A stretch of DNA of 64,000 nt, taken from assembly GCA_050298055.1 (NCBI GenBank), contig JBNKTL010000025.1, forward strand, positions 1 to 64,000, read 5' to 3'. Positions 1-64,000 of this stretch are shown piece by piece. The notes beneath the pieces were generated by a model, which saw nothing but the letters and a program-made list of their open reading frames with translations, was not told the origin of the DNA and searched no databases. Positions within the stretch are counted from its first letter, which is position 1, and the number at the start of each line of letters is the position of its first letter. The stretch comes from Spirochaetota bacterium (GTDB lineage: Bacteria; Spirochaetota; UBA4802; UBA5550). A program made the translations under genes and the position numbers.

Positions 1-97
1 AATATTTTAATTGATTACTTTTTAATTGACTGATAATATTATTAAACAGATTATCATTCCTTCCAGTGATAAGAAGAATCTACCCGGAGGTATTTAA

Positions 98-2107
98 GTG
101 TTTGAGAATCTTTTCAGCCCTATCAAAATCAACAAAACAGAGATAAAGAACAGGATCGTTTATCCCTCTCTTGCCCTGCTCTATTCATATGACAGGACCA
201 TTAATGACAGGTATATAAACTTCTACCGGGAGAGGGCGAAGGGAGGCGCGGGAATTGTCACAGTGGGGCCCGTTGGCATCGATGATCTCGGATCCGGGCT
301 TATCGCCCCGTCTATCTACAATGATGAGGCCTTTCCGAAGTTCAAAGAGCTGTCCGGGCGGATAAAGGAGAACGGTGCCCGGGCATGGGTACAGCTTTAT
401 CACGCGGGGGCATATTCCCACTCATTTGTTATCGGAAACAAGCAGGCCATCGCCCCCTCGGCTGTAAAGAGTAACTATACAAAAGAGGTCCCCCGGGAGA
501 TGACACGGGAGGACATTAAAGCAGTCCAGGAGGCTTTTGCCGATGCGGCCTTAAGAGTAAAAGAGACAGGCTTTGACGGCGTTGAGATCCTTGGTTCAGC
601 GGGATATCTTATTACCCAGTTTCTTTCACCTCTGACAAACAAGAGAACAGATGAATATGGTGGAAGCTTTGAAAACAGGGTGAGGTTCGCCCGTGAAACA
701 ATCGAAGCCGTGAGGAAAAGTGTGGGAGATGATTTTCCTGTGACTATCAGGATGGCGGGAAATGACTTTGTTCCGGGAAGCAATACCGACAGGGAGACAC
801 CGGAATTTGCATGTGTCTATGAGTTGGCCGGTGTGGATGCGATTAATGTCACCGGGGGATGGCATGAGTCCCGGGTCCCGCAGCTTCCCATGGAGCTTCC
901 CCGGGGAGGTTTCAGCTACCTGGCGGGAAATATCAGGAAAGCCGTATCCATACCTGTGATGGCGTCAAACAGGATCACCAATCCCTTCCTGGCCGAACAG
1001 ATAATAAATGACGGGATCGCGGACATGGTCTGTCTCGGACGAGTGCTTCTGGCGGACCCGGAATGGCCAAAAAAGGCATTTGAAGGGAGAGTTGATGAGA
1101 TAAGGCCCTGTATCGCCTGTTCCCAGGGATGTACCGACCAGATCTTCAGCGGAAAACCTGTTTTCTGCCTGGCCAATCCCCGGACAGGTTTCGAGGGAGA
1201 GAGAAATATTACCCCGACATCTTCTCCGAAAAATGTCATGGTTATCGGGGGAGGTCCTGCGGGCCTGGAAGCTGCAGTTACGGCGTCATCGGCGGGTCAT
1301 CATGTGTCCCTGTATGAGAAGAGTGATATCCTGGGCGGACAACTCAACATTGCGGGTATTCCGCCGGGGAAGGGAGAGCTCTGGGAACTGATAAGGTATT
1401 ACGAGGAGATGCTTATAAAGAACAATGTGGATGTCAATCTGGGTGAAGAAGTCAACCTGGAGTTGATAAAATCAATAAATCCGGATTACATCATATCCGC
1501 CGAGGGAGCTGAAATCGTTGTTCCCCCCATTGAAGGAATAGAGAGTGAATCTGTACTCTCTGCCTGGGATATCCTCATGGATGACCCTCCCCTGGGTGAC
1601 AGAATAGCAATTATCGGGGGAGGCGCCGTGGGACTTGAGACAGCGGAGTTCCTCTCGCATAAGGGAACCATTACACCGGAGGTCCTCTACTTCCTGTTCA
1701 AGTACAATGCGGAAAGTCCTGAGAGGCTTAAGGAACTGATGACAAAGGGAACAAAGGATATAACGGTATTTGAACTGTTGCCGAAAGTGGGCAAGGGTGT
1801 GGGAAAATCTACCAAATGGGTCCTTCTTGATAATATTGAAAGAATGGGAATAAAAACTCTTACAGACGCGGAGATAAAATCCGTTTCAGGAAAGAGCCTG
1901 ACATATGTCAAAGACGATAATGAATATACGGAAGAGTTTGACAGTATTATTAATGCGGCCGGTTCACGGTCTGTGAGAAAGATAACCGACAGTCTTGAAG
2001 AGACCGGAATACCCTATGCTGTTGCCGGGGACTGTGTACGTCCCGCACAGGCAAATGATGCTATTCATGAAGGCTTTCTGGCGGCACTTAAAATTGATTC
2101 TGCATAA
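98..2107 (+). CDS. fadH: NADH:flavin oxidoreductase / 2,4-dienoyl-CoA reductase (FadH-like, OYE family)
   Basis: OYE TIM-barrel motifs (LFSPIKI, QLYHAG, GFDGVEI..GYLITQFLSPLTNKRTDEYGGSFENR), 4Fe-4S motif CIACSQGC..C, two Rossmann GxGxxG motifs; GTG start after GGAGG. Confidence 0.8.
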   Translation: MFENLFSPIKINKTEIKNRIVYPSLALLYSYDRTINDRYINFYRERAKGGAGIVTVGPVGIDDLGSGLIAPSIYNDEAFPKFKELSGRIKENGARAWVQLYHAGAYSHSFVIGNKQAIAPSAVKSNYTKEVPREMTREDIKAVQEAFADAALRVKETGFDGVEILGSAGYLITQFLSPLTNKRTDEYGGSFENRVRFARETIEAVRKSVGDDFPVTIRMAGNDFVPGSNTDRETPEFACVYELAGVDAINVTGGWHESRVPQLPMELPRGGFSYLAGNIRKAVSIPVMASNRITNPFLAEQIINDGIADMVCLGRVLLADPEWPKKAFEGRVDEIRPCIACSQGCTDQIFSGKPVFCLANPRTGFEGERNITPTSSPKNVMVIGGGPAGLEAAVTASSAGHHVSLYEKSDILGGQLNIAGIPPGKGELWELIRYYEEMLIKNNVDVNLGEEVNLELIKSINPDYIISAEGAEIVVPPIEGIESESVLSAWDILMDDPPLGDRIAIIGGGAVGLETAEFLSHKGTITPEVLYFLFKYNAESPERLKELMTKGTKDITVFELLPKVGKGVGKSTKWVLLDNIERMGIKTLTDAEIKSVSGKSLTYVKDDNEYTEEFDSIINAAGSRSVRKITDSLEETGIPYAVAGDCVRPAQANDAIHEGFLAALKIDSA

Positions 2108-2114
2108 TTAATTG

Positions 2115-2208
2115 GTATATTTATTGAGGCTGTGGTAAAAATAATGTATTGATAAGAAATATCAACAATATGTCCCCGCCGCCTGGGCGGCGGGGACATA
2201 TCAGTTAT
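2115..2208 (+). mobile_element. MITE-like repeat copy 1 (degenerate ends)
   Basis: Contains AAATATCAACAATATGTCCCCGCCGCC-TG-GGCGGCGGGGACATATCAGTTAT, shared with the copies at 9.7, 13.2, 26.8 and 48.4 kb. Confidence 0.7.
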
Positions 2209-2244
2209 GTTTGATATTTACTTTTAAACAAAAAAGAAAGTGAA

Positions 2245-4077
2245 ATGAAAAAATCCAATATACTCATTGTTGAAGATGAAACAATAATTGCCCTGGATAT
2301 TAAAAATATGCTTTTAAAGATGGGGCACAGGGTCATATCCATTGTTTCGTCGGGGGCAAAGTGCCTGGATGCAATTTCCATCGAAAAACCGCATCTCATT
2401 ATAATGGATATTGTCATACAGGGTGATATTGATGGAATTGAAACCGCGGAACAGATCCGGAAAGAGTACGATATTCCCATAATTTTTCTTTCAGCCCACT
2501 CCGATTATACGACCCTGGACAGGGTGACTGCCATTGAACATTACGGCTATGTACTCAAACCGGTCAGTGAAAAGGAACTGATGACTTCCATTGAGACCTC
2601 CCTCTTCAGGCATGAAATTGACCAGCGCTTGAAGAAGAGCGAGATGAAGTTTCGGATACTTTTTGAACAGTCCCGGGACGCCAGTTTTGTATCGGATAAC
2701 GAGGGCAACTTTGTAAATATAAACCGGTCCATGCGTAATCTTTTCGGATATAGTAAAAAGGAATTCTTAAAAAAGAACTTATTCAAACTTTTTTCCAGCA
2801 AAAGTGATGCGGGAGTTTTCAAAAAAATTCTGGATGAGAACGGGTATATCACCAGGTTTGAAACAAATCTCACGAAAAAAGACAGGAATAAAATCATCTG
2901 TCTTATAAACTCAAACAGGATATTTGATGACTGGAACAACCAGACCGGTATCCAGGGTATTATCAGGGACATAACCGAGATCAAAGGCATGGAAAAGGAG
3001 AGGGAACTGCTTCTTCACAACCTCAGTGTGAGGATAAAAGAGCTTAACTGTCTTTTTTCACTCTCAAATCTTGTTGAGAAACCGGGTGTTCAGTTTGATG
3101 AGATACTGCATGTAATGGTTGAGGTTATGAGGATATCATGGCAGTATCCGGACATTTCCTGTTCCCGGATAATCTATAATGAGAGAGAATACAGGTCGAA
3201 GAATTTTAAGATAACAAAATGGAGACAGACAGCGGATATTTTTGTTGATAATGAAAAACTCGGTATTGTTGAAGTTTATTATACAAAGAAGATGCCTGAT
3301 ATTTATGAAGGCCCGTTTATGGAAGAGGAACGGGCGCTTATTGACGCGGTTGCGTCACGGCTCGGGAGATATGTTGAAAGAGAGAATGCCTACGACAACC
3401 TGAAAAAATCACATTTTGAGTTGAGAAACCTCTCTGCCCACCTCCAGTCGGTAAGGGAGGAAGAGAGGACAAGAATTTCCCGGGAGATACACGATGAGCT
3501 TGGCCAGTCTCTTACCGCGCTCAAGATGGACCTTTCCTGGATCGAAAAAAAGATCTATGATAAAGATGAAGACCTTCAGCAGAAGTCGCTTTCCATGCTT
3601 GAACTGGTTGACAGCACCATAGATACCGTCAGGCGGATATCAAGTGACCTGAGACCGGGAATCCTTGATGACCTGGGGCTCTTTGCCGCTATTGAATGGC
3701 AGGTCGGTGAAATTGAAAAAAGAAGCAACATCAAGATAAACTGTGACATTCCTCCTGAATATGAGGAAGTTATCAGTAATGAAGATCACAAGATCTCCCT
3801 TTTCAGAATTTTCCAGGAAGCCATGACGAATATTTTAAGGCATTCAAAGGCAACAAAGGCAGATGTATCGATAAAAAAAGTGAATAATATAATTAATTTT
3901 TTAATTTCAGATAATGGGATCGGAATAACCGATGACCAGATCAACTACACAAGATCGTGCGGAATCATCGGGATGAGAGAGAGGGTCAACTACTGCGGCG
4001 GTACTCTTGACATCTCAGGAGAAAATAACAGGGGTACAACTATCAGAATATCGATCCCTGTTGAGAAAAGTAATTGA
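2245..4077 (+). CDS. Hybrid sensor histidine kinase (REC-PAS-HisKA_3-HATPase)
   Basis: N-terminal REC (ILIVEDE..IIMDI..KP), PAS, ERTRISREIHDELGQSLTALKMD H-box, FRIFQEAMTNILRHS N-box, DNGIG. Confidence 0.92.
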   Translation: MKKSNILIVEDETIIALDIKNMLLKMGHRVISIVSSGAKCLDAISIEKPHLIIMDIVIQGDIDGIETAEQIRKEYDIPIIFLSAHSDYTTLDRVTAIEHYGYVLKPVSEKELMTSIETSLFRHEIDQRLKKSEMKFRILFEQSRDASFVSDNEGNFVNINRSMRNLFGYSKKEFLKKNLFKLFSSKSDAGVFKKILDENGYITRFETNLTKKDRNKIICLINSNRIFDDWNNQTGIQGIIRDITEIKGMEKERELLLHNLSVRIKELNCLFSLSNLVEKPGVQFDEILHVMVEVMRISWQYPDISCSRIIYNEREYRSKNFKITKWRQTADIFVDNEKLGIVEVYYTKKMPDIYEGPFMEEERALIDAVASRLGRYVERENAYDNLKKSHFELRNLSAHLQSVREEERTRISREIHDELGQSLTALKMDLSWIEKKIYDKDEDLQQKSLSMLELVDSTIDTVRRISSDLRPGILDDLGLFAAIEWQVGEIEKRSNIKINCDIPPEYEEVISNEDHKISLFRIFQEAMTNILRHSKATKADVSIKKVNNIINFLISDNGIGITDDQINYTRSCGIIGMRERVNYCGGTLDISGENNRGTTIRISIPVEKSN

Positions 4078-4162
4078 TTTATTCTTTAACGTATGTTTTA
4101 TTTGTTATAAGGGATCGGTGCAAATAGATCAATTTAAATATCCCCCTCTTAAACAAACAGGT

Positions 4163-4801
4163 ATGCCGGTATTTAAGGTAATTATTGCAGATGATCATTC
4201 AATTGTCAGGGCCGGATTGAAGCAGATTCTCTCTGAGTCCCATGAAAATGCACTTATTGATGAGGCAATTGACGGGCAGGATCTGCTCATGAAGATAAAC
4301 AAAAAAAATTATGATATCATTCTCCTTGATATCTCAATGCCGGGAAGAAGCGGACTGGAAATATTGAAGCAGATTAAGATTGAAAAACCTTCCATCCCGG
4401 TACTGGTCCTCAGTATGCACTCTGAAGACCAGTATGCCATAAGGACACTTAAAGCAGGCGCTTCCGGGTATCTTACCAAGGATGCGGCATCTGAAAAACT
4501 GATTGAGGCAATTGCCAAAGTGAGAGAAGGGGGCAAGTACATCAGCCCTTCACTGGCGGAAAAACTTGCAGACAGTTTTACCGGCGATGTAAGAAAACTT
4601 CCCCACGAACTTCTTTCTGACAGGGAATACCAGGTTTTCTGTAAAATTGCCTCGGGAAAATCTGTTTCGGATATTGCAAAAGAGATGTTTCTCAATGTTA
4701 AAACCATCAGTACCTACAGAAGAAGGATCCTGGACAAGATGAGTTTAAAAAATAATTCCGAACTTACCAACTATGCTCTGAAAAACAAAATCCTCGATTA
4801 A
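4163..4801 (+). CDS. NarL/LuxR-family response regulator (UvrY/GacA-like)
   Basis: VIIADDHSIVRAGLKQIL, LLDISMPG, LSDREYQVF..KTISTYRRRILDKM HTH; start moved to ATG 4163 because the longer ORF overlaps the kinase and adds no domain. Confidence 0.92.
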   Translation: MPVFKVIIADDHSIVRAGLKQILSESHENALIDEAIDGQDLLMKINKKNYDIILLDISMPGRSGLEILKQIKIEKPSIPVLVLSMHSEDQYAIRTLKAGASGYLTKDAASEKLIEAIAKVREGGKYISPSLAEKLADSFTGDVRKLPHELLSDREYQVFCKIASGKSVSDIAKEMFLNVKTISTYRRRILDKMSLKNNSELTNYALKNKILD

Positions 4802-4845
4802 GACCTTCTGATTTAAGACCTTCGGATTGTGGTTCAATCCTTGAT

Positions 4846-4932
4846 TGTAGGAAATATCCTACATGTGCGTATCTCTTTTTCTTACAAATAAAAAATCATA
4901 ATGCCTACATAAAAATCAGAGTCTTTCTGATA
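4846..4932. promoter_or_regulatory. Phased NarL-type regulator binding boxes
   Basis: Palindrome TGTAGG-aaatat-CCTACA at 4846-4863; further half-sites CTTACA and CCTACA end at 4886 and 4909 (23-bp period); weaker ATCAGA..CTGATA ends at 4932. Confidence 0.55.
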
Positions 4933-5045
4933 TTATTCCTTCCCTGCTGTGATAAATTATCAACAGAGATATGTTATGTCGTATAAGAGACATAATAGAT
5001 CTTGATGAGGTGCAGGTAGAAAAATTCAGGCAATCAGAATTACAA

Positions 5046-5429
5046 ATGCAAAAAGAAATATTCAATAATCTCAAGGTATATGTTGTTGAAGATTCTGCCA
5101 TAATAAGAGGAAGGATCCTTTCTTTGCTCGGGAAGATCGACGGAATAGATATTGTCGGATTGTCCGGAGAGTTCCAGGAATCTAATGAAGAGATAAAGAA
5201 GCTGAAACCGGATATTCTCATCCTGGATATAAGGATTATCGGTGGAAACGGGATTGAGCTGCTTGATGATATTAAGGATCTTGTCCCTTATATGTCCGTT
5301 ATTGTATTTACCAACTATCAGTACCCGCAATACAGGAAGAAGTGCATGGATCTCGGCGCCAAGTATTTCCTTGACAAATCAAAGGATTTTGATAAGATAA
5401 GCAGGATTGTGAGTCAGATGGTTTCCTGA
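5046..5429 (+). CDS. Single-domain response regulator (REC)
   Basis: VYVVEDS, ILILDIRI, IVFTNY, FLDKS; start could be 4971. Confidence 0.85.
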   Translation: MQKEIFNNLKVYVVEDSAIIRGRILSLLGKIDGIDIVGLSGEFQESNEEIKKLKPDILILDIRIIGGNGIELLDDIKDLVPYMSVIVFTNYQYPQYRKKCMDLGAKYFLDKSKDFDKISRIVSQMVS

Positions 5430-5447
5430 GTATAAGAGTCATACTCC

Positions 5448-6353
5448 GTGAGTACACTTGATATCATAAAGACTGTTCATAAAGCAATAGTTGAAGTTAA
5501 CAGCAATAACTCAATTAACTCCATTCCTCATTCTGACGAATTAATAAAATTTATCTCATCATCTGAGGGTATTTCAAAAGAACAGATTGTGAGTATAATA
5601 GAAATTCTCAAAAAATCAAACATGGTTCTTTCTTTTGAAATTTTAAAAGAGGACCAGAACCGGGGTTTTGACAGTATATACGGGTACGTTGATGCGGACC
5701 TTAAAACCATACAGAGGCTGAAAACGATATTTCAATATGCCCTTGTTGAAATCTACAAAAAAGAGAAGGGAATTTCTACAGGTGCATATCAGATCATAAA
5801 GGAGATATTTCCCCGGCTTAACCAGATAAAGGGATCACAGTTCGGCAATATCGCTAATAAAGCAATTATGCTGGATGAATTTGAAAAACTCATTGAAAAA
5901 CACTATAATGAGTATACCGATACCTGGAAGAAAAATCTCCTTGAGAAGAATATTAAGGATTCATCTGTCAGGATAGAAACTCCCGGGGGGAAAACTGCTG
6001 AAATAAAAGATAAACCGGCCGGGAAAGGTAATACGGCAAGACGAGCAGTTGATACAAAAGAGTATAATGATTTTACCGATGCAAGCAGGAAGTACTCTCT
6101 GAACAAAGTGCTTAATATATATGGTGTTAACTTTTTTTTTCGTGTTCATCTGAGAAAATATGAATTTGAAATTGTGAAAAATGTAATTGAGAAAAGGATT
6201 ATTAACAATAAAAGCGACCTTCTACAATTAAAAAATATGCTGGAAAAGCTTAAGAGTAATTTTCAGAAGGATAAAAAACTCGAATCATACTCTCATGAAA
6301 TACGGGATCTTGAAAGAACAGTAAAAAGGGCGCTGCATTTTAAGAGGAGATAA
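5448..6353 (+). CDS. Hypothetical protein
   Basis: 301-aa ORF co-oriented 18 bp after the REC gene; no recognisable motif. Confidence 0.75.
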   Translation: MSTLDIIKTVHKAIVEVNSNNSINSIPHSDELIKFISSSEGISKEQIVSIIEILKKSNMVLSFEILKEDQNRGFDSIYGYVDADLKTIQRLKTIFQYALVEIYKKEKGISTGAYQIIKEIFPRLNQIKGSQFGNIANKAIMLDEFEKLIEKHYNEYTDTWKKNLLEKNIKDSSVRIETPGGKTAEIKDKPAGKGNTARRAVDTKEYNDFTDASRKYSLNKVLNIYGVNFFFRVHLRKYEFEIVKNVIEKRIINNKSDLLQLKNMLEKLKSNFQKDKKLESYSHEIRDLERTVKRALHFKRR

Positions 6354-6363
6354 GCTGTGTAAT

Positions 6364-6454
6364 TGTAGGACAAAATAGTACAAAAAAATAATCTATTTCC
6401 TACATAAAAAGAATATTTTGTCTTATTGCAATTTTTTTCAATTTCGCTTATATA
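6364..6454 (+). promoter_or_regulatory. Regulator boxes plus sigma70-like promoter
   Basis: TGTAGG at 6364 and CCTACA ending 6404 (same 41-bp span as 4846-4886), then TTGCAA(6426)-17 bp-TATATA(6449). Confidence 0.5.
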
Positions 6455-6460
6455 TATCTT

Positions 6461-6682
6461 GTTAAAAAAAATTATTTTTTTGTATCTTTTAAATAGTTAA
6501 GATTACTAACTGGTCTAACGATAAAATAATTTAAAGGAAAACCATTATTGATTTAATTTAATTTGCCCTCTTACTCCCCCCCTTGCTTTTTTTCTCTTGC
6601 TTGCACACATCACTTAAAAGCAAGGGGGGTTTCCTCCAATATATAATGAAAACAAGCGTGGCTTCAAAGCCGCGTTTTTTTT
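6461..6682 (+). ncRNA. Candidate ~220-nt small RNA
   Basis: Lies between a predicted promoter and an intrinsic terminator; no convincing ORF; perfect 14-bp stem 6577-6590/6616-6629. Confidence 0.35.
6654..6682 (+). terminator. Rho-independent terminator
   Basis: AAGCGTGGCT-TCAA-AGCCGCGTTT hairpin whose 3' arm runs into a T8 tract. Confidence 0.7.
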
Positions 6683-6793
6683 GGTGTACTCTGTGGATGT
6701 GGATCCTCTCTATTATTTACTCTCTGAATAATGGAAAAAATACGATAGAGAATATATACTCTTTACTGAAATCTTTTTCGGAGTTGTATAAAT

Positions 6794-8986
6794 ATGAAAA
6801 AAATAATCCTTGTCCCTTTTTTAGTGATCATTTTCAGTACTGCTCACCTTTATGCTTATGTCAATAAGAGGTATACCTGGTGGAACATGAGGGTCAAGCG
6901 GCTTGAAGAGCTCCTGGTCAAAGTAAAGAACAGCAGGTTTGCGGACAACAGTGTAAAATCACTGATCAGGAATGATATTGAGACAGGAAGGGATTTTATA
7001 GCTTTTCACAACAGGAAAATTTACCGGAACCTGGAAAAGGTGATAGATCCCGGCTCCATGACTCAATCATCAATAAAAAAAGAGTTAATGAAAAGAATAT
7101 ATCCGGTGGTTGCTTTCCGTGAACTGGAAGAGCTGTTAAAAAGTGCCGGGAGTCCTGAAATCGTAAAAAATGTAAGAAAGAGTGTCCGGGATGAAATTGA
7201 AAAAATTATAAAAGAGCAGGCAGGTATTTCAGACAAGGACCTGGCGGATTTCATTGGGAATTATCTTGTTCAAAAAAGTGAATTGAAGATACTTTCACTG
7301 GAAATGGTCCTTTTCATGTATCTTCATAATGTTGAGATGAGAATTGATAAGATTGCAGAGACACTGGCAGGTACGGCCATGTTTAAGATAAAAAACAGAA
7401 GAGAGGGACAGGATCTTTCCGGATTTTATATGAGGACAACAGAGTGGGCCATTGATACCTGTTCAACAACAGAGGGCCGGGAATACAGGAGTGAAATAAA
7501 AGACGCACTGAAAGGATCACAAAGATGGCAGATTATTAATAAAAGGTTCAGAGAACTAATCGGGAAAAAGAGCGAAGGTCTTACTGCCCTCTCCGCATAC
7601 AGAAAAAGACCTGCCGATCTTGTTAAACAGATGAATAAAATCAACCGGGAACAGCAGCAAGTGAGTCTCTCAGTCTCACCACTCATGCTGAAAGAATACA
7701 GGAACTACCTGGAAAAAATTGCGGGATTACTGGAGAAAACGGCATCTGCAGGTGTTCATGCCTATCCCTATCTTGAAGGGAGAATGAGGGGTACATATGG
7801 CAGAATTCTGGATATCTACAGATACCTAACGTCTCTTCCGGGTATGAAAAAGGAGAAAACGAAAGAGGTCCCGGTTGAATTGCTGGGAAGGTATCGTATA
7901 GAAGTAAAAAGTTATAGTGAAGATTTAAAGAAAATAAAGAAGAGGATTGATAAAAACTACAGGTTGATTTCCGGAATGATACGCGCTTACAGGAAAAAAG
8001 TGAAACAACGGGGAAAGAGTATCAGGAAATATACCGCACAGCATGAACTTAACCTGATCATTACATTAATTGAGGATTACTCAATTGCATTTGGAAAATA
8101 TAACTATGAAACTGATCTTTTGAATGCGTATTCGGCAGAGTTTAACAGGGTGATAAAACAGTTAAAAAGTAAAGAACATAAACCGGATCCTGCGCGCTTT
8201 AATAAGAGTTTTTCCCTGTTAAAAAATATTCGGTTTAACAGCGAGAGACTTCAGAAGGAGAAGCTGAATAAAGAAATTATACAAAAAGAGGGCTTGCAGC
8301 TGGTTTCATCACTTTCATACCTGGTGAACTACTATAAACGGAAAGGTGCGGACATTAACTATTATCCCGCGTCCGGATATATCCTTCAGCTGAAAAACAG
8401 GTTTAAGAGAGCCGGCGGCATTAAGATCGGGAGCTGGACCATGACATCTGAAAATTACTCAGTCATCGACAGAAATGTATCCGCCCTTTTCAGGAGAATA
8501 ATCAGCCGGAATGCCTGGCTTGAAACCAAAAGTGAAAAGAATAACGGTGAAACAGGTTCTCTCTGTCCTGTAATGACCGGGGGTATGCAATTTACCCTGA
8601 ATATTCCCCGTGGATGGTTTGAAGAGAAATTAACAGAATCGGACAGGTCCAGGGGAATAGTAAAAAAGTTTATGAGCATGGATAAAAGGTCCAGCATAAA
8701 CCTGGCAAGGGTGCATTTTGAAAACAGGCAGAGTATGGATATCAAAAAAACCGGGGAGAAGTGGGCACGTGTAAAAGGTATGAAACCGGTAATGAAGAAA
8801 TGGGGAAAGAAAGAAAATCTGGACTACTACTGGATCCTTTCCCGGGATCGTTCAGGGGCTGTTAAAGAGATCTATACCCTGAAAAGAGACAATGATACAT
8901 TTATACTCTCAGGGCAGACAGATTCCGCCCGGTACAGGTTCTTCAGGGCGCGGCTGGAATCTGTTTTTAATTCAATAGTTTTCTGA
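6794..8986 (+). CDS. Large exported hypothetical protein
   Basis: N-terminal signal peptide MKKIILVPFLVIIFSTAHLYA; Lys-rich helical body; C-terminal alpha/beta domain (FTLNIPRGW..) reminiscent of PsbP-like folds. Confidence 0.75.
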   Translation: MKKIILVPFLVIIFSTAHLYAYVNKRYTWWNMRVKRLEELLVKVKNSRFADNSVKSLIRNDIETGRDFIAFHNRKIYRNLEKVIDPGSMTQSSIKKELMKRIYPVVAFRELEELLKSAGSPEIVKNVRKSVRDEIEKIIKEQAGISDKDLADFIGNYLVQKSELKILSLEMVLFMYLHNVEMRIDKIAETLAGTAMFKIKNRREGQDLSGFYMRTTEWAIDTCSTTEGREYRSEIKDALKGSQRWQIINKRFRELIGKKSEGLTALSAYRKRPADLVKQMNKINREQQQVSLSVSPLMLKEYRNYLEKIAGLLEKTASAGVHAYPYLEGRMRGTYGRILDIYRYLTSLPGMKKEKTKEVPVELLGRYRIEVKSYSEDLKKIKKRIDKNYRLISGMIRAYRKKVKQRGKSIRKYTAQHELNLIITLIEDYSIAFGKYNYETDLLNAYSAEFNRVIKQLKSKEHKPDPARFNKSFSLLKNIRFNSERLQKEKLNKEIIQKEGLQLVSSLSYLVNYYKRKGADINYYPASGYILQLKNRFKRAGGIKIGSWTMTSENYSVIDRNVSALFRRIISRNAWLETKSEKNNGETGSLCPVMTGGMQFTLNIPRGWFEEKLTESDRSRGIVKKFMSMDKRSSINLARVHFENRQSMDIKKTGEKWARVKGMKPVMKKWGKKENLDYYWILSRDRSGAVKEIYTLKRDNDTFILSGQTDSARYRFFRARLESVFNSIVF

Positions 8987-8992
8987 TATGAG

Positions 8993-9691
8993 TCAACTGT
9001 TTCTGAATTGGGGGAGTTCGCCCCAGTTTCCCCTTAGTGTCTCGTATTTCAGGTCTTCCTCAATCATTGTGAGGAACCTCTTCCTCGGAATGCTTTTCGC
9101 TCCAAGATTTTTCAGGTGTTCCGTATAAACCTGGCAGTCGATTATCCTGAAACCCAGCCCGGAAAGTTTTTTTGTAAGGGTGATAAAAGCTGCCTTGGAC
9201 GCGTTGCTGATATCCGCATACATTGATTCGCCGAAAAAGCACCGGCCCAGGGATATCCCGTAGAGGCCTCCCGCAAGTTTTTCCCCCTGCCATGCTTCCA
9301 CTGAGTGGGCATACCCCATTTCATGAAGCCGTGTATATCCCTCTACAATTTCACGGGTAATCCAGGTCCCTGCCTGTGAATTTCTCGGTTTTCTGCACCC
9401 GGTTATGACATCACCAAATGCCCTGTCATAACTGATTTCAAATATCTCCCTGTTAAGGACCTGCCTCATGCTCTTTGAGATCTTTAAATCACCGGGAAAG
9501 AGTACGAACCGCGGGTCCGGGGACCACCAGAGTATCGGCTCCTCCTCGGTATACCAGGGGAAAATTCCCTGCCTGTACGCGTTGAGGAGCCTTTCCGGTG
9601 AAAGGTCACCTCCAATTGCCACAATGCCGTTTTCATCAGAGTATTCTGCAGGAGGGAAAATCAGTGAATCATCAAGTAGGAATACTGGCAT
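8993..9691 (-). CDS. aat: Leucyl/phenylalanyl-tRNA--protein transferase
   Basis: GGDLSPERLLNAYRQGIFPW, WWSPDPR, AHSVEAW, GESM..NASKAA. Confidence 0.97.
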   Translation of the reverse strand: MPVFLLDDSLIFPPAEYSDENGIVAIGGDLSPERLLNAYRQGIFPWYTEEEPILWWSPDPRFVLFPGDLKISKSMRQVLNREIFEISYDRAFGDVITGCRKPRNSQAGTWITREIVEGYTRLHEMGYAHSVEAWQGEKLAGGLYGISLGRCFFGESMYADISNASKAAFITLTKKLSGLGFRIIDCQVYTEHLKNLGAKSIPRKRFLTMIEEDLKYETLRGNWGELPQFRNS

Positions 9692-9708
9692 TTTTTAATA
9701 GATAATTA

Positions 9709-9817
9709 GTAATTACTCAAATATTTGGTTTAAATATACATATTTTACTAATATATAAATGAGATGTCCCCGCCGCCGAAGGCGGCGGGGACATCTCAGT
9801 CATTTCTGAGAAGTTAA
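9709..9817 (+). mobile_element. MITE-like repeat copy 2
   Basis: Left end GTAATTACTCAA, central hairpin GAGATGTCCCCGCCGCC-GAA-GGCGGCGGGGACATCTC, right end CTGAGAAGTTAA; lies between clpA and aat. Confidence 0.75.
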
Positions 9818-9819
9818 AT

Positions 9820-12087
9820 TTATTCAGGTATTTCTTCGAAGCCGATAATAACATCATCATCTTTGATGGATGCTGTTACCTTTCCTCCCTTGCTCAGTTT
9901 TCCGAAGAGGACCTCGTCCACAAACTGTGTCTTGATCTTGTCCTGGATAAGCCGTCCGATCTCCCTGGCCCCGAATTCGGGGGAGTATCCTTTATTGGCG
10001 AGCCATTTCATGCACTCATCGGTCACTTCCAGTGTAATGCTCTTTTCTTTGAGCTGTTCCCTGAACTCATTGATATTTTTTTCTACAATCTGAAGTATGA
10101 TGTTCTCATCAAGGTTATTGAAGGTAACGATTGAATCGAGCCTGTTCCTGAACTCCGGTGAGAAGATCCTGTCAACAGCTTCGTTAATGGCGTCCCCGGT
10201 TCGTGCCCTTTCACCGAAACCGAGCTGTCTTTTGCCTATCTCCCGCGCTCCGGCATTTGAGGTCATAATTATTACAACATTCCTGAAGTCGGCTTTTTTT
10301 CCGTTATTGTCCGTGAGTGTGGCGTAATCCATCACCTGGAGCAGTGTGTTGAAGATGTCCTGGTGCGCTTTTTCAATCTCGTCAAGGAGGAGTACGCAGT
10401 GGGGAGTCTTTCTTATACCCTCGGTAAGGAGCCCTCCCTCTTCATATCCCACATATCCCGGAGGGGCGCCGATAAGGCGGGCAACAGTATGCTTCTCCTG
10501 GTATTCACTCATATCAAACCTGATGAGGTTAACGCCCATATTATCGGCAAGCTGCCGGGCCAGTTCTGTTTTTCCCACACCTGTGGGTCCCACGAAGAGG
10601 AATGATGCAATGGGTCTGTCCGGATTGCCGAATCCCGCCCGGTTTCTCTTAATTGCCTGGAATACCGTATTGACCGCGTTGTCCTGTCCGAATATCTGCT
10701 TCTTGAGCATTTCTCCCATGTCCTTGAGCAGGGTCATCTCCGATGTAGAAACGGACTTCTCCGGTATTTTGGCAATCTTGGCAACGATCTTCTCCACCTG
10801 GTCGCTCTCTATGGCAAGATCGCAGCGTTCATCGTCTTCGCAGTACATTCTCTCAAAGGCGCCGGCCTCATCGATAACGTCTATGGCTTTATCGGGAAGG
10901 TGTCTGTCATTTATATATTTGGATGAGAGTTCGGCCGCTGCGCGGATAGCTTCGTCGCTGTATTTCACGTCGTGATACTCTTCATACCTCTCCTTGAGCC
11001 CGTTGAGGATATCGATGGTATCTTCTACTGATGGTTCCGGGATATCGATTTTCTGGAATCTCCTTGAAAGGGCCCGGTCCTTGTCAAAGAACTTTTTATA
11101 CTCTTCATAGGTTGTGGACCCGATGCATTTGATCTTTCCGGAACTCAGTATCGGTTTGAGCATATTTGACGCGTCCATTGAACCTCCGGAAACAGCGCCG
11201 GCCCCCACAACGGTATGTATTTCATCAATAAAAAGGATAACATTATCCATCTTCTCCAGCTCTGTAAGGACCTTCTTGACACGTTCTTCGAAATCTCCTC
11301 TGTATTTTGTTCCCGCCAGGAGTGTTCCCATATCCAGTGAATAGATCTTCGCGTTTTTAAGAGGGCGCGGGACTTTTGCGTCGGCAATCAGCTGTGCCAG
11401 GCCTTCGGTAATGGCTGTTTTCCCCACACCGGGGTCTCCTACGTGTATGGGGTTGTTTTTAATCCTCCTGCAGAGAACCTGCATGGTCCTTTCAAGGATA
11501 TCTTCCCTTCCGATGAGGGGATCAATTTCTCCCCGTTTTGCCTTTTCAGTGAGTTCTGTTGTAAATGCCTGGAGTATCTTTGAGTCCTTCTTTGTTTCTT
11601 CCTCCTGCAGTTCTTCATCCTCGTCGATAAATTCATCACCATTCAGCTCATTCTCTCCGGGCAAAAGAGGAACGCCGTGGGAAATATAGTTGAGGAGGCT
11701 GTACTTTGTTATCCCTTCACTCTGGAGGAAATAAGCGGCGTACGAATCCTTTTCATCAAAAATGGCCACGTAAACATCTCCGAGATCCAGCTCTTCCTTT
11801 TCTGCTGATGTCGTATGCCATATTGCCTTCTCCATAATATTCTGGAATCCAACAGACTGGATAGGCTCACCCTCTTCGACAACAGGTATCTTTTCTTTAA
11901 AATAATCTTCAATATTTGAGAGAAGATTGCTTACATCACCGCCAACGTTCTCAATAATTTTTTTTCCTTCGTTGTTATGAAGTGCCGCATAGAGAACATG
12001 TTCAGGAGTAAGAAACTCATGTTTTTTATCCTGTGCTTCATTGAAAGCAGCCATCAGGACTTTGTTTAATTCTTCGTTAATCTTCAT
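9820..12087 (-). CDS. clpA: ATP-dependent Clp protease ATP-binding subunit ClpA
   Basis: Clp-N domain, two AAA+ modules (GDPGVGKT, GPTGVGKT, RFDMSEYQEKH), no M-domain; clpS-clpA-aat synteny. Confidence 0.97.
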   Translation of the reverse strand: MKINEELNKVLMAAFNEAQDKKHEFLTPEHVLYAALHNNEGKKIIENVGGDVSNLLSNIEDYFKEKIPVVEEGEPIQSVGFQNIMEKAIWHTTSAEKEELDLGDVYVAIFDEKDSYAAYFLQSEGITKYSLLNYISHGVPLLPGENELNGDEFIDEDEELQEEETKKDSKILQAFTTELTEKAKRGEIDPLIGREDILERTMQVLCRRIKNNPIHVGDPGVGKTAITEGLAQLIADAKVPRPLKNAKIYSLDMGTLLAGTKYRGDFEERVKKVLTELEKMDNVILFIDEIHTVVGAGAVSGGSMDASNMLKPILSSGKIKCIGSTTYEEYKKFFDKDRALSRRFQKIDIPEPSVEDTIDILNGLKERYEEYHDVKYSDEAIRAAAELSSKYINDRHLPDKAIDVIDEAGAFERMYCEDDERCDLAIESDQVEKIVAKIAKIPEKSVSTSEMTLLKDMGEMLKKQIFGQDNAVNTVFQAIKRNRAGFGNPDRPIASFLFVGPTGVGKTELARQLADNMGVNLIRFDMSEYQEKHTVARLIGAPPGYVGYEEGGLLTEGIRKTPHCVLLLDEIEKAHQDIFNTLLQVMDYATLTDNNGKKADFRNVVIIMTSNAGAREIGKRQLGFGERARTGDAINEAVDRIFSPEFRNRLDSIVTFNNLDENIILQIVEKNINEFREQLKEKSITLEVTDECMKWLANKGYSPEFGAREIGRLIQDKIKTQFVDEVLFGKLSKGGKVTASIKDDDVIIGFEEIPE

Positions 12088-12138
12088 AACAGTCTTTTTT
12101 ATCCGTAGAGATCCAAAATATAATTAAGGAAATTTCCT

Positions 12139-12462
12139 TTATACCTCCTCACAGGAGGATTTTAACGGGAAATCTCTCTCCCTGGCCATTTGATGGACCT
12201 GGTTGATTTTTGTTACGGCAATATCGTAACTGTAGATTCCGCATAAACCTTTTCCTTTTTTATGGACATTGAGCATTATTTCAGTTGCCTTTGCCGCATT
12301 CATATGAAATATCTTCATTAAGACTTCAATAACAAAGTCCATTGTGGTATAGTGATCGTTATGCAGAATAACCCGGTACATTTTCGGTTCATCAAGTTTT
12401 TGCTCTTCTTTTAATTCCAGGTCACCGTCGAATATATTATCATAATCGGATTTACTTCCCAT
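12139..12462 (-). CDS. clpS: Clp protease adaptor ClpS
   Basis: YRVILHNDHYTTMDFV..MLNVHKKGKG..FPLK; start 12462 gives correct spacing from GGAGG (alternative 12468). Confidence 0.96.
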   Translation of the reverse strand: MGSKSDYDNIFDGDLELKEEQKLDEPKMYRVILHNDHYTTMDFVIEVLMKIFHMNAAKATEIMLNVHKKGKGLCGIYSYDIAVTKINQVHQMARERDFPLKSSCEEV

Positions 12463-12543
12463 TAACATCCTCCATTATGCATATATTCTCCCGCATTTGA
12501 ATAATATTGAGATAAGTATTTATTTTCAACTTTTTTTCCTTTG

Positions 12544-13149
12544 TTATTTGTGAAAATGCTCCATTATTGCTTGAGCCATCAGCCTGTATCCTTCATCTGT
12601 GGGATGGACCATATCTGTTTGTACAAGATTGGAAAAGTCATAGCCCTCTGTCAACTTTCTTTCCCAGTATCGGTGTACTTCAACCAGCGGCAGGCCTTCG
12701 TTTTTTGAGATTTCTGAGAGTACCCGGTAGTATTTATTAATGCGGTTATTTTCTTTTTCATTGTTGAGTAAAACAGAAGTCATAAGGAGAATTTCTGATT
12801 CTGTTTTTTCTCTGATAACCTTAATCATTTCATGTATATTGTCACGGTAATTTTCAGGTGAATATCCTGTATATGCATCGTTGAGGGCAAACTGGATGAA
12901 AACCAGGTCCGGTTCGCTCTCCAGTACATCACGCTTAAGCCTTCTTCTGCCGTCAGCCGCGGTATCTCCGGGAATTCCCCTGTTTATTATCATTACCCGG
13001 TTTCCCGGAAACCTGATTTCAAGCATTTCTTGCAGAAATTTCAGATAACCTTTCTCGACCATCCATCCATATGTTAACGAATCACCAAAGGCTACAAAAT
13101 TGAGACTATTACCCTGTCTTAACCCGGTAAGTGTTTTTTCCAGTTTCAT
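12544..13149 (-). CDS. SGNH/GDSL hydrolase
   Basis: FGDSLT, NRGIPG, FALND and DMVHP blocks. Confidence 0.9.
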   Translation of the reverse strand: MKLEKTLTGLRQGNSLNFVAFGDSLTYGWMVEKGYLKFLQEMLEIRFPGNRVMIINRGIPGDTAADGRRRLKRDVLESEPDLVFIQFALNDAYTGYSPENYRDNIHEMIKVIREKTESEILLMTSVLLNNEKENNRINKYYRVLSEISKNEGLPLVEVHRYWERKLTEGYDFSNLVQTDMVHPTDEGYRLMAQAIMEHFHK

Positions 13150-13213
13150 ATTTTCCTTCAACCATAATATGTTTCTCTTTATATATATAGCTGAGCAGTT
13201 ACAACGATATTTT

Positions 13214-13345
13214 GTAACTGCCCGGCCATCTATGAATAATTATATTCATCATAATTAATATGTCCCCGCCGTCCAAGGCGGCGGGGACATATTGTTGATA
13301 TTTTAGTAAATAAATGCATTTTTCAATGAATTATCAGTTTTTTAT
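13214..13345 (-). mobile_element. MITE-like repeat copy 3 (inverted orientation)
   Basis: Reverse complement reads TAAAATATCAACAATATGTCCCCGCCGCCTTGGACGGCGGGGACATATTAATTAT...GGGCAGTTAC; aligns to copy 4 on both sides of the hairpin; the 13345 boundary is approximate. Confidence 0.7.
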
Positions 13346-13581
13346 AAATGAGAAAAAAATATTTGATTACAAGTCATTTATGTTGTAAATAATTGAGAAA
13401 CTCCTTTGAATTTCCTTTATTAAAAATAATTCACATATTTATTTTAAAGTAGTTAATTTTTTTTAGTAAATTTTTAATATTATCATTGATTTAATAGTTA
13501 TCTTTTTGTATAATTTTATAATATTTCCATTTGGTGAGGATAATATAATATTTATGAGCAACAGTTATTCCGGGGGGATGT

Positions 13582-14088
13582 ATGAAAATTGAAATCACCA
13601 TACTCGGCCTTTTAATGGAGAGAAATCTTTACGGTTATGAAATAAAAAAGAAGATTGTTGAAAAACTTGAAGATTATGTAGATATCAAGTTTGGCTCAAT
13701 TTACTATGCCATAAAAAAAGCAGTCAGCAATGGATGGGTAAGAAGAGTTGGTACGGAGAAGGAGAGCGGGAATCCTGAAAGATATGTCTATGAGATTCTT
13801 CCTGTAGGAAAAAAGCATTATAAGAAACTTCTCAAACAGTTTTTTGATCAGAACATGATCCATTTTAATATTGATATCGTTCTGATGTTCCTTAATTTTC
13901 TCAGTGAAGAGCAGAGAGCACAGTTCGTTGAAGAGAGAACTGAGCTTATAAAAGAAAAACTCGATGCTATCAGGGAAAAAATCTCCAGGGAAAAGGGAGC
14001 GGATAATGAGATGTCAAACTACTTTGTTCTCTCTTATATTGAACAGCACCTGAAAGCAGAACTTTCCTGGTTAAAAACCATTGACTAA
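13582..14088 (+). CDS. PadR-family transcriptional regulator
   Basis: ILGLL..YGYEI..GSIYYAI..YEI winged helix plus C-terminal helices ending ELSWL. Confidence 0.9.
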   Translation: MKIEITILGLLMERNLYGYEIKKKIVEKLEDYVDIKFGSIYYAIKKAVSNGWVRRVGTEKESGNPERYVYEILPVGKKHYKKLLKQFFDQNMIHFNIDIVLMFLNFLSEEQRAQFVEERTELIKEKLDAIREKISREKGADNEMSNYFVLSYIEQHLKAELSWLKTID

Positions 14089-15129
14089 ATCATCAAGAAA
14101 GTCTGCCTTTTTTTTCAGCCTGATTTCCTCAACTTTTTCTTTCAGATATCTGAGATCTTTTTCAGCCCTGTCAAATTCGGAATTTAAGCGTTCATTTTTA
14201 TTTTCTTCACTGAAGTTTTTCTCTACCAGAGACTGGTTTGTGGATTCAATCCTCACAATATTGTAGTTATGTTTTTTTGCAAGGGAACAGGCAATGTCCT
14301 TGAGAAGGGAGGTCTGTTCTTTTGACATCTCCTTGAGAGAACTTCGTGAAATTTTTGAAATGACAACATTGTTTTTTGCGGTAAGCGTTGCTGTTCTTTT
14401 TTCGCCCAGGAGAAGGGCCATCTCTCCAAAAACAGTTCCCGATTCTTCTATTGTGGCCACTTTATTCCCGTTAACCGCAACATCAATAGAACCGCTGTTG
14501 AGAATGTACATCTCATCACCACAGGTATTTTCTTCACAGATAATGGAACTCCTGGGGTATTCCACCATCTTGTCAGAGAGATTGTGTGTGTCTGAAATCT
14601 TTGTAGGTTCGGAGGATTTGGAGAATGCTTCCCCCTTTTTATACGAAAGGGTGGTCTCATAGTCATTTAAAATTTCTCTGAGCCATTGCAGTTTCCTTTT
14701 ATCATATTCCTCCCTGAGTTTAGTAAGTATTAAATAGAACTCAATGAGCATCTCTCTTGTCCTATTGGCTTTTCCCGTAAGGTCATTTATATTTTTATGG
14801 ATGATATTATTAGTGAGTAAGACCTGTTTTGCTATTACAATGGAGGTATTGAGTGCAAATGAATAGATATTCATTCCATTGATGAATTTATCCGTGGATA
14901 TTTTTTTTATCTTGCTTTCCCGGTCCGTTACTGCAGTTTCAAGCCTGTTTGTTCTCATTCCCAGCAACCTGCTGAGTATCAGTTCTGTTGCTCCTATTAT
15001 GAGGTTTTTTCCCCTTATTACGTACTTGTCCATCTCGGATACAAAAAAGTAAACATTCCCTTCATTGAGAAGGTATACAGAATCAGGTTCTGATGTGCCG
15101 CTGTAGAGTTTGATATAGTTCTGGTTCAT
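14071..15129 (-). CDS. Cyclic-nucleotide-binding domain protein (one degenerate and one canonical cNMP domain)
   Basis: GDEMYILNSGSIDV..FGEMALLLGEKRTATLTAK; N-terminal VYLLNEGNV..IIGATELIL..RLETAV; start set at MNQNY, 10 bp after the CheY-like stop. Confidence 0.85.
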   Translation of the reverse strand: MNQNYIKLYSGTSEPDSVYLLNEGNVYFFVSEMDKYVIRGKNLIIGATELILSRLLGMRTNRLETAVTDRESKIKKISTDKFINGMNIYSFALNTSIVIAKQVLLTNNIIHKNINDLTGKANRTREMLIEFYLILTKLREEYDKRKLQWLREILNDYETTLSYKKGEAFSKSSEPTKISDTHNLSDKMVEYPRSSIICEENTCGDEMYILNSGSIDVAVNGNKVATIEESGTVFGEMALLLGEKRTATLTAKNNVVISKISRSSLKEMSKEQTSLLKDIACSLAKKHNYNIVRIESTNQSLVEKNFSEENKNERLNSEFDRAEKDLRYLKEKVEEIRLKKKADFLDDLVNGF

Positions 15130-15139
15130 AATAATATTT

Positions 15140-15496
15140 TCACAGAATTTTCTCAATGGTAGCGAGAAGCTTTTCTTTTTCAAAGGGTTTTGTAATATAT
15201 GCGGAAGGGCTGATACCCTGATCGCTTATTTTTATTGTATTGTCACTGAGTGCCGATATGATGATTATTTTTGCATTGCTGTCAAATTCCAGGATTTCTC
15301 TGATAGTATTTATACCGTCTTTGCCTCCCATTGTTATATCCATTGTGACAAAGTCAGGATTATAGTGCCTGTAACACTCAATGCCGTCAGCCCCATTATC
15401 GGCTTCTGCGATAACCTCGTGACCTCCATTTTCCAGGGTTTCCCGAATTATTCTTCTCATGAACTTAGAATCATCTACTATCAGTGCTTTTCCCAT
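15140..15496 (-). CDS. CheY-like single-domain response regulator
   Basis: ALIVDDSKFMR, VTMDITM, IISAL, YITKPF. Confidence 0.9.
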   Translation of the reverse strand: MGKALIVDDSKFMRRIIRETLENGGHEVIAEADNGADGIECYRHYNPDFVTMDITMGGKDGINTIREILEFDSNAKIIIISALSDNTIKISDQGISPSAYITKPFEKEKLLATIEKIL

Positions 15497-15790
15497 TTTC
15501 AATACCTGTTTTATTAATAGAGAGAATCATACTGCATATATGCACAAAATCTCATCTTATATATTAAAGATCTGTTCAATATCACATTTTTATCATGGTT
15601 GTTTCATTTAGCAATAACTTTTAAAACAAATTTTGTAACTACTCAGATATGCCAATTTTCAACGAAAATTTGTGTAACTGTTGCTTGACAAAAATATACG
15701 TACAAAATTATCTTATATCTGACCATAATAATTTTTTTACTGCAGGGAATAATTATTCGTATTGCCATTAAGCTTACCGAGGAGAAATTG

Positions 15791-17287
15791 ATGAAAGATT
15801 TGGATGGTTTTTCAGCAGAAGACCTGTTTACAATGAAAAAAGGACTGGCATATAATGATTTTATCATATTGCCGGGATTCATAGATTTTTCCGTGGATGA
15901 TGTTGTCCTGGAATCGAGACTTACCAGGAACATCATACTGAAAAGCCCAATGGTCTCAAGCCCAATGGATACGGTAACTGAGTCAGAGATGGCAATCGGA
16001 ATGGCCCTTCTTGGTGGTATCGGCATAATACACTACAATAACAGCATTGAGCAGCAGGTCAATGAGGTCAGGAAAGTCAAAAGATTTGAGAACGGATTTA
16101 TCAATGACCCCATGGTTCTCTCACCGGGAAATACTATCGAGGATATCGATACCATAAAGGAAAAGTACGGATTTTCCGGCATTCCCATAACAGAAGATGG
16201 AAAGTTGAATTCAAAGCTCATTGGGATTGTAACAAACAGGGACATCGATTTTGAAACTGACAGGGGAAAAAAACTCTCCGAAGTAATGACAACCGATCTT
16301 CTTACCGCCAAACAGGGGATCTCTCTTGCCGAAGCTAACAATATCCTGAAAACTTCTAAAAAGGGGAAGCTTCCCATTGTCAATGATAAGGGGAGGCTTG
16401 TTGCCCTTATGAGCAGGAGCGACCTTTTGAAAAACAGGGAGTACCCCAAAGCATCGAAAGATGATGAAAAACAACTCCTGGTCGGTGCGGCAATTTCTAC
16501 AAAACAGGAAGCCAGGGAGAGGCTGGATGCTCTCCATGAAGCCGGGGTTGATGTTGTTATCATCGATTCCGCCCAGGGAAACTCGGTCTTTCAGATCGAT
16601 ATGATAAAGCACATCAAGAAGAAATACCCGGACATTGAAGTCATCGGCGGAAATGTGGTAACAGAGGAGCAGTGTGAAAGCCTTATAAAGGCAGGTGCTG
16701 ACGGCCTCAGGATCGGGATGGGTCCCGGTTCCATCTGTACCACCCAGACGACCATGTCTGTGGGGCGGTCACAGGCTACGGCTGTTTTCAGGACCGCCAG
16801 GTACTCCAGGAAGCACAACATTCCTGTCATTGCAGACGGGGGGATCTCGACAATAGGGCACATCTCCAAGGCCCTTGCTCTGGGCGCGTCAACGGTGATG
16901 ATGGGTTCCATGTTTGCCGGTACAGCCGAGGCCCCGGGCGAGTATTTTTACGAGAAGGGTGTACGCCTCAAGAAGTACAGGGGGATGGCTTCCCAGGAGG
17001 CAATGGAGGTGGGAGGTTCCAAGAGGTATTTTGCCGAAGATGTCGCCATCCGGGTGGCACAGGGGGTCTCCGGGGCCGTTGTTGACAAAGGATCTCTCTT
17101 CGATTACCTCCCCTATATCATTCAGGGGATTAACCATTCATTCCAGGACATAGGTGTACGGGATGTGAAGACCCTCCATGAGAGAAGTTATTCGGGGGAG
17201 CTCCGGTTTGAACTCCGCTCAACCTCGGCGCAGCTTGAGGGGGGTGTCCACGATATGCACTCCTATAATGAACCGAAGTATATGTAG
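15791..17287 (+). CDS. guaB: Inosine-5'-monophosphate dehydrogenase (eukaryote-like type)
   Basis: [12 protein letters not shown] pair, [11 protein letters not shown] catalytic loop, KKYRGMAS. Confidence 0.97.
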
Positions 17288-17733
17288 TGAACGACATCGA
17301 TTTCATGAAAATCGCCCTTAAAGAAGCCGAAGCAGGGTATAAAAGAGGTGAGGTCCCGGTGGGAGCGGTTCTCGTAAAGGAGGGAGAGGTCATTGCCAGG
17401 GCCGGAAACAGGAACCGGGAGATGAACAGTCCCCTCCTCCACGGGGAGATGATCGTAATCAAGGAGGGGTCAGAGCACTTCTCCAATGAAAGACTCACCG
17501 GGTGTGAGCTCTATGTGACCAAGGAGCCCTGCTCCATGTGTGCCGGGGCCATTGTCCATGCCCGGATATCCCGGGTGATCATCGGGGCCGGGGACAGCAG
17601 GTACGGGGCCTGCGGGACGGCGCTCTCTGTCTGCGGAAACCGGGTACTTAACCATGTGCCTGAGTTGGTTTTCGGTATCCTTGAGGAAGAGGCTGCCGGT
17701 TTATTAAGGGAGTTCTTCCGTGAAAGGCGGTAA
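17287..17733 (+). CDS. tadA: tRNA adenosine(34) deaminase
   Basis: GEVPVGAV, HGE, EPCSMCAGA, REFFRERR. Confidence 0.9.
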   Translation: MNDIDFMKIALKEAEAGYKRGEVPVGAVLVKEGEVIARAGNRNREMNSPLLHGEMIVIKEGSEHFSNERLTGCELYVTKEPCSMCAGAIVHARISRVIIGAGDSRYGACGTALSVCGNRVLNHVPELVFGILEEEAAGLLREFFRERR

Positions 17734-17908
17734 AACCACCTCTTCAGGGGATATCTGACTTCTACTCATTTTTTTTAACCACCAAGACGCAGAGATTAAG
17801 ATAATGTTAAATATTGAATTTTAAATATGGGAATCTCTACACCCTTAAAATGAAAATTTAATAAAAAAATAATCTTGATTAATAGTTCGGTAATACAATT
17901 CTATCGCC

Positions 17909-18877
17909 ATGCCTGTGTACAAAGCTACAGATGAAAACATCGCCAGGGCCGCGGAGATTATCCGGTCAGGGGGCCTTGTCTCGTTTCCTACCGAGACGGT
18001 CTACGGCCTGGGCGCAGATGCCCTGAACCCTGTCTCCGTTGCGCGGATATTCCAGGTGAAGGAGCGGCCCTTTTTCGATCCCCTGATCGTGCACCTTGCG
18101 GATTTATCGGAGCTTGGAACTGCTGCACGGGAGATTGCGCCGGCAGCGAAGATTCTCGCCGAAAAGTTCTGGCCGGGACCGCTGACACTGGTACTTCCCC
18201 GGCGGGAGAGGATCCCCGATATTGTAACTTCGGGACTTGATACCGTAGCCTGCAGGGTCCCTTCTCATCCCGTGGCCCGGAAACTCATAAGCCTTTCGGA
18301 AACACTTATCGCCGCTCCCAGTGCGAATCCTTTCGGTTACCTGAGTCCAACCCGGGCTGAGCATGTGGAGAGCCAGCTGGGCGGAAAGATTGAAATGGTT
18401 CTTGATGGAGGTCCCTCTCCTGTGGGTGTAGAATCTACAATAGTCAAGATAGAGAATGATGAGATCTCCCTGCTCCGGCCGGGAGGTATTCCCGTTGAAG
18501 AGATTGAAAAGGTTGCGGGAAAAATCAGGAAAATGAAGGACACCATAACAAATCCTGAATCTCCGGGTCAGCTTGATTATCACTATTCTCCCTCAAAAAG
18601 AGTGAAAATAATGAAGGATATCGATTTCAGTGATCAGAATGCCTGCTTTCTTCTCTATAAGGTGCCGGATGGGAGCTATCCGAAAGAGAAAACGGTATTT
18701 CTCTCCCGTGAAGGGAACCTTGTTGAAGCTGCGGCAAACCTCTTCACGCACCTTCATGCGCTTGACAAACGTAATTGTTCGGTTATAATAGCCGAAGAGA
18801 TGCCTCAGAAAGGGCTTGGCCGTGCCATTATGGACCGTCTGATAAAGGCATCGAAGAAAACAGATGAACCGGAGTAA
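17909..18877 (+). CDS. tsaC: L-threonylcarbamoyladenylate synthase (TsaC with SUA5 domain)
   Basis: FPTETVYGLGA, KER, APSAN, SPGQLDYHYSP, AIMDRLIKA. Confidence 0.95.
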   Translation: MPVYKATDENIARAAEIIRSGGLVSFPTETVYGLGADALNPVSVARIFQVKERPFFDPLIVHLADLSELGTAAREIAPAAKILAEKFWPGPLTLVLPRRERIPDIVTSGLDTVACRVPSHPVARKLISLSETLIAAPSANPFGYLSPTRAEHVESQLGGKIEMVLDGGPSPVGVESTIVKIENDEISLLRPGGIPVEEIEKVAGKIRKMKDTITNPESPGQLDYHYSPSKRVKIMKDIDFSDQNACFLLYKVPDGSYPKEKTVFLSREGNLVEAAANLFTHLHALDKRNCSVIIAEEMPQKGLGRAIMDRLIKASKKTDEPE

Positions 18878-18879
18878 AA

Positions 18880-19668
18880 ATGGAACATGAAAATCTTTTC
18901 AGGAATGGTGAGAAATTCAGGGACTCTATTGCAGGGGGCTTTTATGCTTTCTTCAGGTCTTTTGGTGTGGTTAAAGAGCAGAAGGGGCTAACCGGATATT
19001 TTATCATACCCTTTCTCCTTAATATTATCATACTCTCTTCGATTTTTTTCTTTTCATACTACTTTATGAAGCCGTGGCTTATGGAAATATTTGCCGGTGA
19101 TTCATGGTATCTCAACCTTGTCAGGTTTCTCATCAAGCCGCTGCTCATGGGAGCGCTCTTTTTCCTGACGATTATTCTCTATTCAATAGTGGGAAGTATC
19201 GTAACATCACCCTTTAATGATTTACTTTCTCAAAAGGTGGAAGAGAAGATCACCGGCGCTGATTTTAATGAAAAGTTTTCTCTGACCATATTTATTACTG
19301 ATATTGTGCGTATTGCTTCAAACATGATAAAGATGCTTTCCCTGATAATTATACTCAATATGGTTCTTTTGGTTATTAACCTTGTCCCGGTTGCCGGAAA
19401 CATAATTTACTCGGTTCTCGGTTTTCTTGTTACGGCGTTTTTTCTCGGGTTCCAGTTCTTTGACTTTCCCCTTGAAAGGAGAAAGTATCGTTTCAAAGAG
19501 AAGCTGAGGGTGGGGATCCGGTTTAAATTCCAGGTTATCGGGCTGGGGGCTGCATTCTTCATTGTCTCCTTTGTTCCCCTGGTGGGATTTATGGGTCTTA
19601 ACTGCGGCACCATTGGTGCGACCCTGCTTTTTATTGAAAACATTAAACCGGTTTTAAAAAAAGATTAA
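18880..19668 (+). CDS. EI24/CysZ-like membrane protein
   Basis: Multiple TM segments, SPFNDLLSQKVE and QFFDFPLERR motifs. Confidence 0.8.
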   Translation: MEHENLFRNGEKFRDSIAGGFYAFFRSFGVVKEQKGLTGYFIIPFLLNIIILSSIFFFSYYFMKPWLMEIFAGDSWYLNLVRFLIKPLLMGALFFLTIILYSIVGSIVTSPFNDLLSQKVEEKITGADFNEKFSLTIFITDIVRIASNMIKMLSLIIILNMVLLVINLVPVAGNIIYSVLGFLVTAFFLGFQFFDFPLERRKYRFKEKLRVGIRFKFQVIGLGAAFFIVSFVPLVGFMGLNCGTIGATLLFIENIKPVLKKD

Positions 19669-19682
19669 ATCTTTCCCGGGAC

Positions 19683-20318
19683 ATGAAAAAAATAAGCAAA
19701 CCTCTTTTTATTGTTTTCGAAGGAATTGACGGTTCGGGAAAAACAACCCAGTCTGAGATGCTATACAGGGACTTCCTTGATAACGAAATTGAGTGCCGGT
19801 GGATGATGGAGCCGACCGAGGGCCAGTGGGGAAGAAAGATCAGGGAGATCCTGAGGGGAGAGGAGATGCCCGGTGCCGAAGAAATGCTGAGGCTCTTTAT
19901 CCTGGACAGGGAAGATGATGTGGATAAAAACATCATTCCCAGTATAAACAGAAATATTCATGTCATACTGGACCGCTACTACTATTCCAATGCGGCCTAC
20001 CAGGGAGCAATGGGGCTTTCTCCGGAGGAAATAATCCGTGAAAACAGAAAAATGAATTTCCCCGAACCGGACCGCGTATACTTTATTGATGTAACACCGG
20101 AAATTGCCCTTGAAAGACTTGCCGCGAGAAACAGTGAAGGCGGGAGGGAGCTTTTTGAAAGAAGCGCCTTTCTCAAAAAAGTCAGGGATATCTACCATCA
20201 GCTTGCCGGGGAGAATTTTCTCATAGTTGACGGATCGGGGAGCATTGATGATATCTTTAAAACGATTAAAGAAGACTGGATGAAACTTTTTGACCGGAAA
20301 AATGAAACCTCATTCTGA
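19683..20318 (+). CDS. tmk: Thymidylate kinase
   Basis: FEGIDGSGKTTQ P-loop, LDRYYYSNAAYQG. Confidence 0.96.
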   Translation: MKKISKPLFIVFEGIDGSGKTTQSEMLYRDFLDNEIECRWMMEPTEGQWGRKIREILRGEEMPGAEEMLRLFILDREDDVDKNIIPSINRNIHVILDRYYYSNAAYQGAMGLSPEEIIRENRKMNFPEPDRVYFIDVTPEIALERLAARNSEGGRELFERSAFLKKVRDIYHQLAGENFLIVDGSGSIDDIFKTIKEDWMKLFDRKNETSF

Positions 20319-20423
20319 AAAAAAAGACCAATTGATAAGCAGAGATATAATGCTTGACTAATCAGCGGGATTTTTAATGGTATTATTTCTGCAATATGAT
20401 TTTTATTTGAGGATAATGAAACG

Positions 20424-20696
20424 ATGAGTGATAAAATTAAAGCGCACCATGTTCTCCCTGCAAATACAAAGGCATTCACCTGCGCAAAGTGCGGTGCCGT
20501 GTCCCTCTCTTCCGACGGTGTCTGTGAAGTCATGGGTACGGCAACCAAAGGTGAATGGTGCGGAATTGAGCACAGGTATCATCCGAGTAAATGCAAAACA
20601 GGAATGAACAATGAGAGGTTCAAGTGCGGGAAGTGCGGCCAGGTATCCATAAATCCGGAGCTTTTATGTGAGCCCGAAAAAATGGAAAAGGAATAG
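20424..20696 (+). CDS. Small Cys-rich protein with duplicated CxxC module
   Basis: GAGG RBS; FTCAKCGAVS..VCE and FKCGKCGQVS..LCE repeats; 8 Cys in 90 aa. Confidence 0.8.
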   Translation: MSDKIKAHHVLPANTKAFTCAKCGAVSLSSDGVCEVMGTATKGEWCGIEHRYHPSKCKTGMNNERFKCGKCGQVSINPELLCEPEKMEKE

Positions 20697-20828
20697 CGAT
20701 CAAATCCCTTTAATCGTGACGCTGCCTCCATGGTAAAATGAGTCATAGAGATGAATATGTATTGACATGAGTTTTTTTTCTCCTAATAATAGAGTATCTG
20801 TCTCAAGAGCTCTTAAAAAAAGAGAAGG

Positions 20829-21434
20829 TTGGAGGGGACGGTTATGATGGTGAAGAACCTGGCCGATAATCTTGAAAACAAGAAAAAATACCTATTCCTC
20901 TCAATAAACAGCAGTTGTCTTCAGTACCTGGAGGGGACGAAGTTACTCATTCCGGAAGATGAATCAGAAAGAGGATTATTTCTTAAGAGTTCTGTTTCTT
21001 ATAAGATTATTCTTGGTGAACCCCTTCTTGAACTTACATCCTTTGAATCTTCAGGGTTCTTTGATGAGAAGTTTGATATGACATTCTCCTTCGGGATGCA
21101 CTACCTGATGCAGAAAGATTATTTTGTTTACGATTCTGACGGTCTCAAGAAAGAGGAGATGACACCCATAGACAACCTGATGAAAAAGGTTATTAGACGC
21201 AGGGGCAAGTTTGAATATGGTGATGAGCTGATGATAAAGGAACTTGATCTCAACGATGCCTCGGGAATAATTTTTTTTACAAAGGATGCAAAAGCCAACC
21301 TTAAAAATTCCGGAATGGACAGGAAGATCAGGAGGTTTGATCTCATTAAGGAGAGGTCCGTTTCATTTTCCAATTTTGAAGAGTTTGATAAGAAGATCCG
21401 GGATGGGAAGGTCCGTGAATTTGAATGGAACTAG
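20829..21434 (+). CDS. Hypothetical protein
   Basis: ~200-aa ORF overlapping the sppA start; true start may be 20844 after GGAGG. Confidence 0.7.
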   Translation: MEGTVMMVKNLADNLENKKKYLFLSINSSCLQYLEGTKLLIPEDESERGLFLKSSVSYKIILGEPLLELTSFESSGFFDEKFDMTFSFGMHYLMQKDYFVYDSDGLKKEEMTPIDNLMKKVIRRRGKFEYGDELMIKELDLNDASGIIFFTKDAKANLKNSGMDRKIRRFDLIKERSVSFSNFEEFDKKIRDGKVREFEWN

Positions 21435-23887
21435 CACAGAGAAAGAGATTGAGGATTGTTGCTGCTGTATTGTTACTGCTGTTTACCCCGGGGATGGCCG
21501 TCTCCTCTGAAATTAATCCATTCAGACAGCCTCTCTATGACGGATCTGTAAGTTTTTCTGACAGTGGATTCTCTCACCTGATAAACCCGGTATTTACTGA
21601 TGTCCCCGAAAGTTCATATTTTTCGTACAGGTACAACAGGTATGAGGATGAAAAAAAAGGAAACCATTTCGCGGCATTGAAGGTTCTCGGATTTTCTCTT
21701 ACCTATGGGAGGTTCAGCTGTTACGGGAGCACAGAAAGTGCCGGGAATACAGACAGTGATTCCCACTACTACAATATCAGCAGGGGATTTTTCTTTGGCA
21801 ACCTGTTCGGTTTTGGAGCGGGATATTCATTTTCCAGAAGTGATCACGACAATTATGATAGCCTGAAGTCATGGGATTTTGGGCTTCTGCTGAGGCCCTT
21901 TTCATTCATATCACTGGGTGCTGTCTTCAGGGACTATGACGGGAAAACAGGTGGCGGTGAAATAAAGAGGTCGGAAATCTACTCAATCTCCATCAGGCCC
22001 TATGGCAACAGGCTCACTCTCTCTTCGGACGCTCTCAGGTATTCCGGTGAGAATTACAGGGATATGGACTATTCATACTCCATCAGCATGAGGATACCCT
22101 ATGAGTTATCTTTCTTTCTGCGCGGTGACAGGGAAAAGAACTTCATGTTCGGCCTGACACTCCCCTTTTACATGAGAAAGGGAAACATCGCCGGCCTGAA
22201 ACTGGAAGGTTACGGTTCACGGACAGATGAGAAAAGTCCGGATTTCATTGGTGTGGGTTTCAGCTACACCGACTCTGCAAATGAAAAAGCCATTGTCTCT
22301 GCCCCGGGACGAAATATGCTCATGGTCAGGATTGCCGAAAGCTACAATGAAACAGAGATACGCAGTTTTTTTGGTGAAAGGAAGCTGGTTTTTTATGACC
22401 TCATCCGGGGAATGGACGAGGCCCTGGGGGACAGGACCATAGACGGTTTAATACTACGGATTGATCAGGCAGAACTTGGTTTTGCGCAGCTGCAGGAACT
22501 CAGGGGAATTATGAAGAAATTCCGGGATGCGGGAAAACAGGTGGTGTCCATCCTCACGGCAACCGGCAACAAGGAGTACTTTCTCGCGTCAGAATCTGAC
22601 AGAATATATCTTTCTCCCAATGCCCCCTTCGGTCTCCGGGGACTTAAGGCTGAAGTATACTTTTTTAAGAAGCTCGCAGACAGTGCCGGTATCAGGTTTG
22701 AATCTATCAGGAGAGGACGCTATAAATCATTTTCAGAACCCTGGACACGGGAAAAGATGTCTCCTGAATTCAGGGAGAACATGAACCAGGTCCTGGGTGA
22801 CCTCAATGAACAGTTTCTCGGTTCAATCTCCGGGAGCAGAGGGATCTCCCGGAAGGATCTTAACGAGATCCTCTCCAAGGGGGTTCTGACTCCCGAGGAA
22901 GCAAAAGAAAAGAATGTTGTGGATAAAGTCATGTATCCCCATGAAGCAATTAAGGATATTGGCAGTAAGGTCATTCCTGTGGATCTGAAACAGTACCTTG
23001 ATGAGAATAAGACCCTGCATACATGGGGCCCGGTACCTGTTATTGCCGTGATCTATGTGGACGGATCGATTATAAAGGGGAAGTCCAGGATCAGCCGGTA
23101 TACCAGGGGAATTGGTGATGAATCCTATGCTGAGGTCCTTGAGAGAATATTTGGTGACAGCAGTGTAAAGGCAGTTGTGCTGAGAGTAGATTCGAGAGGC
23201 GGATCTGCCGAGGCGTCCGATTTTATGTGGAGAAGTCTTACCCGGCTGAAAGAGAAATATAAAAAGCCTGTTGTAATCTCTTTTGGAAATATTGCCGCCT
23301 CCGGCGGGTACTATATTGCGTGTACGGGAGACAGGATATACAGCAGCCCCGGTACAATTACCGGGTCAATAGGTGTGGTCTTCGGAAAACTTTCACTGAG
23401 TGAACTCTATGGAAAACTGGGCATCAACAAGGAAGTGATCAAAATGGACAGGTTTGCTGACATAATGTCCGAATCCAGGAGACTCACAGATGAGGAGAAA
23501 AAGATACTGCAGAAGGGAATTGATTTTATCTACGGGAGGTTTCTTGATAAAGTTAAGAAAGCGAGGAAGATAGGTGCCGGGAAAATAGAGAGTGTGGCAG
23601 AGGGAAGGGTCTTTACCGGAAACCAGGCGGGAAAGAACAGGCTTGTGGATGAAATGGGAGGCCTCCTCACAGCTATTGAATACGCAAAAGCTCTTACCGG
23701 TATAGAGAGAAAATTTGCTGTCCTGAGTCTTCCAGAATATACGACCTTCATGGATGGCATTATTCAGACAAAGAGTCTCGGACCGCTGGGAAGCTTTTTC
23801 AGCAGGCTATACGGGGATTCTCAAATTGATCTGCTTTTAAATTCAGATTATCTCTATCTCTTTCCCTATGTTTTAAAAATAAGATAG
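21425..23887 (+). CDS. sppA: Signal peptide peptidase SppA with N-terminal beta-strand-rich extension
   Basis: LRVDSRGGS, GNIAASGGYY (Ser), RGRYKSFSE (Lys), TITGSIGV, AEGRVFTG; signal peptide. Confidence 0.9.
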   Translation: MELAQRKRLRIVAAVLLLLFTPGMAVSSEINPFRQPLYDGSVSFSDSGFSHLINPVFTDVPESSYFSYRYNRYEDEKKGNHFAALKVLGFSLTYGRFSCYGSTESAGNTDSDSHYYNISRGFFFGNLFGFGAGYSFSRSDHDNYDSLKSWDFGLLLRPFSFISLGAVFRDYDGKTGGGEIKRSEIYSISIRPYGNRLTLSSDALRYSGENYRDMDYSYSISMRIPYELSFFLRGDREKNFMFGLTLPFYMRKGNIAGLKLEGYGSRTDEKSPDFIGVGFSYTDSANEKAIVSAPGRNMLMVRIAESYNETEIRSFFGERKLVFYDLIRGMDEALGDRTIDGLILRIDQAELGFAQLQELRGIMKKFRDAGKQVVSILTATGNKEYFLASESDRIYLSPNAPFGLRGLKAEVYFFKKLADSAGIRFESIRRGRYKSFSEPWTREKMSPEFRENMNQVLGDLNEQFLGSISGSRGISRKDLNEILSKGVLTPEEAKEKNVVDKVMYPHEAIKDIGSKVIPVDLKQYLDENKTLHTWGPVPVIAVIYVDGSIIKGKSRISRYTRGIGDESYAEVLERIFGDSSVKAVVLRVDSRGGSAEASDFMWRSLTRLKEKYKKPVVISFGNIAASGGYYIACTGDRIYSSPGTITGSIGVVFGKLSLSELYGKLGINKEVIKMDRFADIMSESRRLTDEEKKILQKGIDFIYGRFLDKVKKARKIGAGKIESVAEGRVFTGNQAGKNRLVDEMGGLLTAIEYAKALTGIERKFAVLSLPEYTTFMDGIIQTKSLGPLGSFFSRLYGDSQIDLLLNSDYLYLFPYVLKIR

Positions 23888-24094
23888 ATCGGAACAACAT
23901 GTCAGTTATATCCATGAAAATGCTTATTCCTGCATAGGGCTGAGTTGTTACGGTGATCCATGCAGTAGTTGTTAATTTGTTGACAAAATATCAAAGAGGT
24001 ATTTCAATAATTTGAAATGCCTGCAGAGTAGATATACCGGTATTTTAACCGTAAGGATGAGTAGCTACAAAAAAAGTACTTCAGGGTTGGCACT

Positions 24095-25048
24095 ATGGAT
24101 ATTTTATTAGTAAACAGCACAGACAATGCAAAAGCCGCAGTAAAGAAATCTCTGGAAAAAATGAAGATGAACCTGATGTTCATCGAAGGAATTGAAAAGA
24201 CACTGGATCTTATCAAGAAAGAACATCCCCAGGTGGTCCTTATTAACTGGGGCAAAAAAGACAGCTTTGATATGATAGCTCTCTGCAAGAAGATAAGAAG
24301 GTTAAAGCTTTCCAAGTATGTCTATATAATTCTCATGATATCAAAGGAGCGGATAGCTGAAGTACAGGGCCTGATAAACTCCGGAGCAGATGACTTTCTT
24401 CTGAGGCCCTTTGGTGAAGAAGAACTCAGGGTGAGAGTCAATAAAGCCAAGAAAACAATCATTGTTGAAGACAAGCTCCTCAAATCCAAGAAAAACCTGA
24501 TGAAACTTGCCAAGGAAGATCCCCTGACGAATCTTCTCAACCGGCGTTCACTTCTTGATGAGGCGCTCAAGGAGATGGGCAGGTCAACCCGGGAAAATAA
24601 GTATCTGTCATCGATACTTATCAGGATTAATAATTTTCAGGATATTGTTGATGAAAGGGGAGGCATTGCCGGCAGGGCGCTGCTCCTGGAGGCCAGCAAC
24701 AGGGTCAGGTTGTCCTGCAGACCCTACGATAAGGTAGGCAGGTATTCTGTTTCCGATTTTCTCATAATACTTCCCGATACCGGGATAAAGAACGCCAAAA
24801 AGGTTGCCGGCAGGGTGCTTGATTCGTTAAACGAGGAGTTCCTGGTCAACAGGGAAGTCCTGGAACTGAACACCTCCATAGGGATATCGGAGATAGATCC
24901 TGATGATGTAAACCTGGTAAAGGAGAAGCATTCCGATGACCTTCTTATGGACGACCTTCTTCTTGATTCCCTTATAAAGAGATCGGAGACTGCCGTTGAG
25001 AAGGCAAGGGAGAGAGGGAACAACCTCTTTGAGGTTATTACCGATTAA
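24095..25048 (+). CDS. REC-GGDEF protein, catalytically degenerate
   Basis: DPLTNLLNRR; RPYD I-site; RYSVSDF in place of RYGGDEF; REC domain lacks the canonical acidic residues. Confidence 0.85.
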   Translation: MDILLVNSTDNAKAAVKKSLEKMKMNLMFIEGIEKTLDLIKKEHPQVVLINWGKKDSFDMIALCKKIRRLKLSKYVYIILMISKERIAEVQGLINSGADDFLLRPFGEEELRVRVNKAKKTIIVEDKLLKSKKNLMKLAKEDPLTNLLNRRSLLDEALKEMGRSTRENKYLSSILIRINNFQDIVDERGGIAGRALLLEASNRVRLSCRPYDKVGRYSVSDFLIILPDTGIKNAKKVAGRVLDSLNEEFLVNREVLELNTSIGISEIDPDDVNLVKEKHSDDLLMDDLLLDSLIKRSETAVEKARERGNNLFEVITD

Positions 25049-26379
25049 CCGAGAAGTTCAGAGAGCAGGAATGCCATTTCGAGGCTCTGTGTATAGTTGA
25101 GCCGGGGGTCGCAGTATGTTTCATAATTGCGGTTGAGATCATCATCTTTCAGGTTTATTGCGCCGCCGGTACACTCGGTCACATCATCTCCTGTGAGTTC
25201 AAAATGGACACCGCCGATAAAAGTGCCCGCTTCCCTGTGCGCCCTGAAGGTCTCCTTGATTTCCCGTAATATATCATCAAAATTTCTCTTCTTGATCGTG
25301 TGACCGATATTTACAATGTTTCCATGCATGGGGTCGCAGCTCCATGTGACCTTTCGTTTTGATTTCTCTACCTTCTTTATCAACGCGGGAAGTTTTTTTT
25401 CAACGGAACCGGCACCCATCCGTGCTATCAGTGTTATGCGTCCTTCCTCGTTTTCCGGGTTCAGTCTGTGCAAAAGTTCATTGAGTTCTTCGGGATCAAT
25501 TTTACCGCTTATCTTTATACCGATTGGATTATGTATCCCCCTGAAATACTCCACATGGGCCCCGTCAATACTTCGTGTTCTCTCTCCAATCCAGAGCATG
25601 TGCGCTCCCAGGTTGTAGTATCTTCCTGTTTCCGGGTCTTTTCGTGTAAGGGCCTCTTCATATCCCAGGTGAAGGCCCTCATGTGAAGTGAAAAAATCCA
25701 CCCTGCCCAGGGTCTCCGGTTTCAGCCCCCCGAAGGACTCCATGAAGTTTATGGCATCCAGGATCCTTTCCACGGTGTTTTTGTATTTCTGCCATTCACC
25801 GGTTTTCTCAATGGAATGAAGCTCCCATGTGTAGGGATGGTGAAGGTCCGCGAAACCTCCTGCGATTATTGCCCGGATATAGTTCAGGGTGGTGACCGAG
25901 TGAAAAAATGCCATAAGGAGCCTTTCCGGATCGGGTTCCCTGTTTTCCGGACCCGGCTCATAGATATTGATGCTGTCACCCCTGTATGTGGGTATCTGGC
26001 TGTTGTTCACGGTTTCATAAGGATTTGACCTGGGCTTAAAGTACTGGCCGGCGATCCTTCCAATCTTCACCACAGGCTTACGCGCGCCATAGGTCAGGAT
26101 AACGCTCATCTGCAGCAGTATCTTTATCTTGTTGATAATTGCGTTCTCGTTGCAGTCGAGAAACCTCTCTGCGCAGTCACCCCCCTGGAGGATAAATCTC
26201 TTCCCGTTCCCCGCCATGCTGATCTGCCGCTTCAGGTTTTCCACCTCACCGGGGAAAACCAGGGGAGGATACGACTCGATTTTCTCCAGGACTTTGCTGT
26301 AGCTGTCAGTATCCCTGTATTCGGGCTGCTGTGCCGCTTTGAAGTTTTTCCAGCTGTTTTTAGACCAGTTCTTGTTCAT
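25045..26379 (-). CDS. Class II DAHP synthase
   Basis: AAQQPEY, LQGGDCAERF, GRIAGQYFKPRS, TSHEGL, WIGERTR, CDPMHGN, CDPRLN. Confidence 0.95.
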   Translation of the reverse strand: MNKNWSKNSWKNFKAAQQPEYRDTDSYSKVLEKIESYPPLVFPGEVENLKRQISMAGNGKRFILQGGDCAERFLDCNENAIINKIKILLQMSVILTYGARKPVVKIGRIAGQYFKPRSNPYETVNNSQIPTYRGDSINIYEPGPENREPDPERLLMAFFHSVTTLNYIRAIIAGGFADLHHPYTWELHSIEKTGEWQKYKNTVERILDAINFMESFGGLKPETLGRVDFFTSHEGLHLGYEEALTRKDPETGRYYNLGAHMLWIGERTRSIDGAHVEYFRGIHNPIGIKISGKIDPEELNELLHRLNPENEEGRITLIARMGAGSVEKKLPALIKKVEKSKRKVTWSCDPMHGNIVNIGHTIKKRNFDDILREIKETFRAHREAGTFIGGVHFELTGDDVTECTGGAINLKDDDLNRNYETYCDPRLNYTQSLEMAFLLSELLG

Positions 26380-26609
26380 TCTATCCTGTGGCAGCTAAAT
26401 AGAGATTGTAACGACTAAGCTATTATAAAAATTAACGCATCATATTTTGTAAATGATAAAAATTAAAGTTTTTACTCAACTGCAGGGCTAAAATACACAT
26501 CAGCCATCCTTTTATCCATTAACATATTTAAGTTTAAGCAAAGTTGAGTAGCAGCGAAATAAGTTTCCTATTTTAAATACATGGTATTATTTCTATAATG
26601 CAAAAAAGT

Positions 26610-26638
26610 TTGACAATGACTTACTATGCTGATATACT
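26610..26638 (+). promoter_or_regulatory. Near-consensus sigma70 promoter
   Basis: TTGACA-17 bp-TATACT. Confidence 0.65.
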
Positions 26639-26790
26639 GTTCGGTACAATTTTGAGGAGGTATCTTGTGAGATATCTTAGATTTGTTTTTATGCTTATTT
26701 CCCCTTCTTTATCATCTTTATCTTCTTTGTCCTCTGAAATTCCTCAAAAAAATTTTATATTAAACAAAAGATTTTTCAATATATTAATTT

Positions 26791-26930
26791 GTAACAACTC
26801 AGCTGTAGGGCTAATAATAAATGTATTTGCTAAAATATCAACGATATGCTCCCGACACCGTTGGCGGTGGGGGACATACCAGTTATATTTTCAATAAATA
26901 TCATTATTCTTGAACATAGCGGAGTTGTTC
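26791..26930 (+). mobile_element. MITE-like repeat copy 4 with 8-bp target-site duplication
   Basis: Left end GTAACAACTCAGCT; right end AGCGGAGTTGTTC; flanked by ATTAATTT at 26783-26790 and 26931-26938; decayed central hairpin. Confidence 0.85.
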
Positions 26931-26967
26931 ATTAATTTTTTAAAAAAAATTTTAAAAGGAGATCATA

Positions 26968-28206
26968 ATGAAAAGAACATCTTTAATTATGTCTTTCCTG
27001 ATTGTAGCAGGTATATGTGACTCGGCACTTGCAACAAACGGAATGAGAATGATAGGATTTGGTCCTGTCCAGAGGTCAATGGGTGGTGCAAACATTGCAT
27101 CGCCGCAGGACGCTTCAGTGGTAATCACAAATCCTGCAGGTATGAGTGAATTGAAAGCACGTGTGGATTTCGGTTCATCTTATTTTCAGCCAAGTACCGA
27201 ATACAGTGGTACGGGCGTAATGGCCGGTGTTTTCTCAAAAGGTGACGGTGAAACAGTAGAGAGTGATACAAAAGCATCCCCTATTCCCGCCCTGGGGATT
27301 ATACTTCCCATTAATGATAAGATGAATTTTGGAATTGGCGCATACGGAGTTGCCGGAATGGGTGTTGATTATGAGAGAAACCTTTACGGTTCAAACACTT
27401 ACAGTTCCTATTCGCAGATGAGATTCGCTCCCGCGCTCTCTTACAGGATCAACCAGATGATTTCTGCGGGGGTATCACTGAACATAATGTATGCAACCAT
27501 GAGTTTTGATGCGGGAAGGGAAGCTTTTGCTATGATGACAAATCCTCCCCATATGAACGCTGCCTCTTTTGGTTATGGAGCAACAATTGGAGTCCTTGTC
27601 AAGCCGATGGAAATTCTTTCAGGAGCCATCGCGTATGAAACAAAGAGCAGGTTCCAGGACTTTGAGTTTAATACATATGATACTCAGGGTACCGGCACAT
27701 ATGCGAAGGACAAAATTGAATTCAATCAGCCTGATAGTATTACCGGTGGAATTTCACTCTTTCCCATAAAGGGGTTGATAGTAGCCCTTGAAGTTCAGTA
27801 TATCAGGTGGAGTACAACAAACGGGAAGGACCAGCCTGAGTTTTCGACTAACGGAAGTAACTCAAGTGAATGGAATCTCGACTGGGATGACCAGCTGGTT
27901 TATAAAATCGGTCTCTCATACCTTGTTATGCCGATGCTGGTTGTCAGGGCAGGTTATAACTATGGGAAGATGCCTCTTAATTCTGACAGGGCCTTTGAAA
28001 ACATCGCTTTCCCTGCTATTACGGAACAGCACATTACATTGGGTGTCGGGGTAAAGACTGGTGAGAACACAACCGTAAATATCGGTTTTATGTACTCACC
28101 GGAAGCATCACTGAGCGGATCAAACGCAGCGGGCCAGTACATCACTGATTATGAGACAAAGATGACTCAGTACTCATTTGATTTTGGTATAAGTTACGCT
28201 TTCTGA
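26968..28206 (+). CDS. OmpP1/FadL/TodX-family outer-membrane transporter
   Basis: Signal peptide, TNG...SMGGA..NPAG hatch motif, beta-barrel pattern, C-terminal YAF. Confidence 0.9.
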   Translation: MKRTSLIMSFLIVAGICDSALATNGMRMIGFGPVQRSMGGANIASPQDASVVITNPAGMSELKARVDFGSSYFQPSTEYSGTGVMAGVFSKGDGETVESDTKASPIPALGIILPINDKMNFGIGAYGVAGMGVDYERNLYGSNTYSSYSQMRFAPALSYRINQMISAGVSLNIMYATMSFDAGREAFAMMTNPPHMNAASFGYGATIGVLVKPMEILSGAIAYETKSRFQDFEFNTYDTQGTGTYAKDKIEFNQPDSITGGISLFPIKGLIVALEVQYIRWSTTNGKDQPEFSTNGSNSSEWNLDWDDQLVYKIGLSYLVMPMLVVRAGYNYGKMPLNSDRAFENIAFPAITEQHITLGVGVKTGENTTVNIGFMYSPEASLSGSNAAGQYITDYETKMTQYSFDFGISYAF

Positions 28207-28273
28207 TTAATTTCAAATTTTGAACCTGTATCTGACGAAACTGCCTCACCTGTTTGGTCAGTCACAGCCGAAG

Positions 28274-28298
28274 GGAGAGAGGATTTATTCCTCTCTCC
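28274..28298 (+). terminator. Hairpin after the FadL-family gene (possible terminator)
   Basis: GGAGAGAGGA-TTTAT-TCCTCTCTCC 10-bp stem; no T-tract. Confidence 0.4.
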
Positions 28299-28532
28299 AT
28301 CTCGAGTTCATGACGAGTATCCACATCCACGCTCTTACCCCCTGATCTTAACCGTCAGCAATCAATAAGATTTACCTCATTAAAAACCGGGACTCCCGGT
28401 AACCGGTTTTTGTTATATAATAATAATCAAAAACGATGATTTCATAAAGTGAAAAAATGCATATAATGCGTGTATCAGGGAATCAAAAAGAACCTTAATC
28501 GGTATAAGGCCGGTGAGGAGAGGAGGCCCAAA

Positions 28533-28715
28533 ATGGTACGTTTTGATGTAAATTATATTGAGAGACGAAAGAGTTTCAGGATATTTCCCGATGCGGTCAA
28601 CGGGATAATAAATACCATTTTAACAATTATTGTTTTGGGTACAACACTGATGTTTTATGTCTCTGCCTGTAATAAACATGATGTTGTAAACTTAATAGCA
28701 GGATTGTTTCATTGA
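28533..28715 (+). CDS. Small single-TM hypothetical protein (60 aa)
   Basis: AGGAGG RBS upstream of ATG 28533; hydrophobic IINTILTIIVLGTTLMFYV. Confidence 0.55.
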   Translation: MVRFDVNYIERRKSFRIFPDAVNGIINTILTIIVLGTTLMFYVSACNKHDVVNLIAGLFH

Positions 28716-28920
28716 TCTTTTTATTTTCCGGACCGCGGGTGAAAGTAAGTGAAACCGGGCCGGGAACAGGTATAAGGTATATATTCCCAATAATAATTGC
28801 TGCTGAATTTTTTCGTTGCCTGAGAGTGGAAAATCATTTCCTTTTATATTATCATTAATTTGATTTCTCAGTTATAAACCGGCAGAGGAATTGTAGTGCA
28901 ATTTCCTGTGATTTATTGTT

Positions 28921-29889
28921 ATGCAAATTATAAAGAAAAAACTATACGTTAAAAGTCATTACATAAGAGTCTGTATTATTGCGTTTCTGGTATTTTTATG
29001 TATCTACTTTACATACTATTTCCATATCATAATAAAAACAGGGGAGGGTATCAGTCATTTCTTCTATATACCGATTATTCTTTCGGTGTTATGGTGGGGA
29101 AAAAAGGGGAATATCGTAGCCGTCCTTCTGGCATTAATGCTGATCTCTGCCGACCATCTGTTTGGCATAGGTGAGACAAAATTTTTTGATTACGTGCGGG
29201 GAATAATGCTTGTTGCCGTATCATATATTCTTTCTCATTTCATATTGACCATTGAAAGATCTTTGAATAAAATAAGAAAGCTGCAGAATGAAATAATGAA
29301 AATTACCACAAAGGAGAGGCAGAGAATAGGGCAGGACCTGCATGACGGGCTGGGACAAAACCTGACTGCGGCCACTTTCCTCCTCGAAGCCCTGGGTGAA
29401 GAAAAAGATTCATTGCTGCCGCAGATCGAAAAAATCCATGAGATCATAAGCGGCGCAATAGTGCAGACAAAAAACCTCTCAAGAATGCTCTGCCCGGTTG
29501 AATTGGAAAAAGAGGGGCTTGTTTCCGCAATAGTGAGAATGGCGGAAGCGACCGAAAAGATCTTCAAAGTCAGGTGCAATGTTTTTTCAGACAGCAATTT
29601 TCAGGTGGATGATGAACAGACGGCAATTCATCTTTATTATATCGTACGGGAAGCTGTTAATAACGCAATAAGGCATGGAGCAGCCGGGAAAATAGAAATA
29701 AATTTAAAAAGCGGTAATGGTAAAAAATATTTATCGGTTAAAGATAACGGTTCCGGATCAACAGGAGAAAAAAAGAATGAGGGTATGGGACTTTATATTA
29801 TGCAGTACAGGGCACACATAATCGGTGCCGATTTTTCTGCGGGCAATCATGATGAAGGAGGATTCATGGTCCAAGTCGGGATGAATTGA
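28921..29889 (+). CDS. Membrane sensor histidine kinase (HisKA_3)
   Basis: Four N-terminal TM segments, ERQRIGQDLHDGLGQ, REAVNNAIRHG, DNGSG, GMGL. Confidence 0.92.
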   Translation: MQIIKKKLYVKSHYIRVCIIAFLVFLCIYFTYYFHIIIKTGEGISHFFYIPIILSVLWWGKKGNIVAVLLALMLISADHLFGIGETKFFDYVRGIMLVAVSYILSHFILTIERSLNKIRKLQNEIMKITTKERQRIGQDLHDGLGQNLTAATFLLEALGEEKDSLLPQIEKIHEIISGAIVQTKNLSRMLCPVELEKEGLVSAIVRMAEATEKIFKVRCNVFSDSNFQVDDEQTAIHLYYIVREAVNNAIRHGAAGKIEINLKSGNGKKYLSVKDNGSGSTGEKKNEGMGLYIMQYRAHIIGADFSAGNHDEGGFMVQVGMN

Positions 29890-29950
29890 TTGGGATGACA
29901 GATTTTTCCCTGAGAAAGAAAAAACGGGTTATTTCATTTGTAATAAGGAC

Positions 29951-30649
29951 TTGTCCGGGAGTATGAAAATGGCAGAACTTCTCGATAAAAAAAAGATCAT
30001 GATTGTTGACGATCATCCGCTGTTGAGGCAGGGGATCAGAAAGGTCATTGAGCTGGAAAGCAATTTTATTGTCAGCGGGGAGGCATCTACCGCCAATGAG
30101 GCAATTGATTTGATCGCTCAGGAGAGGCCGGACATTGTTATTGTGGATATTACTCTTGCGGGGAATGTCAGCGGGCTTGACCTGATAAAAAGCATACGGC
30201 AGAGATATTCTGATATTTATACAATTGTTCTTACAATGCATGATGAGATGGTTTACGGGGAGCGGTCAATAAAAGCCGGTGCCAGGGGTTATGTCATGAA
30301 GGAGGTAGCGTCGAAAACCATTATTAATGCAATTAACACGGTCCTTGGCGGAGAATTATTTATCAGCGACAAGCTTTCAAAGAAGATAATAAATTCTGTT
30401 GTCGGCGGGATGGATAATCATGAAGGGATGTCATTTGAAAACCTGACCGACAGGGAGTTTGAAATTTTTAATCTTATCGGGAACGGGTTCAGTACCAGGG
30501 AAATTGCCGGGAAATTAAACCTGAGTATATTCACTGTTGAAAGCCATAAGAAAAATATCAAAGAAAAGCTTAATCTAAAAGATTCACCGGGGCTGGTGAA
30601 GTACGCAGTCCAGTGGATCATTGCGGAAAACAAAAAACGGGAATGTTGA
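29951..30649 (+). CDS. NarL/LuxR-family response regulator
   Basis: IMIVDDHPLLRQG, IVDITL, LTDREFEIF..TVESHKKNIKEKL; start may be 29963 or 29969. Confidence 0.92.
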   Translation: MSGSMKMAELLDKKKIMIVDDHPLLRQGIRKVIELESNFIVSGEASTANEAIDLIAQERPDIVIVDITLAGNVSGLDLIKSIRQRYSDIYTIVLTMHDEMVYGERSIKAGARGYVMKEVASKTIINAINTVLGGELFISDKLSKKIINSVVGGMDNHEGMSFENLTDREFEIFNLIGNGFSTREIAGKLNLSIFTVESHKKNIKEKLNLKDSPGLVKYAVQWIIAENKKREC

Positions 30650-30826
30650 TTTTGCCGGAGAAAGCCGCGCTCTTGTTCAAAAATGGCGGATAACAAAAAA
30701 AGCCGCCGGGAAAATGCCGAGCGGCCTTTTTTATTTTATCAACCGGTTTTTTCATACCGGAATTACTGCCATCCGCATTCACGGTATTATCCGCCTCTGC
30801 TCTGATCCCTTGATCCTGTTAATTTC
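30606..30826 (+). repeat. ~220-bp direct repeat, copy A
   Basis: Aligns with 31363-31581 (CAGTCCAGT.GATCATTGCGGAAAAC...CCGGAGAAAGCCG.GCTCTTGTT...CATACCGGAATTACT.CCATCCGCAT...CCGCCTCTGC); includes an A-tract/hairpin/T-tract terminator. Confidence 0.9.
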
Positions 30827-31175
30827 TGTGTCCCTTAAATCTCATAAATGCCCTGCAGGTACCACTGCTTCTTGTACTTCTCCTGTCGCATCCGCACTGG
30901 ATCCTTGTATAGTTCTGACAGTTTGTGTATCCTCTCCTGTTTCTCACTCCATACCTGCCGATCATTTCGCAGGCATGGTTGACCCATGAACCGTTTCTGA
31001 GTTGCAGCTTTACAAAACTTCCATTAGGCATAACATAATAGGGGCCATCCGGAGAAATAAGATCATGGACAAATGTGGGTCGCCAACTTCCGCCCCGGCA
31101 GGGACCTGAAAAGGCATAGATACTAAAACCTGTTACAATTGCACCGGCAAAAAGTAAAATAAACGTTTTTTTCAT
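30819..31175 (-). CDS. Secreted 118-aa Arg-rich six-cysteine protein
   Basis: GGAGA RBS before MKKTFILLFAGAIVTGFSIYA signal peptide; 6 Cys in the mature part. Confidence 0.75.
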   Translation of the reverse strand: MKKTFILLFAGAIVTGFSIYAFSGPCRGGSWRPTFVHDLISPDGPYYVMPNGSFVKLQLRNGSWVNHACEMIGRYGVRNRRGYTNCQNYTRIQCGCDRRSTRSSGTCRAFMRFKGHRN

Positions 31176-31362
31176 AATAGTGTCTCCAATATGTTTTATT
31201 AATATTAAAATAACTAACATTAATGGAATCCGGCAGAGACAGCTCATCAATAGGGTAAAAAGATGAGAGGAAATGAATCCACGATGACAACCATTACTGT
31301 TAAAGGTCATTATTGATTTTTAACAATGCAATTTTCAAGTATTTTTCCCGGATTTTTTTAAT

Positions 31363-31581
31363 CAGTCCAGTAGATCATTGCGGAAAACGTAATACAGGAA
31401 TATTATTTACCGGAGAAAGCCGTGCTCTTGTTAAAATGGCGGATAACAAGAAAAGCCGCCGGGAAAATACCGGACGGCTTTTTTATTTTAACAACCGGAT
31501 TTTTTTCATACCGGAATTACTACCATCCGCATCCGCGGTACCATCCGCCTCTGCCGTAACCCCTTGACTGGTAAAATTTCT
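31363..31581 (+). repeat. ~220-bp direct repeat, copy B
   Basis: Aligns with 30606-30826; carries the real 3' end of the Spy/ZraP-like gene. Confidence 0.9.
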
Positions 31582-31939
31582 CTTTCTGTTTTGCTGTAAG
31601 CACTTTGTCGATCTCTTTTCGCTGTTCTTCCCTCAGTGAGTAAATTTTATCCGTGTTGTTCCTGTTCCTGAAAATCTTTTCCCTGTACTCTGAATTAATT
31701 TTGTGAATCTTTTCAATCTGTTTCTCAGTGAGACCAAGTTCAGATTTGAAGTTATCATATCCTCCGTAACCGGGGCCATGCATAAAACCGGGTCCCATCA
31801 TATGGCCGTAACCATATCCGTATCCCCTGTGACCATATCCCATACCCCATCCCTGTGAAAACAGGTCGCTCACAACAAATGTTACTGCTCCGGCAACCAG
31901 AAGGGCGAGTATTCCAAGTTTGAGTTTTTTGTTCATCAT
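31520..31939 (-). CDS. Spy/CpxP/ZraP-like periplasmic protein
   Basis: Signal peptide, Gly/Tyr/Met/His-rich N-terminus, two LTxxQ motifs (LGLTEKQ, VLTAKQ). Confidence 0.8.
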   Translation of the reverse strand: MMNKKLKLGILALLVAGAVTFVVSDLFSQGWGMGYGHRGYGYGYGHMMGPGFMHGPGYGGYDNFKSELGLTEKQIEKIHKINSEYREKIFRNRNNTDKIYSLREEQRKEIDKVLTAKQKEKFYQSRGYGRGGWYRGCGW

Positions 31940-32021
31940 CCTTACCTCATTTTTTTAAATTTTACCTGTTTGACCCGGGTAATTGAAAAATGGTTCCCTC
32001 TTAAAAAATATTTTCAAAAAC

Positions 32022-32077
32022 TTGACAATTTTATAATAAAGTAGTATCTTGGATATAGATATAGGGGGTATGGGTAT
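32022..32077 (+). promoter_or_regulatory. csoR-copA promoter with possible CsoR operator
   Basis: TTGACA-17-TATCTT followed by G-tract TAGGGGGTATGGGTAT, resembling CsoR-type operators. Confidence 0.5.
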
Positions 32078-32398
32078 ATGGAAAAAGGAAAAAACCGGAA
32101 AGAGGGCCATCACGTGGCCAAAAGAAAGGCCCATCACTCAGATGAGAAAAAAGAGAACATGGTGAGCAGGCTGCACAGGATAGAAGGCCAGGTACGGGGA
32201 ATTGCCCGGATGATTGATGAAGATGTCTATTGCGACGATGTTCTGCACCAGATCTCATCTGTGGAATCGGCCCTTCACGGTGTGAAAACGGTACTCCTTG
32301 AAGCCCACATGAACAGCTGTGTCATTGAACAGATCAGAGAGGGGAAGGATGAGGTCATGGATGAACTTCTTGTAACGCTGAGAAAATTCTTAAAGTAG
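32078..32398 (+). CDS. csoR: Copper-sensing repressor CsoR
   Basis: RLHRIEGQVRGI..YCDDVL..HMNSCV (C-H-C ligands); directly upstream of copA. Confidence 0.92.
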   Translation: MEKGKNRKEGHHVAKRKAHHSDEKKENMVSRLHRIEGQVRGIARMIDEDVYCDDVLHQISSVESALHGVKTVLLEAHMNSCVIEQIREGKDEVMDELLVTLRKFLK

Positions 32399-32468
32399 TG
32401 CCAAACCTCATTCATGTTGCATAGTACCGGGAGAGCATAAACATTAAGAGAATGACAGGAGACTGACA

Positions 32469-34922
32469 ATGAAAGAGGAAACGCTTAATATAACCGGGAT
32501 GTCATGCGCATCCTGCGCAATGCGGATAGAGAAGGGGCTTCTCAAGGAAGCCGGTGTGAAGAATGTCAATGTCAACCTTGCGCTGGAAAAGGCAACAGTT
32601 GAATACGATGAAAACCTGCTCAACAACGGGAAAATATCGGAAAAGATAAAGGACCTGGGATACGGGGTAATTGAGAAAGAACCTGAAACGAAAAAAAACG
32701 AGACGGAGATCAATGTACTGGGAATGAGCTGCGCGTCATGCGTGGGGAGGGTCGAGAAGGCCATCAACAAACTTCCCGGTATTGTGTCATCCAGTGTCAA
32801 CCTGGCCACGGAGAGGGCCCATGTCGAATTTGAAAAATCTCTCGTAGATGTGGAAACAATTCTGAAAACCGTTGAAGAGGCGGGCTACCAGGCAAGCGAG
32901 GTCATGACTGAGGCGGGAGACAGGGAAAAGGAGGCCCGTGACAGGGAGACCGGGGGTCTGAGACTGAGACTTGTTGCCGCTGCCCTCCTCAGTTCGCCCC
33001 TTCTCCTGGCTATGATAACGGTAATGGCGGGGATAAAGATACCTTTTCTTCATAATCCTTTCTTCCAGCTTGCCGTGACCACGCCCGTACAGTTTATTAT
33101 TGGCTGGAGATTTTACAAGAATTCATACCACAGCCTCAGAGCACTGAGCCCCGGTATGGACCTCCTTGTTGCCATGGGAACAAGCGCGGCGTATTTTTAT
33201 AGTCTCTATAACGGGTTTTTCAGGACTTATCCTGCGGGAACAAAACCGGAACTCTATTTTGAGGCATCGGCAATACTGATTACCCTGATCCTTCTGGGAA
33301 AATACCTTGAGGCCAGGGCCAAGGGAAAGACTTCGGAAGCAATAAAGAAACTTATCGGGCTGCAGCCGAAAAAGGCGCGGATCGTGCGGGACGGAAAAGA
33401 ATCCGATATCCCCATAGAGAACCTTCGGGTGGGCGACCGTGTGGTCGTGAGACCGGGAGAAAGAATAGCCGTTGACGGGATTGTTGCCGGGGGAGAAACA
33501 TCCATCGATGAAAGCATGCTCACGGGTGAGAGCATCCCGGTTGATAAAGCTGCCGGTGACACTGTTTTCGGGGGTACCATCAATAAAAACGGTACAATTA
33601 CCTTCACCTCCACAAAGGTAGGGAAGGACACTCTCCTGGCCAGGATCATAAAGGTTGTGGAGGACGCCCAGGGGTCCAAGGCCCCCATACAGCACCTTGC
33701 GGACAGGGTTGCTGGGATATTCGTTCCTGTGGTCCTTTCCATAGCCGTTGCAACGTTTATCGTATGGAATTTCGTTGTGGGAAACAGTACAATGGCCTTT
33801 ATTGCGGGAGTCTCTGTCCTTGTCATTGCCTGTCCCTGCGCCCTGGGACTGGCAACGCCAACAGCCATCATGGTGGGAACAGGTCTGGGTGCCGAAAACG
33901 GTATTCTCATAAAGAACGGAGAGAGCCTGGAACAGGCCCTCCGGATAAATGCCGTTGTTCTGGACAAAACAGGAACAATTACAAAGGGAGAACCTGCGGT
34001 CACGGATATTGTTCCCCTTAACGGGAGCGATGAAAAAGAACTTCTTGAATACGCGGCAGTTGCCGAGAAAAAATCGGAGCATCCCCTGGGTGAGGCCGTT
34101 GTGAAAAAAGCGAAAGAGACCATGGTAGATATTAAGGACCCGGAAAGCTTCACTGCCCTTCCCGGAAAAGGGGTCAGAGCGGAATTTCAAGGAATGACAA
34201 TAATTGCGGGGAAAAAGAACCTCCTGGATGAGAAGGGAATTGATACGGCCGGGGGAAAGAAAAAAGCCGGAGAGCTTGAGGGTGAAGGGAAAACAGCGGT
34301 CTTTATAGCAAAGGACAGCTCTCTCATGGGGATTATTGGAATAGCCGATACGGTGAAAGAGGATTCGGCCCCGGCCATCCGGAAGATGAAGGAGATGAAG
34401 ATTGATGTTTATATGATAACAGGAGATAACCGGAGGACCGCGGAAGCGATCGGCAGCCAGGTGGGTATCCCCGGGGACCGGATCCTTTCTCAGGTGCTTC
34501 CGGAGGATAAGGCTAGGGAGGTGAAAAAGCTCCGGGAAAAGGGCCTTGTTGTTGCCATGGTGGGTGACGGGATCAACGATGCCCCGGCCCTAGCAACTGC
34601 TGATATCGGAATGGCAATGGGGACAGGGAGCGATGTAGCCATTGAATCGGGCGATATAACACTGGTGAAGGGAAGCCTCCGGTCCGTTGTTTCGGCGATC
34701 AGGCTCTCCCGGAAAACAATGAGCAAGATAAAGCAGAACCTCTTCTGGGCGTTTATCTACAATGTGATCGGGATACCCATTGCCTTTCTGGGACTTTTAA
34801 ACCCTGTTGTGGCGGGGGCCGCCATGGCTTTCAGTTCGGTTTCCGTGGTCAGCAACTCCCTGAGTCTCAAAAGGTTCAGGCTGGAAAAATATGTGATCGG
34901 TTTTATTTTATTTTGGGGATAA
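32469..34922 (+). CDS. copA: Copper-translocating P1B-type ATPase
   Basis: Two GMSCASC HMA domains, TGES, CPC, DKTGT, GDGIND, YN and MAFSS motifs. Confidence 0.97.
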   Translation: MKEETLNITGMSCASCAMRIEKGLLKEAGVKNVNVNLALEKATVEYDENLLNNGKISEKIKDLGYGVIEKEPETKKNETEINVLGMSCASCVGRVEKAINKLPGIVSSSVNLATERAHVEFEKSLVDVETILKTVEEAGYQASEVMTEAGDREKEARDRETGGLRLRLVAAALLSSPLLLAMITVMAGIKIPFLHNPFFQLAVTTPVQFIIGWRFYKNSYHSLRALSPGMDLLVAMGTSAAYFYSLYNGFFRTYPAGTKPELYFEASAILITLILLGKYLEARAKGKTSEAIKKLIGLQPKKARIVRDGKESDIPIENLRVGDRVVVRPGERIAVDGIVAGGETSIDESMLTGESIPVDKAAGDTVFGGTINKNGTITFTSTKVGKDTLLARIIKVVEDAQGSKAPIQHLADRVAGIFVPVVLSIAVATFIVWNFVVGNSTMAFIAGVSVLVIACPCALGLATPTAIMVGTGLGAENGILIKNGESLEQALRINAVVLDKTGTITKGEPAVTDIVPLNGSDEKELLEYAAVAEKKSEHPLGEAVVKKAKETMVDIKDPESFTALPGKGVRAEFQGMTIIAGKKNLLDEKGIDTAGGKKKAGELEGEGKTAVFIAKDSSLMGIIGIADTVKEDSAPAIRKMKEMKIDVYMITGDNRRTAEAIGSQVGIPGDRILSQVLPEDKAREVKKLREKGLVVAMVGDGINDAPALATADIGMAMGTGSDVAIESGDITLVKGSLRSVVSAIRLSRKTMSKIKQNLFWAFIYNVIGIPIAFLGLLNPVVAGAAMAFSSVSVVSNSLSLKRFRLEKYVIGFILFWG

Positions 34923-35760
34923 TTTTTTCCAGCCACGCCGATACCATTTTCAGGACTTTTTTCCTTTCGGGTTCGACCTCGTTCATGGTCTCATGCCTGA
35001 GGCCCTCAAAGAGCCGGAGGGTGGAATTCTTCGGGTTGCAGTTTTTGAAAAATTCTTCTGTGCCCCTGTAGTCCACGATCCCGTCCTCCTTCCCGTGAAA
35101 GAGCAGGAGGGGTATTTTCAGTTCGCTTCCCCTGGTAATGCATTCCTCCCGTGCCGCGGTTGTCTCGGTAAACCATCGTGCGGAGACCAGTGAATGTACC
35201 AGGGGGTCTTCCGCGTAATTGTCTACCGTTTCCCTGTCAGATGAAATCTCCCGGGGATCGAGCCCTGTGGGCATGCTGAGCCCGGGAACAATCCCGGAGA
35301 GAAGTCTCCCCATGAAGACCTTCCATCCCGGGACCTCCATTGCGGTCTTCAGGTAGGGGGAGGATAATATCAGGCCCTTGATATCTTCCTGATGATCGAG
35401 GGCATACTTCAGCGCGATCAGCCCTCCCATGCTGTGGCCCAGCATGAGAATGGGGAGTTTTTCCTGCTCTCCCCTGACCAGTTTTATAAAAATCCCGATA
35501 TCATCGGTATAGTCCGTGAACCTGTCAATATGGCCTTTCTTTCCCCCTGACCGTCCGTGGCCCCTGAGGTCGAAGGAGTATAGGGATATCTTTTTATTTT
35601 TCAATTCATCGAGAATGTTCCCGTACCTGCCGGAGTGTTCGCCCACTCCATGAATGACAACGAGTATTGCCCGGGGTTTCTTACAGATCCATTTCCGGAA
35701 GAATATCTCCACTCCTCCTTTTCCGATAAATGTCCCGGTTTCTCTTTCGTAGTTACTCAT
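34903..35760 (-). CDS. Alpha/beta hydrolase (lysophospholipase / monoacylglycerol lipase-like)
   Basis: HGVGEHSGRY, DLRGHGRS, GHSMGG, HETMNE. Confidence 0.92.
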   Translation of the reverse strand: MSNYERETGTFIGKGGVEIFFRKWICKKPRAILVVIHGVGEHSGRYGNILDELKNKKISLYSFDLRGHGRSGGKKGHIDRFTDYTDDIGIFIKLVRGEQEKLPILMLGHSMGGLIALKYALDHQEDIKGLILSSPYLKTAMEVPGWKVFMGRLLSGIVPGLSMPTGLDPREISSDRETVDNYAEDPLVHSLVSARWFTETTAAREECITRGSELKIPLLLFHGKEDGIVDYRGTEEFFKNCNPKNSTLRLFEGLRHETMNEVEPERKKVLKMVSAWLEKIIPKIK

Positions 35761-35814
35761 AGCTCCTCCTTGCTTTTCCTGTGATTCTGTTCCTTATTTA
35801 TATCATCGCTGATA

Positions 35815-36336
35815 TTATTCTTTCATCATTTGATCCAATAGTTTCCAGCTGAGCATCAGTTTCATCCGGTGTCCCGGCAGTTCCTCAAAATCAAAGTGCC
35901 GGTAAAATGATTTCGCATTTACTGTTGCACAGTCCAATAAAACAGCAATAAAGGGCATGACCTGACCGGTACTATGGCAGTCAACAAGAGCCTGAGCCAA
36001 TAGTCTTTTCCCAAGTCCCCTGTTTTGAAATCTTTGATCTAAACCAAGCCATGCCAGAGTAATTACAGGTAACAAAGTACCTGGCATTTTTTTTGCCATA
36101 TCAATTGGAAGTAAATCAAAATTTACCTGTCCCATAGCCAGGGTATAGTATCCTGCAATAATATCAGTTTCTTTTACAAGAACTCGTGTAATGGAAAGTC
36201 GTTTTTTCTGTGCCTGATGAGCATGTTTTTTTAACCATTCATCCACTGATTCAGTTCCACTATTGAAAGAACTTCTCTTATGGCTTTTTTTAAGTTGTTC
36301 AATGGAAAAACCATCAGGCCAGGATACCTGCCTCAT
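35815..36336 (-). CDS. GNAT-family toxin (AtaT/TacT-like)
   Basis: HKRSSFNSG..WLKKHA, IAGYYTL, LPVITLAWLGLDQRFQNRGLG; overlaps the antitoxin stop. Confidence 0.88.
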   Translation of the reverse strand: MRQVSWPDGFSIEQLKKSHKRSSFNSGTESVDEWLKKHAHQAQKKRLSITRVLVKETDIIAGYYTLAMGQVNFDLLPIDMAKKMPGTLLPVITLAWLGLDQRFQNRGLGKRLLAQALVDCHSTGQVMPFIAVLLDCATVNAKSFYRHFDFEELPGHRMKLMLSWKLLDQMMKE

Positions 36337-36608
36337 TGGTCACCCTGCATTATTTTCCCAAGAGCACGTTGTTTTTCCGTTGGTTTTCCCGGAGCCTGTA
36401 AGGCATGCCAGAATCGTTCCTGCTCATCGGCTGTCATCTGGAGGACCCGGTTTTTAGCCAGTTCAATTTCCCGCCGGGCAGTGGGGACAAGTACCAGGCG
36501 GATATAATCAGAAAGACCAACATGACGCAGTTTTGCCGCTTCAATTATTGCTTTTTTATTTTTTGGGTCAAGCCGCACCTGCAATGTTGTTTTTTTTATA
36601 TCAGTCAT
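36333..36608 (-). CDS. DUF1778 ribbon-helix-helix antitoxin
   Basis: LQVRL..K..I..AA....LSDYI..ERFWHALQAP; upstream of a GNAT. Confidence 0.88.
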   Translation of the reverse strand: MTDIKKTTLQVRLDPKNKKAIIEAAKLRHVGLSDYIRLVLVPTARREIELAKNRVLQMTADEQERFWHALQAPGKPTEKQRALGKIMQGDQ

Positions 36609-36625
36609 GTATCACCTCTTTTTCG

Positions 36626-36655
36626 CAATGTACTGCATTCTGCATGCATTGTCAA
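36626..36655 (-). promoter_or_regulatory. TA promoter with overlapping imperfect inverted repeat
   Basis: TTGACA-17-TACATT on the minus strand; CAATG..TGCA-TTC-TGCA..CATTG dyad. Confidence 0.6.
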
Positions 36656-36760
36656 GCAAAACATTTTTGGCTCTTGCCGGAATGCAGGGAAAAATAAAGT
36701 CTTTGTGATTTTTGCATGACAACGCTATCCCCGTTATTAACGTGATACTTATTTTTAAAA

Positions 36761-37774
36761 TTACTTAAAAGGATAAAATACCGGCGGCGCCCCGGCAGTT
36801 CGATTCTGTACTCTCATGATAAAACCATCGGTTTTTGGCAATCCTTTAAAAATATCCAATTCGGCTATACTCTCTGCGGCCAAACATGCGATTTCCGCGA
36901 TTTTATTTGAAACAGCATACCTGACACTTGTAAGGTTATCATCATCTAAATTTTCAGGCCGTTCGCTGGAAAACCAGCTTGATAAATTTAAGGGAGAAGG
37001 CCACGGGTATTTCGTTTTCCCGGAGATACCGCCAAAGACACTCTCTTTCTCAAAGTTAGATGACCATGCAATAACTATTCTCTCTAAAGGTTCAATGTCC
37101 TGTTCGGACAACCAGAATATGAACTCTTTAAAAACGGGAATCAATTCATCTGAGCATTTACGAACATCAATATTTTTTAAATGATTCATAAATGTATTTT
37201 CTCTTGTACCTTCTTCAGTATAACAACTGGCAGCGCTATGAAGTCGTTTCAGCCTTACATTGCCATAGTCAATTTCATGCTTTTCTCCTTTATGAATATA
37301 TAATTCGTTGTTTTCCCATCCGGAGTGAGCCCCAACACTAAAAACGATTTTTTCTTCACGGGGAAGGCTTAAAAACTCAGTTGTTTTGCAGGCAGCGGGT
37401 AACACTTTTTGATAGCAAAGTGCTAAAAATTGAGCAACCAGGTTAAGCCTGCTTTCAAATTCAGAAAGGTCTTCATCTTTACTCACTATACCCCATTCAT
37501 ATAAGTCCGGACTGCTTCCTTCACTTACCATGCATACGCCTTTTTTATTAAACAGGGAAGAATAGAGGTAGCCCTGACTATCAACTTCAATTTTAATTTC
37601 CGAAACAGGTTCTAAAACAGGTTCTCCCGTAAGATCCGGATCCATCCAATTGAGAAAGTGACCGGGCAGTTCTTCCTGCAGCCTTGACGTAAAATTATCA
37701 ACTGATAATACCTCTGCTTTATCTCCTTCATAATTTTTTAATGATTTTTCAAATTCGCTTTCCAGTATACTCAT
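36761..37774 (-). CDS. Acidic hypothetical protein with apparent internal duplication
   Basis: 337-aa ORF with AGGAG RBS; motif F..LP+.-....V occurs twice. Confidence 0.75.
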   Translation of the reverse strand: MSILESEFEKSLKNYEGDKAEVLSVDNFTSRLQEELPGHFLNWMDPDLTGEPVLEPVSEIKIEVDSQGYLYSSLFNKKGVCMVSEGSSPDLYEWGIVSKDEDLSEFESRLNLVAQFLALCYQKVLPAACKTTEFLSLPREEKIVFSVGAHSGWENNELYIHKGEKHEIDYGNVRLKRLHSAASCYTEEGTRENTFMNHLKNIDVRKCSDELIPVFKEFIFWLSEQDIEPLERIVIAWSSNFEKESVFGGISGKTKYPWPSPLNLSSWFSSERPENLDDDNLTSVRYAVSNKIAEIACLAAESIAELDIFKGLPKTDGFIMRVQNRTAGAPPVFYPFK

Positions 37775-38155
37775 ACAAAACTCCTGTTGGGATCTGACAG
37801 ATAAAATTTTAATTACTGGTCACAGGACTTTCTGTCAACAGATTAATATTCAATAAAATACCTCCGGGAGAATCATGCTCATGAAGATAACGTAAACCCT
37901 TCATTTACAAACAGACTCGATTCATCGATTTTGGACCAATTAATTCTCATTTACGCTTTCTCACGGGAAATTTTATCTTGACAGATATTCATGTTGACCA
38001 TGAATTTCCATAGAAACTAGTAATGACAGATTTCCGGCTGCTCAAATACAGAGATAACGCAGCCAGTTCAGATCCTGCTGATCATCTTGCATTTGCGTAG
38101 AAAAACCGGAAAATCAGTAATAATCCAGATTCAATATTAAACCAGGGGCTTTACC

Positions 38156-39298
38156 ATGTGTCGATTAGCACTTAAAACAGCATTGGAACCGTTTTCACCC
38201 TACAGCGTCCTTACAGCAATGGAGGCCATGCAGGAGGGTTATGACGGCAGCGGGCTCGGCCTCCTGCTCCGGGGGATAAAGTTTTCCGATTTTGATTATA
38301 AGCGGAAGGATCCCATTTTGTCCGGGATTGCCCACACACCGGAAGCCCTGAAAAGGCTCGATGACGCCATGCTGGAGAGGGGATTCACCCTCAGTTACGA
38401 TCATGAGTTCAAACAGGACTTCAGTTTTATCGAAGCAAAGGACAGGCACAAGTACTTTCTCAGGGTCTACAGACCCTCGGAGGCTCATGAACAGTATTCA
38501 AAGGAAGAATTTGAAAATTACCTGATGATGACAAGGCTCGCGTTGAGAAAAAACGGGGAAGAGAATAACGGCGACCTGACGGTTTTTTCCTTTTATCCCG
38601 AAGTGGCAATGATCAAAGAGGTGGGATGGCCCCTTGTTGTGGGCGATGCCCTTGGCCTTAATGATAACAGGATCAAGGCCCGGGTAGTCATGGCACAGGG
38701 ACGGCAGAACACCAACTGGGGCATAAACCTCTACGCCTGCCATCCTTTTTTCATCGAGGGAATTTCCACAATGACAAACGGAGAGAACACCGCGTTTATT
38801 CCCATAAAGGAATGGCTTATCGGGAAAGGATATCCCGGTTACGTGGGATACCAGAGTGACAGTGAGGTCTTTGCCCATATCCTTCACTATGTTTTAAAGC
38901 AGCTCAGGCTTCCCTTGGAAGCATACAAGCACGTTATAACGCCCCTGAAAACAGAAGAACTTGAAGGCCACCCCCAGGGTGATTTTCTGAAAGGCCTCAG
39001 GGACGTAACCAGGAGGCTGATCATTGACGGCCCCAACTGCATCATGGGGACGATACCCGATGAAACATGTATTATGACCATGGACCACAAGAAGCTCCGC
39101 CCGGGAACAATCGGAGGTAAGCCGGGCGAATGGGCCATGGCCTCGGAGATGTGCGGTGTGGATGCCATGATCCCTGACAGGGACAAATCCCTGGATTTTC
39201 AGCCAATGAGAGAGAATCTGATAATAGTTCCTCCGGACAGAAAGGAGTATAAGATATGGTCTCAATTCAACCAGTTACAACTGAACCAAGTAGCCTGA
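38156..39298 (+). CDS. Stand-alone glutamine amidotransferase domain of glutamate synthase (GltB domain 1-like)
   Basis: N-terminal nucleophile Cys (MCRL), GRQNTN..ACHPF, TNGE, SDSE, DGP, LRP..MASE. Confidence 0.88.
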   Translation: MCRLALKTALEPFSPYSVLTAMEAMQEGYDGSGLGLLLRGIKFSDFDYKRKDPILSGIAHTPEALKRLDDAMLERGFTLSYDHEFKQDFSFIEAKDRHKYFLRVYRPSEAHEQYSKEEFENYLMMTRLALRKNGEENNGDLTVFSFYPEVAMIKEVGWPLVVGDALGLNDNRIKARVVMAQGRQNTNWGINLYACHPFFIEGISTMTNGENTAFIPIKEWLIGKGYPGYVGYQSDSEVFAHILHYVLKQLRLPLEAYKHVITPLKTEELEGHPQGDFLKGLRDVTRRLIIDGPNCIMGTIPDETCIMTMDHKKLRPGTIGGKPGEWAMASEMCGVDAMIPDRDKSLDFQPMRENLIIVPPDRKEYKIWSQFNQLQLNQVA

Positions 39299-40893
39299 CA
39301 TACCACGATCTTCCGTGGATAATCCGGCACAGGGAGGACAGGTGCACCCTCTGCGGGCAGTGTACTGCTGTCTGCCCTACGGGCGCTATCTATCTCACCT
39401 ACAGAAGGCAGCGTATGCCCCGGCTGGATATTTATAAAAATGAACAGGGTAACACCTACCGGACCTTCACGGGGATAAGACAGAAGACAGAAGTCGAACA
39501 CCGGTGTATCGGCTGCGGAACATGTTCAATGGTCTGTCCCAATGAAGCCATTACACCTGTAGCCAATAACAATATTGACAGGCAAAAGTTCCACATCTTC
39601 CAGAAAGGGGAAGCCTATAAACGGGGCGGAAGGAAAAATGACAGCAGGTCTCTTCTTGACAGGATCATCTTTTCGCGGATATCCATGCTTACCGACCCCG
39701 CTCTTGATGCCGGTCGTCATGAATTCCAGTTGAATACCATACTGGGAAGGATACTCTCCCCGGAGGAGTATCTCAGGCGGAAGGCAAAGGGGGAATGGAT
39801 ACCTCCCACACGGGAGATCTTTCCCTTTATTATCGGGTCCATGTCCTTTGGCGCCATGTCTCCCAACATGTGGCTGGGACTGTTGCAGGGTGTTGCTTAC
39901 TGCAACGAGGTGCTGGGTATTCCTGTTGTCATGGCAACCGGAGAGGGGGGGTGCCCGCCCTGGGTGCTCAGGAGCCCCTTCCTGAAATATATTATCCTCC
40001 AGATTGCCTCCGGTTATTTCGGATGGGACGAGATCATTCGGGCCATCCCGGAGATGCAGTGCGACCCGGCGGCCATCGAGATAAAATACGGGCAGGGAGC
40101 GAAACCGGGTGACGGCGGACTTCTCATGTGGTTCAAGGTGAGCAAGCTTATCGCGCGGCTTCGGGGCGTTCCCGAAGGAGTGGACCTTCCGTCGCCTCCT
40201 GTTCACCAGACGCTCTATTCCATCGAGGAGAGTGTTATGAAGATGATCCAGTCCCTCTCAATGGCATGGGGATTCAGGGTCCCTGTCTATCCGAAGATAT
40301 CGGGGTCCAACTCCGCCAAGGCGGTACTCAACAACCTGGTGAGAAATCCCTACGCGGGGGGCCTCCTCATCGACGGAGTGGACGGAGGAACCGGGGCCGC
40401 GTACAATGTGAGCATGGACTCAATGGGTTACCCCATCGCTTCCAACCTCAGGGAGTGTTACCTGGACCTTGTGGCCCAGGGTAAACAGAACGAGATCCCC
40501 CTCTTTGCCGCGGGAGGAGTTGGAAAGAACGGAAACGTCGCGCAGAACGGCATGGGCCTCATCATGCTGGGGGCCAGCGGTGTCCATATGGGGAAGTATA
40601 TGATGCAGGCCGCGGCCGGGTGTCTGGGCAGTGAAATGAACAGGTGTAATGTCTGTAACCTGGGTATCTGTCCCAAGGGGATCACCAGCCAGAACCCGAA
40701 GATCTACAGGCGCCTTGATCCCGATAAGGTCGCTGAGAGGGTGGTGGACACCTTCTCCGCCATCAGGACCGAGATGAAGAAGATCATGGCGCCCCTGGGA
40801 CGGTCTCAGTCTCTTCCCATCGGTATGAGTGACGCTATCGGTATTGATAACCGGGATGAAGCGGAAAGGCTGAATATCAGGTATATCTGCTAG
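39256..40893 (+). CDS. Ferredoxin + FMN-binding glutamate synthase domain (GltB domain 2-like)
   Basis: Two CxxCxxCxxxCP motifs, MSFGAMS, TGEGG, QIASGYFG, EIKYGQGAKPGDGG, GGTGAA, CNVCNLGICPKGITSQ. Confidence 0.9.
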   Translation: MVSIQPVTTEPSSLTYHDLPWIIRHREDRCTLCGQCTAVCPTGAIYLTYRRQRMPRLDIYKNEQGNTYRTFTGIRQKTEVEHRCIGCGTCSMVCPNEAITPVANNNIDRQKFHIFQKGEAYKRGGRKNDSRSLLDRIIFSRISMLTDPALDAGRHEFQLNTILGRILSPEEYLRRKAKGEWIPPTREIFPFIIGSMSFGAMSPNMWLGLLQGVAYCNEVLGIPVVMATGEGGCPPWVLRSPFLKYIILQIASGYFGWDEIIRAIPEMQCDPAAIEIKYGQGAKPGDGGLLMWFKVSKLIARLRGVPEGVDLPSPPVHQTLYSIEESVMKMIQSLSMAWGFRVPVYPKISGSNSAKAVLNNLVRNPYAGGLLIDGVDGGTGAAYNVSMDSMGYPIASNLRECYLDLVAQGKQNEIPLFAAGGVGKNGNVAQNGMGLIMLGASGVHMGKYMMQAAAGCLGSEMNRCNVCNLGICPKGITSQNPKIYRRLDPDKVAERVVDTFSAIRTEMKKIMAPLGRSQSLPIGMSDAIGIDNRDEAERLNIRYIC

Positions 40894-40947
40894 GGTTTTC
40901 AGGATATCAGGGAAAAAGAGAAGAATTGAATTACAGGAAGATATAAC

Positions 40948-43308
40948 GTGAAGCAGAAGAATAAAGCAGTTAAGGGAAAAGGAGCCGGTCCCGTTGTGAT
41001 CAGGGGCAATGATGAAAAAGGCAGAAGGATAAACTCCAAGGAATTCGAGGAGATGGTCCAGGACGCAATCAAGTCGTCAAACAACCTTGTTCTTGAAACA
41101 AACGGTCAGCATAATGTGGGCGGAAGGCTGAGACATGAGAGCGGCGAGGTCACTCTCAGGGTAAAAGGCCCCGTGGGCCAGAGGCTGGGATGCATGGGCC
41201 AGCCGGGGACATCCATTATCTGCGAGGGGAACGCTTCCGATGATGTGGGATATCTCAACATCGGTGCCGATATTGTCGTTCTCGGGGACGCCACAAACGG
41301 TGTCTGCAACGCCACGGCCCAGGGAAAGACCATGATAGGAGGCTCAATCGGCGCCAGGGGCCTGACCATGACAAAGTGGAACCCCGACTATGAAAAGCCC
41401 GAGCTCTGGGTCCTGGGCTCCGTGGGGGATACCTTTGCCGAGTTTAACTGCGGCGGCATCGGGGTCATCTGCGGCGTTGATCCGAAAAAGCCGGAAAATG
41501 TCCTGGGCTACCGTCCCTGCGTGGGGATGGTGGGAGGCACCATCTATTATCGGGGAAAGACCGATGACTCCTATTCACGGAACGACGTCTATTACCGAAG
41601 GCCCGATGATGAACAGTGGGCCTGGCTTGAAGAGAACATGCCCGGTTTCCTCAAATCAATTGATAGAAAGGACCTCCTGAAAGAACTCACCGTGAGGGAC
41701 CAGTGGCACATCCTTACCGCTATTCCTCCCCATGAGAAGTCCCTGATCCAGAGCGGGACCATGCCCATGGCGGAATTCAGAAACAAAATATGGGAACCTG
41801 CCTTCGGGGGAGACCCCCTCCGTGACCTCTCACCCGGCCTTGACAGGTCGCCCATCGGGTTTATTGTTTCCGGCGAACTGAGAAGAAAAAGACCCTACTG
41901 GGCAAACAGGGAGAGCGCGGCACCCTGTACATTCTACTGTCCCACGCATATTCCCACCGTGGACAGGCTCAGGCTCATCAGGGAGGGAAAAACAGAGGAG
42001 GCCTACAGGCTGGTCCTGAACTATACCCCCTTCCCCGCGTCTGTTTGCGGCGCCGTCTGTCCTAATCCCTGTATACAGAACTGTTCGAGACAGGGTGTGG
42101 ATGAAAGCATAGACATGTCCCTCCTGGGACGGGCAGCCCTTGACGCCCCCGCTCCCGAAACAAAGGAAGCTGTGGGGAAAAAGGTAGCCATTGTGGGCGG
42201 GGGTCCCGCGGGAATGAATGCCGCCTGGCAGCTGGCGCAGGAGGGGATAGAGGCCCATATCTTTGAAAAGGACAGCAAGCTGGGAGGGAAGCTGGCCCAG
42301 GTGATACCCTGGGAGAGGCTTCCCAAGGCCGCATGGGACGCGGAGATCCAGAGGTTTCTCAATATGCCCAATATCCACGTAAACCTCAACGTCTCCATGA
42401 CAAAGAAGAAGATGGCCGAGCTGAAGAAGGAGTTCGACTATGTGATGGTTGCCGCCGGTGCCCATGAGCCCAGGAGGATTTCCTTCCCCGGCTCGGAGAA
42501 GGTGATCTCCGGCCTTGACTTCCTTATCGCGGCAAAGAGCGATTCCCCCATGAAGGTGGGGAAGCAGGCTATTGTTATCGGTGCGGGTAACGCCGGATGC
42601 GATGTTGCCTGCGAGGCCTACAGGCTGGGCGCGGAAGAGGTGACCCTGGTTGACATCCAGAAGCCCCTTGCCTTCGGAAAGGAGAAGGAGGCCGCGGAGG
42701 CCCTGGGTGCCAAATTCAGGTGGCCGGTTTCCACAAAGGAGGTGACCGATGAGGGGCTGGTCCTGGCCGACGGCGAGGTGATACCCGCCCAGACGGTGTT
42801 TATCTCCATCGGTGATATTCCCAAGGTTGATTTTCTCCCCGACTCGGTGGAGACAATCAGGGGCTGGGTCAAGACCGATGAGGCGGGAAGGACCACCGAT
42901 GATAAAATTATCGCCATCGGTGACGTTGAGAGACCGGGTCTGGTGACAGACGCCCTGGGAAGCGGAAAGAACGCCGCTGAGTATCTCATCAGTGTTCTTA
43001 AAGGAACTGAGTGGAGACCCTTCAAACAACCGGTTGTGAACTACAGCGCCCTGACAATCGAACATTACTGCCCGGCTCCCTCTGAAGCGGGCGTCACGGA
43101 GCAGAAGGAAGCGGACAGGTGCCTGAGCTGCGGGTCGTGCCGGGACTGCCGTTTCTGTGAGACCATCTGTCCCACGGCGGCGATCTCACGGAGGGACCTG
43201 GAAACCGGCGGATACGAGTATGTTTCCGATGACGAGAAGTGCATTGCCTGCGGTTTCTGCGCGGACACCTGTCCCTGCGGGATCTGGGTCATGCAGCCTT
43301 ATGAGTAG
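40948..43308 (+). CDS. GltB domain 3 (GXGXG) fused to GltD-like FAD/NAD(P) oxidoreductase and ferredoxin
   Basis: Beta-helix GXGXG repeats, PCTFYCP..CGAVCPNPC, GGGPAG, GAGNAGCDVA, C-terminal CxxCxxCxxxCP motifs. Confidence 0.88.
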   Translation: MKQKNKAVKGKGAGPVVIRGNDEKGRRINSKEFEEMVQDAIKSSNNLVLETNGQHNVGGRLRHESGEVTLRVKGPVGQRLGCMGQPGTSIICEGNASDDVGYLNIGADIVVLGDATNGVCNATAQGKTMIGGSIGARGLTMTKWNPDYEKPELWVLGSVGDTFAEFNCGGIGVICGVDPKKPENVLGYRPCVGMVGGTIYYRGKTDDSYSRNDVYYRRPDDEQWAWLEENMPGFLKSIDRKDLLKELTVRDQWHILTAIPPHEKSLIQSGTMPMAEFRNKIWEPAFGGDPLRDLSPGLDRSPIGFIVSGELRRKRPYWANRESAAPCTFYCPTHIPTVDRLRLIREGKTEEAYRLVLNYTPFPASVCGAVCPNPCIQNCSRQGVDESIDMSLLGRAALDAPAPETKEAVGKKVAIVGGGPAGMNAAWQLAQEGIEAHIFEKDSKLGGKLAQVIPWERLPKAAWDAEIQRFLNMPNIHVNLNVSMTKKKMAELKKEFDYVMVAAGAHEPRRISFPGSEKVISGLDFLIAAKSDSPMKVGKQAIVIGAGNAGCDVACEAYRLGAEEVTLVDIQKPLAFGKEKEAAEALGAKFRWPVSTKEVTDEGLVLADGEVIPAQTVFISIGDIPKVDFLPDSVETIRGWVKTDEAGRTTDDKIIAIGDVERPGLVTDALGSGKNAAEYLISVLKGTEWRPFKQPVVNYSALTIEHYCPAPSEAGVTEQKEADRCLSCGSCRDCRFCETICPTAAISRRDLETGGYEYVSDDEKCIACGFCADTCPCGIWVMQPYE

Positions 43309-43314
43309 ATTATT

Positions 43315-43890
43315 TCAAATATTCTGGCTCCATTTTGCCAATCTCATTATTCCTTTGATGAGAATATTGAAACTTTTTGATTTATTAGTTCCATCTGTCT
43401 TCAAATGAGGACCGATTTCCCTTGAGCCGGAGATTTTTTGATATTTATTTTTAGTAAGTCTATATAATTCTTCTGACGCATTAGACAAATTATCAGGATT
43501 TCTATACTTTGATTTTAATTGTTGTTTTGAGAGTCCATTTATAGATAATCCTTTTTCAATAGCATCCAGGTCACCGAGGTAAAAACTTTCTAGCTCATGG
43601 CATGCGATTCGAACTAATGTTGAAGATTCTTTCCTGCTATTTTTTACTTTATCCAATAAATTATTTTTTATCGTTTTACAGTCCCCGGAATCTTGATCTC
43701 TCATTATCAGAAAGACTGAATTTGGTACTTGCCATAGTCTTAAACGTCGTTCTAATTGTTTTTCAAGGTTCTGTTTGCCTTCAAAAACGATAAACTTTGT
43801 CTGAATATCAGATGATATAATTTTTGGTAATATTCCTTTCAACATTTCTTTTGCTGAAGGTTCTTCTAAAAAAAAGATCATATTTTTCAT
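43315..43890 (-). CDS. DUF4276-like TOPRIM-fold protein
   Basis: FFLEEPS, RDQD (DxD), HELESFYLGD, YQKI..SKSF; coupled to the upstream ATPase. Confidence 0.78.
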   Translation of the reverse strand: MKNMIFFLEEPSAKEMLKGILPKIISSDIQTKFIVFEGKQNLEKQLERRLRLWQVPNSVFLIMRDQDSGDCKTIKNNLLDKVKNSRKESSTLVRIACHELESFYLGDLDAIEKGLSINGLSKQQLKSKYRNPDNLSNASEELYRLTKNKYQKISGSREIGPHLKTDGTNKSKSFNILIKGIMRLAKWSQNI

Positions 43891-45077
43891 TTGGGATCAA
43901 CCTCGCCAAAGAATCCCTGTTTCCATAAATAACCCATTTGGTCTCCCCCATCACTCATATAAGCAGCGATTTGTGGATCATCTTGAGCCCGTTTAATTCC
44001 TGTATAACCATTATCCTTTTCAAGCCAAAAGACTTCTTCAAGATTACATGCATTTAAAAAATCAGGAGAATGAGTTGAAACAAAAACTTGTCCTCCTCGA
44101 CTTGAGTAAGAACGAAATTCTTCAGAAAGCTCCCAAAGTAATTGAGGATATAATTGGTTTTCTGGTTCTTCTACACATAATAACGGATGAGGTTGAGGGT
44201 CATAAAGTAGTGTGAGATATGCCAACATTTTTATTGTTCCATCAGATACATATCGGGCCAAGAATGGATCTTCAAATGAACCATCTTGGAATTTAAGTAG
44301 AACACGCCCTTCTTCAGTTGTTTTTGATTCTACATTTGATATTCCGGGGATACGTTTTTTTAATAGGCTTAAAATTTTATTAAAAATTTCTTTATGATGT
44401 TTATGAAGATATTCAATAACTAACGATAAATTTTCACCTTCTCGTGATAAATGTTCAGCAAATCCTGCTTCTTGTTCAGGTCGTGCCTTACTAATATGAA
44501 AATCAGAAATATGCCAGTTCTCTATCAAGTTTCCAAGAGCCACTACTGCCGGAAAGCGTTCAAATTGGGCAAGGCCTTTAATTGCCAGTATATCATTTGA
44601 TTTTAATGTTTGTTCTTCTCTTTTCAGGTCTTTCACATCAGTCACAGATTCAACTTCATTTGTTACTGCCATTCCTTTACCATCTGAAAAATCAAGAAAA
44701 TGCCATGGTTGCCCTCCACTTCCCCGTCTATATTTTAAAATCTCTCTGTGAACATATGCTCTTCCCTGTTGTTCATTAAGTTGTATAAAATATGTAATTA
44801 GTGGGCTATCTGATTTATCTCTGAATTTTATTTCTATTTCAATCGGTCCTACAGATCCACGGCTGCGGACTTCATTGAAACCACGGCTTCCACCTAATTT
44901 CCCTAATGCTGTATTAACATTTCCCGTCATTGCTTCTCGCAAGAAACCAAATACAGAAAAAATTGTACTTTTACCACTACCATTTGCTCCAACGATAACA
45001 CAAAATCCGGGTACATCTCTCATTTCGGCATCTTTGAATGCCTTAAAATTTTTTAGATGAATAGATTCAATTTTCAT
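43887..45077 (-). CDS. ABC-type ATPase (AAA_21/AAA_15-like)
   Basis: IHLKNFKAF, GANGSGKS Walker A, SDGT signature, LCVEEPEN Walker B, STHSP. Confidence 0.9.
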   Translation of the reverse strand: MKIESIHLKNFKAFKDAEMRDVPGFCVIVGANGSGKSTIFSVFGFLREAMTGNVNTALGKLGGSRGFNEVRSRGSVGPIEIEIKFRDKSDSPLITYFIQLNEQQGRAYVHREILKYRRGSGGQPWHFLDFSDGKGMAVTNEVESVTDVKDLKREEQTLKSNDILAIKGLAQFERFPAVVALGNLIENWHISDFHISKARPEQEAGFAEHLSREGENLSLVIEYLHKHHKEIFNKILSLLKKRIPGISNVESKTTEEGRVLLKFQDGSFEDPFLARYVSDGTIKMLAYLTLLYDPQPHPLLCVEEPENQLYPQLLWELSEEFRSYSSRGGQVFVSTHSPDFLNACNLEEVFWLEKDNGYTGIKRAQDDPQIAAYMSDGGDQMGYLWKQGFFGEVDPK

Positions 45078-45350
45078 TATTTTCTCCTTATAGGAAAACC
45101 ATTCATTAGGAATAGTAAAATTAAGTTATTGGTCATAGGCAGAGAATCTCCTGTCAACAGAAAATTATTTTGCCTTAACTCTGCGTTTCTCCTTATAAAC
45201 CAGTCACACGGGAACAGATTCTTCGTATCCGCACATACCGCCAAAAAAAAGAAAATATCGTTAAATTATTGTAGACATCTATTCCGAAATATGCGATTTA
45301 CTCTTTCATAGGTTTTATACTTCCGGTGTGAGAAAAATCAGCTTCAGTGT

Positions 45351-45800
45351 TTGAAAATGGATAATCCCAATGAGGAGAATATTGTGACTGATCCAGAGAG
45401 TATTATTGAAAAAAACCAGGTGCTTAAAGAGCTCATGGGTATCCTTGAAGAAGTTCTGTCCATTCTTCCCTATGAAGTATATAGTATTCACCACAGGGTT
45501 AACTCAAGCAAAAACAATTTCGTTCTCGGGATCGGCGGTGTGGAAGATATCAGGGACATCGGTGATCTCTTTATGAGCATGCAGCTGGGTGAAGGGGCCG
45601 ACCATACAAAACCCGGCGCTTCGTTTTATATAAGGCGCAACAGGGAGAATGAAATACTGGACTCAAGCCATGATATTGACAGGATCAGAGGCATCTTTAA
45701 AAAGTTTGATATCAGTGACAAGAATTACACAATAAACTTTGATACGTATCTCGGTAATATTTCAATTATCCTGGATGCGGATGTTCTGAACTTCTCCTGA
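45351..45800 (+). CDS. Hypothetical protein
   Basis: 149-aa ORF filling the gap; no motif recognised. Confidence 0.65.
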   Translation: MKMDNPNEENIVTDPESIIEKNQVLKELMGILEEVLSILPYEVYSIHHRVNSSKNNFVLGIGGVEDIRDIGDLFMSMQLGEGADHTKPGASFYIRRNRENEILDSSHDIDRIRGIFKKFDISDKNYTINFDTYLGNISIILDADVLNFS

Positions 45801-45951
45801 AAAAGGCATCCCGATATTTAAAAATTCATTTCAATGACCGGCCGCATGCAGAAGATTTTCTGAACTGCATGTTTAAATAAAACCTTGATATAATTCCCCT
45901 CATAATAATAATTAATCTGAAAATGGAAGAATATTAATACCGGAGAGAAAT

Positions 45952-46998
45952 ATGCGGAAAGTCATTTTTGTTTTATTCAGTTTATTATTTATCAGCTGTA
46001 CGGAAACCATTCACCAGCAGATCAGAATGGGAGAAATTGAAAAGATCAATAATTATATTAAAGAGGGGAAGGACCTCAATAAAAAAAGTGAAATTACTGA
46101 TTTTACAAGAAAATCGATCTGGGACCATGGCCTGTACAAAGGTGACAGCCTCCTGAGAGTCGCCATCCGGACAAATAAATATGAAATTGTAAAAATGCTC
46201 ATTGATGCCGGTGCGGATTATAAAGAAAGGGCCCGCGGCAGTAATGAAAACTTTCTGGCTTTTGCGCATTATAAACGGGACCCGCGGATTATTAAACTGC
46301 TGATTGACAAAGGTCTTGATGTCAACGCCCGGGACAGGTTAGGGCACACGCCGCTTCTCAGCCACATACAGAGCAATAATGCCGCATGCGTTGAACTTCT
46401 CGTTAAGGCGGGGGTCAGGGTCAATTTAAAGGACTGGAAAGGCTGGCCCTATTTCGCCAGGGCGGCTTTAAACAGAAACGGAGTAAATGTAATGAAAATC
46501 CTTCTTGCCGCCGGGGCAAAAATTGATGCCGCCAATAAAATAGGAGAACAGGCAATACACTGGTCGGGGATGAAGGAAACACTTTTTCTTATCAGTAAAG
46601 GAGCAAAGGTCGACGCGGAAGACGCTTTTGGCCGGACACCCCTGCATCACAGGGCCGATGATGTCAACTCAAAGGATTATTTAAATATGATCAACCTGTT
46701 GCTTGACAAGGGAACCAATGTGAACCACAGGGACAAAGAGGGGGCGACCCCCCTTCATGTTGCGGCGGCAAAAGGAAATGTGAAAGGGATCAGCCTGCTT
46801 CTTAAAAGAGGAGCAAATGTTAACGCGCAGAATATCAATGGTAATACGCCGCTCCACATTGCCTATTTTTCTAAAAGGCCGTCTTCGATAAAATCTGTGC
46901 TTATTCTCGGAGGAGCGGACCAGTCCATTAAAAACAAAAATGGGAGAACCCCCAAGGAGATAATAAAATTATTACGAAGAAGATATTATAGAAGGTAA
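45952..46998 (+). CDS. Ankyrin-repeat lipoprotein
   Basis: Lipobox-like LLFISC; multiple GxTPLH..LL.KGANVN repeats. Confidence 0.9.
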   Translation: MRKVIFVLFSLLFISCTETIHQQIRMGEIEKINNYIKEGKDLNKKSEITDFTRKSIWDHGLYKGDSLLRVAIRTNKYEIVKMLIDAGADYKERARGSNENFLAFAHYKRDPRIIKLLIDKGLDVNARDRLGHTPLLSHIQSNNAACVELLVKAGVRVNLKDWKGWPYFARAALNRNGVNVMKILLAAGAKIDAANKIGEQAIHWSGMKETLFLISKGAKVDAEDAFGRTPLHHRADDVNSKDYLNMINLLLDKGTNVNHRDKEGATPLHVAAAKGNVKGISLLLKRGANVNAQNINGNTPLHIAYFSKRPSSIKSVLILGGADQSIKNKNGRTPKEIIKLLRRRYYRR

Positions 46999-47019
46999 AA
47001 ACCATAGTGGGAACCGGTT

Positions 47020-48357
47020 TTATTCTGCTCCGGCCTTAACCAGCAGGGAGCGGATCTCCTGTATCTTTTTTTTCTCTTTTTCATCATAGATCCCGGAACT
47101 GGTTCCAATATGATCCACAAGTCCCAGGGGTGAATAAACTTTCCCGTAGAGGCCGGGGGTGCTTCCCGGGAGGTTCGGGTTGGCACCATTCTTTAAAAGC
47201 AGCCTGACCATTTCCGGAGATCTTTTTAAGACGGATACAATAAGGGGTGTCCTCTGAAATTTATCTTTTACATCGGGACGGGCACCTTTTTCTATAAGAA
47301 GTCTCATGACTTTGAGATTGGATGCGGTGGCGGCCTCAACCAGAGGTTTTGCCTCCTCTTCCGGGAGTCCGCCGGGGGGTAATCCCCGTTCCATAATAAA
47401 TTTTACAAGCTCATATGCCCGGGGATGGGGGCGAAAATTGTCCTCCATGCGGGCAGCAATGCTCAGGATCGACTCCCCGTACATGTTGATGGTCCTTAAA
47501 TTCACTTTATGCCCCATGAGCAGTTTAAAAATATCCGGATGCTCTCTGGCGGAATAGAGAACATTGTTTCCCTCCCCGGTGAGGATATGGGGATCGGCCC
47601 CTTTTTCCAGGAGAAACTCCACTGTTTTTCTGTCCCCTTTTTCCGCGGCCAGCATGAGGGGGGTGCGGGGTTTGAAGTCCATCCCCATGAGATTTATATC
47701 CGCCCCCGACTCAACAAGAAATTTTGTGGCTTCAAAATGACCGCCGGTGACGGCCAGGTGGAGAGGGGCCAGGGACTTGTTGGTCTTCCTGTTTATCAGC
47801 TCCCTGTTGTCCCGGATGAGGGTTCTTAAGCTGTTCAGGTCACCGTCCCGTGCCGCCTCATGAACTGGGAAAAATTTTTCTTTCGGGTCAGGCCGGCCAT
47901 TGGGACTCCAGGCCGGGACTCTTATATAGTCATTGGAAATTACCAGAAAGAGGCACACAAAAGAGACAGGAATACTTAAAAGAAAGGGGCTCTTTATTGC
48001 TTGAGTGCTGAGAAAAGAGAGCCCCCCGTAAAGGAGCAAAAAGAGGATAACCAGGGAAGGAAAAAAGGTCAGTGCGTGAAGCAGCCTGTCAGAATCGGCG
48101 ATCTCTCCGGGAAAATTGTGGAAGTATATGGTCAACCGGGAATCCAGGAACCGCTCCCTGTATCCTGAAAGGGAATATTCAAAGATCTCAATGATGATAC
48201 CTGCAAGGATAAAAAGGCCGATTATCCAGAACCGGCCGCTTTTCCCGGAAAGCATCTGAAAGGAGATAAGGATGCCTGCCAGGGGGATGATCACCGCAGG
48301 TCTCAGGATAAATTTAACTGCGGTTAAAAAAAACACAGCGACGATATAATCAATCAT
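47020..48357 (-). CDS. Membrane-anchored ankyrin-repeat protein
   Basis: About four N-terminal TM segments, then PLHLAV/TPLMLAA/TPLIVS ankyrin repeats. Confidence 0.9.
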   Translation of the reverse strand: MIDYIVAVFFLTAVKFILRPAVIIPLAGILISFQMLSGKSGRFWIIGLFILAGIIIEIFEYSLSGYRERFLDSRLTIYFHNFPGEIADSDRLLHALTFFPSLVILFLLLYGGLSFLSTQAIKSPFLLSIPVSFVCLFLVISNDYIRVPAWSPNGRPDPKEKFFPVHEAARDGDLNSLRTLIRDNRELINRKTNKSLAPLHLAVTGGHFEATKFLVESGADINLMGMDFKPRTPLMLAAEKGDRKTVEFLLEKGADPHILTGEGNNVLYSAREHPDIFKLLMGHKVNLRTINMYGESILSIAARMEDNFRPHPRAYELVKFIMERGLPPGGLPEEEAKPLVEAATASNLKVMRLLIEKGARPDVKDKFQRTPLIVSVLKRSPEMVRLLLKNGANPNLPGSTPGLYGKVYSPLGLVDHIGTSSGIYDEKEKKKIQEIRSLLVKAGAE

Positions 48358-48441
48358 GGGGACCTCAATATTCTTTTTTCTTTCCCGGGTGAAAGACTTT
48401 TTTCATAATTACAGGGTACTCTGAGAATGCAATGAATTTTA

Positions 48442-48540
48442 GTAACGACTTTTCCGTATGTCTAAAAAATAAACATTTAATGAAATAACAGCCATGTGTC
48501 CTCACTGCGGTGGATGCTGAGCAGCAGGGAATTTTAATTA
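48442..48540 (+). mobile_element. MITE-like repeat copy 5 (highly decayed)
   Basis: GTAACGACT 52 bp before ATGTGTCCTCACTGC..GCAGCAGGGAATTTTAATTAT, a transition-rich version of the hairpin at the family spacing. Confidence 0.5.
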
Positions 48541-48621
48541 TTTGTTGCTGAAATACTCATGAAATGTTATTAACGGATATTAAATGTGCTTCAAAGAGAA
48601 TTTTGAAGGTGGTTTATCTAA

Positions 48622-49506
48622 ATGGATAATCATATGAAAACAAAAGATATACGTGTTGAGTGTTCTGAAAAGAGTGTAAAAATAAACGGTACAGAAATTT
48701 CATTCCCTCTGCACATGAACACCCTTGTTAAGCTCTTCGGGGACCCTTCCCTGATGCAGCATGACCTTCTCTGGAACGTGGCATGGGATGATTACGGAAT
48801 CTGGACCGACTATGGAACAGCGGACAATATCCTCAATATTAACTTTCTCATTAAAGAAACGGACCGGTTCACCTATCTGCCCCAAAAACTTTTCCCGGGC
48901 AGTTTTCTTATTAATGGCAGGGACTTCTCCGAGCTGGAAGAAGATGAATGTTTCCTCAAAAAGAACCATGCGCGAAAGATACGGTACAGGGGCGAGGGTG
49001 AAGTCCTGGGATTTGCCCTTGGGCAGAACTTCGATTACAAAGAAGATATCCCTCCGGACAAATACCGTATTGAAAAAGAATCCGGGGAGGTTATTCTCTT
49101 TAAGGATTTTAATTTTAAACTGGCGGTGATACAGGTGCTGATGTATGAGAAGGAGCTCCTGAAGCCGAAATTTGACCTCTCTGAGTTTGTCAAGTGGTAT
49201 GATAAGCGGAAGATCGATCCGGATAAGGAGGGTTATGAGTTGATCCCCGAGGTGACCCAATACTTCAAAGATCTGCCCATCCCCAAAAAACTGGCAGGTG
49301 AAATTACCGAAATTTACCAGGACGGAGGGGATGAGATCTATCTCAATATGCTTCCCGGTGGTTCCGGGTCGGAGGATTATTTTGATATCCGGACCGCAGA
49401 AGATGCCGGGCACTTTCCCCGTCTGAAAAAAGCCACGATCTGTTATGCGAAAGAAAACGTGATTGACGAGTTGAAAGAGATGGGCATTGAAGCCGAATGG
49501 CTGTAA
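48622..49506 (+). CDS. Acidic hypothetical protein, DUF6892-like C-terminus (possible immunity-type protein)
   Basis: FKDFNFKLAVIQVLMY..DGGDEIY..FDI..FPRLKK, recognised from memory. Confidence 0.65.
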   Translation: MDNHMKTKDIRVECSEKSVKINGTEISFPLHMNTLVKLFGDPSLMQHDLLWNVAWDDYGIWTDYGTADNILNINFLIKETDRFTYLPQKLFPGSFLINGRDFSELEEDECFLKKNHARKIRYRGEGEVLGFALGQNFDYKEDIPPDKYRIEKESGEVILFKDFNFKLAVIQVLMYEKELLKPKFDLSEFVKWYDKRKIDPDKEGYELIPEVTQYFKDLPIPKKLAGEITEIYQDGGDEIYLNMLPGGSGSEDYFDIRTAEDAGHFPRLKKATICYAKENVIDELKEMGIEAEWL

Positions 49507-49518
49507 GAGAGGGGAATT

Positions 49519-50628
49519 TTGGAGAATCTATCTGTCAGCATTGAGCCCTTTCGGCTTTTCATATTGATGATAACCCTTCATGGTTTTCTCCTTTCGGCCC
49601 TTATGGCAACAGGCCAGCTTCTCATTAACAGAAGATCACCTGTCAATATTCTCTACTTCGGACTTTTTATCAATTTTTCACTTTTTGAAATTGATATTCT
49701 TTTTTTTGAAACGGGGCTGATCAATAAATACCGTTTGTTTTATCAGCCCTCAATTCCCGGGTTATATTTACTCGGTCCTCTCCTCTACCTGCTTGCTCAA
49801 ACTTCCTTTCATAAGGGATTCGGGCTGCGGAAAGATCATCTTGTTCATTTTATTCCCCTGATTGTCTCCCTGGGGGTAATGATTATCGGGACCAATCTCT
49901 TCCCTCCCCAAAAGACCGTCTTTTTACCCGGATACTTTTATAACTCCCTTACCATGGCTGCCGGGATGGGCGGGTCCCTTACTCTTTTTATCTACCTGGT
50001 CCTGATCTGGCGCATGATTATTTCAAGCGCTTTGTGGAACAGAGAGCTTTTAAAAAAAGAACCCGTCTCACGTATAACTTTTTTCCTTTTTCTCATGGTC
50101 TCCCTGTCATGGATCACCGATTTTCTTTCGGTTATTTATAACGATCTCTGTTATATCGAAATATCAATGACATTGCTGACTTTTATCATTATCTTTTTAT
50201 TCCTGGTGAATTTCATCTATCCCGATTTTTACCGGAGACTGCACAGGGTCGTTGAAGAGGAAAAGGAGAGAAGATCTTACCTTGCGGGCCTTGACCTGGA
50301 TTCCCTGGGTCAAAGATTGAGTACCGCAATGACCGGGGATGAACTCTTCACCCGTGAGGATATCACTCTTAATACCCTGGCAGAGATCCTGGGTATTACA
50401 CCTCACCAGCTTTCGGAATTTATCAACAACAGGTTTCAGAAGAACTTTACAACATATATAAATGAATTCCGGATCAATAAGGCAAAAGACCTCCTCCGGA
50501 AGGATCACAGGGCGGCCATCCTTGCGGTTGCCTATGAAGTGGGATTTAAATCAAAATCCCGGTTTAACGCGGTGTTTTTAAAACACACGGGAGAGACCCC
50601 CTCACGGTTCAGGAAGAGGAAAGGATAA
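49519..50628 (+). CDS. Multi-TM AraC-family regulator
   Basis: About 7 TM N-terminus; HQLSEFIN..NFTTYINEFRI..AYEVGFKSKSRFNAVFLKHTGETPSRFR. Confidence 0.92.
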   Translation: MENLSVSIEPFRLFILMITLHGFLLSALMATGQLLINRRSPVNILYFGLFINFSLFEIDILFFETGLINKYRLFYQPSIPGLYLLGPLLYLLAQTSFHKGFGLRKDHLVHFIPLIVSLGVMIIGTNLFPPQKTVFLPGYFYNSLTMAAGMGGSLTLFIYLVLIWRMIISSALWNRELLKKEPVSRITFFLFLMVSLSWITDFLSVIYNDLCYIEISMTLLTFIIIFLFLVNFIYPDFYRRLHRVVEEEKERRSYLAGLDLDSLGQRLSTAMTGDELFTREDITLNTLAEILGITPHQLSEFINNRFQKNFTTYINEFRINKAKDLLRKDHRAAILAVAYEVGFKSKSRFNAVFLKHTGETPSRFRKRKG

Positions 50629-50971
50629 TTATTCTCTCCGGCGAGCCTCACACACATTCATTTTTCCGAAATGTATCAAGCCCTCTCTGCCTTCCCGGCA
50701 ATACTTTGCGGGAAAACTTTATGATCCAAAAAAAATTGTCCCATGTTATAACAGGGGTCGATCTTGTTTTCGGTTTCGTGTAATTTATCGGTACTGGTTT
50801 TTTAAAGATCAGCAAAAGAGGCAAGAAAGTTCCGGGTTTCAAGTTCCAAGTTAATGACAATCCCGGAACCCGAAACGTGTAACTTTTAACTAAAAATGCC
50901 TTTATGACAGGTCAAAAATTTTTGGTACAATAATTTATTATTAAAATATAATGTAAAAAAGGAGGTTTCAG

Positions 50972-51265
50972 ATGGAACTGAAAATCAAATACTTCGGAAT
51001 GACCTGCAGTGTTTTCTGGGGGCTGGCCGTCTTTACCACCACCTGGTGGCTCATTGCCAGGGGGCTCTATCTCAATGAGATGACATTCCTGGGAGCAATT
51101 TATCCCTACTACTCCGTATCACCCCTGGGAAGTCTCATCGGTCTTGTTTACGGTTTAGCCGACGGCTTTTTTGCGGGAGTGATCTTCGCCTGGTTTTACA
51201 ATCTCCTGGTAAAAAAGGGAAAGAACAGATCAGAGGAAAAAGGAGAGAACCATGAACAGCGTTAA
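50972..51265 (+). CDS. Small two-TM membrane protein
   Basis: GGAGG RBS; WGLAVF..YPYYSVSPLGSLIGLVYGLADGF..AWFYN. Confidence 0.8.
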   Translation: MELKIKYFGMTCSVFWGLAVFTTTWWLIARGLYLNEMTFLGAIYPYYSVSPLGSLIGLVYGLADGFFAGVIFAWFYNLLVKKGKNRSEEKGENHEQR

Positions 51266-51815
51266 ATCACCCTGCAGCTGCGGCAGCTGCGCAATTACCG
51301 AAAAAGCAGGCAGTAAATACGGCTATCCCTATAGAATGAGCCTTGAGCTGAAAGAGAGCGGACTGCATTACGGGTTTATTATCATTCTCATTATTCTGGG
51401 AACAGTATTAACAGGTCTTTCCGCCGGCCCGTTGTGGCTCCCGGCTGTTCCTCTTCTTTCCTTTCTCATCACATATATCCTGAATTCATTTACCTTCTGC
51501 GCCACCTGTACCTATCACCACAGCGGGGTCAGGTTCTGCGGCTGTTTTCCCAAATCTGTTTTTTCTTACAAAAGGGAAAAGTCGTGGAGTAAGCTTGACA
51601 ATATCATCGGGTGGCCGCTGATCATGGGTCTTTTAACCGGACCGGTTATCTTTATCCTGAGTCTTTACGGCAATAATACTTACCTGGTAATCTACCTGCT
51701 CTATGTTATTTCAGGGGTCCTTCTGCAGGCTGTTGTCACCTGTAAAAACTGCAGGCAGAGAGGTGTCTGTTTTCTGGGGATTGCGAGCATGTATTTCAGG
51801 GGAGGGGGACATTAG
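51252..51815 (+). CDS. Four-TM protein with Cys clusters
   Basis: CSCGSC, CATCTYH..CGC, CKNC..C flanking TM pairs; overlaps the previous gene. Confidence 0.75.
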   Translation: MNSVKSPCSCGSCAITEKAGSKYGYPYRMSLELKESGLHYGFIIILIILGTVLTGLSAGPLWLPAVPLLSFLITYILNSFTFCATCTYHHSGVRFCGCFPKSVFSYKREKSWSKLDNIIGWPLIMGLLTGPVIFILSLYGNNTYLVIYLLYVISGVLLQAVVTCKNCRQRGVCFLGIASMYFRGGGH

Positions 51816-51871
51816 ACCGGTTTTTGTAACCGGTGAATGTAATGAAAAACAGTTTCCTGAAAAGCCGGTCC

Positions 51872-52825
51872 TCAAATTCCTTTCAGGAGATTAACTATTT
51901 CCTTATCTGAATTGGACTTTGCAATTTCAAGAGCCGTAAGGTTATTGTTGTCGGTCATTTCTGCATTTGCGCCATATTCCAGCAGTATTTTAACAAGTTC
52001 GGTTCTTTTCCTTACAACAGCGTTGTGCAGTGCTGATCGACCGCGATAGTCAATACTGTTTATGTCAACACCTGCCTTGAGTAACATTTCCACCAGGGAA
52101 ATTAATGCTGTCTCGTGGGCGGTTTTTGACAAACAGGCAAAATGGAGAGATGTCATGTCTAATTCAGACTTGTGGTGAATATCCGCTTTTGAATCCAGTA
52201 ATAATTTTACGAGATCATTCCATCCTCCACCGGCTGCATACATAAGGGGAGAAATTCCCTGGTTTCCCTTTGCGTTAACATTGGCCCCTGCTTTTATCAA
52301 TTGCTTAACAACATCTTTTAAACCAAACTTCGATGCCTTATGGAGAGGTGTGTCGCCATGTTCATCAGGAATATCCGGATTTGCCCCGTTTTCCAGGAGT
52401 ACCGGTATGATTCTCAGTGAGTCAGGTGAATCTTCGGCCCTGCTTGTAACCAGAAACAGCGCAGTTTCATTTTCACTGTTTACATGATCAACATCGGCCC
52501 CGGCATGGATGAGCAATGTACAACTGGCAATATTTCCATAAAGGGCCGCGTATAAGAGGGGGGTGAAGCCATCCTGATCACTTGAATTTACCGGTGACCC
52601 TTTTTCTATCAGAAGTTTTACAATATCCTGGCTTTCTTCATTGCAGCATGCGGCAATGAGTGGATTGGAGCCGTCATCCCCGGTTACGTTAACATCTGTA
52701 TTGAGTGCCAGTAATGCCCGCACACCCGGGAGATCTCCCTGATCACAACACATCAACAGTGCTTCTTCCCGTTCTTTAACAGAGTAATTTTCTCTGTAAT
52801 TGTTTATGGTTTCTTCAGGATTCAT
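51872..52825 (-). CDS. Cytoplasmic ankyrin-repeat protein
   Basis: About eight ankyrin repeats (GFTPLLYAA, GDTPLHKAS, GRSALHNAV). Confidence 0.93.
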   Translation of the reverse strand: MNPEETINNYRENYSVKEREEALLMCCDQGDLPGVRALLALNTDVNVTGDDGSNPLIAACCNEESQDIVKLLIEKGSPVNSSDQDGFTPLLYAALYGNIASCTLLIHAGADVDHVNSENETALFLVTSRAEDSPDSLRIIPVLLENGANPDIPDEHGDTPLHKASKFGLKDVVKQLIKAGANVNAKGNQGISPLMYAAGGGWNDLVKLLLDSKADIHHKSELDMTSLHFACLSKTAHETALISLVEMLLKAGVDINSIDYRGRSALHNAVVRKRTELVKILLEYGANAEMTDNNNLTALEIAKSNSDKEIVNLLKGI

Positions 52826-53095
52826 ACGTTGATGTTTTTATCTTTTTCCCGAGTTCTGAAGCAAGGACATATAGCTGAACAGTTGCCGGGTATTTTATTA
52901 ATATGTAAATCTCATGACTTCCTGTCAATAAAAATAACTGTGGCTTGTCCGGTTATCCGTAGGTTTCGGGATTTCTGAAGAGAGGGACTTCTGGTGTGAG
53001 AAAATTATTTACACTGACTCATATAAAATTTACAATGACCCATTGATCTTATCAGGAAACAGTAACAGAAAAACAAATCTACAATTCAGGATGGC

Positions 53096-56077
53096 ATGAT
53101 GAAAATATACCTGGTTTTTAAAGATGAAAAATCCTCAAAATTCTGGCAGATCGAAGTTAAGGGGAAAAAACACACGGTTACCTTTGGTAAAACCGGGACA
53201 AAAGGACAATCGAAGGATAAAGAATTTAACTCGAAAAAGGAAGCCGAAGAAGATGCGGAAAAACTGATCACACAAAAATTAAAAAAGGGGTATGAGAAAA
53301 TATCCGCTCCCGGAAAGACCGGTGTTGTATCTGAAAAGAAAACGAAAAAAGCCACTGTAAAAAAAACGGCTGCAAAGATCAAAGCTGACGGAGGTAAAGG
53401 GGAGAAGAAAGCAGCCAAAAAGACGGTCAAAAAGACTGTGAAAAAGGTTGTTAAAAAAGCTGTGAAAAAAGCAGCTCTAAAGAGTGTGAAAAAGACGGTA
53501 AAAAAAACAGTGAAAAGGAAAACGGCATCCGGTGAAGATAAAAAATCTCTTAAAATATATGATCATATCTTAAATGCCGGGGACCTGAAACAGGCCCTTG
53601 TTGAACATTTCTCTTTTCTCGCGGATAATAAGGGATTTGAACCGGTGCTTGAAGCAGTGATGGCCCGGGCCCATGAGGTAAATCTTGAGGGAGTAACTCT
53701 GCAGGTTGAATTCCCCGGGAGAAAGACCCTTGTCTGCTCGCCCCCGGCAGACCCCGGTGATTATGCGGCCTGGCCCAAATCATTTCAGAATATCGTAAAG
53801 CATCATGAGACACTTGCCTATCCCGAAACCGGCTGGAGCCTGAACCTGGGGGATGTGGGCAATTTTGAAGTTGAGTTTCTGGAGGACGCGGATTCGGAGC
53901 TTCTGGAATATGTCGATGACCCGTCGGATATCCTCTGCCCCATTACCGATTACTCCGACTGGTGGCTTTACCATCCCTCTGAGGTGAACCCTGCGGGGGA
54001 ACCGGCTCTCTGTTTTTTCAGCCATGAAGGGGGGGATATTGAAGATCCCGTCAACTACAACGCGGGCTCTTACTTTCTCATGCGGATAGCCGGAGACCTG
54101 GGGTGTGAAACGGTGATACCGGAGATAAAAGGGAGCGTTCCGGATGCCGATGAGCTTCTCGCGTGGTATGGTGGACTGGAACCGGCATGGCAGGAGGTCA
54201 TACGGAGAGAAACGGACTCGGAAGATCCCGGCGTGCATATCCTCCACAGGCTTCTCAAAACCAGGGAGATCCATGTCGGAGATTCTGAAATCGATTCCCT
54301 CAAGCCCCTGGAAAAATTTACCCGGCTTGAGGAGCTTACCGCTTTTAATAGTCCCGTAACTTCACTTGAGGGGACCTCCCATTTAAAAGGACTCAAAAAG
54401 CTTAAGCTGGACAATACAAAGATTACGGATTTCACTCTTCTCGAAAATTTTCCCCGGCTGCAAAAGCTCTCCCTGGATAAATGCGCCTTGAGTTCCGTCA
54501 CGGATCTGCCGCTGCTGCCCGTTCTCAGGGAGCTGGAAATAAATAATACGGGTATACGGGACCTCGGCGGGGTGGAAAGGTTCAAAAAGCTGGAGGCGTT
54601 GGAGTTTGATAATACCGGGGTTTCAAGCATGGAACCCCTGAGATCTCTGAAGGGGATCAATCATGTAAGCTTCTCCCATACATCCGTCAGCGACCTCTCC
54701 CCTCTTTACGGGAAAAAGGAGATGCATGCCCTAGTGTGCCAGAACGCCCCTGTTCCGTTAGTAGAGCTTTTAAATTTTAATGCCTCAATTGTTGAGGGTG
54801 AGAATGATGAGTTGATTCCCTTCTTCGGGTTGGTCCTTTTTGCGGATGCCACGGAAGATGACAAAATCCTCAGAGAGGGAATTACCGGTCTGCCCCGGCT
54901 TAACGGGGAACAATGCGATATCCTGGGAAAGCTGGTAAACGAGAGGCTCGTATCCCGGTTGAAAAAAGAGGAATATGAGGAGGCGATAGATCTTTTAGAG
55001 GCCTTCCTGGATCTGCCGGCCATTGAGCTCTCTGAGAATATCCGGGCTGAGCTCGGGGGAAACTCCATGATTCTTGTCATTAACTTCACGGGGAAAGACC
55101 TCGCCGAAAAGGTTTTTTCGCGGCTGGTCCCGGAAGAGGTAAAAGAAAAGCGCCTTGCCTATAACCTGGCATGCTGGTACGCGGGGGAAAAGGAGAAGGA
55201 GCAAATGCTCAGGTTTACAAAGACCGCGCTGGAACTGGGGTTCGAAACAGAGCGGTTCGGTGAGAAGGATTTTGACAATTTCAGGGAGGACCCTGATTTT
55301 ATTGAACTCATATCAAAACCGCAAGTCCCCGATCCCAGGGTAGATCCGGAGAAATGGTTCAGCCTGTTGAACGAGGAAACCCGGGAGTGCCTTATCTGGA
55401 AAGCCGGGAACGGTAATGAACCGGATTTTAAAAAGATCCTGGATCTTGAAGAGCTTCACGGCCTTCGGGATGTCACGTCCCTGGAGCCCTTTCGGTACCT
55501 GACAAAGCTTAAAAAACTGAGTGTCGAATACAGTTCTTATTCCAGTATCGAACCGCTGAAGGACCTGGTGAACCTTGAAGAACTGAAACTGACGGGGGAA
55601 CATTATACGGACAATAAAAAAATCGTCAATATAGAACCCCTTGCGAACCTGACGAAGCTGCGGGAGCTGGTTGTTACCAATCAGAAAGTCGATGATATCG
55701 GCCCGTTGAAAAATCTGAAAAATCTCAGGACCCTGGATCTCACTGCCAACAATATAACTGACATTACCCCCCTGGGGGGACTTGTGAAGCTGGAGGATTT
55801 GAGTCTCCGCGGAAACAGGATCGGGGATCTTCATCTTATCGCAGACCTGAAGGAGTTAACCCGGCTGGATGTTATTCTCCCCGGGAATTCCGATTTTGAA
55901 TTTATCCGGGGGTTGAAAAAACTGACAAATCTCTGGGCGGGAGACGCTGTCACCTCACTGGAGCCCTTTGAGGACCTTCCGGATTTGACCTATCTCTGTC
56001 TTTCAGGGAGGAAAATTGATCCCGGGGAGGCTGAGGACTTTCAGAAGCGGCATCCCCATTGTGATTTGGAGATATAG
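53096..56077 (+). CDS. WGR - Lys-rich linker - SUKH/SMI1-like - LRR - TPR - LRR mosaic protein
   Basis: KSSKFWQIE..FGKTGTKGQ..KLKKGY (WGR); KKTVKK repeats; internalin-type LRRs; YNLACWYA..DFDNFREDPDF TPR cap. Confidence 0.85.
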   Translation: MMKIYLVFKDEKSSKFWQIEVKGKKHTVTFGKTGTKGQSKDKEFNSKKEAEEDAEKLITQKLKKGYEKISAPGKTGVVSEKKTKKATVKKTAAKIKADGGKGEKKAAKKTVKKTVKKVVKKAVKKAALKSVKKTVKKTVKRKTASGEDKKSLKIYDHILNAGDLKQALVEHFSFLADNKGFEPVLEAVMARAHEVNLEGVTLQVEFPGRKTLVCSPPADPGDYAAWPKSFQNIVKHHETLAYPETGWSLNLGDVGNFEVEFLEDADSELLEYVDDPSDILCPITDYSDWWLYHPSEVNPAGEPALCFFSHEGGDIEDPVNYNAGSYFLMRIAGDLGCETVIPEIKGSVPDADELLAWYGGLEPAWQEVIRRETDSEDPGVHILHRLLKTREIHVGDSEIDSLKPLEKFTRLEELTAFNSPVTSLEGTSHLKGLKKLKLDNTKITDFTLLENFPRLQKLSLDKCALSSVTDLPLLPVLRELEINNTGIRDLGGVERFKKLEALEFDNTGVSSMEPLRSLKGINHVSFSHTSVSDLSPLYGKKEMHALVCQNAPVPLVELLNFNASIVEGENDELIPFFGLVLFADATEDDKILREGITGLPRLNGEQCDILGKLVNERLVSRLKKEEYEEAIDLLEAFLDLPAIELSENIRAELGGNSMILVINFTGKDLAEKVFSRLVPEEVKEKRLAYNLACWYAGEKEKEQMLRFTKTALELGFETERFGEKDFDNFREDPDFIELISKPQVPDPRVDPEKWFSLLNEETRECLIWKAGNGNEPDFKKILDLEELHGLRDVTSLEPFRYLTKLKKLSVEYSSYSSIEPLKDLVNLEELKLTGEHYTDNKKIVNIEPLANLTKLRELVVTNQKVDDIGPLKNLKNLRTLDLTANNITDITPLGGLVKLEDLSLRGNRIGDLHLIADLKELTRLDVILPGNSDFEFIRGLKKLTNLWAGDAVTSLEPFEDLPDLTYLCLSGRKIDPGEAEDFQKRHPHCDLEI

Positions 56078-56146
56078 CGTCGGTTACCTTTAGATTGCGG
56101 GGAAAAATCAAAAAATTTCACTCTTTCCGGAATATGAGGAAAGGGT

Positions 56147-56359
56147 ATGAGACAGGATTTATCAGGATTGGATTTGCTGGCAGTAAAAATACAAACATCT
56201 TCGTCAGTTGTTCTCCCATCCGAAAATAACAAAGCGGTGGATTTTTTGTTGAATAGTGGTTTTTCTGAAATAAGAAAAGCAAGGCGTATGATTTTTGGAA
56301 AAGGATTCAAATGGGAACCTCAATCTATCTACAGCAGAATTGGCGGGTATCTGGGATAA
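56147..56359 (+). pseudogene. C-terminal fragment of a GNAT acetyltransferase
   Basis: ENNKAVDFLLNSGFSE..RM..G..IYSRIGGYLG resembles the end of two-domain GNATs; no room for the N-terminus after the WGR gene. Confidence 0.55.
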
Positions 56360-56433
56360 ATAACTGCTCTTTAAGCGAATTACTGCGAGATCTGAAAATA
56401 ATAATCAGGAAAGATGCCGCCTGCACAACTTCC

Positions 56434-57291
56434 TTACTCCTGACCGGTTTTTTGTAATTCCTGTATCTGGTACTGTTTCGGGGTCAGGCCGAACCTGTTG
56501 GTGAACAGCTTGATAAAATGTGAGATGCTGTCGTACCCGAGATCAAAGGAGGTCTCTGTTACCGAATGATGTTTCAGTATTTCTTTTGCTTTGTTGAGTT
56601 TGATACAGGTAAAATAAGCATTAGGAGACATCCCGGTTATTTTCTTAAATTTCATTGAAAAGAGGGCGGGAGACATATAAAGGGAGGAAGCGATCTCCCT
56701 GATGTTGAGGTTTTCCCGGTAATTGTTCTTCATGATCCGAATCGCTTTTGAGACCGGGTTTCCGGGGTTTTGATGAAGAAAGCCTTTCGCCCCGGCGGAA
56801 CTCAGGATCTTAAAAACCATCTCCTGGCCGTATAGGTCGACCAGGAACTCCTTTCCGGAGTTGTTTGAAAGGGCGGTCCAGGAAATTTTGTCCAGGTCTG
56901 TCCTGATGAGCTCCGTGTTTTCCCTGAAAACAAATTCAACTTTTTTATCTATGGGGATATTGTTAATTTCAAGATCATCACAGACCTTGTTGCTGATGGT
57001 CTCGATCAGCTTATCGCTCACTTCAAAAACAAGGCAGTTAGTGGGAACGGACATTTCCATTGAAACCCGGGATTCCGGGGGGAGGATAATAAACTGGTCT
57101 TTGTCATAGGTAAAACCTTCCCTCCGGTCAATTTCCACGGTTTTTTCGCCGCGGAGTACCGTACAGATCCTGTAATACTCGTATGAATAATACCAGTCCT
57201 TGTAGTAGTGAGGAAAGTCATAGTAGAGAACTCTCATGTGCTCGGTCTCAAGACCTTCCGCAAATTCAATTTTTCTATCGAAGCAGTCCAT
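56434..57291 (-). CDS. AraC-family transcriptional regulator
   Basis: Cupin-like N-terminus; IASSLYMS..FKKITGMSP..LGYDSISHFIKLF..FGLTPKQY; divergent from the AOR gene. Confidence 0.92.
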   Translation of the reverse strand: MDCFDRKIEFAEGLETEHMRVLYYDFPHYYKDWYYSYEYYRICTVLRGEKTVEIDRREGFTYDKDQFIILPPESRVSMEMSVPTNCLVFEVSDKLIETISNKVCDDLEINNIPIDKKVEFVFRENTELIRTDLDKISWTALSNNSGKEFLVDLYGQEMVFKILSSAGAKGFLHQNPGNPVSKAIRIMKNNYRENLNIREIASSLYMSPALFSMKFKKITGMSPNAYFTCIKLNKAKEILKHHSVTETSFDLGYDSISHFIKLFTNRFGLTPKQYQIQELQKTGQE

Positions 57292-57551
57292 GTGGATAAT
57301 CAGGATTTGCGGTCACCATGACCGGTGACAAAAAAATCAATTATTTAATATTGTGTTACTTTTTTTAATTATGAATTAGATTAACTTTTCTTCTTTTTTT
57401 ATTATTGGAGAGAGTAACTGGATTTAATCAATGAAAAAAATTAATTTTATCAATAATTCTTTTAAAAAAAATTACTCAAAGCCCGGCTATGTTAGTATTT
57501 GTAAAAATTTGTAATTTTTCAGACATATAATTTTATTTTAAGGAGGATACT

Positions 57552-59294
57552 ATGGATAAAATATTGAGAGTTAATATGGGAGCGAAAGACGGCCCGGAGA
57601 TAAAGACGGAAAATCCCGGTCCCTATGCCGGACTGGGAGGACGGGCCATGACCACATCCGTCATTTCGGCCGAAGTTCCTCCGCTCTGCCATCCCCTTGG
57701 TGCGGAAAACAAGCTGGTTATTGCGCCGGGACTTTTGAGCGGGACTTCCGCGTCAATGTCCGGACGCCTTTCGGTGGGATGCAAAAGCCCCCTTACGGGA
57801 GGCATCAAGGAAGCGAACTCCGGGGGACAGGGGGCGCATACTCTTGCCCGTCTCGGTTACGCGGCCATTGTTCTTGAAGGTGTTCCCCGGGGGGATGATC
57901 TCTATAAAATGTTCATCAATAAAGACGGGGTAAAAATCGAAAAGGACAACAGCCTGAAACTGCTGACAAACTATGACCTTGTGGACAAAATGAAAAAAGA
58001 ATACGGGGATAAAATAACCTGCATCTCAATAGGCCCCGCCGGAGAGATGAAGCTGGGGGCCGCATCTATTGCCGTCACGGACCTGGAACTTCGTCCCACG
58101 CGCCATGCCGGCCGCGGAGGCGTTGGAGCGGTCATGGGGGCAAAAAGGCTCAAAGTTATCGTCATGGACGACAGCGGGGCAAAGAACAGGGAACCGAAGG
58201 ACCTGGAGAAATTCAGGGAGGCGAATAAAAAATGGGTGGAAGGCCTTAACAATCACGCGGTCACCGGCCAGGCATTGCCCGCTTACGGTACAAATGTCCT
58301 TACGAACATCATAAACGAAGCCGGGGGATATCCCACCTGCAATTTCAGTGAAGGACAGTTCGAGGGGGCCGCGAAAATAAGCGGTGAAACATTTGCCGAA
58401 ATGGAAGAGAGCCGCGGAGGAAAAGGAAGCGCCACGCACCCGTGCCACCGGGGTTGTGTGATCAAATGTTCAGGGACATATTATGACAATAAAGGGAACT
58501 TCGTTTCCAAGCAGCCTGAGTATGAAACCGTCTGGGCCCACGGCGGGAACTGCGGGATAGATGATCCCGATGCCATCGCGCAGCTGGATTTCCTTGACGA
58601 TACATACGGTATTGATACCATTGAAATGGGAGCGACCATAGGCGTGGCAATGCAGGCCGGTATCGCCGAATTTGGTGACGCGGAAGCTGCCATCGACCTT
58701 GTCAGGGAGGTCGGCAAGGGGACTCCCCTGGGCAAAATACTGGGAAGCGGGGCGGCGGTGACCGGAAAAGTTTTCGGTGTGGAGAAAGTCCCGGTTGTGA
58801 AAGGCCAGGCGCTTCCGGCATATGATCCGCGTTCAATTCAGGGTATCGGGGTAACTTACGCAACCAGTACCATGGGGGCGGACCATACGGCGGGATACGC
58901 TATCGCAACCAACATATTAAAGAGCGGAGGTTTTGTTGATCCTTTAAAAACAGAAGGGCAGACCGATCTTTCGCGCAACCTGCAGATAGCAACTGCGGCT
59001 ATTGATTCCACAGGGATGTGTCTTTTTATCGCTTTTGCTATTCTTGATCAGCCCGAGACTTTCCAGGCTCTGCTGGATTTACTGAACTCCTGTTACGGGT
59101 TATCGCTTACAGGGGATGATGTAACTGAGCTTGGGAAAAAGGTCCTTAAAATGGAAAGGGACTTTAACAAAGAAGCCGGATTTACCAGGGAACATGACAG
59201 GCTTCCGCGGTTCTTTTCCCGGGAGCCCCTGAAGCCTCATAATTTAACTTTTATGGTTGAAGATTCGGAGCTTGATTCTGTATACAACTGGTAA
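57552..59294 (+). CDS. aor: Aldehyde:ferredoxin oxidoreductase (tungsten family)
   Basis: ILRVNM, KSPLTGGIKEANSGG, AGRGGVGAVMG.K.LK, CHRGCVIKC, EYET, GIDTI, YDPR, GADH. Confidence 0.93.
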   Translation: MDKILRVNMGAKDGPEIKTENPGPYAGLGGRAMTTSVISAEVPPLCHPLGAENKLVIAPGLLSGTSASMSGRLSVGCKSPLTGGIKEANSGGQGAHTLARLGYAAIVLEGVPRGDDLYKMFINKDGVKIEKDNSLKLLTNYDLVDKMKKEYGDKITCISIGPAGEMKLGAASIAVTDLELRPTRHAGRGGVGAVMGAKRLKVIVMDDSGAKNREPKDLEKFREANKKWVEGLNNHAVTGQALPAYGTNVLTNIINEAGGYPTCNFSEGQFEGAAKISGETFAEMEESRGGKGSATHPCHRGCVIKCSGTYYDNKGNFVSKQPEYETVWAHGGNCGIDDPDAIAQLDFLDDTYGIDTIEMGATIGVAMQAGIAEFGDAEAAIDLVREVGKGTPLGKILGSGAAVTGKVFGVEKVPVVKGQALPAYDPRSIQGIGVTYATSTMGADHTAGYAIATNILKSGGFVDPLKTEGQTDLSRNLQIATAAIDSTGMCLFIAFAILDQPETFQALLDLLNSCYGLSLTGDDVTELGKKVLKMERDFNKEAGFTREHDRLPRFFSREPLKPHNLTFMVEDSELDSVYNW

Positions 59295-59365
59295 TTTATT
59301 CCGGATGCTGTGCCCGTGAAAAGGGATAGTCGATTCATGGGCACAGTCATTAATGAGATATTTTT

Positions 59366-59590
59366 ATGACGGTTACAGTAAAACTTTTTGCCACTTTAAG
59401 GGACGGGCGGTTTGACAGCAGATCCATGGAATTTCCCCGGAATACCACGGTGCTTGAAGTAATCAATAAACTCAAAATAGATGAAAAGGACGCGGCTATT
59501 GTTTTTATTAATAGTCAACATGTAGAATTTCACAGGGTTTTACAGGAAGGCGATATACTTGGAATATTTCCCCCGGTGGGAGGCGGTTAA
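59366..59590 (+). CDS. MoaD/ThiS-family sulfur carrier
   Basis: VKLFATLR..FPPVGGG C-terminal GG; follows aor. Confidence 0.92.
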   Translation: MTVTVKLFATLRDGRFDSRSMEFPRNTTVLEVINKLKIDEKDAAIVFINSQHVEFHRVLQEGDILGIFPPVGGG

Positions 59591-59619
59591 ACCGGGTGTA
59601 CTTTTCTTATCCATAGCTC

Positions 59620-59856
59620 TTAAATTTTATTTGAGAGTAGATTATCTGCTCTATATACTGTTCCCTTTTTTTTTGTTTATGGATATGGCCTTTCAACAAT
59701 TATATGATTAAATGCAAAAGGGATTGAACGGCTATTGAGTTCCATTTGCAAACCTGATACCAGGAGACTTACAATATTTGCCTCGACATTTCCCGAATGC
59801 TGATGGCTGGATAATATTAATTCTGGAAGCTTGAAAAATGCATTTTCAATTAGCAT
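59620..59856 (-). pseudogene. Truncated PD-(D/E)XK nuclease-like gene with an internal stop
   Basis: Manual translation MLIENAFFKLPEL...EANIV..LQMELNSRSIP...VERPYP*TKKKGTVYRAD; in-frame TAA at 59677-59679. Confidence 0.5.
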
Positions 59857-59905
59857 TGTATAAACGATTTCCTTGTAGTTTAATTATAAACCGGTATTTC
59901 ATCTA

Positions 59906-60475
59906 CTACCCCTGAACCTCCCCGTACCTGAAACAGTCCGTGGTATGGTCATTGACCATCCCCGTTGCCTGCATATGGGCGTAAACGATGGTTGAACCCA
60001 CGAATTTGAATCCTCTCTTCTTCAAATCCCTGCTGATCCTGTCCGATAATTCGGTCTTTGCGGGAATCTCGGATATTGATTTGAACCTGTTTATCACAGG
60101 TTTCCCCCCGGTAAAAGCCCAGATATACCTGCCGAAGGAACCGAATTCCTCCCGGACCCGGATAAAAGCCCGGGCATTGGTTTTTGCGGCGTTTACTTTC
60201 AGCTTATTACGGATGATACCCTCGTCCAGGAGAAGTGCATCGATTTTCTTTTGGTCGTATTCCGCGATTATGTTATAGTCAAAATGATCAAATGCCCGGC
60301 GAAAGTTCTCCCGTTTTTTCAGGATAGTGAGCCAGCTGAGCCCGGCCTGAAATCCTTCGAGGATCAGAAACTCAAAGATGGTTTTGTCATCGTAGACGGG
60401 AACTCCCCACTCTTCATCGTGGTACCTGTGGTAAAGAGGATTTGAATCCGCCCACTGGCATCGTATTTTACTCAT
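59906..60475 (-). CDS. tag: DNA-3-methyladenine glycosylase I
   Basis: RCQW..YHDEEWG..EGFQAGLSW..IIRNKLK..GFKFVGST..NDH..C. Confidence 0.96.
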   Translation of the reverse strand: MSKIRCQWADSNPLYHRYHDEEWGVPVYDDKTIFEFLILEGFQAGLSWLTILKKRENFRRAFDHFDYNIIAEYDQKKIDALLLDEGIIRNKLKVNAAKTNARAFIRVREEFGSFGRYIWAFTGGKPVINRFKSISEIPAKTELSDRISRDLKKRGFKFVGSTIVYAHMQATGMVNDHTTDCFRYGEVQG

Positions 60476-60560
60476 TGTAATTCACTCAAAAAGGACCCTG
60501 ATAAAAAAAATGTCGGGGCTGCCTGATCTTCACAGGCAGATAATTTTACAGAGCGCCCGC

Positions 60561-61544
60561 TTACAGCAGTCTCTTCATCCTCTTGATCTGCCTTCCCTCG
60601 AAGATCCCCTCATCCAGAAAGTAATTCCTGATATCCCTGGGGATGAACTTGAAGAGATTTTCCGTGATGACGAATGTTCCCGGTTTTGCGAATTTCTGGC
60701 CCAAGTGAAATACGGAGTTAACGGAATCGGAGACCACTTCTCCCGTATTCCCCCTTTCCTTGTACTCGATATTGCCGATGTGAAGGGCGGTCCTGAATGA
60801 AAGAGAATCGTCATAGCTGAACTCTTCCGCCATGATGATCCTGATATCCATATAGAATTTGAATATTGAGAGCAGGGGATGACATTTCGTTCCGTCAAAG
60901 GGGAAAAGGAGAAGACCGCCAAAATCCATCCAGATCCAGACCCTTCCGTTGATCTGTGAGAACTTTCGCGCAACCAGGTCCCGGAATTCTGAAACAAATT
61001 TTCCGGTGTTAATATCACCATATTTCCCCTTGATCTCCCCCTGGTTATCAAGCTCGATAAACATGAGGCAGAAGCTGTATTCCCGCTCCGGTTTGATCTC
61101 TTTCCAGTCGGTCCCCGATGAGATGAAGTTCTCGAATACGGTTTCATCCTCCGGGGTCCCCGCCTCTTCGCCGTGGATTGTCTTTATATAATCAAGTACA
61201 GCTTTTATTCTCTTTAAAGAAATTTTACTCTTTAGCTGCTCTTTGCCTATATAGTCTGCGGCCCCGGAGTGAAAGATATCCGCCACATCTTTAACGATCC
61301 CCTTTGGGTCGATGATCCCGAAATAGACATTTTCAAGTTTTGAGAGAAGAGAGATGTTTTTTTTCAGTTCGGGATGCGTGAGTTTTCCCGCATCGAGGTA
61401 GACCAGGGATTCCTTATCGATCTCCCTGATCTTTTTTTTCATGCAGGCGGGAGGTTCAACGGTAACGCTGTTTCCCTTTGATTTCCCGATGGCGGAAAAG
61501 AGATCTTCAATTTTACTGTTATCGGTAAAGATGAAAAGCTGCAT
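60561..61544 (-). CDS. REC-like domain + degenerate class III nucleotide cyclase domain
   Basis: IFHSGAADYIGK (REC-like); GRVWIWMDFGGLLLF, FRTALHIG, SDSVNSVFHL, AKPG. Confidence 0.8.
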   Translation of the reverse strand: MQLFIFTDNSKIEDLFSAIGKSKGNSVTVEPPACMKKKIREIDKESLVYLDAGKLTHPELKKNISLLSKLENVYFGIIDPKGIVKDVADIFHSGAADYIGKEQLKSKISLKRIKAVLDYIKTIHGEEAGTPEDETVFENFISSGTDWKEIKPEREYSFCLMFIELDNQGEIKGKYGDINTGKFVSEFRDLVARKFSQINGRVWIWMDFGGLLLFPFDGTKCHPLLSIFKFYMDIRIIMAEEFSYDDSLSFRTALHIGNIEYKERGNTGEVVSDSVNSVFHLGQKFAKPGTFVITENLFKFIPRDIRNYFLDEGIFEGRQIKRMKRLL

Positions 61545-62468
61545 CTACTTCTCCCATTCAAGTTTGTACCTGTAGTATTTTTTCCGGGGGCCAATGTCAA
61601 TGGGCGTCATGCTGTCAGCCAGAATGGGATCGAGGTTGATCCACGCGGTATCGCTGATTGTCACGGTGTTGGGCTCCGTGTACTTCGATTCTATTTCAAT
61701 GATATTTTTAATGGTTTCACTGTCCTTTATAATTTCTTCACTTTCGGTATATTCACAGGCGCCGGTATGTACGGCGACCCTTAGTTCCACATGTTGTTTG
61801 AGTTTACATTCCAGGCAGTTGTAGAGAAAGACCCTGTTAATGATCTCCATGGCGGAAAGCATTGCCTTCTGGTTGCGGTTTGAAAAATGAAAGGCAACAA
61901 GTCCCCCGTCTCCCTCCCAGCTCCAGATTCTTCCATGCCTTTTAATCACAGTCTCTTTGACTATTTCATGGAGGTCGGAATATGTTGATTTTATTGTATT
62001 GTACGGATATTTTTTTACCAGCTTTGTGTTTCCCACAATGTCCAGTCTCAGGAAAGTGAAGATATAGTCTTCACCCTCCAGTAAAACACCCCAGTTCCTG
62101 GTTATTCTGAGGCTGGGGTCTTCCACGAACATCCTGTTTTTTTTGTCATAGAGATATCCGTAATCCTGGATCTCCCTTATCAGGTTCCCGATATTGTTGA
62201 CAGGGTATTTCCTCCCCGTAAGGCCGTTATAATGAACATCTACAAGGAGTGACACAAATTGTGTAAAGAGGTTGTTGGCCTTAATATCACTGACAATCTG
62301 CCGGGCCGCCTCTGTTTTCTGAATGGGGATGTTCTCGGGGATCCCGGTCCTTTTATGAAAATCATATCCCTGAATTAAATGGTTGATGATGACCTTCATA
62401 ATCTGAATGCTGAACGACTCTATGAGAGTTTTCGTGAGGAGAGAATATGTGCTTGTTTTGATCTTCAT
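61545..62468 (-). CDS. Class III nucleotide cyclase domain protein with helical N-terminal domain
   Basis: FLRLDIVGNT, GRIWSWEGDGGLVAF, LRVAVHTG, EPNTVTIS. Confidence 0.85.
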   Translation of the reverse strand: MKIKTSTYSLLTKTLIESFSIQIMKVIINHLIQGYDFHKRTGIPENIPIQKTEAARQIVSDIKANNLFTQFVSLLVDVHYNGLTGRKYPVNNIGNLIREIQDYGYLYDKKNRMFVEDPSLRITRNWGVLLEGEDYIFTFLRLDIVGNTKLVKKYPYNTIKSTYSDLHEIVKETVIKRHGRIWSWEGDGGLVAFHFSNRNQKAMLSAMEIINRVFLYNCLECKLKQHVELRVAVHTGACEYTESEEIIKDSETIKNIIEIESKYTEPNTVTISDTAWINLDPILADSMTPIDIGPRKKYYRYKLEWEK

Positions 62469-62618
62469 TGGCGTTTATCATGAAATATAAAGGCCAGTTT
62501 TGTCAAATAATTATTGTAATCGTGTCTATATGAAACATTTACTCCCCTTTTCACATTAACTGTCAAGAAAGCCTCTTTTATGAACGATAAGTAATAAAAG
62601 GGACCTCAATAAAGAAGA

Positions 62619-63143
62619 ATGCTCATGAATGACCAGGGGATAACTATGAAAGTTCAAAAGGTTTTTACCGGATTTATCACTCTTCTTATTTTTACCGGTT
62701 TTACCGTTGTTACCGGCTGTTCAAAGAAAATTGTACGGACGGGGAGCGGAAAGACCGTGGACGCTGCGGGAAATACCGTTACTTCACCGGAAGAGATACT
62801 GAAGTATACCGGAACATACAGGGTTGAACTTCCGGGATACAAAGGGATCTTAACACTGAGATATAACAGGGAGTCGGGAAAGTCCACGGGAGAGATACTC
62901 TTTCCCGGCTGGGGAACGGGGAAACCGCAGCCTCTGAAAAAACTGAGCATTAAGGATGACAGGATATACTTCGAAAGGTCCGTGGAAACAGCGGCAGAAC
63001 TCAGGGAGTACGGGGGGTCCCGGTATTTCAGGCAGAAGTATTACGGAAAGTTTTCCCGTGACAGGTCCGAGGTCAAGGGAGAGTTTACGGATTCAGGCGC
63101 CGTTTATAACTGGAGGGCCGGGAGACAGGGGTCCCGGGATTGA
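62619..63143 (+). CDS. Putative lipoprotein
   Basis: Signal with VTGC lipobox-like motif; beta-rich body; start probably 62646. Confidence 0.75.
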   Translation: MLMNDQGITMKVQKVFTGFITLLIFTGFTVVTGCSKKIVRTGSGKTVDAAGNTVTSPEEILKYTGTYRVELPGYKGILTLRYNRESGKSTGEILFPGWGTGKPQPLKKLSIKDDRIYFERSVETAAELREYGGSRYFRQKYYGKFSRDRSEVKGEFTDSGAVYNWRAGRQGSRD

Positions 63144-64000
63144 AGAGGATCGCGGTTATCGGGGGAGGGGCCTCGGGTCTTATGGCCGCGTGTCACGCGG
63201 CGGGAGAGGGGAGAAGCGTTGTTCTCTTTGAAAAACAGAAAAAACCGGGGCGGAAGATCCTGGCCACAGGGAACGGCAGGTGCAACATAACAAACAGAAA
63301 CCTCGATCCCCGGAGGTATCACGGGGGAAACCCGAAAATTGTCCACAGTATCTTCTCAAAATTCGGCTACCCTGAAACAGAGGATTTTTTTCTTTCAATA
63401 GGGCTTCCCTTTTCCGAGGGAAAAAACGGGAGAATGTATCCCTCGTCGTTCCAGGCGTCATCGGTTGTAAACCTTCTGCTTTACAGGCTCAAGAGAGCGG
63501 GTGTTGCCGTGAGTCTCCATAGAATGATCAGGGAGATTATACCGGGGAATGACGGGTTCAGGCTCATCACCCCGGGCCGGGAAGAACACCATTTCGATTC
63601 GGTGATACTTGCATCGGGAGGATGTTCCTATCCCCAGCTGGGAGGGAACAGGAGCGGCTACGATATGGCGGAGAAACTGGGTCACACACTTGCGGACCCT
63701 TTTCCCGCTATCCTTCCCATTAATATTCCCCTTAAATCGGTCCACAGGCTCCAGGGAGTAAAATGGGAGTGCGGGGTGGAGCTTCTTGAAAAGGGAAAGA
63801 GCGTTGTCTCCTCAACAGATGAGCTCCTCTTCACAGGTTTCGGACTGTCGGGGATTGCGGCACTGGATATCTCCCGACAGGTGAACATGCTGGTTCTTGA
63901 GGGAAAAGACCCGGAAATCAGTATCGATTTTTTCCCCGGATTGAATGAACAGGAACTTGACGTTCTCATGGAAAGGCTCTGGGAGGATGAGAATAAAAAG
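63140..64000 (+). CDS. HI0933/BaiN-family flavoprotein (partial, runs off the window)
   Basis: Not in the ORF track; TTG 63140 gives MKRIAVIGGGASGLMAA..GRKILATGNGRCNITN..GRMYP..LASGGCSYPQLG..ELLFTGFGLSG. Confidence 0.92.
   Translation, partial: MKRIAVIGGGASGLMAACHAAGEGRSVVLFEKQKKPGRKILATGNGRCNITNRNLDPRRYHGGNPKIVHSIFSKFGYPETEDFFLSIGLPFSEGKNGRMYPSSFQASSVVNLLLYRLKRAGVAVSLHRMIREIIPGNDGFRLITPGREEHHFDSVILASGGCSYPQLGGNRSGYDMAEKLGHTLADPFPAILPINIPLKSVHRLQGVKWECGVELLEKGKSVVSSTDELLFTGFGLSGIAALDISRQVNMLVLEGKDPEISIDFFPGLNEQELDVLMERLWEDENKK

Follow-up and report, generated by a model that had tools for sequence, protein, structure and literature searches.

Two abutting genes of a Spirochaetota bacterium (contig JBNKTL010000025.1; the window is the whole stretch of DNA analysed, 64,000 nucleotides, positions 1 to 64,000) each encode what resembles one half of a class III nucleotide cyclase. 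The question raised by this locus is whether the two products combine into a single enzyme and, if so, what that enzyme makes. The features concerned, in window coordinates, are:

61545..62468, minus strand: gene A (307 aa), a helical N-terminal domain and a C1-like (metal-binding) class III cyclase half
62103..62468, minus strand: N-terminal domain of A (aa 1-122)
61548..62102, minus strand: cyclase domain of A, metal Asp kept, Asn/His motif lost
62040-62042 and 61908-61910, minus strand: codons of the metal Asp residues D143 and D187 of A
60561..61544, minus strand: gene B (327 aa), a C2-like class III cyclase half (transition-state residues) following an atypical receiver domain
61170..61544, minus strand: receiver-like domain of B (aa 1-125)
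60564..61118, minus strand: cyclase domain of B, Asn/His kept, metal Asp pair absent
60717-60719 and 60705-60707, minus strand: codons of N276 and H280 of B
62477..62506, minus strand: match to a sigma-70-like consensus (TTGACA-18-CATGAT) a short way upstream of A (pattern match only)
59906-60475, minus strand: 3-methyladenine DNA glycosylase gene, flanking the pair downstream
62619-63143, plus strand: gene for a LIC20036-like protein (match below the cut-off), divergent, upstream of the pair

The stop codon of A (61547-61545) is followed directly by the ATG of B (61544-61542), so that the zero gap reported in an earlier sequence-only reading of this DNA is correct. The scan for sigma-70-like patterns returned 12 sites, against 6.3 +/- 2.5 in shuffles.

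Fold and relationship of the two proteins

The cyclase domains of A and B can be aligned with each other, as the earlier reading held (BLASTP E 8e-13, 21% identity; profile-profile probability 99.3), and both are predicted to adopt the class III palm fold. AlphaFold2 models with a mean pLDDT of 93.5 for A (107 homologues) and 88.5 for B (92 homologues) retrieve class III cyclases in Foldseek (E ~1e-9 and 3e-8, respectively), and in VIA the model of A superimposes on Cya2 (2w01) with a Z of 21.4 and an rmsd of 2.4 over 174 aligned residues. In the proposed comparison with PF00211, neither protein matches this family, nor does either match an informative NCBIfam model. Among relatives, PF00211 is weakly matched in 12/107; a few intact relatives are barely over the cut-off. 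The clade is Trp-rich, with two conserved Trp in the beta2-beta3 hairpin.

Reciprocal loss of catalytic residues

With the residue register fixed by alignments to 3mr7 and 7r65, A has the metal Asp residues D143 and D187 and also keeps E185, G186, G188, R230 and E260, but its Asn position is taken by K254, its Arg position by E258 and its base-selecting Lys position by S183, and the C-terminal [FY]EG[RK] hairpin is missing. B has E164 and F208 at the two Asp positions and I204 at the base-selecting position, and keeps N276, H280, G268, S272, D273 and F315-E316-G317-R318. The residues given for A in the earlier reading (Asp pair kept, Asn replaced by Lys and Arg by Glu) are thus borne out by the 3mr7 register. 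For B, the loss of the Asp pair and the retention of Asn stand, but the Arg-to-His replacement is not a defect of B, since His is also found at this position in 17/20 intact single-gene relatives; judged from the alignments, it is a family trait.

This division is kept, along with the pairing itself, in homologous loci. After removal of fragments and duplicates, 218 paired loci yielded 157 unique full-length pairs. In these, A has D143, D187 and R230 in all 157 and E260 in 153, but just 9 A proteins have Asn at position 254, and no residue is conserved where the Arg is expected (Glu 58, Asp 25, Gln 20), while the metal Asp pair is found in none of the 157 B proteins (the first Asp position being Glu in 120), which have N276 in 157, H280 in 154, G268 and S272 in 144 each, and the hairpin Glu316 in 142. 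Across these alignments the losses are reciprocal, with the cis catalytic residues gone from B and the trans ones from A, as in a C1/C2-type split cyclase. The pair is real, conserved and subfunctionalised.

Pairing, unpaired relatives and origin

Among the best 80 of 231 GTDB loci (79 of them labelled Spirochaetota), B lies directly after A on the same strand in 77; two of the others are at contig edges and the third (L065) is at a scaffold gap. This 100-N gap begins ~90 nt past A and interrupts the start of B; it is most likely an assembly break, because the 314 nt preceding it are 98% identical to the tail of A and the start of B elsewhere in the same assembly. When metagenome loci are anchored on B instead (best 80 of 152), A is found upstream in 77 and the other three have <=58 nt of upstream sequence. 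The paired loci are kin rather than independent events. In a sample of 301 genomes of the phylum, profiles at E<=0.001 match B in 82 and A in 93 (weak matches included). Matches are dense in the order of the host, and two large families give weak ones or none; within the host's order the pair is found in most genomes, among housekeeping genes. No A-B fusion was found among 7997 longer candidate proteins, which is weak evidence.

The host genome carries a second, diverged A-B pair with the same split (G000:C56:19129-21029, or L151:7130-9045; ~50% and 41% identity). It adjoins a convergent PAS hybrid histidine kinase, and upstream of it are three adjacent genes (L151:3258-6034), the last of which encodes a protein of 484 aa whose motifs suggest an ATP-dependent DNA ligase.

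The search of the phylum gave 29 unpaired rows, of which 20 were analysed and 9 set aside after the alignment had been seen, so that the selection was not blind (two paired-type A proteins at contig or scaffold breaks, three short domain-only sequences and four degenerate ones). The 20 full-length unpaired relatives, which have the N-terminal domain of A, all keep both Asp, the Arg, the Glu and the Asn; they have His in 17 (Lys in 2, Arg in 1), the Gly in 18, the Ser in 20 and the hairpin Arg or Lys in 18. A tendency of homologues to occur unpaired would have counted against the two-gene enzyme; the opposite is seen, and the unpaired homologues mostly keep both halves of the site. The complete motif is also present in many multidomain relatives of a wider library. 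Three of the rows set aside (L128, L161, L162) are A-type proteins that lack the Asn and have no adjacent B; in the two genomes concerned there are intact singles as well, and a B-like single (L121).

Two related genomes, G010 and G024, have 5-6 scattered members each, comprising intact, A-type and B-type singles (L121, L128, L129, L130, L145, L146, L161, L162, L164, L165), which could pair in trans. A wider class III clade (P0303-P0356), mostly invisible to Pfam, has complete sites (WxWxGDGG ... IHSxxINFVxHLE) and fusions to REC, EAD7, TIR, caspase, trypsin, FHA, PRTase, AsnC, DUF5919 and DUF4062 domains.

An unrooted tree built from 102 rows separates A, B and the singles, each being set apart by a single branch (SH-aLRT 87, 54 and 86), support for B as one group being weak; with canonical cyclases as outgroup, the A rows need 5 label changes. 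This topology is compatible with one duplication without proving it, and the split may have arisen by one such duplication and the subfunctionalisation of a homodimeric ancestor.

A probable heterodimer with one working site

In class III cyclases each active site is built from both chains. The equivalents of Arg230 and Glu260 lie on the metal-bearing chain and the C-terminal hairpin on its partner, which fits the partition between A and B. Since each protein has lost catalytic residues that the other keeps, A and B are likely to be an obligate mixed pair, and the locus is best read as encoding an obligate heterodimer in which a single site is predicted to work (we put the probability of this reading at roughly 75%). 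A would supply both metal Asp and the phosphate-binding Arg230 and Glu260, as class III enzymology suggests, and B would supply Asn276, His280 (for Arg), a wall of the base pocket and the C-terminal hairpin. At this site the complex would turn an NTP into a 3',5'-cyclic mononucleotide, and the mirror site would be dead. As B lacks metal binding and A lacks the Asn, the His and the hairpin, the simplest arrangement is that the Asn and His of B act in trans with A; the invariance of N276 and H280 points the same way, since A lost the same residues, which are thus not needed for the fold, and B could not use them with a metal of its own.

In a different explanation, A works by itself as a non-canonical homodimer, and B is a dead paralogue that binds A and inhibits or tunes it under the control of the receiver domain. 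All metal and phosphate residues are kept in A, a few unpaired A-type proteins exist, and inactive cNMP cyclases have been discussed as dominant-negative regulators (PMC7159879). Some class III enzymes, Ma1120 (PMC4215837) and Rv1900c (PMC4886424), are active without the Asn, so that A alone could be active, and this is the main caveat to the heterodimer. However, Ma1120 and Rv1900c keep the Arg whereas A lacks both residues; A has in fact lost the whole trans-acting set kept by intact singles, with a variable Arg position too, and an inhibitor need not keep its Asn in every pair and its His in nearly every one. We therefore regard the dead-paralogue explanation as improbable. We found no measured activity for any member of the Trp-rich clade, intact singles included.

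Covariation is of little help in choosing between these readings. In mean-field DCA (157 pairs, Neff 115) the top A-B z is <=7.3, against 6.5-11.7 in re-paired controls, with a weak signal within chains too, and the mirror-distance correlation of A and B (r=0.91) is what common descent would produce, so that it does not serve as evidence. A sealing of the dead site by salt bridges (R141 and K254 of A with E164 and D166 of B) was considered and rejected: these residues co-occur in 103-108/157 pairs, a figure confounded by descent.

Base selection and possible product

The sequence-only reading placed Ile (B, I204) and Ser (A, S183) at the base-selecting position, which is correct, and concluded that the product might be neither cAMP nor cGMP, which goes too far given that the whole clade lacks the canonical readers. 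In the 157 pairs, position 204 of B, the Lys/Glu position on the Asn-bearing chain, is Met in 92, Ile in 46 and Phe in 10, and the second base-reading position, B269, is variable (Thr 72, Glu 17, His 15, Ser 14, Asn 13); neither canonical signature is therefore present. B does not have the adenylyl combination of Lys with Asp/Thr/Ser on the Asn-bearing chain, and the Glu expected of a guanylyl cyclase at the first base-reading position is found in no pair. Intact singles are also without canonical Lys or Glu readers (Ser in 11/20). Because this holds for the entire clade, cAMP is unsupported rather than excluded and cGMP is a leading candidate.

The sole polar candidate for a base reader that is almost invariant is Glu185 of A, present in 154/157 pairs where singles have Ala or Gln. 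It aligns with D94 of BcPycC, and an aromatic residue of B (position 162; Phe 94, Tyr 34) falls at the position of Y50 by way of the A/B alignment. Y50, D94 and R97 are the UTP readers of BcPycC (PMC11224242; for Asp94 and Tyr50 see also bioRxiv 10.64898/2026.08.12.744502), the R97 position being Gly in A and B. We take the chances that the product is cGMP or a cyclic pyrimidine to be about even; cAMP seems rather unlikely, the use of several NTPs unlikely, and the absence of any cyclic nucleotide product quite improbable.

In another explanation, A and B do form a heterodimer but the clade does not consist of 3',5'-cNMP cyclases, acting instead as a nucleotide sensor or in another palm-domain reaction. 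It would account for the failure of PF00211 to match the two window proteins and for its weak matches among their relatives, for the His in place of Arg, for the missing canonical base readers and the two conserved Trp of the beta2-beta3 hairpin, and for the lack of a receptor gene nearby. Against it, the two Asp, the Arg and the Asn that make up the complete catalytic set are conserved across the pair and in singles, and the best structural matches of the A model in VIA are class III cyclases (Z ~21), well over GGDEF domains (Z ~12), so that this explanation too has little probability.

N-terminal domains and their proposed regulatory role

Within the full-length AlphaFold2 model, the N-terminal domain of A has about six helices and a C-terminal beta-hairpin; it gave no Pfam or PDB match and no usable Atlas match. 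A resemblance to EAD or AbiJ-NTD domains was not supported. The same domain heads the unpaired cyclases and a GHKL-kinase-like protein:

L261:6158-7285, the same as G000:C27:52157-53281 of the host genome (also in L262-L276 and L280): GHKL-kinase-like protein, ~375 aa

The profile of the domain matches this distinct protein of 370-400 aa in 20/301 genomes (E 1e-13 to 1e-18), the host's among them, and all of these belong to the order of the host, and the two N-terminal domains are related with a profile-profile probability of 99.1. The C-terminal part of the protein has the GHKL-type motifs ELxxNA and GAGxGL; HATPase_c_5 is matched weakly, below the cut-off, in 2/9, with no significant Pfam or NCBIfam match, and the family as a whole matches 204/301 genomes (a count that includes N-domain matches). 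Some genomes have the protein but not the pair, and many have the pair but not the protein, so that a shared sensor domain is likelier than an obligatory partner.

The N-terminus of B resembles the NtrC1 receiver (E 0.015). In the 157 pairs, Asp51 is at the phospho-acceptor position in 147, D8 is present in 67, and position 101 is Lys in 77 and Arg in 32; the Thr/Ser switch position is occupied by Asp79 in 142. Phosphorylation is uncertain because of this Asp and the weak acidic pocket. The activity of the proposed heterodimer would be gated by this atypical receiver together with the N-terminal domain of A.

Comparison with known cyclases

A close parallel is mammalian membrane adenylyl cyclase (1CJU/1CS4), each half of which lacks what the other supplies, with the same division of metal Asp and Asn and one working and one dead site (PMC2576301, PMC8815786). 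Its C1/C2 fold is that of A (1cs4, Z 20.2). The spirochaete proteins differ in being encoded by two separate bacterial genes, in being soluble without membrane anchors, in having His at the Arg position and no Lys/Asp adenine readers, and in having an N-terminal domain and a receiver domain in place of G-protein control. Soluble guanylyl cyclase alpha/beta resembles A/B in consisting of two genes with paralogous class III domains and differing N-terminal regulatory domains (PMC2576301), and 3uvj matches the A model with a Z of 19.8; A/B has no H-NOX, PAS or coiled coil and no Glu/Cys guanine readers at the canonical positions, and would have arisen independently, inside a spirochaete clade. 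The fungal rhodopsin guanylyl cyclases (NeoR/RGC1/2) are obligate heterodimers from separate genes, as we propose for A/B, but they are eukaryotic and light-gated, and RGC1/2 keep all catalytic residues (PMC8815786).

Among homodimeric enzymes, CyaB, CyaC, Cya2, Rv1900c and Ma1120 share the fold and the metal Asp motif of A, and the unpaired relatives look like ordinary members of this group, whereas neither A nor B has a complete site. PycC/PucC (7r65, 8jsf, 8jsz) have a non-canonical base pocket, as do A/B, but are homodimers with an adjacent CNBD-TIR or TM effector, which is not seen at the A/B loci, and with R97. According to PMC9552081, bacterial class III cyclases are homodimers and no fused dimers are known in bacteria. 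We found no bacterial two-gene split cyclase in the literature searched, which lay largely outside subscription journals. To our knowledge, the split C1/C2 design has been treated as a eukaryotic invention.

Intact single-gene and split two-gene states stand side by side in one phylum, and sometimes in one genome, so that the origin of cyclase asymmetry can be tested with small soluble proteins. The clade is also invisible to Pfam and without canonical base readers, so that its product may be an unexpected cyclic nucleotide. The organisms concerned have many cNMP receptors; the host genome gave 33 CNBD matches, next to 10 ordinary PF00211 cyclases. A more specific picture is offered only tentatively: an independent spirochaete two-gene, single-site cyclase similar to soluble guanylyl cyclase, acting as an AND gate of an atypical receiver and a new sensor domain common to a GHKL kinase, might serve housekeeping signalling and not defence, with cGMP or a cyclic pyrimidine as its messenger and the dead site as an allosteric pocket.

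Role and genomic neighbourhood

A further explanation is that the pair generates the signal in a defence against phages, of the Pycsar-like or another kind. In its favour, the fusion partners of distant intact relatives include TIR, caspase, trypsin, FHA, EAD7 and DUF4062, domains that are themes of conflict systems (PMC7159879), and A matches the PADLOC PycC model at E 1e-8. Kinship with PycC was nevertheless rejected by a control: the match is generic, because with the same model other spirochaete cyclases reach up to 115 bits (242/301 genomes), far more than the 33 bits of A. There is no CNBD-TIR or TM effector among the recurring neighbours, the pair's place is among the housekeeping genes of most genomes in its order, and a scan of viral contigs found no relative of it. 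A part in defence thus seems very improbable. On plasmids, there are just partial ~27% matches, to Rhizobium cyclase-domain proteins.

More generally, the genes that recur around the pair include no conserved effector, receptor or phosphodiesterase and show no conserved operon context. This favours signalling of a housekeeping kind, and such a role rather than a Pycsar-type one is likely. The recurring neighbours reflect clade-level synteny, and the glycosylase and LIC20036-like genes flanking the pair in the window are not among them. CNBD genes lie near the pair in 5/220 loci, against about 10 expected.

In one clade (L004, L005, L013-L016, L020 and kin) the pair is directly behind a PyrK-like gene (17 loci), with a 2H phosphoesterase nearby (15 loci), and in other clades the gene immediately before the pair encodes a nucleoside phosphorylase (5 loci) or a metallophosphoesterase (4 loci); these neighbourhoods may be plain synteny. 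CNBD-GGDEF genes are near the pair in 3 loci. Elsewhere in the window, an ordinary aldehyde:ferredoxin oxidoreductase gene with a divergent AraC regulator occupies 56434-59294, and a plus-strand gene at 53096-56077 encodes a WGR-domain protein of 993 aa that combines many leucine-rich repeats with a low-complexity linker rich in Lys.
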